This document shows positions 1 through 42,722 of a DNA stretch of 42,722 nt, in pieces. Within the stretch, counting starts at the first letter, position 1. Every line of letters starts with the position of its first letter. The position numbers and the translations under genes are program-made. The notes under the pieces were generated by a model. It saw only the letters and a list, made by a program, of their open reading frames with translations, did no database searches and was not told the origin of the DNA. The DNA comes from a virus, in the IMG/VR virus record IMGVR_UViG_3300048905_000037, positions 1 through 42,722 of that record. The stretch is one strand, 5' to 3'.

Positions 1-123
1 CGAAATGAAATATGAATTTTGTAGACGGATTTCTGTAAAAATCACAGATCGCCTTTAGGTACGGGAGCGCTTTTCGAAGAACCTGCTTACATCTGAAACG
101 TTTGGACTCAACCATATTTTCAT
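1..123. repeat. Terminal direct repeat, copy 1 (identical to 42600-42722); candidate att core or circular-assembly overlap
   Basis: Compared base by base: 1-123 equals 42600-42722 with no mismatch. It is AT-rich relative to the rest of the window. Confidence 0.9.
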
Positions 124-237
124 AGGTAAATCAGGTACTTATATACAAAATTGGGGTGGCTTCATACCAACAGTTCGCGACTGTATGAGTTCAATGTAAA
201 CAAACACTTAGCGCTGTATATTAAACGACCGAAGTGT

Positions 238-570
238 CTATCTCGGCATTACCAGCACCGACCACTCCTGAATGTATTCCGGGCCCTTATCGCCCTGCGG
301 CCGCTCGACACCCCACAGCATCATCTTCCCGTTCTGCAGGCCCATCAGCCGGACATCGCACAGGATCGGGATCAGCGGCTCACTGACGTGGTCATTCAGG
401 TTGCGCAGCGCAATGACGCGCTCCAGGTCCCACTGCTGGCCGGACATTACAAGAATGCCCTCGACGGGCTGCTGGTTGGCGATTTCCTGATCGGAGAGGC
501 GCTGGCCTCGGTTGCGCAGCCGTTTCACTTTTGCATACATGGGCCGAGTATAACCGTTGAGATAACGCAA
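238..570 (-). CDS. Hypothetical protein, att-proximal (start uncertain: TTG at 570 or ATG at 540)
   Basis: 110-codon ORF with ordinary amino-acid composition on the same strand as the lysis genes. The opposite-strand ORF 151-825 looks like a high-GC shadow. No family recognised. Confidence 0.45.
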   Translation of the reverse strand: MRYLNGYTRPMYAKVKRLRNRGQRLSDQEIANQQPVEGILVMSGQQWDLERVIALRNLNDHVSEPLIPILCDVRLMGLQNGKMMLWGVERPQGDKGPEYIQEWSVLVMPR

Positions 571-727
571 GCTCTATATCGGCGCCACCGGCACACTGGC
601 GCGATGCCCACTGACCGCCCAAACTCCCGCCTTGCCGCTGACGTCGATATGGCCCTGCTTCTGGTCGAGCGCGCCGGGGTACGTCTGGCCGCCCAATTCC
701 TGGCGCGGCGAGGCGCCGGCTTTGCGC

Positions 728-1054
728 TCACCTGCCGGGTGCTGGCCGAGCCGGCGCGGCGGCGGGCGGCGTCAGCACCTGACTGCGAGGAGCGCACCCG
801 GCCTGCGCCGCTTCGAGACCGGTAGCGTATTGCTCCCAGGCGTTGGCGTCGGCCAGGGCAGCCTGCGCTGCGGCCTTGTCTCCCGGCCACTCGCCCTTGC
901 CGTAACGCGAGACCGGGCGCGCTGGGACGTCGCCGAGGCAGCCGACAGCCACCGGCACATCAGCGGGCGGCGGGGCCTGTGGCGCGCTCGCGCAGCCGGC
1001 CAGCAGAAGGGCCGCCAACACGGAAACTTGACCAATTCGGCAAGTTCGCATCAT
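728..1054 (-). CDS. Outer-membrane spanin subunit (o-spanin, Rz1-like lipoprotein)
   Basis: ATG at 1054 overlaps the i-spanin stop (ATGA). The N-terminus MMRTCRIGQVSVLAALLLAGCAS has a signal peptide plus lipobox LAGC. The mature part is Pro-rich, and the gene sits last in the lysis cassette. Confidence 0.7.
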   Translation of the reverse strand: MMRTCRIGQVSVLAALLLAGCASAPQAPPPADVPVAVGCLGDVPARPVSRYGKGEWPGDKAAAQAALADANAWEQYATGLEAAQAGCAPRSQVLTPPAAAPARPAPGR

Positions 1055-1422
1055 TTCCAAGCTCCCCAGGATTCGCGCAGCACGCCGGCGCAATCCGTCG
1101 CCTGGCTGGCTTCGACGGCGGCGCCGCGCGCGCGCATGCCGTCGACCGCCTGCGCCGCCATCCGCTCGGCAAGCCGGCCCCGGTCCTCGGCCGCCTTCGT
1201 CGCGTCACCCGCGCGCAGGATGGCGACGTTCTGTTGGTCGATCCCTGCGCGCAGCTCGCGGATGGTTGTGTCGCGTGCTGCCAGATCGACCGCGTGCGGG
1301 CCGCGCAGGCGCCAGCCGTTCACCACCCAGCCAGCGGCGCCGGCCAGCGCGAGCAGCACCACCAGCATGGTCAGCGCCGCCAGCGCGCGCAGCTTCGTCA
1401 GCTCCAGCGATACCGGATTCAT
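1051..1422 (-). CDS. Inner-membrane spanin subunit (i-spanin, Rz-like)
   Basis: ATG at 1422 overlaps the endolysin stop. An N-terminal TM helix (LRALAALTMLVVLLALAGAAGWVV) is followed by a charged periplasmic domain. It lies between the endolysin and the lipoprotein. Confidence 0.7.
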   Translation of the reverse strand: MNPVSLELTKLRALAALTMLVVLLALAGAAGWVVNGWRLRGPHAVDLAARDTTIRELRAGIDQQNVAILRAGDATKAAEDRGRLAERMAAQAVDGMRARGAAVEASQATDCAGVLRESWGAWK

Positions 1423-1874
1423 GGGTGCACCTGGTCGTAGAACTGCAGGTTCCGGCCGCGCATGATCGCGATAAGCTTGTTCGCGTATTCCGGGTCGGTG
1501 GCATAGCCGGCCGCCTGCAGCTCGCGCGCCCAGCCAACGCCGTCGGTCTGTTTGAAGCACTTCGCGTAGCGCGGCTGCTTCAGCAGGAACTGCGCGCGAT
1601 CCAGCATGCAGGCCAGCCAGCTGTCGTAGCGCCTGAACCTGTCGACCAGCTTCACGTCCTTGCCGCCCAGGTGCTCGGTGGTGCGGAAGCTGATCGTCGG
1701 GCCCTTCCAGCTACTGTCCGCCTTGATGCCGAAGAGGTTGTTCCCAGCAGCGTCCTTTCCCCAGCCGGATTCGAGAGCAGCCTGCGCCAGCGTGATAGAG
1801 GCCGGAATCCCGGTCTTGCGCTGGCAGTCCTGGGCGGCCTGGGCCAGCATGCCGAGGAAAGCGCTCGGGGGCAT
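1419..1874 (-). CDS. Endolysin, glucosaminidase (FlgJ/GH73-like) domain
   Basis: Motifs ITLAQAALESGWG, NNLFGIK and YATDPEYANKL are typical of the mannosyl-glycoprotein endo-beta-N-acetylglucosaminidase domain. ATG at 1874 overlaps the holin stop (TGATG); GTG at 1877 is the alternative start. Confidence 0.8.
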   Translation of the reverse strand: MPPSAFLGMLAQAAQDCQRKTGIPASITLAQAALESGWGKDAAGNNLFGIKADSSWKGPTISFRTTEHLGGKDVKLVDRFRRYDSWLACMLDRAQFLLKQPRYAKCFKQTDGVGWARELQAAGYATDPEYANKLIAIMRGRNLQFYDQVHP

Positions 1875-2269
1875 CACACCACCTCCTTCACATCCTTGAT
1901 AATTTCGGCCAGGTCGGCGTCCTTCTTCTTGTCCAGGTACTTGAACAGCGCGCGCACCAGCGCCCAGCCAGGCAGGCCGCAGGCAAACGCGAACATCAGC
2001 ATGGCGATCATGCCGAAGGGGTCTTCAACCCAGTGCTGGAAGCCAAGCCAGCGCACCAGCGCCGAGCCGCCGCCGATGGAACTCACCAGCGTGCAGACGA
2101 GGGCAACGCGCCATTCCGCGTCAGACTTGGGCTTGGTCAGGCTCATGACCACGAAGGCGGCCAGACCGGCGCCGATCGCGCCCATGCCGGCCAGGCCGCC
2201 GATCAGCTTCCAGGCCACGCCGCCGCCGGCAACGGTGGAAATAGGTTCGCTCATGTTTTGGACTTTCAT
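1874..2269 (-). CDS. Holin (three TM segments, possible dual start)
   Basis: 131 aa with three hydrophobic helices and a Lys/Asp/Glu-rich C-tail, directly upstream of the endolysin. There are two in-frame starts, MKVQNM (2269 and 2254). Confidence 0.7.
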   Translation of the reverse strand: MKVQNMSEPISTVAGGGVAWKLIGGLAGMGAIGAGLAAFVVMSLTKPKSDAEWRVALVCTLVSSIGGGSALVRWLGFQHWVEDPFGMIAMLMFAFACGLPGWALVRALFKYLDKKKDADLAEIIKDVKEVV

Positions 2270-2293
2270 AGTTGAAGTAGTGTGGTTGCGTAA

Positions 2294-4276
2294 TCAGGCA
2301 TAACGGTTGCAGGTGACGGTTGCGCGCCATGCCCCGCCATACCCCAGCAACAGCGCGTTATTGGCGAGAACTTCGAGAACGCCGTTATTCAGGCGCACAT
2401 CTTCGGTGCCAGCCACGGTCTTGGTCTGGTAGGTGTTCGTGTTGCTTGCGCGGCTGTAGGTGAACTTGGCCATAGGAACGGGGTTCCGATCGCCTTGGCC
2501 CATGACGAAGGTGACGTCAGCGATGCCCAGCGTGCCGATGTATTGCGTCAGGTCGATCAGCGGCTGGTATACGCCGCTCGCCGCCGCGATCTGGCCTTCC
2601 GCGGCGACCACGGCGGCATCGCCCACGGTGATGATCGAGTTAGTCGGCGACTCTGGCCAGTCGAGGGTGTAAGTTGCCTGCGTCACCGGGATGTTCGAAC
2701 GGCTCGTGCTCGAATAGCGGTTGCTGATGATCGCGATATCGGCCGGCGCAGTCACGTTGGCTTCCTTGTGGATGCCTGAATACCCGAAGCCTGCGGTATT
2801 CGTGCTGTCGATCCCGTTCCCCACGACCGTGATCTTCTCTGCTTTGCCCGTAGCTGGAGCGCTCAGCCGGATACCGGCCGCCGTGCATGCGCGCAGGCCA
2901 TTGGCACTGATCGTCAGCGGGCCGCGCTGGTCCACCAGTGAAATCGCGTCGGACACCTTTGTGATCGTGTTGGCGCCGATAGTGTTCACACCATAGTTGC
3001 CGCGCGGGCCAATGCCAGCCAGTATGCCGATCCCGGTGTTAGAGATCGCATTTCCCGAGACCGTGCAGCCGCGCGTGTAGGCGCTGTTGAGCAGAAACAG
3101 GTCAGCATCTGCTGCGTTCAAAGCTGCAGTGGTCGTATCGCCAGCCTCGTTGCCTTCCAGCGAGATGCCTGCGGAGGTGAAAAGCACGGTGCCGTCGTAA
3201 GCAATATCGCGAATCGTGTTGTCGCAGGCCGTGCTGTTGGACGAGCCGACTAGGGCGACGCCGATACCGAAGCCGCCCGAAACCGTGTTGTTGTTCGCCC
3301 GGTTGCCGTTACCACGCTGGAAGCAAATGGCGCGGCCTGCCTTCGTGGCCAGGACATGGTTGCCGCATGCCGAGCTGTTGTTGGTGTTGAAAATGTAGAT
3401 CGTGTTGTCACCGCCACGGCGCATCACGTTGTCGTCGACCCGATGGTTATCGCCGCCGGCGATGCAAAGTAGGGTGCCGTTGAAGTCGATATCGCAGTCG
3501 AGGACCGTGAACTGGTTGCAGTTGTAGGCGACGATGCCGAAGCCCCAATATGCAGCCGGCACCGCCGTCCCCGCCGGGCGATTGATCGATGCCGTTCCGG
3601 CACCAGTGCATCCGGCCTTCATGCCGAGCAGCTTGATATTGTTGCAGGTGTCGAACATCAGCAGGTTGTTCGATTCCCACGTGATCTGCGCGCCGCTGAA
3701 GTCGAAGGTGACATTGTCGACGCCGGTCATATACACATTCTGCGCCAGGCGGAATTTGCCCTTCACGCGAACGTAGCTGTTTGCCGGCGTGGCATTCAGC
3801 ATCTTCTGGAAGGCGGCTGTGTCGTCGGTGGTGCCTTCCGCCACGGCGCCGAACTGCTGCGGCTTGATCGTGTCGCGCAGCTCGTCTTGAATCGTGCGCT
3901 TGATCGCGCCAACGCCTGCCTGGATGAAGCCGACGAGAGCAGATCCGGCAGCTTTGAACAGCCCGCCCACCACCGCCGCAATGCTGAACTCGTCCGACGT
4001 GCGAGCGTAGAAGACTTGGCGCTTCTTCGAGTCCTGAACCAATTCAGAATAGGCGCCGTCGAAGAACACGTTCGCCGGCGTGCCCGCGCGCAGGATGTAG
4101 CCGTTCATGGTGCGCAACGGCTGGGCGGCAGGGATGGTGCCGGCAGCGTCCCAGTACACTTCAACTTGCGCAGTGATCGGATTTTGGTTCGGCTGGCCGA
4201 AGTACACGTAGCCGTTGTCCAGCGGCTTGCCGTCGAGGCCGGTGTAGACTTTGAAGGGTTGTTCGACTGGGAGCAT
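2294..4276 (-). CDS. Tailspike with P22-type N-terminal head-binding region and right-handed beta-helix (pectate-lyase-like) body; probable polysaccharide depolymerase
   Basis: The N-terminus (DNGYVYFGQPNQNPITAQVEVYWDAAG...QPLRTMNGYI) resembles the P22 gp9 head-binding segment. QQFGAVAEGTTDDTAAFQKML is a pectate-lyase-3-type start. Repetitive N/G-rich beta-helix rungs follow. SD GAGGA lies upstream. Confidence 0.8.
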   Translation of the reverse strand: MLPVEQPFKVYTGLDGKPLDNGYVYFGQPNQNPITAQVEVYWDAAGTIPAAQPLRTMNGYILRAGTPANVFFDGAYSELVQDSKKRQVFYARTSDEFSIAAVVGGLFKAAGSALVGFIQAGVGAIKRTIQDELRDTIKPQQFGAVAEGTTDDTAAFQKMLNATPANSYVRVKGKFRLAQNVYMTGVDNVTFDFSGAQITWESNNLLMFDTCNNIKLLGMKAGCTGAGTASINRPAGTAVPAAYWGFGIVAYNCNQFTVLDCDIDFNGTLLCIAGGDNHRVDDNVMRRGGDNTIYIFNTNNSSACGNHVLATKAGRAICFQRGNGNRANNNTVSGGFGIGVALVGSSNSTACDNTIRDIAYDGTVLFTSAGISLEGNEAGDTTTAALNAADADLFLLNSAYTRGCTVSGNAISNTGIGILAGIGPRGNYGVNTIGANTITKVSDAISLVDQRGPLTISANGLRACTAAGIRLSAPATGKAEKITVVGNGIDSTNTAGFGYSGIHKEANVTAPADIAIISNRYSSTSRSNIPVTQATYTLDWPESPTNSIITVGDAAVVAAEGQIAAASGVYQPLIDLTQYIGTLGIADVTFVMGQGDRNPVPMAKFTYSRASNTNTYQTKTVAGTEDVRLNNGVLEVLANNALLLGYGGAWRATVTCNRYA

Positions 4277-4286
4277 GGTTCCTCGA

Positions 4287-6269
4287 TCAGTGCAGGGTTG
4301 CGCCGGCCGGGCGGGCCGCTGGCGGGGTTCGGGGTTGAGTAGTGGCGTGCGCGCGGGTCAGCGCCTGCTCGATGCGACGCTGCAGCTGACGATTCTTGAC
4401 CTGCTTGGAGAGCACGCGCAGGGTGGACAGCACCGGGACTGGGAGGCCGGTCATGGAGCCGGTAACGCCGGCTTCAGCGAATGCCGCGAGCAGCACGCTT
4501 GCCGTGTTCGAGGTGTTCACAGATCCGGGCGGTGTGGTGTAGATCACTTTCGCCAGGTCGTTGAGGTCGCGCAGGTGCTGCGCGCCTTGCTTGCCGAAGA
4601 GGGTCTGTAGGCGGCCATCGGAGTCGAGACGCTTGATTGCGCGGTCCAGCTTCGGCACGGACAGGATCACGTTGCCGCGCTGGTCGGTCGCAGTATTCGC
4701 GAACGCCTGCTCCTTGATCCAGTTCATCGTCTCGCCCTGCAGGTCTTTCCAGGCCTGCTGGCCCAGGTCGCGAATCTCGGCCGGTGCATCCACGCCGTGC
4801 GTGAGCGCGCGGCGCACAGCCGACACGTCCTCTCGGCTGGCGTTCAGGATGGAGTGCTCGAACACGTCTGCAATCGCCACCTTGCGGTCGGCCATGCCGC
4901 GCTTGTTGTTCAGCAGGGAGGCGACGACGCCGCGGTCCTCATATTTCTTGGCCAGGTTCTCGCGTAGCCGGCGCGCCTGGCGGTACAGTGGACCGATTGC
5001 TGGCTCGGTCGCGCTGTCAATCGCGCCCTTCAGGATGGCCGAGTTTCGGATATTGGTCGGCTCGTAGTCGGTCGCGTTGCCGATCGCGCGGCGCAGCAAC
5101 TCAGCATTCTTTACCGTGGTCGGCTGGGCCACCAGGTTGCCATCGGCGTCTTCGATCGCGGCGCCCAAGCGGATGGCACGCTGTCGAGCGGCGCCCAGCA
5201 ATGGCGACACGGCGGCGTCCGGCGCGCTCTCGTTCAGGAAGTCAATCGCGGCGTCAAGCGTAACCGGCGCCGCGCCCTCGGCGGACTTCTCGGCCTGCTT
5301 GTAGGCGACGCGCACGCGGCCCTTGTCGTAGTCGAGGCCGGCGCGCAGGCTGGTGTCGACCGAGCGTCCGGTGCCGGCCAGGTCCGGTGTTTCCTTGCCT
5401 GTCTGGTCGATCAGGTTGTCGAAATGCTTAAGTACCTGCTCGTTCTGGTCCGAGTAACGATCACGTAGTTTGACGCCGTTCTCACCCTTGGCCGTCTCCT
5501 GCTCGAAGCGTAGTTGCTGCTGGTCGCGAGTGGCCTGGCCGAGGGTGAGGTCAATACCGACTTGGTCGGCGACCTGTTGTCGCTGGGTGGCCATGTCAGT
5601 GCCGGCTGCGCCGACGCTGCCGCGCGTGCCGGGCGTCGAGGTCGAATCAGGGTTGCGGCTCAGGGTGCGCTGCACGCGCTCAGCAATCGCCGGCGCTGCG
5701 GTACGGATGCGAGCGATGCCGGCCTGCGCCGCAGTGCCGCCGATGTCGCGCGCCGCTGCGGTTACGCTGCGCGCCGCCTGCGCAGCAGTTCCCATTTCGG
5801 CCGTCAGTGCAGTTGCTGGAAGAGCCGCCGCCAGAGCTTCGCCAGCGGCAGCAGCCTGCTCTTGACCGGACTCGGTGCGCGGCTGGTAGGTAAGGGCCGA
5901 TGCCGCGTCGCCGGCGGCCTGCTCGACCTGGCGTACGCCGGCTTGCGTGCCGAACGTGCCGTCCATGACTGCGCCGGCCAGCCCCTTTACCGTGCCTCCG
6001 AGTGCGCCGATTGCGCCGCCAGTGGCCCCGGTTGCGAGCGCCAGGGCAGCTTCGCCAGTGCCGATTGCTTTGTCGGCCAGCGAGCGGGGTGGGGCCGGGG
6101 TAGGTACAGCGGGCGCAGGGCCGGAGCCAACGTCTCGCGGCACAGCGTCGCCGGCGCGGCTCGTCCTAATCTGGTTCACGCGCTGGCGGAGCGAGTCGGA
6201 GTTCGGGTCAACGTCGTCCGGGATGTTCTGGACGGTGATGCCATCCTTGGTCGTGATCGAGTAGGGCAT
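4287..6269 (-). CDS. Internal virion / DNA-ejection protein (P22 gp16 position)
   Basis: 660-aa Ala/Gly/Gln-rich protein in the gene slot just before the tailspike. The start overlaps the upstream stop. Assigned by synteny only. Confidence 0.5.
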   Translation of the reverse strand: MPYSITTKDGITVQNIPDDVDPNSDSLRQRVNQIRTSRAGDAVPRDVGSGPAPAVPTPAPPRSLADKAIGTGEAALALATGATGGAIGALGGTVKGLAGAVMDGTFGTQAGVRQVEQAAGDAASALTYQPRTESGQEQAAAAGEALAAALPATALTAEMGTAAQAARSVTAAARDIGGTAAQAGIARIRTAAPAIAERVQRTLSRNPDSTSTPGTRGSVGAAGTDMATQRQQVADQVGIDLTLGQATRDQQQLRFEQETAKGENGVKLRDRYSDQNEQVLKHFDNLIDQTGKETPDLAGTGRSVDTSLRAGLDYDKGRVRVAYKQAEKSAEGAAPVTLDAAIDFLNESAPDAAVSPLLGAARQRAIRLGAAIEDADGNLVAQPTTVKNAELLRRAIGNATDYEPTNIRNSAILKGAIDSATEPAIGPLYRQARRLRENLAKKYEDRGVVASLLNNKRGMADRKVAIADVFEHSILNASREDVSAVRRALTHGVDAPAEIRDLGQQAWKDLQGETMNWIKEQAFANTATDQRGNVILSVPKLDRAIKRLDSDGRLQTLFGKQGAQHLRDLNDLAKVIYTTPPGSVNTSNTASVLLAAFAEAGVTGSMTGLPVPVLSTLRVLSKQVKNRQLQRRIEQALTRAHATTQPRTPPAARPAGATLH

Positions 6270-7525
6270 CAGTAGTCCACCACCACGTTTCGCGGCTGAA
6301 TGGCCGGGTCTTCCTTGGTGGCCGGGACGCCGAATTTCTTCCGCAACTGCTCCTCACGGCGAGCGGTGATGTCCCGAACCTTGCCCAGCACTTTTCTGAA
6401 CTCGCCTTCATCCTGATAGCGGTCCAGGTTCGCCGCGATGCTCTTGACGAACATGATGTCCTTGTCGGAGGTCGGACCCTTCAGTTTGTCGAGGTTGAGA
6501 GCGCCGAGCATGTTGCTGAGCTGCTCGATCTTGCCAGCGACCGCGCGGTTCTTCGTGCCGGGGATAGAGCCTTTCCAGGCGGAGGTGCCGGTTACAGCCG
6601 CCAGAGAATCTGGATCGCTGAAGATCTCGTCGATCAGCCCGGTGACGCTCTTGGCGGCGTCGATTTGGGTTTGCGCTTCGTCGGCACGCTCGCGCACCTT
6701 GTTATCGAGGTTGGTTTGCGCCTCCTTGATCTTCAGGCCAAGTTCTTGCCGTTTCAGGTCGTTGTCTGCCCTGGACAGCGCAACTTTCATCGTCTCGATC
6801 CGCGCCTGCTGCTTCTTGTAGTCGATGTCGGACTGCAGCGCCTTGATGTCCCAGCCGCGCTTTTCGATCTCACCCAGGGCGTTCTGGTCGGCGTATTTGG
6901 CAATCACTCCTTTAGTGGTGGCATCAGCTTCGGCGGCATTGGCGTCGGCGGCTGCTTTGCGCTCCATGTCCGGCGCGGTCTTCTGCTTGCGCAGTTCATC
7001 GCCGATCCGCCCGTAGTTCTCCGCGAATTTCTCCGGATCCTGGGTGAATGCCGCCCACTTGAGCAGCTCGCCGCGAACAGCGTCTGGATGAGTGTCAATT
7101 GCGCCCAGGATTTGCTTTTCGTGCGTGGATTCCATCCCGCTGTTATCCAGTGCCGCAATGCGATTCTGAAGCAGGTCCTTGGCTGCTGCGGTGTTGCCGC
7201 TTTCGAGGGCAAATCCAACCTGTAACGCAGCTTCGCCCTGTGATTTGCGTAACGCCGCATCCTGCTGATCCCAGGCTTGCTTCGCAGCTTCGCGCTGCTT
7301 CGGCCATTTCAGAGCAAGCGCAGCCGCGGCTTGTGCACTTGGCCGGGCGTTGAATGCGGCAACATCGGCCTGATACTGCGCTTCCTGTTGCTGCGCGATC
7401 TGCTGTGCTTGCTGTTGTTGTTGCGCCTGCCGATATGCGTCGCCCAGTTGCAAGCCACCTTGAATGTCGCGCAGGAAGTCCTGCTGCGGGACCATGGCCA
7501 GATAGTTGATCGGTTCGAATGCCAT
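6269..7525 (-). CDS. Internal virion / DNA-ejection protein (P22 gp20 position)
   Basis: 418 aa with a poly-Gln/coiled-coil-rich sequence. It is translationally coupled on both sides. Assigned by synteny only. Confidence 0.5.
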   Translation of the reverse strand: MAFEPINYLAMVPQQDFLRDIQGGLQLGDAYRQAQQQQQAQQIAQQQEAQYQADVAAFNARPSAQAAAALALKWPKQREAAKQAWDQQDAALRKSQGEAALQVGFALESGNTAAAKDLLQNRIAALDNSGMESTHEKQILGAIDTHPDAVRGELLKWAAFTQDPEKFAENYGRIGDELRKQKTAPDMERKAAADANAAEADATTKGVIAKYADQNALGEIEKRGWDIKALQSDIDYKKQQARIETMKVALSRADNDLKRQELGLKIKEAQTNLDNKVRERADEAQTQIDAAKSVTGLIDEIFSDPDSLAAVTGTSAWKGSIPGTKNRAVAGKIEQLSNMLGALNLDKLKGPTSDKDIMFVKSIAANLDRYQDEGEFRKVLGKVRDITARREEQLRKKFGVPATKEDPAIQPRNVVVDY

Positions 7526-8163
7526 CAGAATTTACCTCCACCTGCACCGCCGCCTGAGGCTCCGGCGATAGCGCTGCCAATCTTGAGTAGGTCTGCGAAG
7601 CCTTGGCGAGCCACGCTACCGTCCGCAATCTGGCCGCCGGCGATGGCTGCGCCCTGTTGTTGGAACAGGTCCGAAACGCGCCCTGCGGTGCTCAGGCCGG
7701 CCGCGCCTACGCCAGCCGCAGATGCTTGGCCAATCTGCGTGATGCCACCTAGGCGCGAGTACTGCTGCTCGATCAACTGCGCGAGGATGGCTGGGCTTAG
7801 TTCACCGAGCGCGCGTTGCGTGTTCCCGCCGCGCAGGCCTCCAGTAGCCGATGCGTTCGCCAGAATGGCGTCACTGCCTGCCTGCTGGAGCGTTTGGAAC
7901 TGCGGCGAGGACTGAATGCCACTGATTGCAGCTGCCTGCGCGTCGTTGCCGTTCAGGCCGAGCAAATCTTGCTGCCCGGTCAGTGCGCTGGTGCCGGCCA
8001 GGGTGTATGGCGCCAGACCCTTGGTAAACTGGTCGAGCGCGTCGCGTTGGAAGGCGATGCCTTTGTCTGCGCTCTGCGATTGCGTCTGCGCGGCGCTCTG
8101 TACGGCGTCTGCTTGGTCACGCGCGCCAGTGATATAGCCAATGGCTTTACCTATGAAACTCAC
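7525..8163 (-). CDS. Internal virion / DNA-ejection protein (P22 gp7 position)
   Basis: 212 aa, Ala/Gly/Gln-rich. The GTG start overlaps the GNAT stop (GTGA). Assigned by synteny only. Confidence 0.45.
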   Translation of the reverse strand: MSFIGKAIGYITGARDQADAVQSAAQTQSQSADKGIAFQRDALDQFTKGLAPYTLAGTSALTGQQDLLGLNGNDAQAAAISGIQSSPQFQTLQQAGSDAILANASATGGLRGGNTQRALGELSPAILAQLIEQQYSRLGGITQIGQASAAGVGAAGLSTAGRVSDLFQQQGAAIAGGQIADGSVARQGFADLLKIGSAIAGASGGGAGGGKF

Positions 8164-8624
8164 TTAGAAATCTCCCAGTCGTTGCGGGTCATGCCCAGGA
8201 TGTGGACGCCGAGCAGCTGACCGTTCTGGCGGCAGGCATTGCGACGCACGCCCTCGTAAAGAAAGCCGAGCTTCAGGCAGTAGTTGCGCGCGGCGTTCAG
8301 GCCCTCGATCACGTAGGCGGTTACGCGCTCGATCTGCGGATTGGCGAAGGCTTGCGCGAGGCACAGGCGGCCCAGCGCGCGGGAGTGCGGCAGCGCGCGG
8401 CGGGTCAACAGGGCATGCACGTCTACTTCGACGAAGCCGGACTCGATGACCATGAATGCGCCGACCAGTTCACCATCGACGCGCGCGCCCAGGTAGTGCA
8501 CGTTTGGATGATCGATGTGCGAAGCCGGCCTGTCGTCGTGGCCGACGCGGGCGATGTACGGATCGAGGAACAGCGGCGCGAGCGCGCCTTGGTCGGAGAG
8601 GGGCTGGAGCTCCAGCAGCGGCAT
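8160..8624 (-). CDS. GNAT-family N-acetyltransferase
   Basis: The C-terminal half (ERVTAYVIEGLNAARNYCLKLGFLYEGVRRNACRQNGQLLGVHILGMTRNDW) is a typical GNAT (RimJ/RimL-like) core. It has its own SD, GGGAGA, 5 nt upstream of the ATG. Confidence 0.75.
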   Translation of the reverse strand: MPLLELQPLSDQGALAPLFLDPYIARVGHDDRPASHIDHPNVHYLGARVDGELVGAFMVIESGFVEVDVHALLTRRALPHSRALGRLCLAQAFANPQIERVTAYVIEGLNAARNYCLKLGFLYEGVRRNACRQNGQLLGVHILGMTRNDWEISK

Positions 8625-8700
8625 GAAAATCTCCCGTCAGGGGTTCATGGCCGCTGGTAGCCTAAACTCAGCTATCGCCGGTGAATTGGCGAATGCATCG

Positions 8701-8730
8701 ATTATAGAAATGACCTATGGAAACTTGCAA
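8701..8730 (-). promoter_or_regulatory. Sigma70-like promoter motif TTGCAA-18 nt-TATAAT on the minus strand, in the gap upstream of the GNAT gene
   Basis: The minus strand reads cagTTGCAAgtttccataggtcatttcTATAATcg. It lies in a 128-nt AT-rich gap (8625-8752) that also holds a 7-bp inverted repeat, GGAAACT/AGTTTCC (8719-8747). Confidence 0.3.
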
Positions 8731-8752
8731 CTGATTACGTAGTTTCCTATCG

Positions 8753-9088
8753 TCATGTGACCTGGCGACCACTCACATTGATGGAAATCGTTGCAGCAGT
8801 GGCAATCGTCGAGATGCTTCCGCCCGCTTCCAGTACATGACCGACGACATCGGGAAAGGGCCAGGATGCACCCGGAGCGATGATCTTCGAGAAGGCGTTC
8901 GTCGGGCCGGCAGTGCCGCTCGGCGGGATCAGGTGCACGGTTAGAGTCGCATTGGAGCCGCCGGTATTCACCGCGGTGAACTTGTCGATCAGCGTCTTGA
9001 CCGAGTCAGCGGCGGTGAGCGGGTATTGCACAGTCTCAGTGTCTTCGGCAAACTTCGGCGGGATTAGGTTCTTCGGCGTCGTGGTCAT
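8753..9088 (-). CDS. Hypothetical virion-module protein
   Basis: The ATG at 9088 is preceded by AAGGAG at 7 nt. The ORF track's TTG at 9094 is less likely. No family recognised. Confidence 0.55.
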   Translation of the reverse strand: MTTTPKNLIPPKFAEDTETVQYPLTAADSVKTLIDKFTAVNTGGSNATLTVHLIPPSGTAGPTNAFSKIIAPGASWPFPDVVGHVLEAGGSISTIATAATISINVSGRQVT

Positions 9089-9090
9089 GG

Positions 9091-9690
9091 TCAAACTCCT
9101 TTTGCGATGTTGGCGGCCTTCAGCGCGTTTGCGAGCGCGATGACGGTCGGCAGGTCGGTGGCATTGGCCGGATATGTTGTCGGACTGGTCAGACTGTCAG
9201 CGGTGCCGGCGGTTGCCACGTTCAGGTTCGGCACGCGGGTAGTACTGGCGATGACTAGCGGTGCGGTGCCGGTGGGGACGCTGCTGCTAATCTGATCCGA
9301 CGCAGAAACCTTCTTGAACTTGGCGTCGGCTGCGGTAGTCGCGCCAATCGGTGTATTGTCGATGGTGCCGCCGGTGACTTCGACCTGGTCGTGGTTCTGG
9401 CTGCTGATCGTGCCCAGGTGAGCGCGCGGCGCGGTGTCATCCGGGTCGATGTGCGGTGGTGTCGCTGGTACGGATTCCAGGCGCTCAAGTGCCTCGGCCA
9501 TCAGGGCAACCAGCGACATTGCGCCCTGCGCCACAGTCAACGCCGAGCCGGCCAGAGCGTTTGCCTCATCGATCGTCGCCGGCGTCGCGGCCACGTTGGC
9601 CAGCAGCTTTTCCAAGCCTGCGATGGTCTGCGGGACGTTCTCGGCAATGCGCGCAAGCTGTGTGCGGTCGAGTAGTGGACGATCAGGCAT
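9091..9690 (-). CDS. Tail needle/plug-position protein (P22 gp26 slot), hypothetical
   Basis: 199 aa with a helical N-terminal half and a Thr/Ala/Ser-rich C-terminal half, immediately downstream of the gp10-like gene. Assigned by position only. Confidence 0.4.
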   Translation of the reverse strand: MPDRPLLDRTQLARIAENVPQTIAGLEKLLANVAATPATIDEANALAGSALTVAQGAMSLVALMAEALERLESVPATPPHIDPDDTAPRAHLGTISSQNHDQVEVTGGTIDNTPIGATTAADAKFKKVSASDQISSSVPTGTAPLVIASTTRVPNLNVATAGTADSLTSPTTYPANATDLPTVIALANALKAANIAKGV

Positions 9691-11107
9691 TCAGGGGCTC
9701 CAGTTGGGCTTCCAGGCGCGCGAAGGCCACATGTGCATCGCTCGTGCCTCGGAATCGCTGGATGCGCCACTGCTCCATCGTGCCCTGGCCCATCCATACG
9801 AGGCGTTTGCGGCGGTCGCCCTGCTGGCCGGCGCGTACGCTGCGCTCCATGCTCCAGGTCTCGCCGTCAAGGCTGTACGATGTCCAGACGACCGGATCCG
9901 CGCCGAATGCGACACGACCAGGCAGCCCGACGAGCTCCAACTGGTGGAAGATGGCCCCGAACCCGCCGTTGTAGACGATGCCTGTGCCGAACTCCCAGCC
10001 GATGGTCTGGCCGTAGTGGGTCGACACCGTTTCATCCAACCGACCCAGGGCGCCCGAGGTCGGGTCTGCGCACTGCCATCCGTTGTAGCACCACAGGAAG
10101 TCGCGCGCGCGGTACTGCGCCGGTGCGCCCAGGCCCGAATCGAGCGTGAACCAGACAGGCTCTTGCACTGCGGCCGATGCGGCAGCATCGTAGACCAGGG
10201 TGCGGTCCAGCAGATGGACGTAGAGCAGGGCGTGCGTATCGTTCAGGCGCGTCTCGAGCACGGCTTCAGCCAGTTGCGCCTCGGTGTAGTTTCGGAGTAC
10301 CTTGTCGATTTCGCTGGTCGATATCTTCTGGCTTGCTCCATTGACACCGACCCAGACCGCCGGCGGCTCCACGCTCTGCTTTGTGCGGCCGCCGCCCAGG
10401 AATGCGATCTGGTCGGTGCCATCGACCTTGAACAGGGTTGCAGTATGCGTGCCGATAGCGCCGCGGTTGATCTGCGCGCCGGCCACCCGGGCGAAGGGAT
10501 AGCCAGTGCCGCCGACGTTCTCGAACATCTCAATTGTGAAGCGGTTGACCGAGTAGAACTCGCCGGCGCGCGCCGTCAGGTTGCACTTGATCGGGTCCGG
10601 GTCCGCCTCGCTGCTGCCGTACTTGAGCGGATTCACCGACATCGGGTCGTTCAGGTCAGTGACGACGTTCGAAGTGCCGTCCGTGGTGACGAAATACCCG
10701 TCGCGGAACATCACATCGAGCACCAATCCAATATCGGGATCGATTACCTGTGTCAGGGCGCCGTTCCAGTAGTACAGGTTGCCGCCGCCGGCGATTGCCA
10801 GCCGGTCGAACGAGTAGTCAAAGCTGCAGCGACCAGAGCCGGCGATGGTGCCCAGGACGGTTACGGTGCCGTCGTCGTCCACTCGCACTAAGCTTGAGCC
10901 CTGCACGCGGTAGGAGACGCCGTTCCAGACAATGCCGCCGCGCGCTAAGCCGGGGCCAGTACCGACCTGCACGACACCCTCCGCCGGCCGCAGATAGCCG
11001 TTGCTGATGCCCTGCGCGCGCGGCACAGGCTGCATATTGCGTGGGTACGAGACGCGGAAGTCTGGCGCCTCGCTCGTGTAGATGCCGCTCAGGATGGGTA
11101 TCTGCAT
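9683..11107 (-). CDS. P22 gp10-like tail hub / packaged-DNA stabilisation protein
   Basis: The start MQIPILSGIYTSEAPDFRVSYPRNMQPVPRAQGISNGYLRPAEGV matches the characteristic N-terminus of the phage stabilisation protein family. ATG confirmed at 11105-11107. Confidence 0.75.
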   Translation of the reverse strand: MQIPILSGIYTSEAPDFRVSYPRNMQPVPRAQGISNGYLRPAEGVVQVGTGPGLARGGIVWNGVSYRVQGSSLVRVDDDGTVTVLGTIAGSGRCSFDYSFDRLAIAGGGNLYYWNGALTQVIDPDIGLVLDVMFRDGYFVTTDGTSNVVTDLNDPMSVNPLKYGSSEADPDPIKCNLTARAGEFYSVNRFTIEMFENVGGTGYPFARVAGAQINRGAIGTHTATLFKVDGTDQIAFLGGGRTKQSVEPPAVWVGVNGASQKISTSEIDKVLRNYTEAQLAEAVLETRLNDTHALLYVHLLDRTLVYDAAASAAVQEPVWFTLDSGLGAPAQYRARDFLWCYNGWQCADPTSGALGRLDETVSTHYGQTIGWEFGTGIVYNGGFGAIFHQLELVGLPGRVAFGADPVVWTSYSLDGETWSMERSVRAGQQGDRRKRLVWMGQGTMEQWRIQRFRGTSDAHVAFARLEAQLEPLNA

Positions 11108-11108
11108 G

Positions 11109-11582
11109 TCAGCTCGAAGGTTGAACAGCGAGGCAGCAGAACTGCGCACCTGCAGCACTGCCGCCGAACACGTTGTAATTGGCCAATGCGGTGATCAGCC
11201 CGGTCAGAAGAGCGATACCGGAGAGCGCCGGCAGAATCGAGGAGCGATATCCCTTGATCGTGCAGCCGGTGTAGTTGCCTTGCGCATCTTTGGTCCATGC
11301 CTTCACCTTGAAGACGACCGGTTGTGCGTCGCTCGCCTCGTACAGCAGGCATATAACGGCGGGCATCGCAGCAAACGCGCGCGTGAAAGTGATCGCGGCT
11401 TCGCCATTGGCATCCAAGCTCTGCACGGTCGCGCTCGACAGGCGGGGGTGCTTGTGATCGTCGCGCGCCGCCATACCGCCCGTACCCGCTGCGGGGACGT
11501 TCGCCTCAGGCGGGGGAGCGCCATTCGAGAGTAGCGTTTGCAGCTGCGCCATCGTCGGCGCGCCGCCGAAACCGGAATCCAT
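11109..11582 (-). CDS. Hypothetical virion-module protein
   Basis: The ATG at 11582 overlaps the upstream stop, and the ORF ends 1 nt before the gp10-like start. The C-terminus is hydrophobic. Confidence 0.5.
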   Translation of the reverse strand: MDSGFGGAPTMAQLQTLLSNGAPPPEANVPAAGTGGMAARDDHKHPRLSSATVQSLDANGEAAITFTRAFAAMPAVICLLYEASDAQPVVFKVKAWTKDAQGNYTGCTIKGYRSSILPALSGIALLTGLITALANYNVFGGSAAGAQFCCLAVQPSS

Positions 11583-11899
11583 TACCAACCCTCTCCCGGA
11601 ATCGCCTTGCCCGCCGCGGTGCCGGCGTCCGCCACCACCGCCAGCGTGTCGTGACTGTCCGGCTTGGTGATAGTCGAGGTCTGGCCCGCCATCACGCAAT
11701 AGTCCGACGTGTCCGCCGCGCGCACCGCACTCGTGTTCGCAGAGTTGTAGTGGTAAACGTGCAGATTGCCGCCGCCGGCTGCACAGGTGACGCGCACCTG
11801 CTTTTCTCCTTTGCCGATTGTGACGATCTGGCTGGTCGTGGTGGCCGAAAAGTTCTTATTGCCGCCCTGGCGGGGTGAGAACGGTTGTGCGATGGTCAT
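11582..11899 (-). CDS. Hypothetical virion-module protein
   Basis: 105-codon ORF tightly packed in the late operon. Confidence 0.5.
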   Translation of the reverse strand: MTIAQPFSPRQGGNKNFSATTTSQIVTIGKGEKQVRVTCAAGGGNLHVYHYNSANTSAVRAADTSDYCVMAGQTSTITKPDSHDTLAVVADAGTAAGKAIPGEGW

Positions 11900-11901
11900 G
11901 G

Positions 11902-12348
11902 TCAGATCCGATACCAGATGTTGTTGATGAAGTCGTACTTGAGGCGGAAGGGCAGGGTTGGGCCTGTCGTGGTCGGCGCGCCAGACAGAGCTGCACCGTT
12001 GGCGTTGACTGTCAGCGTGGTCACGGTTTGCGTGACGGTCACGAGAACTTCTTGGCCATGCGCGCGGTCGTCAGTGCCGGGCAGGATCACAGCCAAGTTC
12101 GCCGCCGGCGCGGTCAGCGTCACCTGAGCCCAGACGTTGCCGCCGGGCGTGGCCGGCAGGACCGTTACCGAACTGGCGTTGAGACTGTAGACGGTTTCGT
12201 CCGGCGTTCCCTCGATGGCCTGCTGCGTGTACTGCGCGATCTGGGCCGCCGTGACTTTTCGGGTGCTGCCGTTTTCCTTCGAGAAGATGGCGAGTTCGTC
12301 AGCATCTGCGATGTCTCCAGACTGGAATAATTGGTCGATGTTCGGCAT
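11902..12348 (-). CDS. Hypothetical virion-module protein
   Basis: The ATG at 12348 lies 2 nt after the gp4-like stop (MPNIDQLFQSGD...). Confidence 0.5.
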   Translation of the reverse strand: MPNIDQLFQSGDIADADELAIFSKENGSTRKVTAAQIAQYTQQAIEGTPDETVYSLNASSVTVLPATPGGNVWAQVTLTAPAANLAVILPGTDDRAHGQEVLVTVTQTVTTLTVNANGAALSGAPTTTGPTLPFRLKYDFINNIWYRI

Positions 12349-12350
12349 GA

Positions 12351-12833
12351 TCAGCTCACGGTGATGGCGTCGCCGCTGTCCGTCTGCAGCGTATCGGCCG
12401 GGCCAGGGAAGAACGGCTGGCGGTAGCGCCACGGCTTGTTGCCTGCGCCGACCGGCATCGTGTTAGGCATCGGGACCGGGCGGGCAGCCGCACGGGCAGC
12501 GTCACCGAGCAAGCGGTCATAGCCTTGCTTGGCTCGCAGGAGGGTGGCCGGCGTCAGCGTCTTGCCGCGACTGGCCGCGAGCTTCACCGCCAGGTTCATG
12601 TACACGGCTTCGACAGCACTGTCAGGGATGCCCGTGGCGTCATCGAGGCTGGAGTCATCCGGATTGGCCGGCAGCAGATAGCCGAGCGAGATGCCGACGG
12701 CGCCCCACGCGGCCATCATGGTGTCGAGGTTGCGCAGTGCGTTCTCAAGCAACTCCGGGCTGATGTCGTACACATAGCCGGCGAGCGCCAGTTCGGCGTA
12801 GGCCTGCTCGATGATCTGCTGCTTGGTCCACAT
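12351..12833 (-). CDS. P22 gp4-like head-to-tail adaptor (tail accessory factor)
   Basis: Segments LRNLDTMMAAW, PNTMPVGAGNK and FFPGP parallel the P22 gp4 segments LEAMMAEW, MPTGSGN and YFPG. Confidence 0.7.
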   Translation of the reverse strand: MWTKQQIIEQAYAELALAGYVYDISPELLENALRNLDTMMAAWGAVGISLGYLLPANPDDSSLDDATGIPDSAVEAVYMNLAVKLAASRGKTLTPATLLRAKQGYDRLLGDAARAAARPVPMPNTMPVGAGNKPWRYRQPFFPGPADTLQTDSGDAITVS

Positions 12834-12835
12834 GG

Positions 12836-13159
12836 TCAGCCCTTCGCCAGCGCGGCTTCGATACGCTCGGCCAGCTTCACGTCGCCCAGGCGCGGCGAGA
12901 ACTCGACGCCCAGCTCATTGGCCTTCTGCTCGAGCTCGGCGCGGGTCGGCGGGGCGTTCTCGTCTGGCTGAACTCCGGCGGCGTCTGTACTTGCGGCCGG
13001 GGTTAGGGCAGCGCGCGCCTCGTCGGTCGTCAGGTGCCAGCCGTCCGCCAGCATGCTGGCCAGCTCCTCGGCATCTTCAGCGATCAGGTAATCGAAGTGC
13101 CCGCCGTGCATCTCTTCTTTGCCGCCGGCGCGGTAGACCATACGTGGAAAATCGGACAT
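12836..13159 (-). CDS. Hypothetical protein
   Basis: 107-codon ORF, ATG confirmed, acidic. Confidence 0.5.
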   Translation of the reverse strand: MSDFPRMVYRAGGKEEMHGGHFDYLIAEDAEELASMLADGWHLTTDEARAALTPAASTDAAGVQPDENAPPTRAELEQKANELGVEFSPRLGDVKLAERIEAALAKG

Positions 13160-13170
13160 GCTTTTTCTCC

Positions 13171-13665
13171 TTAGTTTGAGTAATGGACTGCTTTGAATTT
13201 AAAGTCGCGCGGTAGGATGTTGAAGCGCACGGACAGACTGATAACGGGCGGCGTCGCAGCGGTGACCGCGAGTGCCCAGGTATCACTCTGCTCGGTGGCC
13301 GCCAGCGCAGCACGGTTCGTGAGGCGGCCGGCCAAGGTCATGCTGTCGCCGCCCTCAGTCCAGGCGATAGCAGTCGTGTTGCCCGTCTGCTGCTGGCTGT
13401 CGACGTTGCCGATCAGGGATGCAGAGTCGGAATCTTCGGCCCATGACACAGTAGCGCGATCTGTCGCTGTGACGGCGATCGTGCCAACGTCACTTGCCTC
13501 AGTCCAAGCCAGCGCGGCGCGGTTGATGGCAGCGGCAGAGATCGCACCAACGTCTCCAGCTTCGCTCCACGCCAAGACGGCGAAAATAGATGTAGGTGTA
13601 GCGGCAGCTGGCGTTGATCCCAAGCCAAGCGGGCGCAAGCCAAGTGGAGACAGACCGATGCTCAA
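13171..13665 (-). CDS. Hypothetical protein with about five tandem ~21-aa repeats (AWxExxD...)
   Basis: The TTG start abuts the upstream TAA. Repeats include AVLAWSEAGDVGAISAAAINRA, ALAWTEASDVGTIAVTATDRA and AIAWTEGGDSMTLAGRLTNRA. Confidence 0.5.
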   Translation of the reverse strand: MSIGLSPLGLRPLGLGSTPAAATPTSIFAVLAWSEAGDVGAISAAAINRAALAWTEASDVGTIAVTATDRATVSWAEDSDSASLIGNVDSQQQTGNTTAIAWTEGGDSMTLAGRLTNRAALAATEQSDTWALAVTAATPPVISLSVRFNILPRDFKFKAVHYSN

Positions 13666-14130
13666 TTAACCCTCCGGCCAGCCAGTCTTGACATCGTAGG
13701 TGGCAACTGCCGCGAACGTGGAAAGAGAACGTAGATTAGCTTCGTGAATGTCCGAGGCAGAGCGGATCGCCTTGGCCCGCAACCAAGCCGCGCGCATTGC
13801 CTCGATTTCTGCAAGCTCGGCGCCTGTCAGTGCTCTGGTAAAGCGAGCTTCGTTCAGCTCATTGAGGCGAGCGTTGTAGTTCGACTGCTTCCACTCCGGC
13901 AGAAATGCAAGGATCTTCTGTCGCGCCAATTCCTTGACGACTGGAATAAGCGGTGCGACAGCTTGCGTTACCGTGAAATTATCAATGATGACCTGGGCTG
14001 CAACTGCATCGCTCGCATACCAAGTGCCATTTTGGCATTCAATAGCAATGCCTGCTGCGGCCACGGCTTCAGCAAGTCCTGGATAAACGCCCGGACCCAT
14101 GTAGATGCGATGGTTGTTGTCGTAGATCAT
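13666..14130 (-). CDS. Hypothetical protein
   Basis: The ATG at 14130 overlaps the upstream stop (ATGA). The longer ORF-track N-terminus is Arg/Cys-rich junk. Confidence 0.5.
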   Translation of the reverse strand: MIYDNNHRIYMGPGVYPGLAEAVAAAGIAIECQNGTWYASDAVAAQVIIDNFTVTQAVAPLIPVVKELARQKILAFLPEWKQSNYNARLNELNEARFTRALTGAELAEIEAMRAAWLRAKAIRSASDIHEANLRSLSTFAAVATYDVKTGWPEG

Positions 14131-15041
14131 TTTATGTAAATGACATATTGACCACCAGCACTGCGCGTGTTCGCGCTGCCTGGCGAATCGCCAACCGAAG
14201 GCGCAGCACCGTAGGTCGCACTCTTGTTGAAGAACATGACGTCTCGGTCGCCGCTGGAACCCATGCCGGAATGACCCGCGACAGTGGCAGAAGTCAAAAC
14301 GACTGCCGCATCGGCCTGGATCATGAAGTAGTACCACCCAGGCGACAGGAAGAACGGCGTACCAAGCGTAATCGTCTTAATGCCGGTCGCCGTGTTGACG
14401 CCGATCTGCGATGCACTGGTGAACTCGGTAATAAGGTTCCCAGGAAGGCCATCCGCGCCCCACTCGTAAACCGAAATGCGCACATTTCCGGTCGTGGTGA
14501 CAGACGCCGCCTTCACCCCGATGGAGGTGATGCGCTTTCCGTACGCATATTCAGAGCCAATATAGACCCTGTTCCCGGCAGTCATCGTCATGGTCCCGAC
14601 ATTGCTGTCAAGTTGAATGCGCGTGTTCGCCGGGGTATACGTCTCGCCAACAACACCTGACAGCGAATTAACAAGCGGCAGAGCAGGGCGTTGCGTGACG
14701 GTTGACGCGCCCAGAATGATGTCGATGTTCGCAGCGGTTGCGCTGAGCGTGAGCGTCGAAGGGCTGGCTGTGTTATAGCCGGTTCCGGCAATCCACGTCG
14801 TTGCCACCTCGTCGCGCGTCAGCACATTGGTCGACAGGTTCAGCAGCCCGCGCCCACGTTCAGCCTGCGATAGCTGGGCTTTTGTGCCATCTGTGTACTC
14901 GGCGATCTCATAAGAGACTCGTCGAGTACCACTGGTCCCGAATGCATCGGTGGGCTGCGGGAAACCGGTCACGCCAGCAAGCGTGATCGTGCCGGAGCCA
15001 CCTGTGCCGTTGTGGGTACAGCGGACGAAATCAGCAAGCAT
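14127..15041 (-). CDS. Hypothetical virion-module protein (304 aa)
   Basis: Strong SD AGGGAGG upstream. The composition is Thr/Gly/Ser-rich and beta-like. Confidence 0.55.
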   Translation of the reverse strand: MLADFVRCTHNGTGGSGTITLAGVTGFPQPTDAFGTSGTRRVSYEIAEYTDGTKAQLSQAERGRGLLNLSTNVLTRDEVATTWIAGTGYNTASPSTLTLSATAANIDIILGASTVTQRPALPLVNSLSGVVGETYTPANTRIQLDSNVGTMTMTAGNRVYIGSEYAYGKRITSIGVKAASVTTTGNVRISVYEWGADGLPGNLITEFTSASQIGVNTATGIKTITLGTPFFLSPGWYYFMIQADAAVVLTSATVAGHSGMGSSGDRDVMFFNKSATYGAAPSVGDSPGSANTRSAGGQYVIYIK

Positions 15042-15068
15042 TGGCGCCTCCCTTATCTGCTCGATTGA

Positions 15069-15449
15069 TCACGGATTCCCGCCAGTAATCGACCAGCTGG
15101 TGACGGAAACCTGCAGGCCCGACGTGATCGTGCTTGTGTTCAGCGTCATCTCCGTTCCGACACTGCCGTCCATCACGAAAGTGTTATCCGACTTGGTAAC
15201 GCGGAACCAGGTTGCCGTGCCAGATGCCGAGGCATTGACCGCAGCCGGCAAAGTGGGTGACTGAACGCCACCAGACGATGCTGGTGCAAACGGAGAGCCG
15301 AGTGTGAAGGTGGCAAGCACGTTGGTAGCCGTGCCGCCGGTGGCCGGGCGCGTGCCGTCGTAGATGACCAGCTTCCCCGCATTGCCGATGATCGTCGCGT
15401 TGGCGTCGAGCTTCGCATTGCGCAGAGCTGTCGAATATCCTGATGCCAT
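15069..15449 (-). CDS. Hypothetical protein downstream of coat (possible decoration or accessory protein)
   Basis: Strong SD AAGGAG 5 nt upstream. It is the first gene after the coat terminator. Confidence 0.55.
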   Translation of the reverse strand: MASGYSTALRNAKLDANATIIGNAGKLVIYDGTRPATGGTATNVLATFTLGSPFAPASSGGVQSPTLPAAVNASASGTATWFRVTKSDNTFVMDGSVGTEMTLNTSTITSGLQVSVTSWSITGGNP

Positions 15450-15466
15450 GTTGGCTCCTTGAAGCT

Positions 15467-15493
15467 AAAAAAGGCCCGCTACTTGAGCGGGCC
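15467..15493 (-). terminator. Rho-independent terminator after the coat gene
   Basis: The minus strand reads GGCCCGCT-caagt-AGCGGGCC followed by TTTTTT. It lies 40 nt downstream of the coat stop. Confidence 0.8.
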
Positions 15494-15532
15494 GTGAAGC
15501 CCGGTTACCCGGACGGAGGAGACAACGACAGA

Positions 15533-16807
15533 TTAGGTCTGGCTGAACAGCTCGATGCCGGACATCTGCGGCTGCAGGTTGACCAGGCCGTAGAACACGT
15601 CCCAGCGGTACTTGGTCGACAGGTCGCCGATCGCACCCTGGCGTGCCATGGTCACGGTGATGCCGTTGTCGGTGGTGGCCGACATGGTGGCCATGCCCGA
15701 ATCCGGCGCCGGCTGGTACTTACCCGGGATGATCTCGAAGGCCTCGTCCTGCCAGAAGGGCGCAACCACGCTGGTGACGGTGTTCAGCCAGCTGATCGCG
15801 GCGCCGTTGGCCGGGGTGGCAGTGACGTTCTTGTACTGCAGTTCCGGATCGGTCGGCGACGAATCGGCGGCGATGATCGGCGGCGAGATGGTGATCACGC
15901 CCGAGCCGCCGGCACCCGACACGATGGCGGTCACGCGGAAGGTTTTCAGGCTGCCTGTGTCGGCCTTGGTGATGTGATGCACTTCGTTGACGCCGGCGAT
16001 AGTGAAGGCGTCGCCGACCTTCACGGTGCCCGAGGTCACGGCGATGGTCAGGTTCTGGAAGCGGTTGTCGACGTTCGAGATTTCGCCGGTGGCCGCAGTC
16101 GAAGTCGCCTTCGGTACGTAACGCTGGTTTCCGCCGTTGACGGTCACTGTGACACCAGCAGCCGCAGCCAGGCGGTAACCATAGTCCAGCTTGTAGGTAT
16201 CGAAGTTGGCGATGGTGCCGACAGCAGCTTTCTCGTACGCGGTCAGGGTCTTGCCGTTCAGGGTCTGACGCTGGGCCAGATTCGACGCCATCGAGTTGTA
16301 ATGGTTGCTCGGCAAGGTCAGCTTGCGGCCGTCCATCTGCACGCCCATGCGGTTGAACGCGTCGTCGATGGCTGCGACGTCGTCGAAGCCTGAGGCGGCG
16401 GCGGTGCGCTTCACGACCACGGTGCCGGTCAGGGCGGCCAGGTTCGAGCAGTCGACGTTGATGTCGGAAGCCAGGCGCTGCATTGCGGCCTTACCCAGGC
16501 GCTGCTCTTGGAGGGCGTCGCGCAGTTCGGTTGCCGACAGGGTCAGCGGGACCGAGTGGCTGTAGCCAAGCGATGCCGGAACCGACAGCTGGGTATAGTT
16601 GCGGTTGAAGTTCGAAGACTGGTCGATACCGGTGAACGACTGTGCAACGTACGGCATCGGGCGCCAGAAGGTGTTGCCCGCGCGTTCGGCTTCGGTGCCG
16701 TCGAAGGTCTGCTTCTTGAACAGCTTGGAAATGATCCCGGCGTCCTGGAAACCTTCCAGAGCGAGGTCGAACGCTACTTTTTCTTCTTTGCTGAAGTTAT
16801 TGGCCAT
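15533..16807 (-). CDS. Major capsid protein, P22 coat (gp5) family
   Basis: VDNRFQNLTIAVTSGTVKVGDAFTIAGV parallels P22 [27 protein letters not shown]. The size (424 aa) and the position after the scaffold gene fit. Confidence 0.9.
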   Translation of the reverse strand: MANNFSKEEKVAFDLALEGFQDAGIISKLFKKQTFDGTEAERAGNTFWRPMPYVAQSFTGIDQSSNFNRNYTQLSVPASLGYSHSVPLTLSATELRDALQEQRLGKAAMQRLASDINVDCSNLAALTGTVVVKRTAAASGFDDVAAIDDAFNRMGVQMDGRKLTLPSNHYNSMASNLAQRQTLNGKTLTAYEKAAVGTIANFDTYKLDYGYRLAAAAGVTVTVNGGNQRYVPKATSTAATGEISNVDNRFQNLTIAVTSGTVKVGDAFTIAGVNEVHHITKADTGSLKTFRVTAIVSGAGGSGVITISPPIIAADSSPTDPELQYKNVTATPANGAAISWLNTVTSVVAPFWQDEAFEIIPGKYQPAPDSGMATMSATTDNGITVTMARQGAIGDLSTKYRWDVFYGLVNLQPQMSGIELFSQT

Positions 16808-16962
16808 GATGGCTCCATAGAAAACGATTGAGGAAATTGCGGTCGATGCCGCTTGCTACTTCGCTCATCCGTTTCCGGCCGGACGGTGGCCCTTTTACTG
16901 CAGCTGCCCTTAGGTGGGCGAATCCTTGGTGACCTCGTTTGACGCAGAGGCCTCGCGGCTGC

Positions 16963-17874
16963 TTATGCTGCTTTTGCTGCTTTTTCTCGCTGCTGACGGC
17001 GGTATGCCGCGATCTTAGAACGATCGCCGGTGCGGTCGGCTTCTTCTTCCAGCTTGGCCAGCGTGTTATCGATGCTGGTCGCGCCGGTCGTGCCGCGCAC
17101 CTGGCGTTCCGGCGCCGGCGGCTGCTTCTTCGATTGAACTTTCAATTGGCCCACCAGTTCGGCGACGGCGAAGGCATACTTCACCGGGTTCGAGATTGCG
17201 GCCAGCTCCTTGAGCTTCGCCGGGTTGCGGCCGAGGGCCGTCACCAGTTGCGCCGACACTTCGGCGGTCTTAGGGCCATCGACCAGGATGTTTTGCTGGA
17301 TCGGGCTGAGGGTGGCCAGCACGACCGATTCGGCGTCTTCGAAGCCTGCCGCCTTCAGGGAAGCGCCGGCAGCGCGGTAGGCGCTGACCTTGCCTTGCCA
17401 TGCAGCGTGCTCGGCCTCCTGAGCTTGGCGTGCAGCCGCGGCTTTCGCATCGGCAGCGCGCTTGCGCTCGGTCCATGCCAGCTTCGCGTCGGCGTAGGCT
17501 TCAGCGTCGTAGTCGCAGCTTTCCAGCGTCGGCATCTCGCCGACCGGATCTTCCTTGGCCTGATTCGCCGCTTCACGCTGGGTCTTCTCGGCTTCCAGTT
17601 CGCGATTGCGGCGCTTCAGCTCCTTGGCTTCCTTGCGCAGCTCCTTCACCCAACCCGGGGCAGGCTTGCCCTCGATTTCATCCTCGTTCGCCGCCTCGGC
17701 TTCGTCACCGAAGCTGATGACAACTTCATCAGCAGATTCTGCGGCGGCAGCATCGTCGGCCTGCGTCTCCGCTGCCTGACTTTCTGCCGCCGCTTCGTCG
17801 CCTTGCGGCTGCTCGATGTGCTGGTCCTGCTGCTCTTGCTGCTGGTCCTGCTGCTGATCGTCGAGTTCGTCCAT
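16963..17874 (-). CDS. Scaffolding protein
   Basis: 303 aa with a very acidic, Gln-rich N-terminus and a long helical, charged body. It lies between portal and coat. Confidence 0.7.
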   Translation of the reverse strand: MDELDDQQQDQQQEQQDQHIEQPQGDEAAAESQAAETQADDAAAAESADEVVISFGDEAEAANEDEIEGKPAPGWVKELRKEAKELKRRNRELEAEKTQREAANQAKEDPVGEMPTLESCDYDAEAYADAKLAWTERKRAADAKAAAARQAQEAEHAAWQGKVSAYRAAGASLKAAGFEDAESVVLATLSPIQQNILVDGPKTAEVSAQLVTALGRNPAKLKELAAISNPVKYAFAVAELVGQLKVQSKKQPPAPERQVRGTTGATSIDNTLAKLEEEADRTGDRSKIAAYRRQQREKAAKAA

Positions 17875-17925
17875 TGGTATCCTGATTTTTACTCACCGAT
17901 AGGCCGGTGGATGCCGATGAGCAAA

Positions 17926-17954
17926 ATGATAGGAGGAAACTATTACTGCTGCAA
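17926..17954 (-). promoter_or_regulatory. Promoter-like motif TTGCAG-17 nt-TATCAT on the minus strand upstream of the scaffold gene
   Basis: It lies in a 130-nt AT-rich portal-scaffold gap. A 7-bp inverted repeat, AAACTAT/ATAGTTT (17937-17962), overlaps it. Confidence 0.25.
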
Positions 17955-18004
17955 CATAGTTTGATGTGATTTATTTCGGTGTTGCGTGCTCGCGGCAGGA
18001 ATTG

Positions 18005-20122
18005 TTACTGATCGCCTCCTTGCGGCTGCACTGCTGCCTGTTGCGCGGCCTGCGCCATCTGCTCGCGAGCCTGAGCGACACCTTCGACGTGTTGTGAGAC
18101 CGCCAATGCATGGTCGGCTTGCGCCTGGTCGATTCCGGCCAGCTTCGTCACGGTGTCGGCGTTGGTCTGGTCGACCTTCGCGTGCGTGAGCAGGGTGTCA
18201 GCCTCGGCCTTGCGCGCATCGGCCAGCGCTTTTTGCGCCGACGCCTGCAGGAACTCCGCGTTCGGGTCCGGCTGCTGCGCCGCGGCGGCCTGTTCCTGCG
18301 CCAGCTGCTTCTTCTCGTCCTCGGTCGGCTCGATCACGCCCATCTTGACCAGCTTGCGGCGGTAGAAGGCGCGGATGTCAGCCATGCCTTCGCCTTCCAG
18401 GTTCATCAGAATCATCGACGTGAGAACCGTCATGGTCTCGGGATCGGTCGTCATCTGCAGCACACCGGTCAGCTCCCGCACCAGCGCGGCCTTACGGCTC
18501 ACGGACGACGGGCCAACGTCCGGCACCACGTCGAACTTGGCCTTGCTCAGGTCGTTGGCCAGGTAGCTTTCGCCGGTCTCCTTGTTGATCATCGGCTTAA
18601 GCAGTTGGACCTGCCCGGGCTGATCGTCGCGGCCAACAGTTTTCATCTTGCGGCCGTCCTCGTGGAACAGTTCCTTGGCCATCGATTGCCAGACCTCTCC
18701 GACGCGCTTGATGGTCTTCTTGAAGTTATCGATGTAGATGAAGACCTGCATGTCCAGGCGCTGCTGGATCAGTTCGACGGCCTTGCCGGACTGGTTCGGC
18801 TGCAACTCTTCGCCGGCCTGCTGGCTTCCGAGCATCTCTTCAAGCGATGTCGCGGCAAGCTGTGCCAGGGCCGCCATTGCCGGCGGGAGGTTCGGCGCCT
18901 TGGTGTATTGCAGTACAGGCAAGCTTTGCTGTTGCGTCTGGGGGTCGGTCACCGGGTTCAGAAGCAGGACCGGGTATTTCTTGATCGCGTCCTCTGCCCA
19001 CATGGTTGCGTGCCCAGCAATCATCTCCGGCGTCACGATCGGCTTCTCGATGTCGAAGCGCGCCGCCATCTCGGCCAGCCAGGACTTGATCATGTTGTCC
19101 AGCACCTGCGCGTCGCGCGCCAGGCGGACATGGCCTTGGTAGCGCTCAACGCCGTCGATGAACATGCGCTTGCCGTAGAACGGGATCACAGGGATGTGGC
19201 AGCCGGCGATGTAGCCCTCGTCGGACAGGATCTTCCCGCCGCTCATGATGTACTTGTGCACCTTGCGCACCTTGCGGCGCTTCTCACGTAGCCAGCGGAA
19301 GCCCATTGCTTCGAGTTCGCCGCGCTTGTTCGGGTCGTCGTCGAGTTCCTTCTGTGTGACCTCCATCACATCCGGCTCACCGTCGCCCAGGGCCAGACCT
19401 TGGAAGAAGTGCACCAGCTCCTGCTTCTCCTCGACCTCGTAGACCTCGGCCACCCAGACGACATCCGGCGTGCACCAGTCGTATTCGGCCTGCGTGATGT
19501 CCTTCGGCCAGCTCGCCGGATCGTCGCCGTATTCGTCCTTGTAGTCCTCGGGCGTCATGCTCGACAGGACATAGCAGCGCTTGGCGTCGGACTTGTCGTA
19601 CTCCTTTCCGTCCAGGCTGAAGAAGACCGTGCTGTCGGCCTCGTGAATCGGCTTCAATGCGATGCGCTGGCGGGTATCCTCATCGTCGCTGTCGTCCTCG
19701 TAGCGGGCCTGCAAGCGCAGCGCGCCCATGCCGCCCGTTGTGCCTTCTTCGAAGCAGTTGTCGTAGGCGTCCTGGCCGCAGCTGTCCTGCTCATCGGCGC
19801 GGAACAGGCCATCGAGCGTGTCAGCCAGGTCATCGGCGCCCGAGCCGTCCTTCGCGATGAAATCGACGCTGATGCGGTTGTTGCGGTACTCGTTGATGAC
19901 CCGCAGAACGGCCAGGGCCACCTTGTTGAACTCGAACCGCGGCTTGTTCTCGAACTGCTCGCCGACCGGACCTTCCCATTGCGCGCCCGGAATCCAGCAA
20001 AAGCGGCGATCCGCTAAGCACTGAATGCGCACGTCGCGTGTCGCGGTCTGGATGTTGTCGAAGTCTTGCAGGAAGAAGCCGTGCTTGTCCTTCAAGCGCT
20101 GCTCGTTCGATGGGCGGCCCAT
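18005..20122 (-). CDS. Portal protein, P22 gp1 family
   Basis: DAKRCYVLSSMTPEDY...VWVAEVYEVEEKQELVHFFQ parallels P22 DARHCTVIHSMSQNGW...[20 protein letters not shown]. It is 705 aa with a long helical C-terminal barrel-like tail. Confidence 0.9.
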   Translation of the reverse strand: MGRPSNEQRLKDKHGFFLQDFDNIQTATRDVRIQCLADRRFCWIPGAQWEGPVGEQFENKPRFEFNKVALAVLRVINEYRNNRISVDFIAKDGSGADDLADTLDGLFRADEQDSCGQDAYDNCFEEGTTGGMGALRLQARYEDDSDDEDTRQRIALKPIHEADSTVFFSLDGKEYDKSDAKRCYVLSSMTPEDYKDEYGDDPASWPKDITQAEYDWCTPDVVWVAEVYEVEEKQELVHFFQGLALGDGEPDVMEVTQKELDDDPNKRGELEAMGFRWLREKRRKVRKVHKYIMSGGKILSDEGYIAGCHIPVIPFYGKRMFIDGVERYQGHVRLARDAQVLDNMIKSWLAEMAARFDIEKPIVTPEMIAGHATMWAEDAIKKYPVLLLNPVTDPQTQQQSLPVLQYTKAPNLPPAMAALAQLAATSLEEMLGSQQAGEELQPNQSGKAVELIQQRLDMQVFIYIDNFKKTIKRVGEVWQSMAKELFHEDGRKMKTVGRDDQPGQVQLLKPMINKETGESYLANDLSKAKFDVVPDVGPSSVSRKAALVRELTGVLQMTTDPETMTVLTSMILMNLEGEGMADIRAFYRRKLVKMGVIEPTEDEKKQLAQEQAAAAQQPDPNAEFLQASAQKALADARKAEADTLLTHAKVDQTNADTVTKLAGIDQAQADHALAVSQHVEGVAQAREQMAQAAQQAAVQPQGGDQ

Positions 20123-20211
20123 AGCTGATGCCTTTCGGAATGAATTTCCGATAGTCTATAGCTATGGATTGCGGAAGGGAAACAGATTCGATGGATGCGG
20201 CGCAGTGGCAG

Positions 20212-20619
20212 TTATGCGACGGTCTTGCCTATCTCGGCGGCGGCCCGAGTGATGGCGCGGCGGGTGGCGACTGGAGCGTCATCACCCGTCATTACCTCGG
20301 CAAAGATGAATTTCGCTTGGCCGCTGTGTATGAAGTGCGTTTTCGCTACCGCACGGTCGTGGAATACCTCCAGCGTGAGCCGAAGCTTCACGATCAAATT
20401 GAACGTATCATCGCTGTGCCGGAGCGGATTCCACCCGAACATGGTCGACCCATCCTCGAAGTGCAGGTTCACCCACTGCTCACCCTCGACGGTTTCGACC
20501 CGGATAGCGCCGAGTGCGCGCGAGGCCAACACCAGCAGCTCGAAGTCTGCTGGGTCCAGCTGCTTGCGCGGCGGCGCGGGGAGTTCGTCCACCTCTTCGA
20601 TGTCGTCGTATGGGTTCAT
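20212..20619 (-). CDS. DUF2591 / N4-gp49-like small phage protein (paralog of 40126-40503)
   Basis: ATG at 20619 (ATGA overlap). Shared motifs with 40126-40503: ELLVLASRALG/EVLELAAKAAG, WNPL..D.D and ATRRAITRAAAEIG/AVRRAIVRVAAESI. Confidence 0.6.
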   Translation of the reverse strand: MNPYDDIEEVDELPAPPRKQLDPADFELLVLASRALGAIRVETVEGEQWVNLHFEDGSTMFGWNPLRHSDDTFNLIVKLRLTLEVFHDRAVAKTHFIHSGQAKFIFAEVMTGDDAPVATRRAITRAAAEIGKTVA

Positions 20620-20810
20620 GCTTCGATTTTGCGGAAAAATCGCAAGGCAACGTTGGTGCACGTTTCGCTGGTCTGATCGCGCTGAACATCAACGACAAGG
20701 AAAGGCGCCGATGTTCGACGCAGTTGAGCAATCCGGAAACGCATGCCTGCCTTCCAGTTCAGCTGCGGAATGTCGGCTGTCAGTTCTACGAGTTCGCCTT
20801 GCTCCATCAT
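20616..20810 (-). CDS. Hypothetical small protein
   Basis: 64 codons between the terL stop and the next gene. The stop overlaps the downstream ATG. Confidence 0.45.
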   Translation of the reverse strand: MMEQGELVELTADIPQLNWKAGMRFRIAQLRRTSAPFLVVDVQRDQTSETCTNVALRFFRKIEA

Positions 20811-20833
20811 CCCTCCGTTGTCATTCCATCATT

Positions 20834-22066
20834 CTACCTGCGCCGGCTGAAGGCGGATACTGCGGGGATGGGCGCGGACGTTGCAGTCTTCGCCGCCGCC
20901 TGCGCACGACGCGCTCCTTCACACGCATATCGCAGCGCGTCGATCACGTGGTTGTCCTTGTCTTCGAGGATCGGCAGCACAAGCCCGGTCAGCGGATCGG
21001 TCTTGTACTTGTACAGCGTCAGCTCGTCGATCAGGTGCAGGCAGCGCGGATGGACGATGATGTCGAAGGATTTGAGCCACTGGATGCCGTCTTCCAGGCT
21101 GCCCGGACCTTTCACGGCCGGCAGGATCTTCGGGAACCCGTTCTTGCGCATGTGGCTGATGGTCTCCGGGCGGGCGCTGTCGGCGGTCAGCGGCCACTTC
21201 TCACTGTCGGGCACCGTCATGAACAGGGCGGGCGTGTCAACGATCTCGCAGCCGATCTGATAGGCCTCGTAGGGTACGTACAAGCGGCGTCCGACGATGT
21301 AGCACTGAATCAGCACCGTTGGGTCCACCGAGAAGCCCCAGTCGGCGCCCTGGCGCAGCACCGCGGTTGGATCGATGTCGAATTCCTCGATGGCCCAGTT
21401 CTTGAAGACGCGCGCTTCGCTGTTCTGCTCGTACTTGCCGAGCCAGACGTGGGCGTACTTGTCCGGATCGCGCGCCCGGTCGTACTCCATCTCATCGCGC
21501 AGCACGTCGGGGAACCACGGATTGTCCGTGTAGTTCACCTCGACCACCGTCGAGTTCGGCGGCGGGTTCTCGCAGCGGATGAGGGCGTCAACCGGGTCAG
21601 TGGCCTGGCGCGGGTTCCATGTGAACCAGATTTCGGAGCCGGGCTTACGGATTGTCGGGCGCAGCAGGTCGAGCGAGCGTTGACTGAGCGACTGAGCTTC
21701 TTCAACCCATGCGATGTCGAAGCCCTCCAGAGACTTGATCGTGTCAGCGGTATGGTTCTGCATGCCCTGAAAGATGATCTGGCCGCCATTCTTGGACTTG
21801 ATCATCGTGTCCTGCACCTCGAAGTAGGCGCCCGCGTTCAGCGACTCGATCTTCCCCTCCAAGAGCTTCTTCACGGACTGCTTCAGCGACTTCTGCACCT
21901 CGCGGACGCACACGGCATCGGTCTTGGTCATCAGCGAGCGCTCGATCAGCATCTCCCCGAAGAAGTGCGACTTGCCCGAGCCGCGGCCGCCGTGCGCGCC
22001 CTTGTACCGGGCCGGCTCCAAGAAGGGAAGGTAGATGCGCGGCGTCTGGATGTCGAGTACGGTCAT
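20834..22066 (-). CDS. terL: Terminase large subunit
   Basis: Walker A GGRGSGKSHF, a C-terminal nuclease-like region and 410 aa. The start overlaps the terS stop (ATGA). Confidence 0.9.
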   Translation of the reverse strand: MTVLDIQTPRIYLPFLEPARYKGAHGGRGSGKSHFFGEMLIERSLMTKTDAVCVREVQKSLKQSVKKLLEGKIESLNAGAYFEVQDTMIKSKNGGQIIFQGMQNHTADTIKSLEGFDIAWVEEAQSLSQRSLDLLRPTIRKPGSEIWFTWNPRQATDPVDALIRCENPPPNSTVVEVNYTDNPWFPDVLRDEMEYDRARDPDKYAHVWLGKYEQNSEARVFKNWAIEEFDIDPTAVLRQGADWGFSVDPTVLIQCYIVGRRLYVPYEAYQIGCEIVDTPALFMTVPDSEKWPLTADSARPETISHMRKNGFPKILPAVKGPGSLEDGIQWLKSFDIIVHPRCLHLIDELTLYKYKTDPLTGLVLPILEDKDNHVIDALRYACEGARRAQAAAKTATSAPIPAVSAFSRRR

Positions 22067-22551
22067 TTCTGCGGCACGTCGATCACGACCCGGCGAATCT
22101 CGGCTATTTGGACCGGTCCGCCGCCAGCGCCTGTCAGCTCGTTTGTCACCTTGTCGCCGTAACGCTTAGGGTCCCACTTGGCCAGCAACTTCAGGCGCGT
22201 CTCGATGCGCAATTTGCTCCGGCTGATCCATTCGGTATTCGCTCGGTCGCCGTTCTCGCCCTGGATCGTGTCGGAAGCGGTCTCGTCGGCGATGTCCAGG
22301 CATTCGGCGGCGATCTTGTCGAACCCGGCCTCGCGCGCGCACGCGAAGTCGGCGGAAAATGCCTCGTTTGCCCGTTTCCAATCGCTCACCGTACGAGAAG
22401 CTGGCATGTGATCATCCCGGCAAATCTTCTCCAGCGGCTCGCCATCGGACAAGCGACGACAAATCTCCTCCGCAATCTCCTGGGTGAATGTGCTCGGCCG
22501 GCCGCGTGGCTTCGGCGGCTCAGCAGGTGCTTTCGGCTCCTTACGCGGCAT
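22063..22551 (-). CDS. terS: Terminase small subunit
   Basis: Basic N-terminus plus an HTH-like RGRPSTFTQEIAEEICRRLSDGEPL. It is coupled to terL. Confidence 0.7.
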   Translation of the reverse strand: MPRKEPKAPAEPPKPRGRPSTFTQEIAEEICRRLSDGEPLEKICRDDHMPASRTVSDWKRANEAFSADFACAREAGFDKIAAECLDIADETASDTIQGENGDRANTEWISRSKLRIETRLKLLAKWDPKRYGDKVTNELTGAGGGPVQIAEIRRVVIDVPQK

Positions 22552-22591
22552 GATGGCTCTCTACAGTGGAATGTCTCAATTTTGCCACCAA

Positions 22592-22750
22592 TCAACTCTC
22601 TGCCGGTAACGATTCGCAGTTCAGCTCCGCTCCCTGATGCTGCATCTGCTCCAGATTGCGGCGCATGGCGTTGACCAGCGACTCAGCGATGCGCATGCCG
22701 ACGGTGAGACCGAGCAAGAAGCCGACGACGAAGCAGGCGATAGCGATCAT
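22592..22750 (-). CDS. Small membrane protein (52 aa)
   Basis: Hand-translated as MIAIACFVVGFLLGLTVGMRIAESLVNAMRRNLEQMQHQGAELNCESLPAES. The ATG overlaps the upstream stop (ATGA). It is below the ORF-track length cutoff. Confidence 0.45.
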   Translation of the reverse strand: MIAIACFVVGFLLGLTVGMRIAESLVNAMRRNLEQMQHQGAELNCESLPAES

Positions 22751-22959
22751 GACAACTCCTTATGGCGATGCACGCAGCCCGAGCATTGCGGGTCGCTTGC
22801 GTGGGTTTTGGTGTATTGGCAATCGGTGTTCATACGAAACGGCGCTTCTACCATGAGAGCGATTCGCGTGTCCGGCGGCCCAGGGTGATAGCCGTCCTGC
22901 ACGATCAGTGGAGCGTTGGCGATCGGGCGCGGCTTGTTGTGGCAACCATACATGCTCAT
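22747..22959 (-). CDS. Hypothetical Cys-containing small protein
   Basis: The ATG at 22959 overlaps the upstream stop. It contains C...C...CxxC. Confidence 0.45.
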   Translation of the reverse strand: MSMYGCHNKPRPIANAPLIVQDGYHPGPPDTRIALMVEAPFRMNTDCQYTKTHASDPQCSGCVHRHKELS

Positions 22960-23378
22960 GCTGACTCCAGCGGCGACCACCACGTCTGCGGCGACTGGCG
23001 CACGGTCTCAATGCGTTCATACGTGGCGCGCAGGCCCCAGCCAGGTTCGCGGATTTCAGCCGTGCTGCGCCGGGTCTTCTGCCGCACGCTCTCCTTGCGG
23101 CGCTTTTCTTCCCGCGATTGACCTGCAGGCTTCGGCGCATGCTCTCCGGGGCCAGCTACCCATACAGGCGCGACCGAGTGCCCGCTCGTCCAGCAGAAGA
23201 TGTGCGCCCGGCCTTCCTTGCCCAGCTTCTCCAGGTTGTTGCGCACGTTCTGCGCCGTGATGCCGGTTTCGCGGTGGATGCGGTCGGCGGTGCCGTCGCC
23301 CTTGCCGTGCGGCTGGGTCGCTTCCTGTTCGGCTGTGCGCAGGGCAGCGGCTACCTGATCGAGTTTGGAGCCCCTCAT
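22956..23378 (-). CDS. Winged-HTH-like protein; candidate late-gene regulator by position
   Basis: ADRIHRETGITAQNVRNNLEKLGKEGRAHI looks like an HTH. It lies after NinG and just before the late operon, in the slot of lambda Q. The function is inference. Confidence 0.5.
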   Translation of the reverse strand: MRGSKLDQVAAALRTAEQEATQPHGKGDGTADRIHRETGITAQNVRNNLEKLGKEGRAHIFCWTSGHSVAPVWVAGPGEHAPKPAGQSREEKRRKESVRQKTRRSTAEIREPGWGLRATYERIETVRQSPQTWWSPLESA

Positions 23379-23971
23379 GCTTTCTCCTTGAGTGCGCGCA
23401 GCTTGGCGCGATAGGTCTTGGTAACTTCGACAAGTTCAGAGACGGTCCATCGCTTTTCGGTGGGTGCGTACTCTAGGGCCTCGAGTTCAAGTACCGCCAC
23501 TTCCCCAATGCGCGCCACGAGTCCAACTCGATACTTAGCCCGTGTCGTCCCACCCGGACGGTTGCAGCCCTTACGCTGTTTGTGCACGTTGCGCTCGTCG
23601 AAGCGCAGGTGAGAGGCATGGCCTCGGCTAATCCAGTGCCCAGCGTCCCAGCCACCTCCCACGCCGCCTGCGCCTTTGGCATCGAAAGAATTGCAGCAGA
23701 TGCACGCCTGGTCCCGGTCACGGAAGCGGATGTAAGCATTGAAAGCAGTTTGAGCTTCACTGAGGTAGTCTCCTTTCTTCTTGTTGGCGGCTCGGTATTC
23801 GCGCAGTTGCTTGCGATCGGCCTTCTCTTTTTCCCTGCGTACGTGCGCAGACGCACAGGCCGGCGAGCAAACCTTTTGCATCGGGCGCACCTGGTTGAAC
23901 TTGTCCTTGCAGACGGTGCACTTGCGCTCTCGGAGCTGGGTGCGCAGGGCGGTGGAGCGGGCGAGGGTCAT
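23375..23971 (-). CDS. ninG: NinG/Rap-family recombination endonuclease
   Basis: KCTVCKDKF...CSPACA followed by CICC and GHWISRGH...RFDERNVHKQRKGCN is the NinG pattern. ATG at 23971 (ATGA overlap). Confidence 0.8.
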   Translation of the reverse strand: MTLARSTALRTQLRERKCTVCKDKFNQVRPMQKVCSPACASAHVRREKEKADRKQLREYRAANKKKGDYLSEAQTAFNAYIRFRDRDQACICCNSFDAKGAGGVGGGWDAGHWISRGHASHLRFDERNVHKQRKGCNRPGGTTRAKYRVGLVARIGEVAVLELEALEYAPTEKRWTVSELVEVTKTYRAKLRALKEKA

Positions 23972-24225
23972 GCCTCCCTCGGCACGATCACGGTCTTGTG
24001 GGTCTTGGCGCAGGTCTCGCACAGCACGGCCCAGTCGCCCAGATAGCCGAGGCGCATACCGCTGCGCTGGTTCATCGCTGGGTCGTCGTACTGCTCCTCG
24101 CCGGCGATGCGGTAAGGCGCCGCGTCAGGCCGATACTCGTCTGGCCCCCACTCGTAGCCCAAGTTCGAATCGTAGAAGGCCTTGCCGTCGCATACGTCGC
24201 AAAGCCGATAATCTGCTGCTGCCAT
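23968..24225 (-). CDS. Hypothetical zinc-ribbon-like protein
   Basis: The ATG at 24225 has SD GGGAGAA. It contains CDVCDG...CETC. Confidence 0.5.
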   Translation of the reverse strand: MAAADYRLCDVCDGKAFYDSNLGYEWGPDEYRPDAAPYRIAGEEQYDDPAMNQRSGMRLGYLGDWAVLCETCAKTHKTVIVPREA

Positions 24226-24278
24226 GTTCAGGTTCTCCCTATCGTTGTTGTGCCGCCCGGCTGGCGGGCGGGGCGGTG

Positions 24279-24764
24279 TTACCAGTCGCTCGAGCTGGAC
24301 GACGAGCCGCTGTCGTAGCTGCTGCTCGAGCACGAGTGATCGTGGCTGCTGTGGCTGTGGCTCGAGCCGTAATCGGTGCTCGAGTGCGACGAATGGCTGC
24401 TCGAGCTGCCGCAGTGACTCGAGCTGTGGCTCGACGTGCTTTCCGGCGCCGACCAGCTGGAGGCTTGGTTGATCGGGCTCAGTGGCGAAAGCGGATTCAG
24501 CGGGCTCAATGGATCGTCGTAGGTGCTGCTCGAGGAACGGCTCGATGTGATGCCGGAAGAGGTAGCAGGAGTTGCGGCGCGTTGAGTGGCCGCGGCAGAA
24601 CGGTAGCTCTGTGCTCGTGCAATCACGGCGCTGCCCTCCGCACGACGCTTTGCAGCAGCCGCCAAGCTGTCTTGCAGCTTTTGCATCTGCTTGTCGTGCT
24701 GGTCGCGCTGCTTTTGATATTCGCGCTCGCGGCGCTTGGCTGGGATGTTGAAAGGCCAGAACAT
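24279..24764 (-). CDS. Hypothetical protein with a Ser/His/Cys-rich low-complexity C-terminal half
   Basis: SD AGGAGA upstream. The C-terminus reads SSHSSSHCGSSSSHSSHSSTDYGSSHSHSSHDHSCSSSSYDSGSSSSSSDW. Confidence 0.55.
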   Translation of the reverse strand: MFWPFNIPAKRREREYQKQRDQHDKQMQKLQDSLAAAAKRRAEGSAVIARAQSYRSAAATQRAATPATSSGITSSRSSSSTYDDPLSPLNPLSPLSPINQASSWSAPESTSSHSSSHCGSSSSHSSHSSTDYGSSHSHSSHDHSCSSSSYDSGSSSSSSDW

Positions 24765-24773
24765 AGTTTTCTC

Positions 24774-24980
24774 CTAGGTGGACTGAAAAGGTGCGCTCGC
24801 GCGCGAAATGGTCTCAGTGCGTTGCTGCTTCTTGTGCGCCCACGATCCGCGAGCCAGGTACAGCACACAGGACGGGTCGTCTGCGTTCGCTGGCCGGTCG
24901 TGGTCGGTGCAGTCGCCGGTTCCCGCTTGAGCGGAAATGAACTTGGCGCAGGTGGAGCAGGACGGGTGGATGCGGTTCAA
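24774..24980 (-). CDS. Hypothetical Cys-rich small protein (TTG start)
   Basis: The TTG overlaps the dnaB stop (TTGA). It contains CSTC...C...C. There is no in-frame ATG. Confidence 0.4.
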   Translation of the reverse strand: MNRIHPSCSTCAKFISAQAGTGDCTDHDRPANADDPSCVLYLARGSWAHKKQQRTETISRASAPFQST

Positions 24981-26311
24981 TTGAAGCCTCCGCGACCTGA
25001 TGCCTTGGGCGTCTCCGCCGGGCGGCGAAACCAGCGGTAAGCGGTGTCTTCAAAGCGGGTTTGCGCGCCGATGTACTTCATGCCGACATACCCGGGCTGG
25101 CCCTGGCGTTGCTTCACGCTGATCCACTCGCAGATGCCGCGGTCAGGGCTGTCCTCGTTCCACAGCTCGTCGCGATAGAGGAAGATGATGTTGGCCGCGT
25201 CCTGCTCGATGTAGCCGGACACGCCCAGGTCGGACATGATCGGGCGCTTGTCCGAGCGCTTTTCGCACTCCCGGTTCAGCTGGGCCAGCAGGATCACTGC
25301 GGCGTCCAGTTCCTTGCCCAGGGCGATCAGCCCGCGCGTGTACTCGCCCATCGCCTCGTGCAGCTTGTCCGACTTAGCGCCGGTGATAAACGACAGCTGG
25401 TCAATGCAGATGATGTCGCAGCCGTGCTGCCGCTTGATCTTTCGGGCCTTGGCTCGGATCTCCGGCACCGAAAGGCCGGTCTGGTCGTCGATGAACAGGT
25501 TCAGGTCGCGGGATGCGATCGTGGCATTCGTGATCGCGCTCCAGCGTTCTTCGTCGGCGCGCGTTTCGCCCGGCTTGCGCAGCCAGGACATGTCGACCCG
25601 GGCCAGCGCCGAGATGTTCCGGTCGTTCACCTGATTGGTTGACATCTCCATCGACAGGAACAGGGACGAGTAGTCGCGGGCCACGTTGCGGCAGATGCCC
25701 AGGCCCGCGGCGGTCTTGCCAGTGCCAGGGCGGCCGGCAATTACGGTGAGGGTGCCGCGCTCCAGGCCGCCGTCGAGCATCTCATCGAGGTGCTTAAAAC
25801 CGGTCGGGATCGGGCGGACCTTGCCGTCCAGGCGCTGCTGCAGCAAGTCGATGTACTGGTCGAGAGTGGCGTCCAGGCGTTGCGGATCCTTGGCGGTCTT
25901 GCGCTGTGCCATGGCGTCGAGCTTGGCCGCGGCGTCGGCGATGCACTCCGTGCTGTCCTTGCCGGATTCCGCGTCGGCGGCCAGATCATGCGACAGAGCG
26001 GACAGCGCACGCTTGGTCGCCTTCTCGGTGATGATGCGGGCGTGGTACTCGATCTTCGACGCGCTGGCGGCGGACGAGTGCAGGCTGGCCAAGTAGGGCA
26101 GCATGTCCGGGTCGATCTTCTCGGCCAGGGTCACGGCGTCAACACGCTTGCCGGCGCTGATCTGGGCGGCGATCTCGGTGAACACGGTGCGGTGGTCGCC
26201 GCGGAAGAAGTGCGAGGCGCCCAGCTCGGGAATGCGGTCGAAGGCGTCGTTGTCGCGCAGCAGGGCACCGATGACGGCCTGCTCAGCTTCGATGTTGAAC
26301 TGGTCGATCAT
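24977..26311 (-). CDS. dnaB: Replicative DNA helicase (DnaB family)
   Basis: The N-terminus EAEQAVIGALL, Walker A GRPGTGKT, and the IDQLSF and LAQLNR motifs are all present. Confidence 0.9.
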   Translation of the reverse strand: MIDQFNIEAEQAVIGALLRDNDAFDRIPELGASHFFRGDHRTVFTEIAAQISAGKRVDAVTLAEKIDPDMLPYLASLHSSAASASKIEYHARIITEKATKRALSALSHDLAADAESGKDSTECIADAAAKLDAMAQRKTAKDPQRLDATLDQYIDLLQQRLDGKVRPIPTGFKHLDEMLDGGLERGTLTVIAGRPGTGKTAAGLGICRNVARDYSSLFLSMEMSTNQVNDRNISALARVDMSWLRKPGETRADEERWSAITNATIASRDLNLFIDDQTGLSVPEIRAKARKIKRQHGCDIICIDQLSFITGAKSDKLHEAMGEYTRGLIALGKELDAAVILLAQLNRECEKRSDKRPIMSDLGVSGYIEQDAANIIFLYRDELWNEDSPDRGICEWISVKQRQGQPGYVGMKYIGAQTRFEDTAYRWFRRPAETPKASGRGGFN

Positions 26312-27105
26312 GGGGCCTCCTTGTGGCTGCGCTGAGCCTGCTGGCCCACGGTGGTCAGGGCATAGTTGCCGTCAGCCGCCAGGAACCAGAGCTTGAACCA
26401 GTTCGACTTGACCGACTTCTCGAAGACCTGCGCCCAGGCTTTGTACCGCTTGGCTCCGGGCTTGGTGTATCGGTCCTTGAACTCGAGCCACTGCAGCCGC
26501 AGGAAGTCGGCCGGCAGCTTGACCTTCTCGGCGTAGGCGAACACCGGGTCGTCTTCGGGAATCGGGGTCTGGCCAGTCTTGCGGCATTCGGCAAGGAAGG
26601 TCTGCAGGGAGACGGCTGCTTTGCGCTTGGAGCTTTCGTCTTGCTCGCCAGGTTCGCCCCCCTCGGGGGGTATGGGGGGATGTTCTTCTGGTTTTGGTTC
26701 TTGGTTATTGGTTGGGACCTGATCCGCATCTGATTTCACATCAGACTTCGAATCTGATTTCAGATCGTCTTTAGCTCCGTCAGTAGCCTGCTTTGCACTC
26801 CAACGCGATTTGTTGGCGGACTTCGCGCGCTCTGCTTTGGCGCGATACAGATCGATTTCGCGGTCGCACCGCGCGCTGGTATGGCCAGCGTCGGTCTTGA
26901 CGAAGAACTCGGCCAGGATGTCGGTCACTTCCTGCATGTGGTCGCGCATGCCGATGAGGCGCGCAACTTTGGCCGGGTCGGCTGGGAGTGCTTGCTCGGT
27001 GGTGTAGTAGAGATCGAGCATCCGGCGATAGGCCAGATCCTCCATGAGGGTCAGGTGGCGCGTGTGGGCGGCGTAATCGCCCAGGTGGAACGGGTAGAAG
27101 TTCAT
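26308..27105 (-). CDS. DUF1376 (YdaU-like) protein; probable replication initiation / helicase-loading partner
   Basis: MNFYPFHLGDYAAHTRHLTLMEDLAYRRMLDLYY is the DUF1376 hallmark. It is coupled to dnaB. The replication role is inferred from position. Confidence 0.75.
   Translation of the reverse strand: MNFYPFHLGDYAAHTRHLTLMEDLAYRRMLDLYYTTEQALPADPAKVARLIGMRDHMQEVTDILAEFFVKTDAGHTSARCDREIDLYRAKAERAKSANKSRWSAKQATDGAKDDLKSDSKSDVKSDADQVPTNNQEPKPEEHPPIPPEGGEPGEQDESSKRKAAVSLQTFLAECRKTGQTPIPEDDPVFAYAEKVKLPADFLRLQWLEFKDRYTKPGAKRYKAWAQVFEKSVKSNWFKLWFLAADGNYALTTVGQQAQRSHKEAP
26689..26766. repeat. Iteron-like short repeats inside the initiator-like gene; candidate origin of replication
   Basis: TGGTT occurs four times, starting at 26689, 26695, 26702 and 26709. 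The 11-mer ATCTGATTTCA occurs twice (26728-26738 and 26752-26762), with alternating TCTGA/TCAGA inverted pentamers. The region is locally AT-rich. Confidence 0.3.
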
Positions 27106-27107
27106 GG

Positions 27108-27326
27108 TCAGCGTTCCCGATCCAAGAGGATGATGCTCGCTGCACGCACGATGGTGACGCGACGCTCGACAACCTGCGCTTCATTACGGCGCGCGCACTC
27201 GGCTAGGGCTGCTTGCTCGTTGGATGCGCTGCCGGCCGCAGTGAAGACGTGCGGTGCGCCCGGGGTCGGGTAGCCGATGAGGAAGTCGCCGACTTCGTCA
27301 GGTCCGATGGCCTGGTAGTTCAGCAT
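27108..27326 (-). CDS. Hypothetical protein
   Basis: 72-codon ORF packed in the early-right operon. Confidence 0.45.
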   Translation of the reverse strand: MLNYQAIGPDEVGDFLIGYPTPGAPHVFTAAGSASNEQAALAECARRNEAQVVERRVTIVRAASIILLDRER

Positions 27327-27577
27327 GTGGCGCCTTTCAGTAGGTCGACCTGGCGCGGATCCAGCGACTTGGCAACGTAGATGAAGCCCTGTTCGCAGTG
27401 CTCCAGTTCGGCGCGAGCCGCGGCCACACAGGCACGAGTGCAGATCGCCGAGGGCTGGCCATCGAACAGGCAGCCACGGCAGCTGGTAGCCGGCCTGGTG
27501 GTGAACTGCATCGATTCAGGGATGAGGGGTGCGCCGCGGTGCCCGAGCCAGTCTTGGACGCTTACGAGGCCGTTCAT
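27320..27577 (-). CDS. Hypothetical Cys-containing protein
   Basis: 85-codon ORF that overlaps both neighbours by a few nt. Confidence 0.45.
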   Translation of the reverse strand: MNGLVSVQDWLGHRGAPLIPESMQFTTRPATSCRGCLFDGQPSAICTRACVAAARAELEHCEQGFIYVAKSLDPRQVDLLKGATC

Positions 27578-28017
27578 GCTGCCTCCGGCGAGCCAAACAG
27601 GGCCGACACAAGCGGGTCGCGACGGTCGATAGCCGGGTAGGTCTTGACGGTCTCTTGGCGCGGAATAGCGCAGGGTGCCGTATCTTCCGGCTCGGTCGTG
27701 AGCGCAGCTGTATCTTGCGGAGCGGCTTCAACCTTGGGTGCCGGGCCGATGTGCCAGGTGTAGAACAGCACAGCCTTGGCGCGGTGCTTCTGGCGATGGA
27801 TGCGCTCTTCAGCTTCTAGGTCGTCGAGGCGGATGCGGATGGGCGGGACCGAGTAGCCAAGCAGGCGCGCGATTTCGTCAACCGTGCGCGGCGCTTTGGC
27901 GATCAGGTCTTCAACAGCTGATTTCAGGCCTATGGCTGGAACGTTGCGTTCGTACTTGATGCGTGGCCGGCGGCGTTCTGCCTGTGCCACGCCTTGTTTG
28001 TCGGTGTAGGTCGTCAT
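27574..28017 (-). CDS. Hypothetical wHTH-like protein
   Basis: APRTVDEIARLLGYSVPPIRIRLDDLEAEERI resembles a winged helix. Confidence 0.5.
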   Translation of the reverse strand: MTTYTDKQGVAQAERRRPRIKYERNVPAIGLKSAVEDLIAKAPRTVDEIARLLGYSVPPIRIRLDDLEAEERIHRQKHRAKAVLFYTWHIGPAPKVEAAPQDTAALTTEPEDTAPCAIPRQETVKTYPAIDRRDPLVSALFGSPEAA

Positions 28018-28214
28018 GGCTGCCCCGCCTTGCGGAAGTGCTCAGCCGTTTCCTGCAGCTGGTTGATGCTCTGGTTGAGGCGGCCGAATTGGCTTTTCTC
28101 TTCCTGCTCATTGCCAGATGCGCGGGCGTCACGGTATACGCGATTGCGCAATACCACGTTGTCTGTCATGGTTAACAGTTTCGAAACATCAGGTTTTCGT
28201 GTTACTGTGTCCAT
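28014..28214 (-). CDS. Hypothetical small protein
   Basis: Strong SD AGGAGG 8 nt upstream of the ATG at 28214. Confidence 0.5.
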   Translation of the reverse strand: MDTVTRKPDVSKLLTMTDNVVLRNRVYRDARASGNEQEEKSQFGRLNQSINQLQETAEHFRKAGQP

Positions 28215-28232
28215 CTCGTAGTTCCTCCTGTG

Positions 28233-28260
28233 GCCCGGCTCGCATCCGGGCTATTTTTTT
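28233..28260 (+). terminator. Rho-independent terminator on the plus strand, antisense to the early-right operon
   Basis: GCCCGG-ctcgcat-CCGGGC followed by TATTTTTTT on the plus strand. On the minus strand the hairpin has no U-tract. Confidence 0.6.
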
Positions 28261-28287
28261 GCCGCCTCGTGGCGCAACCGGAAGCCA

Positions 28288-28545
28288 TTAAAGGTGCCTC
28301 CGCGCGTTGAAGCCCTTGCCGCTACCTGCTCGGCTTGTCATCCGACCGACACCCCGACAACCTCGGGATTCCCTGCTCGGCGGTGGCGCAATACCATTCG
28401 TCCGTACCGCGTTGTTGATGAGGCAGCGGTTAAGCGCGCTTTTCGAAATTCCGAGCAGCTTGCTCAGTGCCGTGAATTCACTCAGCTCTTTCGGGTTGAG
28501 CAGGGTTTCCAGGACTTCGGTGCGGACGTTCGGGTTCAGACTCAT
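28288..28545 (-). CDS. HTH protein in the cII position
   Basis: The HTH is EFTALSKLLGISKSALNRCLINN. It is the second gene of the PR-type operon. The C-terminal third is compositionally odd. Confidence 0.5.
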   Translation of the reverse strand: MSLNPNVRTEVLETLLNPKELSEFTALSKLLGISKSALNRCLINNAVRTNGIAPPPSRESRGCRGVGRMTSRAGSGKGFNARRHL

Positions 28546-28665
28546 GTGTTTCTCCTTTGTGGTGCGGACTGCTTGGGGCAGCCTTTCGGCTGGCGGTACT
28601 GCTGTTGCTCAAGGGCTTCTTCCTGCTTGCAACTTTTTGGCCGGCAGGAAGTGACAGGTTGTGAA

Positions 28666-28896
28666 TTAGGACGTAGGGACGCGGCGTGGCGCCGGCGGGT
28701 CGCCGAAGACAGTCGGGTTGAGTTCGTAGCGGGTAACTTGGCAGTTCAGGGCGGCTTCGACTTCACGGCAGCGTTCAGCCGGGACGTAACCCTGGGATTC
28801 CCACTTCTGGACCGCTTGCGGCGTCAGATCGAGAAGCCTGCCGAGAGCAGACTGGTTGCCAGCGAGACGGATAGCTTTTGCGATACCGGTTTCCAT
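28666..28896 (-). CDS. cro: Cro-like repressor (HTH)
   Basis: IAKAIRLAGNQSALGRLLDLTPQAVQKWESQGYVPAERC is the Cro/YdaS-type HTH. It is divergent from the CI gene. Confidence 0.7.
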   Translation of the reverse strand: METGIAKAIRLAGNQSALGRLLDLTPQAVQKWESQGYVPAERCREVEAALNCQVTRYELNPTVFGDPPAPRRVPTS

Positions 28897-29002
28897 GTTC
28901 GTGCCTAAAGTTGTTCTTACAACCCTAGGTTACAGCATGCCGAGCCGAATTACAACTTATTTTTGCAGTGCTATCTACAACGCTTGCTTGTAAGATGGCT
29001 AA
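28897..29002. promoter_or_regulatory. Immunity switch region: PR-type promoter and operator half-sites
   Basis: The minus strand reads TTGTAA (28950-28955), a 17-nt spacer, then TAACCT (28927-28932), followed by GGGTTGTAAGAACAAC. TTACAAC-type heptamers lie at 28917, 28950, 28975 and 28988 (the last inverted). The palindrome GTTGTtcttACAAC spans 28910-28923. Confidence 0.6.
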
Positions 29003-29701
29003 ATGGAAACTATGGCCTCAAGAATCGAGCGACTGCTCAATGACAAGAACGGCGGCAACCAATCCGAGATGGCGCGTTTCATCGGGGTGAGTCCGCAGGC
29101 CGTGCAGAAGTGGATCGCTGGCGGCTCGGAGCCACGCGGGAAGAATCTCGAGTTGGCGGCCGAATTCTTGGGTGTGACGCCGGCCTTCCTGAAGTTCGGT
29201 CTTCAAGTAGAGCAGGCTGCTGAAATCAGCCAGCTGCTACCTGGAGCGCGCCGAGTGCATGCATCCGACGCTGACGATCCGAGCATGACGCAGATCATGA
29301 AGGTGCGGCTGAAAGTTCAAGCTGGGATTACGGGCTTCCAGGTCGAGCCCGAGCATTACGACGGTGAGACGCAAGGGGTGCCCACCAAGTGGATTGAGCG
29401 AGAGGGGCTGCACAAGTCCTCGCTGCTGTCGATTGTAGTCCGTGGAGACAGTATGGAGCCCGCCTTATATGACGGCGACGTAATAGTGGTGAACACCGCA
29501 GATAAGTCGCTGGTGTCTGGCACGGTCTACGTCATTAACTACGAAGGCGAGGCAGTCGTGAAACGGATGATTCGCGACGCGGGCCAGTGGTGGCTTGCCT
29601 CAGACAACCCAGATCAGCGCAGGTATCACCGCCAGTTGTGCAAGGGCGCCGAATGCATCGTGATCGGCAAGGTAGTGCGCAAAGAAAGTACTCATATCTG
29701 A
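29003..29701 (+). CDS. cI: CI-type repressor, XRE HTH plus S24 (LexA-like) autopeptidase domain
   Basis: The N-terminal HTH is QSEMARFIGVSPQAVQKWIAG. The C-terminal domain has VRGDSMEP (Ser) and VVKRM (Lys). Confidence 0.85.
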   Translation: METMASRIERLLNDKNGGNQSEMARFIGVSPQAVQKWIAGGSEPRGKNLELAAEFLGVTPAFLKFGLQVEQAAEISQLLPGARRVHASDADDPSMTQIMKVRLKVQAGITGFQVEPEHYDGETQGVPTKWIEREGLHKSSLLSIVVRGDSMEPALYDGDVIVVNTADKSLVSGTVYVINYEGEAVVKRMIRDAGQWWLASDNPDQRRYHRQLCKGAECIVIGKVVRKESTHI

Positions 29702-29712
29702 TTGGACAGGTA

Positions 29713-29889
29713 ATGATGCATCCTTTACTAAGTCTTGCACTCCTAATCGTAAGCTATTTTTCAGCCTACTTCTCTCGACTTTATTTTCCAACGCTGGCCC
29801 GCATTCCAATGCTAGCCCTTATGGCAGGCGCGTTTTTTATCGAAATCGCTGTTCTTGTTTTTGTTGGTTCGCTGCGGAGCGCCATCTGA
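29713..29889 (+). CDS. Small membrane protein (58 aa, two TM helices)
   Basis: MMHPLLSLALLIVSYFSAYF...MLALMAGAFFIEIAVLVFVG. It starts 12 nt after the cI stop, in a low-GC region. Confidence 0.55.
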   Translation: MMHPLLSLALLIVSYFSAYFSRLYFPTLARIPMLALMAGAFFIEIAVLVFVGSLRSAI

Positions 29890-30095
29890 TGGCATTCAAG
29901 GACGGCATGGCAGCAATTGCAAAGGTGCTCGAAGTCGGGGCAATCATTGTCGCGGCCAGTTGGGTCATTGGCGGAGTCTACTTCGCATTTGTTGGTGAAA
30001 TCGGGCCAAGTCTCGGGTTTGGACTGATGTTTGGGATGATCTGGTTTGTCTGCCTATGGACACCTGCCTGGCTAATTCGAAAGTTTATCCAATGA
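29889..30095 (+). CDS. Small membrane protein (68 aa, two TM helices)
   Basis: The start overlaps the upstream stop (TGATG). It contains VGAIIVAASWVIGGVYFAFV and LGFGLMFGMIWFVCLW. Confidence 0.6.
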   Translation: MAFKDGMAAIAKVLEVGAIIVAASWVIGGVYFAFVGEIGPSLGFGLMFGMIWFVCLWTPAWLIRKFIQ

Positions 30096-30265
30096 TAGTT
30101 ATCATCGGTGCACTGGCCGGGGTAGGGTACGGCGGCTACGTTATTTCCAAGTTCTTTCGCAGGATAGGTGATCTGGAAAGGCGAGTAGCATTCCTTGAGG
30201 ATCGCTCCCCACAGGCACAATATATTCGTGAGTTAGAGGATAAAGAAAAAGGCTGGGTCGAATAG
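30092..30265 (+). CDS. Small membrane-anchored protein (57 aa, one TM helix plus charged tail)
   Basis: ATGA overlap with the upstream gene. MIVIIGALAGVGYGGYVI is followed by RRIGDLERRVAFLEDR... Confidence 0.55.
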   Translation: MIVIIGALAGVGYGGYVISKFFRRIGDLERRVAFLEDRSPQAQYIRELEDKEKGWVE

Positions 30266-30327
30266 GACGATCTGGGCTTGCGATGAAAGGCGCAACGGCA
30301 CGCCACCTTGCCGAACATGGGGAAATA

Positions 30328-30714
30328 ATGAAAAAGATAATTGCTTTAACCCTGATTGGAGCGGCGTTGGGAGGATGCGCCACTGCCAGCAAAGACATCG
30401 CCTCTACATACACGTCCCCGATTGCGTACCAGTCTTACGACTGCCAGCAGCTTGGTGCTGAGACGAGCAGGATACAGGCACGTGTAACACAGGTGGGCGG
30501 CCGGCTCGACCAGGCGGCAAGCAATGACAAGGCTATCGCCACCGCTGGGGCAATCCTCTTCTGGCCCGCGCTCTTTGCCCTTGGCGGCACCAAGGCTCAG
30601 GAGGCAGAATACGCAACCCTGAAGGGGCAGTATGACGCTGTCCAACAGGCAGCAATCGAGAAGAAGTGCGCAGGAGCGGTTGCGCCGGCTCCTCAAGTAG
30701 CGTCCGCGACCTAG
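30328..30714 (+). CDS. Lipoprotein
   Basis: MKKIIALTLIGAALGGCATAS is a signal peptide plus lipobox LGGC. The ATG at 30328 follows GGGGAA. Confidence 0.7.
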   Translation: MKKIIALTLIGAALGGCATASKDIASTYTSPIAYQSYDCQQLGAETSRIQARVTQVGGRLDQAASNDKAIATAGAILFWPALFALGGTKAQEAEYATLKGQYDAVQQAAIEKKCAGAVAPAPQVASAT

Positions 30715-30735
30715 TTCTTCCGACTTAACACCACA

Positions 30736-30758
30736 AGCCCGCCATGCGCGGGCTTTTT
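30736..30758 (+). terminator. Rho-independent terminator closing the cI-cassette transcription unit
   Basis: AGCCCGC-catgc-GCGGGCT followed by TTTT, 22 nt after the lipoprotein stop. Confidence 0.8.
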
Positions 30759-30775
30759 CACGCCTTCCCCCGGCT

Positions 30776-30871
30776 TTACAACTGACGCGATGTAGCGGAT
30801 CAACTTTTTTCGCGTTTAATTACAACTTTCTCTTGCAATGCTGTGCTCGCTGTTGTAACCTGTGGTTGTAG
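30776..30871 (+). promoter_or_regulatory. PL-type promoter and operator half-sites
   Basis: TTGCAA (30833-30838), a 17-nt spacer, then TAACCT (30856-30861), followed by GTGGTTGTAG. TTACAAC lies at 30776 and 30820, GTTGTAA at 30852 and GTTGTAG at 30865. AATTACAACTT.T.T.TTGCA.TGCT is shared with 28948-28972. Confidence 0.55.
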
Positions 30872-30921
30872 TCACTAACGCAGCGAGCTCAGCACCCGCC
30901 GAGCTGCAGATGGAGAGCACG

Positions 30922-31107
30922 ATGGAAGCAGCAAAGCATATTCAAGCAGAGCGCGAACGCGACGACCTTCAGAACCATAACGAGCGCGTTGAGTGGCTGA
31001 GCGCTGATGCGCCGCGTTGGTCGTGCGGAACGATGGTCGATGCCCACTCGCGCAACGTCCTGCTGCTGCAAAGCCGCGCCGCCCTCGCCGCAGCAGGTGC
31101 CGCATGA
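30922..31107 (+). CDS. Hypothetical first gene of the early-left operon
   Basis: The ATG at 30922 is preceded by GGAGAG. The alternative starts at 30910 and 30862 are less likely. Confidence 0.45.
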   Translation: MEAAKHIQAERERDDLQNHNERVEWLSADAPRWSCGTMVDAHSRNVLLLQSRAALAAAGAA

Positions 31108-31358
31108 ACACCCTCAAACTTCAGGACCAGCGCTTCATGGTCAGCCCCTGCGGCTACCTCAGCGGCACCTTTCACGTTTCGCAAATTGCGGACGAGTGCC
31201 CCGGCTGGACGGATGCAACTGAGCTCAGCGACATCGAAGCCAACGACCTGATGGTACGTCGCATGGCCGCCGCCGACCAACGCAAGCGCGAGAGCCGCGA
31301 CGAGGACCGCGCCGAGCGGGCGCAGTGGCACCGCGAATACGACGCGCTGGGGATTTGA
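31104..31358 (+). CDS. Hypothetical protein
   Basis: ATG at 31104 (ATGA overlap). Confidence 0.5.
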   Translation: MNTLKLQDQRFMVSPCGYLSGTFHVSQIADECPGWTDATELSDIEANDLMVRRMAAADQRKRESRDEDRAERAQWHREYDALGI

Positions 31359-31360
31359 GC

Positions 31361-31609
31361 ATGGACAAGCGCTCAATGCAGCTGCTCGAAAAAGCCTTCA
31401 TCGCCGAGATTGAAGAGGGCGCCCACGGCGTTCTCGGCCTGATCCAGACCAAGAGCAAGCTGGCTCAGAAGCTGGAAGCCGAAGGCTATTTGGTCAAGGA
31501 CCAGCACACCTACGGCGGCCGGTTTCCGGTGACGGTCCATGGCTACCGCCTGACGCACCTGGGCCGGCTGACGTACTGCGCAACTTCCGAAGGCGAGGTT
31601 CAGTCATGA
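31361..31609 (+). CDS. Hypothetical protein (wHTH-like)
   Basis: The ATG lies 2 nt after the upstream stop. It contains LAQKLEAEGYLVKD...YRLTHLG. Confidence 0.5.
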   Translation: MDKRSMQLLEKAFIAEIEEGAHGVLGLIQTKSKLAQKLEAEGYLVKDQHTYGGRFPVTVHGYRLTHLGRLTYCATSEGEVQS

Positions 31610-31830
31610 CCTACACCACCGCCAAGCGCCTGGAAGGCCTCAAGCAGAGCCTGGAAGCGGCCCGCGACGTGAAGCACCCGCCGACCGGCCTGACTGGCCA
31701 CTACCTCGAGCTGTTCGAACAGAGCAGCGCCGGCCGCAAAGCTGGCTTGCAGCTGGCAATCGATGCGATTGAGGCCGAGCTGCGCATGGTCGCGGCAGGC
31801 GATACCGCAGCAGCCCGATTCAACCAATAA
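31606..31830 (+). CDS. Hypothetical protein
   Basis: ATGA overlap with the upstream gene. 74 aa and helical. Confidence 0.5.
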   Translation: MTYTTAKRLEGLKQSLEAARDVKHPPTGLTGHYLELFEQSSAGRKAGLQLAIDAIEAELRMVAAGDTAAARFNQ

Positions 31831-31870
31831 CCAACCGCCGGCGCCGCCGGCCAGAACGAGGAGCAGGAGG

Positions 31871-32500
31871 ATGGACAGCAGCACGAGCAAGCCGATCCAG
31901 ATCATCGACGTGATCGCGAAGCCCTACATGACCGGTAGCAAAACCATCTGCTACTACGTCGTGGTCGACCGCGCGCCGAAGCACATCTACCAGCGCGACG
32001 GGAACAAGCTCACCGCGCACGACAGCGGCTTCTACGATTTCATGCAGATCGAGCCCGGATCGAGCAACGCCTTCGCCGGCCGCAAGTTCTCGATCCAGCT
32101 TACCGACGGTACGCAGCTCGAATGCAGCGGCCAGGTGTGGTCCTGCGCCCCACACGGCATCGACGCGGTGCAGGTTGGAGTCGCGACGATCGCGCAGCTG
32201 GAGAACTGCTACTGCTTCTTCGGCGGCTACGTGGCGCGCGAGAAGCTGCAGGCTTGGCTGGAAGCGAACAAGCCATCGGGCGACTACTACAAATACGATC
32301 CCCGCGAGACTCTGGCCTGGCAAGACGCGCTCTACCGCAAGCACCCGAATCTCGACACCAGCGTGTCGCCGAAGCGCGCCCGCAAGCTGCGCCAGCGTGG
32401 CGTTACGATCCGCCGCCATCCAGTGACCGGCCGGCCTGGTTGGTCGCCGAGCTACGAGCGTAAGAAGGCCGCGATCCTCGCACGCCAGGAGGCCGCATGA
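31871..32500 (+). CDS. Hypothetical protein (209 aa)
   Basis: The ATG at 31871 is preceded by GAGGAGCAGGAGG. Confidence 0.55.
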   Translation: MDSSTSKPIQIIDVIAKPYMTGSKTICYYVVVDRAPKHIYQRDGNKLTAHDSGFYDFMQIEPGSSNAFAGRKFSIQLTDGTQLECSGQVWSCAPHGIDAVQVGVATIAQLENCYCFFGGYVAREKLQAWLEANKPSGDYYKYDPRETLAWQDALYRKHPNLDTSVSPKRARKLRQRGVTIRRHPVTGRPGWSPSYERKKAAILARQEAA

Positions 32501-32643
32501 TCGCCGCCCGAATTGCGCGCCGCGACCCGATCCGCTTCCTGCTGCTAACCGGCATCGACGTCACCAACGCGCGCCCCTGGATCGGCTTCGCTGGCATGGC
32601 CGCGTGCTGGATCGTCGCTGTCCTGCTGGAGAACGCAACGTGA
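32497..32643 (+). CDS. Possible small membrane protein (48 aa)
   Basis: Hand-translated, with an ATGA overlap upstream. WIGFAGMAACWIVAVLL is hydrophobic. A further coupled 33-codon ORF at 32643-32744 is too short to support. Confidence 0.3.
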   Translation: MIAARIARRDPIRFLLLTGIDVTNARPWIGFAGMAACWIVAVLLENAT

Positions 32644-32745
32644 TGTGGTTCGTCCTCTACCAATTCAAGTACGGCTGCCGTGTCGGATTCAGCCGCCGTG
32701 AGTCGATCAAGCGCGCTGTGCGCATTTATTTAAAAGGATTTTGAG

Positions 32746-33549
32746 ATGAACGAAATAATCGAAATGCCGCGCCGCGAAGTGGCTGGCCTCACGGCGGGTG
32801 AAGTGCACCGTTTCTCGGCATCTGAAATTCGCGAGCGCGTCAACCTGGTGCAGACCGTGATGCAGGGCATCATGAAGAAGGATACCCACTACGGCACCAT
32901 CCCGGGCACCCCGAAGCCGACCCTGTACAAGCCGGGCGCCGAGGTGCTGTGCGTGACCTTCCGCATCGCCCAGGAGTACCGCATCGAGGATCTGAGCACG
33001 CCGGATGTCGCACGCTACCGCGTTACTTGCGTTGGCCGTCATCAGGTTACCGGCATCGCCTTGGGTGAGGGCGTCGGTGAATGCTCCTCCGGCGAGGAAA
33101 AGTACAAGTGGCGCGGCGCCGTGTGCACGGAAGAGTTCGACCTGACGCCGGAGAACGCGCGCCGCATCAAGTTCTCGAAGTGGAAGGGCAACGTCGAGAA
33201 GAAAATCCAAATCCGAACCGAGGCGGCCGACCTGGCGAACACCGTGCTTAAGATGGCCTGCAAGCGCGCCATGATCGCCATGACGCTGAACGTCACCGCG
33301 GCGTCGGACATCTTCACGCAGGACATCGAGGATCTGCCGGAAGAACTCCGTCAGCACGAGGCGGCCGCGCAGGCCCAGCCGCAGCCGAAGGAAGAACCCA
33401 AGAAGCCGATTGATGGCAAGGCTTTCTCCAATGCCCTGAATGCCATTCGCTCCGGTCAATACGACGCGCAGTCCATGCGCGGCTACTACGAGCTGACTGC
33501 CGATCAGGAAACGGCGCTGGCCGATCTCGAGAAGGAGCTCGCACAATGA
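32746..33549 (+). CDS. Putative single-strand annealing protein (RecT/Red-beta-superfamily-like)
   Basis: KPTLYKPGAEVL and NTVLKMACKRAMIAMTLNVTAASDIF resemble annealase motifs. It is coupled to a downstream exonuclease. The family assignment is from memory only. Confidence 0.5.
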   Translation: MNEIIEMPRREVAGLTAGEVHRFSASEIRERVNLVQTVMQGIMKKDTHYGTIPGTPKPTLYKPGAEVLCVTFRIAQEYRIEDLSTPDVARYRVTCVGRHQVTGIALGEGVGECSSGEEKYKWRGAVCTEEFDLTPENARRIKFSKWKGNVEKKIQIRTEAADLANTVLKMACKRAMIAMTLNVTAASDIFTQDIEDLPEELRQHEAAAQAQPQPKEEPKKPIDGKAFSNALNAIRSGQYDAQSMRGYYELTADQETALADLEKELAQ

Positions 33550-34289
33550 TGCGCTTCCACCCGCATTGCGTCGGCCTGCTGATGGGCGATGCTCAATCGA
33601 TCGATACGTCGCTGCTGCCGGCGGAACTGCTGCCCGTGGCAGCGAAGGCCCGCAAGACCGATGCCGATAAAGAACTGCTGGCCCCCTACAAAGAGATGTC
33701 GCTCTCGGCCGGCGCCAAGACGTTCTTGAAGACGCTCGCCAAGGAATATCTGCTCAGCTATCACAAGGTGGTCGACACCAAGTACATGGACAAAGGCCTG
33801 GCTCTGGAAGACGCGGCGATCCAGTTCCTCAACAATCAGCGCTTCAAAAACTATCGCAAGAACATGGAGCGTCGTGTGGACGATCTCCTGACCGGCGAGT
33901 GCGACATCTACGAGCCGGGCGTGAAAACCATCGACATCAAGGTTTCGTGGTCGCTGGACACCTTCCCGCTACTGGCCGAGGATGCGCACGACACGCTGTA
34001 CGAGTGGCAGGGCCGCGCCTACATGAAGCTTTGGGACGTACCGGAGCACGAGGTTGTACACGTAATGCTTGATACGCCCGACGAGTTGATCAAGTGGGAG
34101 CAGCGCGAGCTTCACGAAGTGGCGCGCATCGACCCGGCCATGCGCATTACGAGCATCACCTACAAGCGCGACATGGAGATGGAGCGCCGGCTGAGCGACA
34201 AGTGCCGCGTGGCGCGCGCCTACCTCGCCAGCCTGATCAACCGGATGTTGGCCGAACATGGCCGAGAGCTGTTGCAGGAGGCAGCATGA
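33546..34289 (+). CDS. PD-(D/E)xK (YqaJ/lambda-Exo-like) exonuclease
   Basis: GECDIY...TIDIKVSW fits D...(D/E)xK. It pairs with the annealing protein. Confidence 0.55.
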   Translation: MMRFHPHCVGLLMGDAQSIDTSLLPAELLPVAAKARKTDADKELLAPYKEMSLSAGAKTFLKTLAKEYLLSYHKVVDTKYMDKGLALEDAAIQFLNNQRFKNYRKNMERRVDDLLTGECDIYEPGVKTIDIKVSWSLDTFPLLAEDAHDTLYEWQGRAYMKLWDVPEHEVVHVMLDTPDELIKWEQRELHEVARIDPAMRITSITYKRDMEMERRLSDKCRVARAYLASLINRMLAEHGRELLQEAA

Positions 34290-34747
34290 AAGAACTCGTC
34301 CTCACCAAGGCCCCGGGCGGCGTCTTGATCCCGATCGACCCGCAGGCAGCGGCCTATATCGCCGGTTTGAAGCTGGGCCAGGGCGTCACCGCGACCGTGA
34401 AGCGGCATCGGAATCCGCGCTTTCACCGCAAGTTCATGGCCCTGCTGAATCTCGCGTTCGACCACTGGGAGCCAGTTGCAGCGACCTACAAAGGGCAGGT
34501 GGTCGGTAAGAACTTCGACCAGTTCAGGCGAGATATCACGATCCTGAGCGGCCACTATGAGATGGCGGTGAACCTCAAGGGCGAGACCCGGCTGACGGCC
34601 AAGTCGATCAGCTTCGCCAACATGAGCGAAGAGGAGTTCGGCGACCTGTACAACGCGGCCTGCAACGTGATCCTGGCGAAGGTGCTCCAGAACTACGACC
34701 GCGAGCAACTGGACGCCGTGATGGACCGCCTGACCGGCTTCCTATAA
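34286..34747 (+). CDS. DUF1367-family phage protein
   Basis: Matches in LVLTKAPGGVLIPIDPQ, RNPRFHRKFMALLNLAF and AKSISFANMSEEEFGDLYN fit the DUF1367 pattern. Confidence 0.7.
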   Translation: MKELVLTKAPGGVLIPIDPQAAAYIAGLKLGQGVTATVKRHRNPRFHRKFMALLNLAFDHWEPVAATYKGQVVGKNFDQFRRDITILSGHYEMAVNLKGETRLTAKSISFANMSEEEFGDLYNAACNVILAKVLQNYDREQLDAVMDRLTGFL

Positions 34748-34766
34748 CCACAAGAGAGAGACAGTG

Positions 34767-35510
34767 ATGACCCAAGAATTCGAAACCACGCGCACCGAAC
34801 TGGCTAACCACTTTGCAACCGCCGGCGCCGCTCTGCTGGACCACATGGGCTGCACGGCAGCGGTGGCAGCAATCCCAAACACGACGGACTATGCCGTCGC
34901 CGGGTCGCTGGCGGGCATCCTGTCATTGGCAGGGACGATGCTCCCGGCCGCAGCAGTAGAGAAGCCAACCGGCGATCTGACGGATGAACAAATTCTCGTT
35001 CTTGCGAGGCAAGAGGCTGATGAGTGGGAGCATTCGTTTATCTTCAACAAAGAAGACCGATTCTCCGTCTTAACCTTCGCCCGCGCCATCGAGCGCGCTG
35101 CTATTGCCGCTCACCTCGCCAAAGAACCGAGAGCAGAGCAGCCGGCAGCGTGGTTCAAAGGGAAGATCGACGCGGGCGATTACGACCGTGAGGCCGGGAC
35201 AATGCGCATCACGGTCAAGCTACCGTTTGCCGGTCTACCGGAAGCGCTTCTCACCATCGGCGCCAACGCATGCATTTCCGCCGCTCCGGTAGCTCAGGCC
35301 GTTGCACAGGAAGCCCAGCATAAGGCAGTGCCGGAAGAAGTCGCTGGCGTGAACATCGCCCGACTGCTGCGCAACCTGGATGAAACCAACTACAACGAAG
35401 GCGCGATGGACTTGGCTTGCCGCCTGTCGGACTGCCGCGCTGTTATCAAAGAACTGCTTGCTGCTCCGGGCGCACAGGAAGCCGCCATTGACATTCCCCC
35501 TCGACCTTAA
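34767..35510 (+). CDS. Hypothetical protein (247 aa); its C-terminus abuts and overlaps the tnpB 3' end
   Basis: ATG at 34767 after GAGAGAG. The stop TAA (35508-35510) shares TTAA with the tnpB stop. Confidence 0.55.
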   Translation: MTQEFETTRTELANHFATAGAALLDHMGCTAAVAAIPNTTDYAVAGSLAGILSLAGTMLPAAAVEKPTGDLTDEQILVLARQEADEWEHSFIFNKEDRFSVLTFARAIERAAIAAHLAKEPRAEQPAAWFKGKIDAGDYDREAGTMRITVKLPFAGLPEALLTIGANACISAAPVAQAVAQEAQHKAVPEEVAGVNIARLLRNLDETNYNEGAMDLACRLSDCRAVIKELLAAPGAQEAAIDIPPRP

Positions 35511-35640
35511 TTGGCGGGGATTCCCTCCGCAGGCGCTTGATGTCCCAAGCGGGAAGAGAACCTGGACAGAATATTTTTGGCCGCATTCACATCACGATCA
35601 TGAACGCAACCGCACTCCGTACAAGCCCACTCCCTTATTC
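35400..35640 (-). ncRNA. Expected location of a TnpB omega RNA (reRNA); boundaries not determined
   Basis: Placed by analogy with characterised TnpB elements, where the guide RNA overlaps the 3' end of tnpB and runs into the right end. Only short GC stems were seen by eye. Confidence 0.3.
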
Positions 35641-36614
35641 CAAGGCCTGCGATACCTTTCGGCCGCGAATCGGGCAGAGCGCCGCAATTCGAACAGGTTT
35701 GGGTGGTGAAACCTTCATCAACTTCCTCGTACCACGCGCCATGCTTAATAGCCTTGTACGCGAGCATGTTTCGGAAGGACGACCAGCCGGCATCAAGAAC
35801 GGATTTCGCCATGCTGGTTTTCGTGAGCTTAGCAGCATTCACATTGCCTACTGCGATGTAATCGAAATCCCGCACGATTCGATGCGACAGCTTGTGCAGG
35901 AAGTCGCGGCGGCAGTTCCCGATTTTCGCGTGGATGTTCCTGGCCTGCCGTGCTTTTCGCGCGCGCTGGGCTTTGGCAAGGGCTTCTGCAAGTTGTCTAA
36001 GGTGTCGCGGGTTTTCGATCTTTTCTCCGTTGGAGAGGGTCGCGAAATCCTTAAGCCCCAGATCGATACCAGCGCCTGCAACGGGGGCGCGCGCGGCGCC
36101 GTCATCGACTTCGATGACGATATTCAGAAACCAGTTGCCGCGCGAGTCAAGCGAAAAGTTCGTGCCATCTTTGATTTTGCCTTCGGGCAGACGGCGCGAG
36201 TTGAAAACTCGGTATGTACTCCCGTAAAAACGGAAGGCGTCGCCTTCGCGCTTGAGGTCGGAGCCCTTAAGGGGAATCCAGCCAAGGGATTTTCGACCAC
36301 GGTAGCGAAGGTAAGGGCGGTTGCGTTGAATTCGGCTTTGGGCGTACTTCTGGCACACCGCATTAATCGTGTTGGAGCTAAGGCCAAGTTCCTTGCTGCT
36401 GCCTGCCGTCAGGTAGTTGAGGTCAAACCCGCTCAGCCACTTCTTTCCCCATTTCAGCGCGTCCTTCTGCCGATCATTGCAGTAGTTGAAAACGAAATTT
36501 ACCGCCCTGGCCTGCTTATTCAGTAGGCCAGTTAGAGACTTAACTCGATAGCGATACACAAGGATCATAAAACAAATGATAAATGAAAATTCAGACCGAG
36601 AGCGCGCCGACCTC
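35469..36614 (-). mobile_element. Putative TnpB-only IS200/IS605-family-like insertion; provisional boundaries set by the flanking direct repeat
   Basis: It is the only opposite-strand gene in the operon. It is flanked by CTtGCTGCTCCG (35457-35468) and CTcGCTGCTCCG (36612-36623). No terminal inverted repeats and no transposase were seen. Confidence 0.35.
35507..36568 (-). CDS. tnpB: TnpB-family protein (IS200/IS605 OrfB; RNA-guided nuclease fold), 353 aa, no partner TnpA
   Basis: The ATG at 36568 starts MILVYRYRVKSL...AVNFVFNYC. RuvC-I is GIDLGLKD (D169). It has the AKSVLDAGWSSFRNMLAYKA motif, a zinc ribbon TCSNCG...CTECG and RuvC-III HDRDVNAAKNIL. The longer ORF-track N-terminus (to 36862) is antisense junk. 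Confidence 0.85.
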   Translation of the reverse strand: MILVYRYRVKSLTGLLNKQARAVNFVFNYCNDRQKDALKWGKKWLSGFDLNYLTAGSSKELGLSSNTINAVCQKYAQSRIQRNRPYLRYRGRKSLGWIPLKGSDLKREGDAFRFYGSTYRVFNSRRLPEGKIKDGTNFSLDSRGNWFLNIVIEVDDGAARAPVAGAGIDLGLKDFATLSNGEKIENPRHLRQLAEALAKAQRARKARQARNIHAKIGNCRRDFLHKLSHRIVRDFDYIAVGNVNAAKLTKTSMAKSVLDAGWSSFRNMLAYKAIKHGAWYEEVDEGFTTQTCSNCGALPDSRPKGIAGLGIREWACTECGCVHDRDVNAAKNILSRFSSRLGHQAPAEGIPAN

Positions 36615-37013
36615 GCTGCTCCGACCAGCACCGCTACCGCGTCGGGCAGCGCACAGAGCGACCTAACGACTGTTGACTGCATCGAGTGCGGCGGCAGCGG
36701 CGAAATGTTCGGCGGCTTTGGGTGCGACGAGTGCGACGGCCAAGGAAAGCTCATCGTGTCGCGGAAGGACATGGCAGAGCTTACCAGCGCACAGGCCAGC
36801 CAGGCAGCTGCATCCGAGGTACGCGATGCTGCGCTGGAAGAAGCGGCGAAAGTGGCAGACACACACTGCTACGGCCCCTGCGGAGAATACGACTACTCCT
36901 ATAACGACGCATCGGCAAAAGCTGACGAACGTGCCGAGCAGATCGCCAGCGCAATCCGGTATCTGCGCACCAATCCCGCTACCCCGGCCAGCAAAGGAGA
37001 GGGCCATGAGTGA
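36576..37013 (+). CDS. Hypothetical protein with a DnaJ-type CxxCxGxG zinc-finger motif
   Basis: CIECGGSGEMFGGFGCDECDGQGK. The ATG at 36576 is only 7 nt from the divergent tnpB start. Confidence 0.55.
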   Translation: MINENSDRERADLAAPTSTATASGSAQSDLTTVDCIECGGSGEMFGGFGCDECDGQGKLIVSRKDMAELTSAQASQAAASEVRDAALEEAAKVADTHCYGPCGEYDYSYNDASAKADERAEQIASAIRYLRTNPATPASKGEGHE

Positions 37014-37359
37014 TCGCCAATACCCTCGCCAGGCATGGGTGCTGTCGCCCTCATTCAGACCCAAGCAAGTAACTCTCGTGAAGAAGGCGTACGGCTACAG
37101 CACGACGTTTTCAGGCTTTGACGAAGCCGATTCCGGCAAGACCTACAACGTAGCGGAACTCTATAACACGCCAGGCGAGGCAATCGCAGCGGGGCGAGAG
37201 AAAGTGAAGGCACTACAAGCTGACATCGCCAAGCGCCAAGAGACGGTCAACAAGCGCATCGTCGCGCTCGACAAAGCCGAGAAGGCTACTCAGTCTACCA
37301 CCGCAGCCAATAGCAAAGCTGGAACAGCTAACACCCTGGAAGGTGGCGAACATGAATGA
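37006..37359 (+). CDS. Hypothetical protein (117 aa)
   Basis: The ATG at 37006 follows AAAGGAGAGGG and overlaps the upstream 3' end. Confidence 0.5.
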   Translation: MSDRQYPRQAWVLSPSFRPKQVTLVKKAYGYSTTFSGFDEADSGKTYNVAELYNTPGEAIAAGREKVKALQADIAKRQETVNKRIVALDKAEKATQSTTAANSKAGTANTLEGGEHE

Positions 37360-37486
37360 CCACCTCTTGCGGGAACGCGCACGGCAGTGGCGCGAATGGG
37401 AGAAGCGCCGAGCCGCTTACCAGCGCGCCGAGCAAGTCCAGACCAAGGGATCAGCTAACACCGTGAGTGGGGGCGGCCATGCTTGA
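37352..37486 (+). CDS. Possible small protein (44 aa)
   Basis: Hand-translated as MNDHLLRERARQWREWEKRRAAYQRAEQ.... It overlaps both neighbours. Confidence 0.3.
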   Translation: MNDHLLRERARQWREWEKRRAAYQRAEQVQTKGSANTVSGGGHA

Positions 37487-37679
37487 GCGCGCATCGCCCG
37501 CAGACCTCCGCAAGGCACTGGAGCTGGCAAACGTCTTTGTAAAGCTGGGCGTCAACTTCGTCCCGGTGCCAGTCGCCAACGCTGAAGAACAACGCGCGCT
37601 TGTCGAGCAGGCGCTTACGAAGCTGGAAGAACTCGAACAATCCGCCAAGCGCGCACAGAAAGGACAGACAAATGAATAA
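37479..37679 (+). CDS. Hypothetical small protein
   Basis: The ATG at 37479 starts MLERASPADLRKALELANVFVKLG.... Confidence 0.45.
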   Translation: MLERASPADLRKALELANVFVKLGVNFVPVPVANAEEQRALVEQALTKLEELEQSAKRAQKGQTNE

Positions 37680-39327
37680 GACCAACACCACCGCGCAAGG
37701 CGCAATTGCAGGCGAAGGCCTGGACGAAGCCACCATCATTAAGCTCGCAAAGAAGGCTGGATTTACCTTTACTCGCATTCTCTCACGTGGCCCTGAGCTC
37801 ATGGCTGGCAATGCTGAAGCACACCACAGGCTGCTGCAATTTGCCGATCTCTTGACTGAGCAGGTAGTCACCCGGCCGCGCGCCGAGCAGGCGTACGACG
37901 GCGTTACCCGCGAAAGTGCGCTGGTCGCCATCGATTATGTAGACCGCAGCAATGCCCCCGGAAGAAAGAGAGAGGCAATCGCCATGCTTTCCGCGCTCAC
38001 CCAGCAAGCCGCGCCCGAAGCACCGACCGACGACCGGATCAAGCTGTATCAGCCGGGCCAATGGTTCGACGCATGCACGGTTGACGAAATGCAGGCGTTC
38101 TACTTGTCTCGCTTGCCCGCAATTCGCGAGGCGGCGAAGGAACACGGCTACGCCATCGGTCTTCATGGCTCGACACGTCGCGATTTCGATCTGATGGCCA
38201 TGCGGTGGCGTGAAGGTGCATCCGATAAGGACACATTGGCGCGCGCAATTGCCGATGCAGCGTGCGGCATTCGACGCGAAGGCGCATACGACTGGGAAGC
38301 GAAGCCCAGCGGGCGTGTTGCAACCTCAATCCCGATTTGCTGGACAGCCCACGATAACCCCGACTTCGACAACATGGTGAGCGCCGGTCACATCGACTTG
38401 TCGGTAATCGAGCCCGCACCAACTGAGATTGTGGCCGACGTGGTTCTTACACGAGATGCGATCACAGACCGATTGAGCAGCAACGTAAAGTGGCGCAACG
38501 CCGCTACCCAGCAAGCCACCCTAGTCGCGCCAACCGATCCGCAGGCTGTCTATCAGGTGGACTTGGAAAACGGCGGGTGCTGGATGGATATCGACGCCGC
38601 CGAAGTGTCGGACTGGGAAAAGCGCAAGTTCAAGGTGCGCAAGCTTTACGCATCCCCTGCGGCCACCACGGCAAGCGCGAGCACCGATGTGCAAGCTTCG
38701 TTTGAGGCGTGGGCGATGTCGCATGGCGGCCTGCCGTTGGATCGCGCTGGCGACCATCTGGAAACAGATGACGGCCTGCTGCACTTCCCTACCTATAAGT
38801 TCGGGCGCACGGAAATCGCATGGCGTGCTTGGGCAAACCGCCGCGCTCCAGCACCCAGCCAGGAAGCTGCGCCTGTCGGCCCAGCGCTGCGGGAATTGAC
38901 GCGGGCAGTTGTCGCGCGCCTGGGCTGGACCATCAACGGCACGTTCGTCGTCACGAAATCTGGCGACAACCTGCACACTGCCGACGCAGTCGCGTTCGTC
39001 CACGCAGCCCTTGCCCAGCAAGGCGCAGCACAGGACCAAGAAGCCGTGTTCAAATTCGCCATCGAGGTCGAGAAGATGCTGTGTGCCGCACTCGGACGCG
39101 AATGGTCAACCGCCGGCATCAGCATCGAATCGCTGATCGCGGAACTGAAAGCACAGGCAGCGCATGCTGGCGCGCCATCGTTGCAAGTGGCAATCACTAT
39201 TTGCGAACAGGTTCTGGAATCACAGTCCCGCGCGCACTTTACCGGCACGACCAAAATCGGCATCGAAAGCTGCATCACCGCTCTCGGTGCTGCTATCGCC
39301 GCTAATACGTCACTGGAGAAGAAATAA
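37672..39327 (+). CDS. Large hypothetical early protein (551 aa)
   Basis: ATG at 37672. It has ordinary composition throughout. The central segment is HGYAIGLHGSTRRDFDLMAMRW...KPSGRVA. No family securely recognised. Confidence 0.6.
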   Translation: MNKTNTTAQGAIAGEGLDEATIIKLAKKAGFTFTRILSRGPELMAGNAEAHHRLLQFADLLTEQVVTRPRAEQAYDGVTRESALVAIDYVDRSNAPGRKREAIAMLSALTQQAAPEAPTDDRIKLYQPGQWFDACTVDEMQAFYLSRLPAIREAAKEHGYAIGLHGSTRRDFDLMAMRWREGASDKDTLARAIADAACGIRREGAYDWEAKPSGRVATSIPICWTAHDNPDFDNMVSAGHIDLSVIEPAPTEIVADVVLTRDAITDRLSSNVKWRNAATQQATLVAPTDPQAVYQVDLENGGCWMDIDAAEVSDWEKRKFKVRKLYASPAATTASASTDVQASFEAWAMSHGGLPLDRAGDHLETDDGLLHFPTYKFGRTEIAWRAWANRRAPAPSQEAAPVGPALRELTRAVVARLGWTINGTFVVTKSGDNLHTADAVAFVHAALAQQGAAQDQEAVFKFAIEVEKMLCAALGREWSTAGISIESLIAELKAQAAHAGAPSLQVAITICEQVLESQSRAHFTGTTKIGIESCITALGAAIAANTSLEKK

Positions 39328-40136
39328 TGAGCCAATACCGAAAAAAGCCCGTCGTGATCGAAGCTGTCCAATGGCCGGGAACGAAGTTCGAAAGCGCACC
39401 ACCGCAATGGTTCATCGACGCCATGCACATCACTCCAGGTCAGCCGGGCATGGTGATGCGCTGGGAGTACGACATCCTCATTGAGACACTGGAAGGCCAG
39501 ATGCGCGCGAAGCCAGGCGATTGGATCATCCGTGGCGTGAAAGGTGAGCTTTACCCCTGCAAGCCCGACATCTTCGCTGCTACGTACGAGGACGCCGCCC
39601 CTATGGGTCAAGAACTGCCGCCGCACGATTCCACCGGAAGCATCGACGCCAATAAGTTGGAAGCGATGGCCAAAGAAATGCCTGATGAGTGCTTCCTCAA
39701 GGGCAGCGGCGTGTTGAAGCTGCTCTCAGCCATCCGCCACCTGGAGCGCGAGCTGGCAGCAGCGCGAGAAGTCGGCAAGCACCTGTTCAACGCCGTGGCC
39801 GACCAGGGCGAGCTGGCAGAACGGAAGCAGGCGAGCATCGACTCAGTCGAGTTCCATGACGTGATGGACAAGTACGACGACGAGATGTCTTACGGATCAA
39901 TCATAACGGCGAGGCGCGCCCTCATCGCCTACATCGACGGTCGCAGTGCTGGAACTACGCCGGCAGGCTACAAGTTGGTGCCGCTGGTCGCCACCAAAGA
40001 CATGTTGCACGCCGGGATGCGCTACTTCAGCGGCAGACGCGAACCCGCCACCGAAGCGTGGCAAGTCTATCAACGGATGATCGCTGCCGCTCCTACACCT
40101 ACCAATAGTGGAAGAGAGGAAGCCAATGCGAACTGA
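39327..40136 (+). CDS. Hypothetical early protein (269 aa)
   Basis: The N-terminal KKPVVIEAVQW...PGDWIIRGVKGELYPCKPDIFAATYE is a recurrent phage domain of unknown function. Confidence 0.6.
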   Translation: MSQYRKKPVVIEAVQWPGTKFESAPPQWFIDAMHITPGQPGMVMRWEYDILIETLEGQMRAKPGDWIIRGVKGELYPCKPDIFAATYEDAAPMGQELPPHDSTGSIDANKLEAMAKEMPDECFLKGSGVLKLLSAIRHLERELAAAREVGKHLFNAVADQGELAERKQASIDSVEFHDVMDKYDDEMSYGSIITARRALIAYIDGRSAGTTPAGYKLVPLVATKDMLHAGMRYFSGRREPATEAWQVYQRMIAAAPTPTNSGREEANAN

Positions 40137-40503
40137 TCGTGAAGTTTTGGAGCTGGCAGCAAAAGCCGCTGGATTTGGTGGGCCTGAGCATAAGTTCCGC
40201 TGGACCGAAAGTGAATACCCGCGCGGATCGGATCAGCATGGCGCTCTCTGGAACTATATCGGATACATGGACACGGCTGTTCTTTGGAACCCGCTTACTG
40301 ACGACGGCGATGCGCTGCGCCTGGCGATAGATAAGGGAATCCAGTTCGGGTTGACGCTGGAAGATGCGCGCGGCTATGCCGAGTGCGAGAACGTCTACAT
40401 CGAATTTGAATGGGATATGCAGCGCCCGAGTGATCGCTACGAGGCTGTCCGCCGCGCCATTGTGCGCGTAGCTGCTGAATCGATCGCCACCAAGGAGACA
40501 TGA
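40126..40503 (+). CDS. DUF2591 / N4-gp49-like small phage protein (paralog of 20212-20619)
   Basis: The ATG at 40126 follows GAGAGGAAG. The shared motifs are listed under 20212-20619. Confidence 0.6.
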   Translation: MRTDREVLELAAKAAGFGGPEHKFRWTESEYPRGSDQHGALWNYIGYMDTAVLWNPLTDDGDALRLAIDKGIQFGLTLEDARGYAECENVYIEFEWDMQRPSDRYEAVRRAIVRVAAESIATKET

Positions 40504-40504
40504 A

Positions 40505-41140
40505 ATGGACGCATCACAAATCGAAAAGATGAAAGCGCTAGCACTGGCGGCAACGAAAGGGCCGTGGCATTGGGTGAATCCCGAAGACGATCAGCCACGC
40601 GAGCCAGGAGAGTGGCGCAGCAGTTTGCGCACGGTTGCAGAATTCCCGGTATCGACTCCAGGCTGGACGTTGCCAAAGTTCATTGTTGATGCTGATTGCA
40701 TCGGCGACGAGAACATGGACGCCAACGCCAGCTTCATAGCCGAGTGCAACCCCGCTGCTGTGCTTGAACTGATCGCCAAGCTGGAGCGTGCAGAACGTGC
40801 GCTGGCGCGCGGCGGGTTTGAAGACCTCGGCGGTCAAGAATGGAAGCCGCCACTCGGCCAGCCGCCACGCTTCATTGAGGTCCCGGCTCCCGCATCTGGA
40901 ACAGAGAAGGATGCAGCGCGGTATCGGTGGATCAGCGCGCGAACCGAAAAGGAAGGACGGGATGGCGGATGGATTGGCTATTTCAGGTTGCCAATGGTTG
41001 ACGGATGGAACGACACGCCGTACGCAGCCAAACGCAAGGAAGCGTTCCACTACAGCACGCTTGACGAAGCCATCGACGCAGCTATTGCTGCGCACACCAA
41101 AGCCGGGAAGCCGGAAGAACAACAGGAGAAAGCGCAATGA
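40505..41140 (+). CDS. Ead/Ea22-like protein
   Basis: MKALALAATKGPWHW and NASFIAECNPAAVLELIAKLERAE are typical of Ead/Ea22-like proteins. Confidence 0.6.
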   Translation: MDASQIEKMKALALAATKGPWHWVNPEDDQPREPGEWRSSLRTVAEFPVSTPGWTLPKFIVDADCIGDENMDANASFIAECNPAAVLELIAKLERAERALARGGFEDLGGQEWKPPLGQPPRFIEVPAPASGTEKDAARYRWISARTEKEGRDGGWIGYFRLPMVDGWNDTPYAAKRKEAFHYSTLDEAIDAAIAAHTKAGKPEEQQEKAQ

Positions 41141-41313
41141 TCGAACGCCAGCAGGAGCGCCGCAAGGGCGTGTCGTCGCACTTCACGAGTCCGATGAACG
41201 ATCGGCGCCGGCCGGACTATGAACGCCGCGGCAGAACGATGGTGCGCCCGATGCCGCTATCGATGGCCGTGCGAGGCGACAAGCGCAGGTTTGAAGAGAC
41301 GGGAATGGAATAG
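41137..41313 (+). CDS. Possible small basic protein (58 aa)
   Basis: Hand-translated, Arg-rich, with an ATGA overlap upstream. Confidence 0.3.
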   Translation: MIERQQERRKGVSSHFTSPMNDRRRPDYERRGRTMVRPMPLSMAVRGDKRRFEETGME

Positions 41314-41319
41314 GGGAGA

Positions 41320-41505
41320 ATGATGCAGGTACAGAAAATCCAATCGCGGTACATCACTCTTGTCGAGTGGGCACAGGCGAACTTTTCGAAGACGCCACAC
41401 ATGAACACGCTTCGCCGCTGGGTGCACGACGGCCACATCAGGCCGAAGCCCAAAAAGGTCGGTAAGGCGTGGCAAGTGAAGCGCGACGCAGAATACGTGG
41501 AGTGA
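41320..41505 (+). CDS. xis: Excisionase
   Basis: YITLVEWAQANFSKTPHMNTLRRWVHDGHIRPKPKKVGKAWQV is the lambda-type excisionase pattern. It lies directly upstream of int. The start is 41320 or 41323. Confidence 0.7.
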   Translation: MMQVQKIQSRYITLVEWAQANFSKTPHMNTLRRWVHDGHIRPKPKKVGKAWQVKRDAEYVE

Positions 41506-41506
41506 T

Positions 41507-42607
41507 ATGGGAAGGCAGCGACTAGCGAAGAACCGGGCCTTGCCGCCCAACCTCTATGTCAACTCGGCCGGGTATTATTACTACCGGCACCCGGAGAACA
41601 AGACGCAGAAGGGGCTCGGTAAGGACCGGGGCAACGCCATCCTGGCGGCAAAGGACACGAACGCGGCGTTGGCCGCACGCTCGCGGTCGCCCCTGGTCGA
41701 TTGGGCGCTCGGCCGGACCGACTACACCTTGGCCGACTGGCTGCCGGTTTATCGCGAGCTGTGGGAGGAAAAGACCAAGCCGGCAGACAGCACCCTTTAC
41801 GCGGCAAAGCAGCTGCTGAAGCGGCTCGGCGAGACCGACTTCGCAAAAATGCGCATGAAACACATCGAGACCCTTCACGTGTCAACGTTCCTGAACGAGT
41901 ACGCGAAAACCTCGGGCGCTGCGATGGCCCGCAATATGCGGTCGAAGCTGAGTGACATATTCCGGTGGGCGGAAACGCAGGGCGTGATCGAGGTCGGCAA
42001 GAACCCTGTTACAGCGACGTTCACGCCCGGCTACAAGGTCAAGCGTGAGCGGCTGAGCCTAGAGCAGTTCTGGGCGATCCATGCACATGCGCCGGCCTGG
42101 ACCAAGAACGCGATGGTGCTTGCCTTGGTCACTGCTCAGCGCCGGGAGGACGTAGCCGAAATGAAGTTCGCCGATTACAAGGACGGCTTTCTGCACGTGG
42201 CTCAGGGCAAGTCTGGCGGGGAGACCAAGCTGCAGCTGGACGGCGCAATCCGGCTGGGCAAGGTTGGCGTATCGATTGGGGAAGCTGTGGCAGCATGCCG
42301 GGACCTGATCGTGAGCCGCCACCTGATCCACTACACCGAGCGAATCGCTAGAGCCAAGCCCGGTGCGAAGGTAGAGGGCCAGGCGATTTCGAAAGCCTTT
42401 CAGCGTGCTCGTGAGGCGGCCAAGATCGAAGCCAAGGAAGACCGTTCTCCGCCTTCATTCCACGAGATCCGCAGCCTGTCGGAGCGCCTCTACCGCGAAG
42501 AGTTCGGAGCCGACTTCGCGCAGGCAATGCTCGGCCATAAGAGCGCGCAGATGACTTCGAAATATGATGACCTGCGCGGAGGCTGGAAGACCATCAAGGC
42601 GAAATGA
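41507..42607 (+). CDS. int: Tyrosine integrase, lambda Int family with an N-terminal arm-binding domain
   Basis: The N-terminus LPPNLYVNSAGYYYYRHPENK and the catalytic motifs AQRREDV, HEIRSL, LGHKS and TSKYD are present. The last 8 nt lie inside the terminal repeat. Confidence 0.9.
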   Translation: MGRQRLAKNRALPPNLYVNSAGYYYYRHPENKTQKGLGKDRGNAILAAKDTNAALAARSRSPLVDWALGRTDYTLADWLPVYRELWEEKTKPADSTLYAAKQLLKRLGETDFAKMRMKHIETLHVSTFLNEYAKTSGAAMARNMRSKLSDIFRWAETQGVIEVGKNPVTATFTPGYKVKRERLSLEQFWAIHAHAPAWTKNAMVLALVTAQRREDVAEMKFADYKDGFLHVAQGKSGGETKLQLDGAIRLGKVGVSIGEAVAACRDLIVSRHLIHYTERIARAKPGAKVEGQAISKAFQRAREAAKIEAKEDRSPPSFHEIRSLSERLYREEFGADFAQAMLGHKSAQMTSKYDDLRGGWKTIKAK

Positions 42608-42722
42608 AATATGAATTTTGTAGACGGATTTCTGTAAAAATCACAGATCGCCTTTAGGTACGGGAGCGCTTTTCGAAGAACCTGCTTACATCTGAAACGT
42701 TTGGACTCAACCATATTTTCAT
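42600..42722. repeat. Terminal direct repeat, copy 2 (identical to 1-123)
   Basis: Base-by-base identity with 1-123. It starts 8 nt before the int stop. Confidence 0.9.

What the first reader, a model, noticed from the sequence alone, without database searches (positions are those of the whole stretch)
29702..30760. Low-GC four-gene membrane/lipoprotein cassette co-transcribed with the CI repressor; candidate exclusion or abortive-infection module
Four genes follow the cI stop, starting 12 nt after it:
- a 58-aa protein with two TM helices
- a 68-aa protein with two TM helices
- a 57-aa protein with one TM helix plus a charged helix
- a 129-aa lipoprotein

The first three overlap by 1-4 nt (TGATG, ATGA). 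The unit ends in a clean terminator (30736-30758), just before the PL operators. The first ~600 nt (29702-30330) are visibly AT-rich, roughly mid-40s % GC by eye against about 60% elsewhere, which suggests horizontal acquisition.

This is the classic slot for lysogen-expressed exclusion genes, such as lambda rexAB next to cI. I recognise none of the four proteins as a known system. The lipoprotein has a hydrophobic internal segment (AGAILFWPALFALGG) and two Cys residues that could form a disulfide.
Basis: partly seen in the sequence, partly recalled or inferred. Interest (0 to 1): 0.7.

Follow-up and report, generated by a model that had tools for sequence, protein, structure and literature searches.

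The report
Envelope-protein genes stacked behind phage repressor
Behind the repressor gene of a lambda-like phage sit three tiny membrane-protein genes and a lipoprotein gene, which are separately acquired add-ons made in the dormant phage state and probably alter the cell envelope to keep other phages out, though that role is untested.

Summary
Four tightly packed + strand genes run from cI to an intrinsic terminator just before the OL/PL operators:
- g1, 29713-29889, 58 aa
- g2, 29889-30095, 68 aa
- g3, 30092-30265, 57 aa
- g4, 30328-30714, a 128-aa lipoprotein (not 129)

The g1-g3 stretch is the lowest-GC part of the contig, at 49.6% against 61.3%, so about 50% rather than mid-40s.

It is not one co-inherited cassette but a stack of at least three units:
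- **g4** is a self-contained unit with its own about 45-nt leader and terminator. Its family is large and strongly conserved (more than 1,270 clusters, PHROG 13472, function unknown). In 11 of 15 phage contexts it lies in the repressor operon. It also occurs alone on chromosomes and plasmids.
- **g3** belongs to a rare family of about nine loci. It sits directly 3' of a cI-type repressor in all 5 other loci where the upstream DNA can be read; in the window g1 and g2 lie between cI and g3.
- **g2** has one known relative, again directly upstream of a g3 homologue.
- **g1** is an orphan.

Nothing matches Pfam, NCBIfam, PADLOC, PDB or BFVD.

The most likely role is envelope remodelling in the lysogen that excludes superinfecting phages. 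This is inferred from position and predicted localisation only. It is a new member of a known kind, of moderate interest.

The parts
28666..28896 (-). cro-like regulator, divergent from cI
   Evidence: Pfam YdaS_toxin (E 1e-18) and P22_Cro (E 2e-5); PHROG 35.
28905..29002 (.). OR region: TTACAAC/GTTGT half-sites and divergent promoters. cI has no obvious Shine-Dalgarno sequence.
   Evidence: TTACAAC at 28917 and 28950. A 25-nt module at 28948-28972 is repeated at OL. Sequence read.
29003..29701 (+). cI-type repressor (HTH_3 + S24 autopeptidase), 232 aa
   Evidence: Pfam Peptidase_S24 (E 2e-20) and HTH_3 (E 2e-11); PHROG 4 (E 4e-45).
29713..29889 (+). g1: 58-aa protein with two hydrophobic segments; an orphan
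   Evidence: ORF with a GGACAGG Shine-Dalgarno-like sequence. T at the second codon position is 0.51 and the maximum 17-residue Kyte-Doolittle hydropathy is 2.5. Only a self-hit among 5.8 billion proteins. ORF tiling is above chance.
29889..30095 (+). g2: 68-aa two-TM hairpin protein with conserved ends (MxFKDGM..., ...LWTPAWxIxKFIQ)
   Evidence: Overlaps the g1 stop by 1 nt, with GGAG 9 nt upstream. It has one homologue, L011 43-225, at 46% identity over 68 aligned positions by BLAST and 52% over the aligned residues by MAFFT, lying directly upstream of a g3 homologue. pN is 0.32 against pS 0.86.
30092..30265 (+). g3: 57-aa protein with an N-terminal TM, a K/R cluster and a charged helix carrying the motif FLEDRSPQAxYxRELEDxEKGW. 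Predicted topology is N-out, C-in.
   Evidence: ATGA overlap with g2. An exhaustive phmmer search found 6 further clusters at 51-66% identity. Alignment A3. The contexts are cI-linked. pN is 0.19-0.36 with pS saturated.
30283..30327 (+). Leader of the g4 unit, about 45 nt, homologous to the leader in L004 and including the GGGGA Shine-Dalgarno sequence
   Evidence: DNA alignment A2: homology with L004 starts right after the stop codon of the upstream gene in L004.
30328..30714 (+). g4: 128-aa lipoprotein with signal peptide and lipobox LGGC17. The mature part is helical, with a conserved hydrophobic tip (AILFWPALFALGG, residues 74-87) and invariant C39 and C114.
   Evidence: PHROG 13472, E 1.7e-7, full length. 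1,273 homologous clusters. Alignment A1. AlphaFold2 model with pLDDT 68 and helices 39-74 and 87-111.
30735..30758 (+). Intrinsic terminator that ends the cI-g4 transcription unit; it is part of the g4 unit
   Evidence: Fold of 30712-30775 gives dG -17.8 kcal/mol and z -2.7. The hairpin is conserved in L004.
30776..30870 (.). OL operators and PL promoter for the + strand early-left operon
   Evidence: TTACAAC at 30776, 30820 and 30852(-). Repeat D2 and inverted repeat I3 link this region to OR.

Best explanation
The segment is a mosaic stack of independently mobile accessory units ('morons'). They are inserted in the hypervariable slot between the repressor gene and OL/PL of a lambda-like temperate phage, whose host is probably in the Burkholderiales.

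**The units**
- g1: an orphan two-TM peptide.
- g2-g3: a translationally coupled pair of small inner-membrane proteins. g3 is the conserved core and is always linked to a cI-type repressor gene.
- g4: a self-contained lipoprotein gene with its own leader and terminator.

**Expression (inferred).** In a lysogen, transcription from the repressor maintenance promoter reads through cI, g1, g2, g3 and g4 and stops at the terminator at 30735-30758. All four envelope proteins would therefore be made with the repressor.

**Localisation (inferred).**
- g4 is processed by the lipoprotein pathway. [quoted passage not shown]
- g2 and g3 sit in the inner membrane, with the g3 helix in the cytoplasm.

**Function (inferred, not shown).** The most likely role is superinfection exclusion at the envelope. 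g4 would interfere with adsorption or periplasmic transit. g2-g3 would interfere with DNA entry through the inner membrane. They would act as separate functions rather than as one four-part machine.

The confidence given (0.45) is for the whole statement including the exclusion function. The anatomy alone (a mosaic stack of envelope-protein genes in the repressor operon) I hold at about 0.8.
For: **Layout and signals**
- Gene map, overlaps, terminator and operators.
- Lambda-like gene order.
- No terminator-like site between cI and g1, and no above-chance internal promoter.

**The genes are real**
- ORF tiling p is about 0.003.
- pN is far below a saturated pS for g2, g3 and g4.

**Mosaicism**
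- The window and L004 share only g4 with its 45-nt leader and terminator.
- g4 homologues lack g1-g3 everywhere else.
- g3 homologues occur with other neighbours.
- The nearest cultured repressor relative, Variovorax phage VarioGold, has no gene annotated in the 146 nt after cI before what look like its early-left genes.
- GC3 is far below the phage norm.

**Slot specificity**
- g3 homologues lie directly after cI in all 5 other readable loci (L010, L012, L013, L015, L027), across two cI lineages; in the window g1 and g2 separate g3 from cI.
- g4 homologues lie in the repressor operon in 11 of 15 phage contexts: window, L004, L016, L018, L021-L026 and L037.

**Envelope targeting**
- The lipobox G16-C17 is invariant.
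- Hydropathy supports the membrane segments.
- Basic residues follow the g3 TM in most homologues (K/R within four residues after it in 5 of the 7 aligned sequences).

**Precedent**
- The repressor-to-N region is a known hotspot for accessory genes such as rexAB and bstA (PMC7067206).
- Small inner-membrane or lipoprotein morons act as exclusion proteins: HK97 gp15 and Cor (PMC3594210), P22 SieA (PMC10883804), and T5 Llp, which I know only from the abstracts listed.
Against: - No homology to any characterised exclusion or defence protein.
- Foldseek finds nothing significant in PDB or BFVD.
- The structural models have low to moderate confidence (pLDDT 66-68).
- g4 is 60-84% identical across phages of very different GC content. 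It also occurs as a stand-alone gene on chromosomes and plasmids. This fits a conserved cellular function at least as well as an anti-phage one.
- g1 has no relative at all.
- Co-transcription with cI is inferred from the absence of detected signals, not measured.
Confidence: 0.45

Rival explanations
1. Rex-like abortive infection. The small membrane proteins g1-g3 would form or gate a membrane-depolarising pore that is triggered by a superinfecting phage and kills or arrests the cell.
For: - Same slot as lambda rexAB and BTP1 bstA (PMC7067206).
- g1 and g2 are two-TM peptides of holin-like size.
- g3 has a cytoplasmic helix that could act as a sensor or gate.
Against: - No soluble sensor component like RexA.
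- No match to RexA, RexB, SieB, holin or PADLOC models.
- g3 usually occurs without g1 or g2.
Confidence: 0.15
2. Lysogenic conversion unrelated to phage. g4, and perhaps the small proteins, would improve host envelope fitness, for example stress tolerance or protection from bacteriocins or type VI effectors, by acting on a conserved host envelope component.
For: - g4 is very strongly conserved, with 28 invariant positions in 39 sequences.
- It has stand-alone homologues in Noviherbaspirillum and other assembled genomes (one cluster member is from Ramlibacter), and distant ones on Paracoccus, Amphritea and Skermanella plasmids.
- One copy lies beside a PAAR/T6SS island.
- It is paired with a second lipoprotein both on a chromosome and on a viral contig.
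Against: - The strong bias of phage-borne copies to the repressor operon is what exclusion genes typically show, although Bor- or Lom-type conversion genes are also expressed in lysogens.
- No link to any known stress or immunity family.
Confidence: 0.2
3. Phage-internal regulation. g3, translationally linked to cI, would modulate the phage's own lysis-lysogeny switch, induction or lysis timing rather than protecting the host.
For: - g3 homologues start 0-44 nt after the cI stop in all 5 other readable loci, across two repressor lineages.
- Long forms carry an extra helical domain of about 70 aa.
Against: - Most relatives of these repressors lack g3.
- The family is rare.
- It has the low GC of an accessory gene.
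Confidence: 0.1
4. g1 alone is not a gene: it is a chance T-rich ORF in a spacer of foreign DNA.
For: - No homologue in 5.8 billion proteins, nor in any fetched locus.
- T-rich DNA automatically encodes hydrophobic peptides.
Against: - It has a Shine-Dalgarno-like sequence, and an ATG 12 nt after the last base of the cI stop codon.
- There is an exact TGATG junction with g2.
- ORF tiling is above chance.
- The same gene was called by JGI.
Confidence: 0.15

Closest known systems
Lambda rexA-rexB (and BTP1 bstA): accessory defence genes in the cI-to-N slot
   Same: - Same position and strand relative to cI and OL/PL.
- Presumably expressed from the repressor promoter in lysogens.
- Membrane component(s).
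- The slot is known to be mosaic (PMC7067206).
   Different: - No sequence relation.
- No RexA-like cytoplasmic sensor.
- The proteins are much smaller.
- Includes a lipoprotein.
- Abortive infection is not shown.
Cor (phi80, N15, HK022) and T5 Llp: outer-membrane lipoproteins that block the FhuA receptor
   Same: A small phage-encoded lipoprotein made to protect an already infected or lysogenic cell (PMC3594210, and for Llp the abstracts listed). g4 has a lipobox and a default outer-membrane sorting residue.
   Different: - No homology: the Cor family PHROG 1119 is not among the hits for g4.
- g4 is all-helical with a hydrophobic hairpin tip.
- Its target is unknown.
- It also occurs as a cellular gene.
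HK97 gp15 (YebO family) and P22 SieA: inner-membrane proteins that block DNA entry
   Same: - gp15 is a small moron-encoded inner-membrane protein; from my own knowledge it has an N-terminal TM.
- Cellular homologues exist outside prophages, as for g4.
- Exclusion works without touching the receptor (PMC3594210, PMC10883804).
   Different: - No sequence relation to g1-g3.
- gp15 sits in the tail operon and sieA elsewhere, whereas g3 is tied to cI.
- No functional data exist for g3.
Ltp of Streptococcus thermophilus phage TP-J34
   Same: A lipoprotein described as involved in superinfection exclusion (PMC3952083). That its gene lies in the lysogeny module and that it blocks DNA injection is from my own knowledge, not from a paper read here.
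   Different: Gram-positive host, a different fold and no homology.
PHROG 13472 (function unknown)
   Same: g4 matches the profile end to end (residues 1-114 against 1-112 of 113, E 1.7e-7).
   Different: The PHROG carries no annotation. tblastn of g4 against 50,697 GenBank phage records finds nothing.

Membership tests
Moron (independently acquired accessory unit, as defined in PMC3594210) | [quoted passage not shown] | tested here: met
   GC3 is 0.42-0.64 against 0.81 in reference genes. The stretch is the lowest-GC part of the contig.
Moron (independently acquired accessory unit, as defined in PMC3594210) | Present in some related phages and absent from others, with sharp homology boundaries | tested here: met
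   g4 with its leader and terminator is shared with L004, while the flanks differ. VarioGold has no cassette.
Moron (independently acquired accessory unit, as defined in PMC3594210) | Own promoter and terminator | tested here: inconclusive
   The terminator is confirmed. No above-chance sigma-70 promoter was found inside the segment. Expression is probably by read-through from the cI promoter.
Bacterial lipoprotein (signal peptidase II substrate), g4 | Basic N-region, hydrophobic core, and lipobox [LVI][ASTG][GAS]C | tested here: met
   MKKIIALTLIGAALGG-C17. G16 and C17 are invariant in 39 homologues.
PHROG 13472 | Significant full-length match to the profile | tested here: met
   E 1.7e-7, residues 1-114 against profile positions 1-112 of 113.
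Lambda RexAB | Homology to RexA and RexB; a 4-TM RexB plus a soluble RexA | tested here: not met
   A Pfam scan at E <= 1 returned no Rex family for g1-g4; I did not check that this Pfam copy holds RexA and RexB models. No soluble partner is encoded between 29702 and 30760.
Lambda RexAB | Located between cI and OL/PL on the cI strand | tested here: met
Cor / Llp / Bor / TraT phage lipoproteins | Sequence or fold relation to one of these families | tested here: not met
   No Pfam hit for g4 at E <= 1. PHROG 1119 (Cor) is absent from its hits. Foldseek against PDB and BFVD gives nothing with E <= 0.001.
Known anti-phage defence systems (PADLOC-DB 2.0) | Match to any component model | tested here: not met
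   0 families for all four proteins at E <= 1.
Holins / pinholins (g1, g2) | Match to a holin family and position in a lysis cassette | tested here: not met
   No holin family in Pfam or PHROG hits. The genes lie in the immunity region, not beside an endolysin.
Superinfection exclusion protein (functional class) | Expression in the lysogen blocks adsorption or DNA entry of incoming phage | not testable with these tools
   This needs expression and phage challenge. Only position and predicted localisation support it.

The most novel reading that the evidence does not exclude
g3 would define a dedicated membrane partner of cI-type repressors. It would be a small N-out/C-in inner-membrane protein, translationally coupled to the repressor, that works together with whatever exported protein follows it.

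Short-form g3 is followed by a lipoprotein or secreted protein of four unrelated families in 5 of 5 loci. This could be a modular two-membrane exclusion or sensing device. If so, the window's g2-g3 plus g4 would be one instance of a new class of repressor-linked envelope system.
Probability: 0.1. Interest if true: 0.7.

Novelty: new member of a known kind. Interest (0 to 1): 0.4.

Why it matters
Genes carried behind the repressor are what a prophage gives its host while dormant, and most of the known ones come from enterobacterial phages.

This analysis delimits two uncharacterised families from phages of environmental Betaproteobacteria:
- **g4**: a very widespread, strongly conserved lipoprotein that prefers the repressor operon. 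It is an obvious candidate for a new exclusion or conversion function with a conserved host target.
- **g3**: a rare small membrane protein that always follows cI.

Both are short, easy to clone and easy to test. A positive result for g4 would annotate more than a thousand currently 'hypothetical' genes. If they have no phenotype, this is simply another example of mosaic accessory genes in a known hotspot.

Tried and rejected
**Family and database searches**
- Pfam, PHROGs, NCBIfam and PADLOC on all four proteins gave only PHROG 13472 for g4.
- Megablast, blastn and tblastn against GenBank phages and PLSDB plasmids found no match for the region, for the 25-kb structural half, or for g3. g4 has only distant plasmid homologues, all annotated 'hypothetical'.
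- The 5.8-billion-protein search returned only self-hits for g1 and g2. The single g2 relative was found only through the neighbourhood of a g3 homologue.
- Scans of IMG/VR, the GTDB species genomes and the JGI metagenomes for g1, g2 and g3 added only L015, L027 and L029. L014 (Actinomycetes, 14 aa) and L007-L009 (27 aa) were rejected as chance matches.

**Structure**
- A PDB profile search with the g4 alignment found nothing.
- AlphaFold2 models of g4 and of long-form g3, searched with Foldseek, matched only generic helical hairpins.

**Other checks**
- Rfam on 28000-31500 gave only sub-threshold chance hits.
- A literature search for the conserved motifs found no papers.
- Pfam and PHROG scans of proteins neighbouring the homologues gave nothing informative.

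**Hypotheses rejected**
- Spanin pair (g3 as i-spanin, g4 as o-spanin): the g3 charge distribution puts its helix in the cytoplasm, the genes are not in a lysis cassette, and spanin PHROG hits of related proteins have E > 0.02.
- Sigma-54 promoter in the g4 leader: the GG-to-GC spacing is 11 nt, not 10.
- g1 and g2 as paralogues, or the small TM proteins of L024, L026 and L037 as g3 relatives: no alignment.
Full report
**What is there**

The window is a complete 42,722-bp metagenome contig. JGI's own record of the g4 product names a contig of this length. Its organisation is lambda-like.
- On the - strand: a cro-like gene (28666-28896), then a DUF1376 replication protein, a DnaB helicase and NinG.
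- On the + strand: a cI-type repressor (29003-29701, HTH_3 + Peptidase_S24), a long run of early-left genes, and a lambda-type integrase at 41507-42607.

| Gene | Coordinates | Length | Junction |
|---|---|---|---|
| g1 | 29713-29889 | 58 aa | ATG starts 12 nt after the last base of the cI stop |
| g2 | 29889-30095 | 68 aa | TGATG overlap with g1 |
| g3 | 30092-30265 | 57 aa | ATGA overlap with g2 |
| g4 | 30328-30714 | 128 aa (not 129) | 62-nt gap after g3 |

- The unit ends in a hairpin plus U run at 30735-30758. For the 64-nt stretch folded, dG is -17.8 kcal/mol and z is -2.7.
- The heptamer TTACAAC occurs seven times in the contig. Five of these are in two clusters, 28917-28956 and 30776-30858, which I read as OR and OL. 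A 25-nt operator-promoter module is shared by the two clusters.
- The consensus scan found no terminator-like site between cI and g1. It found one promoter-like site in 3 kb, which is the chance expectation.

**Composition and coding**

- Positions 29702-30330 are 49.6% GC against 61.3% for the contig. This is the lowest-GC stretch of that length anywhere in the contig.
- GC3 falls from 0.81 in reference genes to 0.42, 0.55 and 0.50 in g1-g3, and to 0.64 in g4.
- The tiling of the segment by ATG-ORFs is reached in 17 of 5000 composition-matched simulations.
- Against their homologues, g2, g3 and g4 show saturated synonymous differences (pS 0.74-1.0). Non-synonymous differences are only 0.15-0.36. 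They are therefore genes under purifying selection.
- g1 has only indirect support: a Shine-Dalgarno-like sequence, the exact junction with g2, and T-rich second codon positions.

**The lipoprotein g4**

*Family.*
- It matches no Pfam, NCBIfam or PADLOC model. It matches PHROG 13472 (unknown function) from end to end.
- The protein search gives 1,273 clusters, and the best 120 are 62-100% identical (the top hit is the window's own product).
- In an alignment of 39 members the invariant positions include the lipobox G16-C17, the two further cysteines C39 and C114, a GGRL motif, and W79, P80, L82 and F83 of the conserved hydrophobic FWPALFALGGTK stretch.
- AlphaFold2 gives a helical hairpin with moderate confidence (pLDDT 68). 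Helices span 39-74 and 87-111, with the hydrophobic stretch at the tip.
- Foldseek finds nothing significant in PDB or BFVD. A profile search of PDB sequences also finds nothing.

*Boundaries.* DNA alignment shows that the window and a related prophage, L004, share only the g4 coding region, about 45 nt of leader and the terminator. Upstream, L004 has an Arc-like gene instead of g1-g3. So g4 is a unit of its own.

*Phage contexts.* I read 15 phage contexts.
- In 11 the homologue lies on the repressor strand between the repressor and the early-left genes: window, L004, L016, L018, L021, L022, L023, L024, L025, L026 and L037. In L021 and L023 only a divergent cro-like gene was identified and no repressor gene, so these two placements are less certain.
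- In L005 it is an opposite-strand insert among tail genes; L006 repeats the same gene arrangement and is not counted separately.
- L017, L019 and L020 are unclear.

*Non-phage contexts.*
- It stands alone on chromosomes: in Noviherbaspirillum beside a PAAR island, and in other assembled bacterial genomes and long metagenome contigs (one cluster member is from Ramlibacter).
- At 33-38% identity it occurs on Paracoccus, Amphritea and Skermanella plasmids.

**The small membrane proteins**

*g3.*
- An exhaustive phmmer search over 1.84 billion representative proteins found six other clusters at 51-66% identity.
- They share an N-terminal TM, in most members a basic cluster (K/R within four residues after the TM in 5 of the 7 aligned sequences), and the motif RIxxLExRVxFLEDRSPQAxYxRELEDxEKGW. 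Three clusters carry an extra helical extension of about 70 aa. The contig L027, found in a later scan, encodes a further long form.
- Basic residues after the TM, and none before it, predict an N-out/C-in orientation. This is an inference from the positive-inside rule.
- In the five other loci where the upstream DNA can be read (L010, L012, L013, L015, L027), the gene starts 0-44 nt after the stop of a cI-type S24 repressor. In the window, g1 and g2 lie between cI and g3. The repressors fall into two lineages.
- In all loci it is lower in GC than its cI gene wherever that gene is present.
- Scans of the GTDB species genomes, IMG/VR and the JGI metagenomes added only three loci, so the family is rare.

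*g1 and g2.*
- Both returned only themselves from 5.8 billion proteins.
- The 1-kb contig L011 encodes a 60-aa protein directly upstream of its g3 homologue. It is 46% identical to g2 over 68 aligned positions by BLAST (52% over the aligned residues by MAFFT) and has the same N- and C-terminal motifs.
- So g2-g3 is a recurring pair, while g1 remains an orphan.

*Downstream neighbours of g3.* Short-form g3 is followed by an exported protein in 5 of 5 cases, but these come from four unrelated families: g4; a 92-94-aa lipoprotein in L010 and L029; a 158-aa lipoprotein in L013; and a Sec-signal protein in L015.

**Interpretation**

The placement argument is strengthened by the comparative data.
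- The repressor-to-N region is a recognised hotspot for accessory genes such as rexAB and bstA (PMC7067206).
- Here two unrelated families both show a preference for that slot.

The segment is nevertheless a mosaic of at least three units, not one cassette. All four products are predicted to be envelope proteins.

The nearest functional precedents are exclusion proteins:
- small inner-membrane proteins such as HK97 gp15 and P22 SieA, which block DNA entry (PMC3594210, PMC10883804);
- outer-membrane lipoproteins such as Cor and Llp, which block a receptor (Cor: PMC3594210; Llp: abstracts listed).

gp15 is a useful parallel because it too has cellular homologues outside prophages (PMC3594210).

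I therefore rank the readings as follows:
1. Envelope-level superinfection exclusion by independent functions (most likely).
2. A host-fitness conversion function, favoured by g4's extreme conservation and its cellular copies.
3. Rex-like abortive infection.
4. A regulatory role for g3.

None of these is tested. Nothing here is homologous to a characterised system.

**Verdict**

This is a real and well-delimited feature: ordinary in kind (accessory genes in the immunity region) but made of uncharacterised families. It is a new member of a known kind, of moderate interest. The main value is that g4, a family of more than a thousand 'hypothetical' lipoproteins, and the cI-linked g3 family are now defined well enough to test directly.

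Noticed in passing
window 30297-30311: The g4 leader contains GGCACG-N5-TTGC, which resembles a sigma-54 -24/-12 element, and L004 has the same motif. The GG-to-GC spacing is 11 nt rather than the canonical 10, so it is probably not a functional sigma-54 promoter.
   Followed up: partly
window 28991-29005: cI has no Shine-Dalgarno sequence. A -10-like TAAGAT ends 6 nt before its ATG (7 nt from the last base of the hexamer to the A of the ATG). The maintenance transcript may therefore be leaderless, as for lambda PRM. No well-spaced -35 element was seen.
   Followed up: no
window 28948-28972 and 30818-30842: A 25-nt module (AATTACAACTT..TTGCA.TGCT, 84% identical) is repeated in the OR and OL regions. 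It links an operator half-site to a -35-like hexamer in both.
   Followed up: partly
L010 2188-2472, L029 267-545, L013 1781-2257, L015 5185-5592: Short-form g3 homologues are each followed by an exported protein. There are two lipoprotein families and one Sec-signal protein, all unrelated to g4 and all without Pfam or PHROG annotation.
   Followed up: partly
L033 7001-8031 and L020 4001-5016: A g4 homologue is followed by a lipoprotein of about 183 aa (MK..L.GCATPAR...) both on a bacterial chromosome and on a viral contig. This suggests a conserved two-lipoprotein pair. On the chromosome an ABC-transporter ATPase operon follows.
   Followed up: partly
L037 6561-6836 and L024 1905-2156: Small proteins with TM segments and a C-terminal stretch that reads as a charged or coiled-coil helix (by eye from the sequence) sit next to g4 homologues inside repressor operons. 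Their architecture resembles g3, but they show no detectable sequence similarity to it.
   Followed up: partly
L012 803-1069: Downstream of a long-form g3 lies an 88-aa protein of PHROG 1090 (E 5e-22, unknown function). Its N-terminus weakly resembles Cas2 (Pfam E 0.05).
   Followed up: no
L022 3573-3926: Another, unrelated lipoprotein gene lies between the repressor and the g4 homologue. This shows that envelope genes also stack in this slot in other phages.
   Followed up: no

What the first reader, a model, noticed from the sequence alone, without database searches (positions are those of the whole stretch)
35507..36568. Stand-alone TnpB-family gene sitting antisense inside the PL early operon of a temperate phage
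A 353-aa minus-strand ORF is the only minus-strand gene between 30.9 and 41.3 kb. It has the TnpB/IS605-OrfB layout:
- N-terminus YRYRVKS...AVNFVFNYC
- RuvC-I GIDLGLKD (D169)
- AKSVLDAGWSSF...AYKA
- a CxxC...CxxC zinc ribbon (C292/C295, C316/C319)
- HDRDVNAAKNIL

No TnpA (Y1 or serine recombinase) is present anywhere in the window. The gene is packed in tightly. Only 7 nt separate its ATG (36568) from the divergent neighbour's ATG (36576). Its stop shares the palindrome TTAA (35507-35510) with the convergent neighbour's stop.

TnpB is established as a transposon-borne, omega-RNA-guided nuclease that cuts the empty donor site. In a phage this would amount to RNA-guided homing, or to exclusion of co-infecting relatives that lack the insert. 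Because PL is repressed in a lysogen, an antisense-oriented gene could be expressed from the prophage without collision. I know of no characterised role for TnpB in a temperate-phage early region, so the functional part is hypothesis.
Basis: partly seen in the sequence, partly recalled or inferred. Interest (0 to 1): 0.85.

Follow-up and report, generated by a model that had tools for sequence, protein, structure and literature searches.

The report
Immobilised TnpB element splitting a phage gene
The 353-aa antisense gene is a genuine TnpB RNA-guided nuclease with its guide-RNA region intact, but it is what remains of an ordinary insertion sequence that landed inside a phage early gene and lost its left end; a role in phage-to-phage homing or exclusion is plausible but was not shown here.

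Summary
Observation confirmed. ORF 35507-36568 (-) is a TnpB: it hits the Pfam OrfB_IS605 and zinc-ribbon domains and scores 231 bits on NCBIfam guided_TnpB. It lies antisense in the early-left recombination operon of a lambda/P22-like temperate phage.

Three corrections:
1. The canonical RuvC-II glutamate is a glycine (G241). This is invariant in 105 relatives, as are E282 and E285. It matches the published RIIr-5 "rearranged catalytic site" clade, not a dead enzyme.
2. The two tightly packed neighbours are halves of one gene. An uninterrupted positional ortholog follows NinB in another contig.
3. The family is a common Burkholderiales tnpB-only IS. It has TAM TTCAT, a ~100-nt left end with a hairpin, and a right end finishing in GTCAA. 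The window keeps the right end and a covariation-supported omega-RNA scaffold, but has no left-end hairpin.

Left-end-less copies are enriched in viral contigs (15/21 versus 11/78) and evolve under purifying selection (dN/dS 0.12-0.17). A Pseudomonas prophage relative has a perfect TAM+guide target in phage D3.

Most likely this is an immobilised TnpB/omega-RNA module that can cut insert-free alleles. The homing or exclusion role is inferred, and the idea is already in the literature. It is a new member of a known kind.

The parts
35507..36568 (-). tnpB coding sequence, 353 aa plus stop. RuvC-I is D169. The RuvC-II position is G241, with candidate replacement glutamates E282/E285. The zinc ribbon is C292/C295/C316/C319. 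RuvC-III is D326.
   Evidence: Foldseek top hits are ISDra2 and ISFba1 TnpB (the model is of modest quality, pLDDT 64).
35488..35702 (-). Omega-RNA-like scaffold overlapping the 3' end of tnpB and the right end (RE). Helix 35534-35551 is CGCTTGG/TCAAGCG. Helix 35524-35533 is CCT/AGG. The RE hairpin is 35497-35520, with the tnpB stop codon in its loop. The conserved terminus GTCAA ends at 35488.
   Evidence: 43-sequence alignment A1. RNAalifold gives 19 covarying pairs. 96.4% of cells are paired versus 83.1% in shuffles (0/500) and 37-43% when slid. Coordinates were mapped.
35468..35487 (-). Predicted guide segment: the first 16-20 nt outside the RE, 5'-TGGCGGCTTCCTGTGC(GCCC)-3'. It is antisense to the codons for ..GAQEAA of the interrupted gene.
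   Evidence: Family conservation stops exactly after GTCAA. That the flank serves as guide is inferred by analogy with ISDra2 TnpB. In the P. aeruginosa relative the same position matches phage D3 after TTCAT.
36569..36582 (-). Fourteen-nt remnant upstream of the tnpB ATG. It holds a -10-like TATCAT (36576-36581) placed 7 nt before the ATG. No left-end hairpin is present.
   Evidence: A -10 hexamer lies 6-7 nt before the ATG in 48/50 canonical copies, against a 2% background. The LE profile has no hit anywhere in the window at E<=10. The block TTTATCATTTG is shared with L276/L277, L105 and L087.
36583..36587 (-). TTCAT pentamer, identical to the family's transposon-adjacent motif (TAM). It may be the original insertion TAM.
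   Evidence: 49/57 canonical copies have TTCAT directly 5' of the LE. Joining 35487 to 36583 gives an in-frame ORF. The case is uncertain, because L276 has TTGGT and L105 has TTCAG at the aligned position.
34764..35510 (+). N-terminal fragment of the interrupted phage gene. The last 7 residues (IDIPPRP) and the stop are encoded by the antisense strand of the RE.
   Evidence: P0122 aligns to residues 1-253 of the reconstructed protein. P0122 follows a DUF1367/NinB gene just as this ORF does.
36576..37013 (+). C-terminal fragment of the same gene. Its ATG-ATA start is the reverse complement of the element's -10 box.
   Evidence: Residues 69-142 align to the C-terminus of P0122 (E 8e-4). Residues 13-140 align to P0141 (E 4e-8). 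One P0141 HSP spans both fragments.

Best explanation
This is a tnpB-only IS200/IS605-family element (IS1341 type). Its TnpB belongs to the clade in which the RuvC-II glutamate has moved (RIIr-5 of Altae-Tran et al. 2023).

The element inserted, antisense, inside a phage early gene just downstream of ninB and split that gene in two. Since then it has lost its ~100-nt left end, including the hairpin that a Y1 TnpA transposase needs, so it can no longer transpose.

What survives is exactly what TnpB itself needs:
- an intact ORF;
- a -10 box placed for a leaderless mRNA;
- a structured omega-RNA scaffold that overlaps the 3' end of the gene and stops at the right-end terminus GTCAA.

The RNA would continue into the flank and carry the fixed guide TGGCGGCTTCCTGTGC.

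Inferred mechanism: the TnpB/omega-RNA complex cuts DNA that reads TTCAT followed by that guide sequence. That is the uninterrupted allele of the same gene in related phages or in a precise-deletion derivative. Recombinational repair from the insert-bearing genome would then copy the module in (homing), or the cut competitor is lost (exclusion).

Shown: the identity, the anatomy, the loss of the left end, the gene split, the RNA structure and the purifying selection. Inferred: nuclease activity, expression, the TAM assignment in this copy and any benefit to the phage.

The confidence figure applies to the whole statement. Taken separately, identity and anatomy are about 0.95, the split gene about 0.75, and the homing/exclusion function about 0.35.
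For: **Identity**
-.
- G241, E282 and E285 are invariant in 105 relatives. This matches the RIIr-5 description: Glu replaced by Gly, an alternative Glu, and a DRDxN RuvC-III motif (PMC10691335).

**Canonical family anatomy**
- Eleven copies in Burkholderia sp. BCC0397 define the element: TTCAT, then an LE with a hairpin and promoter, then tnpB, then an RE hairpin ending in GTCAA.
- TTCAT precedes the LE in 49/57 copies.

**This copy**
- The RE is conserved to 19 nt past the stop.
- No LE is detectable.
- The omega-RNA helices show compensatory changes and are all preserved in the window.

**Split gene**
-.

**Selection after left-end loss**
- L105 versus L087, both LE-less with the same 5' junction: dS 0.37, dN 0.045.
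- Window versus L105: dN/dS 0.17.
- 14/15 LE-less viral copies have intact ORFs and 13/15 keep GTCAA.
- LE-less copies make up 15/21 viral versus 11/78 genomic copies, p=9e-7.

**Proof of principle in a relative**
- A P. aeruginosa D3-like prophage carries a 75%-identical tnpB.
- Phages D3 and phPA-G carry the unoccupied site TTCAT|GTCTCACCTCGCGTTCGCGTGCATGCGGC, identical to the TAM plus the RE flank.
Against: - No RNA, protein or cleavage data exist.
- No complete sigma-70 promoter lies upstream; only a -10-like hexamer remains.
- No insert-free close relative of this phage, and no natural target of its guide, was found in viral or metagenome collections.
- Whether the TTCAT at 36583-36587 is the true TAM is uncertain, because the aligned position differs in the closest LE-less relatives.
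- To my knowledge nuclease activity of RIIr-5-type TnpBs rests on structural modelling. I did not search the literature for experimental tests.
- The enrichment of LE-less copies in viral contigs depends on a profile built from genomic copies, and three of the viral copies are distant (46-63% identity).
- The dN/dS values are partly depressed by the RNA overlapping the last ~200 nt.
Confidence: 0.55

Rival explanations
1. Inert relic. This is an IS insertion that merely happened to be tolerated, lost its left end by deletion, and is on its way to decay. TnpB does nothing for the element or the phage in this copy.
For: - No LE and no full promoter.
- It disrupts a host-phage gene.
- No relatives close enough exist to show retention at this site (the best full-length hit is 84%).
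- Its GC is lower than the surroundings, which suggests foreign origin.
Against: - The ORF is intact and every catalytic and zinc ligand is kept.
- All omega-RNA helices are preserved by compensatory substitutions relative to relatives.
- The LE-less lineage shows dN/dS 0.12-0.17.
- Decay is asymmetric: the LE is lost while the RE/omega-RNA is kept in 13/15 LE-less viral copies.
Confidence: 0.25
2. Still an ordinary mobile IS. The element transposes with a TnpA supplied in trans by the host genome, and the phage is just one of many landing sites.
For: - The family is multi-copy and clearly mobile in Burkholderia, with 11 copies in one genome.
- RIIr-5 is reported to be as mobile as other clades.
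- The P. aeruginosa prophage copy has both ends and a clean empty site in D3.
Against: - The LE hairpin and TAM-proximal LE sequence that Y1 transposases require are absent from the whole window.
- Only 14-25 nt upstream of the ATG are shared with relatives.
Confidence: 0.07
3. A TldR-like domesticated, nuclease-dead RNA-guided repressor. The missing RuvC-II glutamate means the protein only binds DNA and silences a target promoter, as phage-encoded TldRs do for flagellin.
For: - G241 replaces the canonical glutamate.
- There is a phage-borne precedent for TldR (PMC10705468, PMC13418256).
- The copy is immobilised.
Against: - The same glycine is invariant in the multi-copy mobile relatives.
- D169, D326, E282/E285 and the zinc ribbon are all conserved, and the protein is full length.
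- The guide is simply the insertion flank, and it has no second match in the window beyond chance.
Confidence: 0.06

Closest known systems
ISDra2 / IS608-type TnpB with omega (re)RNA (IS200/IS605 family; PDB 8H1J, 8EXA)
   Same: - Same domain set, RuvC-I and RuvC-III aspartates and zinc ribbon.
- The guide-RNA scaffold overlaps the 3' end of the gene and stops at the right end.
- A 5-nt TAM sits on the left (TTCAT here, TTGAT in ISDra2).
- The stop codon and hairpin lie at the RE.
   Different: - Only 22-25% identity in the structural alignments.
- The RuvC-II glutamate is replaced by glycine.
- There is no tnpA.
- In this copy the left end is missing.
RIIr-5 major clade of TnpB (Altae-Tran et al. 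2023, PNAS; PMC10691335)
   Same: - Glycine at the RuvC-II glutamate position.
- A conserved alternative glutamate about 41-44 residues downstream.
- A DRDxN RuvC-III motif and an intact C4 zinc finger.
- Mobile in genomes.
   Different: - Clade membership was judged from motifs, not from a tree with the published representatives.
- The paper does not describe LE-less phage-borne members.
IS1341-group (tnpB-only) insertion sequences
   Same: - tnpB is the only gene.
- Relatives are multi-copy, have hairpin-bearing ends and insert 3' of a fixed pentamer without target duplication.
   Different: The window copy has only one end and so fails the definition of a transposable IS.
Free-standing homing endonuclease genes of phages (T4 Seg/Mob), and "transposon non-restorative homing" proposed for TnpB (PMC13565253)
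   Same: - A nuclease gene with no transposase, wedged between or inside conserved phage genes.
- The predicted target is the allele that lacks the insert.
- It is located in a recombination-gene region.
   Different: - Recognition would be RNA-guided.
- No homing or exclusion has been shown for any phage-borne TnpB that I found.
TldR (TnpB-like nuclease-dead repressors) of temperate phages
   Same: Phage-borne, immobilised TnpB derivatives with a fixed guide.
   Different: TldRs have lost catalytic residues and target host promoters. This protein keeps a complete (rearranged) active site, and its guide is the insertion flank.

Membership tests
TnpB (RNA-guided endonuclease, IS200/IS605 OrfB) | OrfB_IS605 (RuvC) domain plus C-terminal zinc-ribbon (TNB) domain above curated thresholds | tested here: met
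   PF01385 scores 63.5 bits (cutoff 30.5). PF07282 scores 83.4 bits (cutoff 26.3). NF040570 scores 231 bits (cutoff 100).
TnpB (RNA-guided endonuclease, IS200/IS605 OrfB) | Canonical RuvC D-E-D triad | tested here: not met
   D169 and D326 align to ISDra2 D191 and D361, but E278 aligns to G241. The same holds in all 105 relatives, so this is a clade trait.
TnpB (RNA-guided endonuclease, IS200/IS605 OrfB) | Structured guide-RNA scaffold overlapping the 3' end of the gene and ending at the right transposon end | tested here: met
   19 covarying pairs. 96.4% of cells are paired versus 83.1% in shuffles (0/500). Whether the RNA actually exists is not testable here.
TnpB (RNA-guided endonuclease, IS200/IS605 OrfB) | TnpB/Cas12f fold | tested here: inconclusive
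   The Foldseek top hits are 8h1j and 8iaz TnpB (E 9e-15 and 4e-14, probability 1.0). However, TM is only ~0.3, because the AF2 model is mediocre (pLDDT 64, pTM 0.46).
RIIr-5 clade (rearranged RuvC-II) | Gly in place of the RuvC-II Glu, plus a conserved alternative Glu; DRDxN in RuvC-III; C4 zinc finger kept | tested here: met
   G241, E282 and E285 are invariant. DRDVN and the four Cys are conserved. The description comes from PMC10691335. Placement in the published tree was not tested.
IS200/IS605 transposable element | Right end with subterminal hairpin and conserved terminal cleavage motif | tested here: met
   The hairpin is at 35497-35520 and GTCAA ends at 35488. GTCAA is invariant in 43/43 aligned relatives.
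IS200/IS605 transposable element | Left end with subterminal hairpin adjacent to the TAM | tested here: not met
   The LE profile built from 24 canonical copies finds nothing in the window at E<=10. Only 14 nt lie between TTCAT and the ATG.
IS200/IS605 transposable element | TAM immediately 5' of the element | tested here: inconclusive
   TTCAT is at 36583-36587 and gives an in-frame reconstruction. But the closest LE-less relatives have TTGGT or TTCAG at that position.
IS200/IS605 transposable element | Y1 (or serine) transposase in cis, or multiple identical copies showing mobility | tested here: not met
   There is no tnpA in or beside the element. There is one copy in the 42.7-kb contig. 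The host genome is not available.
TldR (nuclease-dead TnpB repressor) | Loss of RuvC catalytic residues and/or C-terminal truncation | tested here: not met
   The protein is full length, with D169, D326, E282/E285 and the zinc ribbon conserved.
Homing endonuclease gene (function, not ancestry) | The nuclease's target is the homologous allele lacking the gene | not testable with these tools
   No insert-free close relative of this phage was found. For the P. aeruginosa relative the condition is met in silico: D3 and phPA-G carry the TAM plus at least 24 nt identical to the RE flank.

The most novel reading that the evidence does not exclude
Temperate phages of Burkholderiales and Pseudomonas may maintain a class of left-end-less, TnpA-independent TnpB/omega-RNA modules as free-standing RNA-guided homing endonuclease genes. 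These modules would persist and spread by cutting the uninterrupted allele in co-infecting or resident relatives. They would act as a competition or exclusion weapon for the phage that carries them, rather than as transposons.
Probability: 0.25. Interest if true: 0.7.

Novelty: new member of a known kind. Interest (0 to 1): 0.4.

Why it matters
TnpB's only demonstrated natural job is to restore its transposon after TnpA excision. A copy that cannot be excised, yet keeps its nuclease gene and guide RNA under purifying selection inside phage genomes, would be a natural case of TnpA-independent "non-restorative homing".

That would give RNA-guided nucleases a role in phage-phage competition. It would also fill a step between selfish transposon nucleases and domesticated effectors such as Cas12 and TldR.

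The D3-like Pseudomonas prophage found here, whose guide matches cultivable phage D3 perfectly, makes this testable at the bench. If the hypothesis fails, the locus is simply one more IS scar in a prophage.

Tried and rejected
**Searches that found nothing**
- Megablast of the whole window against 50,697 phage records gave no match, so no annotated close relative exists.
- An exact look-up of the TnpB in the contig index found nothing on record.
- The reconstructed empty site gave 0 hits as a 20-mer in viral contigs.
- An 18-mer in metagenomes and TAM+11 nt in viral contigs gave 120+ and 27 hits. All are 18-25-nt chance matches with no flanking or protein homology.
- A second target of the guide inside the window was sought. 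Only one 3-mismatch match turned up, within chance expectation.
- Rfam has no omega-RNA family hit. The only match is a chance snoRNA hit at E 0.46.
- The full sigma-70 promoter scan found no sites.

**Hypotheses I dropped**
- Nuclease-dead TnpB: rejected, because the Gly is shared by multi-copy mobile relatives and matches the published RIIr-5 clade.
- L105/L087 as direct sisters of the window copy: the NJ protein tree does not group them, although synonymous distance is lowest to them and they share the -10 block. Recombination within tnpB is likely, since L105 and L087 diverge from the RE hairpin onward.
- L105 splitting a g39327-like gene in the same way: not supported.
- Antisense orientation as a phage-specific feature: rejected. 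A crude ORF-strand tally shows the same bias in chromosomal copies, and the TAM/start-codon coincidence explains it.

**Limits**
- The AF2 model was too poor for active-site geometry, and coordinates are not returned.
Full report
**1.

The minus-strand ORF 35507-36568 runs from ATG to TAA and encodes 353 aa.
- It hits Pfam OrfB_IS605 (2.8e-17) and the Cas12f1-like zinc-ribbon domain (1.2e-23).
- It scores 231 bits on NCBIfam guided_TnpB, against a cutoff of 100.
- It matches ISDra2 TnpB in the PDB at E=3e-29.
- A modest AlphaFold model (pLDDT 64) finds TnpB and Cas12f structures first (8h1j, E 9e-15).

The window is a lambda/P22-like temperate phage.
- Tailspike, portal, large terminase, DnaB and primosomal genes are on the minus strand.
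- A cI-like HTH_3+S24 protein (29003-29701) is on the plus strand.
- It is followed on the plus strand by an SSAP-like gene, an exonuclease, NinB/Orf, many small ORFs, an excisionase-like gene (position and size only, no family hit) and an integrase gene not confirmed by any profile search.

tnpB is the only credible minus-strand gene in that operon. Between 31 and 35 kb the other minus-strand ORFs have shadow-frame composition; further right the compositional signal is weaker. The 7-nt gap between start codons and the shared TTAA at the stops are as described.

**2. The catalytic site is rearranged, not dead**

Aligned to ISDra2, D169 and D326 match D191 and D361. E278, however, falls on G241 in IAVGNVN. 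In 105 relatives G241 is invariant, and so are E282 and E285 in W[YF]EEV[DN]E.

This is the signature published for the RIIr-5 major clade: glutamate replaced by glycine, an alternative glutamate supplied from a nearby loop, and mobility like other clades (PMC10691335). Multi-copy, evidently mobile relatives share the glycine. It is therefore not a sign of TldR-like inactivation.

**3. The family is a common IS, and its anatomy can be read from multi-copy genomes**

More than 5,000 homologs exist. The best are 72-84% identical and come from Burkholderiales and P. aeruginosa. Eleven copies in Burkholderia sp. BCC0397 align from a sharp left boundary to a sharp right boundary. The layout, left to right, is:
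- TTCAT;
- an LE of ~95 nt, with a hairpin (GAGAAACCCCGNCC-TTCA-GGNCGGGG) and a promoter;
- tnpB;
- an RE hairpin with the stop codon in its loop;
- GGACGTCAA.

TTCAT directly precedes the LE in 49 of 57 non-redundant copies. A -10 hexamer sits 6-7 nt before the ATG in 48/50 copies, against a 2% background, which implies a leaderless mRNA.

**4. This copy keeps the right end and the guide-RNA scaffold**

Family-wide nucleotide conservation runs through the last ~200 nt of the ORF, including third codon positions. It stops 19 nt after the stop codon, at GTCAA (window 35488).

RNAalifold on 43 sequences predicts 32 pairs, of which 19 have compensatory changes. 96.4% of cells are paired, versus 83.1% in shuffles (0/500) and 37-43% when partners are slid.

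The window keeps every helix, with its own compensated sequences:
- 35534-35551, CGCTTGG/TCAAGCG;
- 35524-35533;
- the RE hairpin 35497-35520.

The sequence just outside, TGGCGGCTTCCTGTGC(GCCC), is the predicted guide.

**5. The left end is gone**

Only 14 nt lie between a TTCAT pentamer (36583-36587) and the ATG. Those 14 nt hold TATCAT plus a 7-nt spacer. An LE profile finds nothing anywhere in the window, and no complete promoter is called.

The closest relatives are L276/L277 (84%) and the viral contigs L105/L087. They share the same TTTATCATT[TG]G block and also lack an LE. Because L276 has TTGGT and L105 has TTCAG where the window has TTCAT, I cannot say whether that pentamer is the original TAM.

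**6. The neighbours are two halves of one gene**

Joining 35487 to 36583 gives an uninterrupted 383-aa ORF.
- P0122 (316 aa) aligns to residues 1-253 of that ORF. Its C-terminus aligns to the C-terminus of the 36576 ORF (E 8e-4).
- P0122 is encoded directly after a DUF1367/NinB gene, just as 34764 is.
- P0141 gives a single HSP spanning both fragments and aligns to residues 13-140 of the second fragment (E 4e-8).

This explains the tight packing. The upstream fragment reads 7 codons into the antisense RE and stops in the palindromic loop (TTAA). The downstream fragment starts at ATGATA, which is the reverse complement of the element's -10 box.

**7. Is it a relic or maintained?**

- L105 and L087 share an identical LE-less 5' junction, yet they differ by dS 0.37 and dN 0.045 (dN/dS 0.12).
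- Window versus L105 gives dN/dS 0.17, with the lowest dS of any comparison.
- Among distinct family copies, 15/21 from viral contigs lack a detectable LE, against 11/78 from genomes (Fisher p=9e-7).
- 14/15 of the LE-less viral copies have intact ORFs and 13/15 keep GTCAA. One of them (L099) has an LE 515 nt upstream.

So the end needed only for TnpA is lost, while the end that doubles as guide RNA is kept. This asymmetry, together with purifying selection, argues that TnpB/omega-RNA function is what selection retains. There are three caveats. The profile was trained on genomic copies. Some viral copies are distant. The overlapping RNA lowers dS.

**8. A relative shows what the target looks like**

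P. aeruginosa P0061 (75% identical) sits antisense between the S24 repressor and the integrase of a D3-like prophage, with both ends intact. Joining its flanks reconstructs a site that phages D3 and phPA-G carry unoccupied...GCTGCTATGTTCAT|GTCTCACCTCGCGTTCGCGTGCATGCGGC. This site is identical through the TAM and at least 24 nt of the RE flank.

This confirms the boundary and TAM inference for the family. It also shows that insert-free relatives with a perfect TAM+guide target circulate. For the window itself no such relative was found.

**9. Interpretation and comparison with what is known**

The identity is secure: a TnpB with its omega-RNA, from a tnpB-only IS200/IS605 element of the RIIr-5 type. 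As a transposon it fails a defining test, because it has no left end. As a TldR it also fails, because the active site is kept.

The best functional reading is that it cuts the uninterrupted allele and so homes into, or excludes, relatives. This is an inference from established TnpB biology. It has already been formulated as "non-restorative homing" for co-infecting phages and plasmids (PMC13565253). TnpB genes are annotated in at least 114 deposited phage genomes.

The antisense placement needs no prophage-specific logic. In 49/57 canonical insertions the reverse complement of the TAM (ATGAA) opens an outward ORF of at least 60 aa. In D3 it is the orf66 start codon. So this family tends to sit antisense at gene starts.

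**Verdict**

This is a real and correctly identified gene, with ordinary origins. The modestly interesting point is that the nuclease-plus-guide half of the element seems to be kept in phages after the transposition half is lost.

Noticed in passing
L088 ~9860-10000; also L011, L009, L012, L015, L017, L018, L043, L046, L096/L097 and L086 (minus-strand copy): A 42-43-aa ribbon-helix-helix gene (Pfam RHH_3 1e-11, RHH_1) lies between a canonical left end and tnpB. It is translationally coupled to tnpB (..AAAAATGA). An RHH-TnpB pairing has been described for an archaeal clade with a different catalytic rearrangement, but to my knowledge not for this bacterial RIIr-5-type family.
   Followed up: partly
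Canonical family loci (for example L010, L008, L025 and L001 at 7898); phage D3 locus L247 ~1700: The TAM TTCAT is the reverse complement of ATGAA. In 49/57 insertions that ATG opens an outward ORF of at least 60 aa, versus 54% for control ATGs. In phage D3 it is the annotated orf66 start. The reverse complement of the LE terminus (CTCGGAGCAAATCTG|ATG) places a GGAG 8 nt before that ATG. The element thus seems to slip between a gene's RBS and its start codon and to supply a replacement Shine-Dalgarno.
   Followed up: partly
L001-L003, 10264-12002: The P. aeruginosa D3-like prophage that carries the related tnpB also carries a diversity-generating retroelement signature (RVT_1 reverse transcriptase plus bAvd), about 1.2 kb downstream of the tnpB.
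   Followed up: no
window 36660-36750 (residues ~30-58 of the 36576 ORF): The interrupted phage protein contains a DnaJ-like CxxCxGxG-type cysteine module (DCIECGGSGEMFGGFGCDECDGQG). This module is absent from its positional ortholog P0122. The early-region proteins here are mosaics of short shared motifs, such as APTSTATASGSAQ and LRTNPATPASK.
   Followed up: no
window 2294-4276 and 4287-6269 (minus strand): Two adjacent ORFs of exactly 660 aa each. The first has tailspike/colanic-acid-degradation PHROG hits and the second has none. They may be a duplicated or swapped receptor-binding module.
   Followed up: no
window 36593-36613 (minus strand); L276 ~425-455: A hairpin followed by a T-run lies immediately upstream of the -10 box of tnpB, both in the window (weak, needs G-T pairs) and in its closest relative L276 (GCCGCATTGCGGCTTTTTT). 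It could be a remnant of the second LE hairpin or an insulator against read-through. The number of terminator-like sites in the region equals the chance expectation.
   Followed up: no
L105 versus L087 (tnpB 3' end, about 40 nt before the RE terminus): These two viral contigs are 91% identical from 70 nt upstream of tnpB to just before the RE hairpin. From there on they carry different RE hairpins and unrelated flanks. This suggests recombination between different family members within the tnpB gene.
   Followed up: partly
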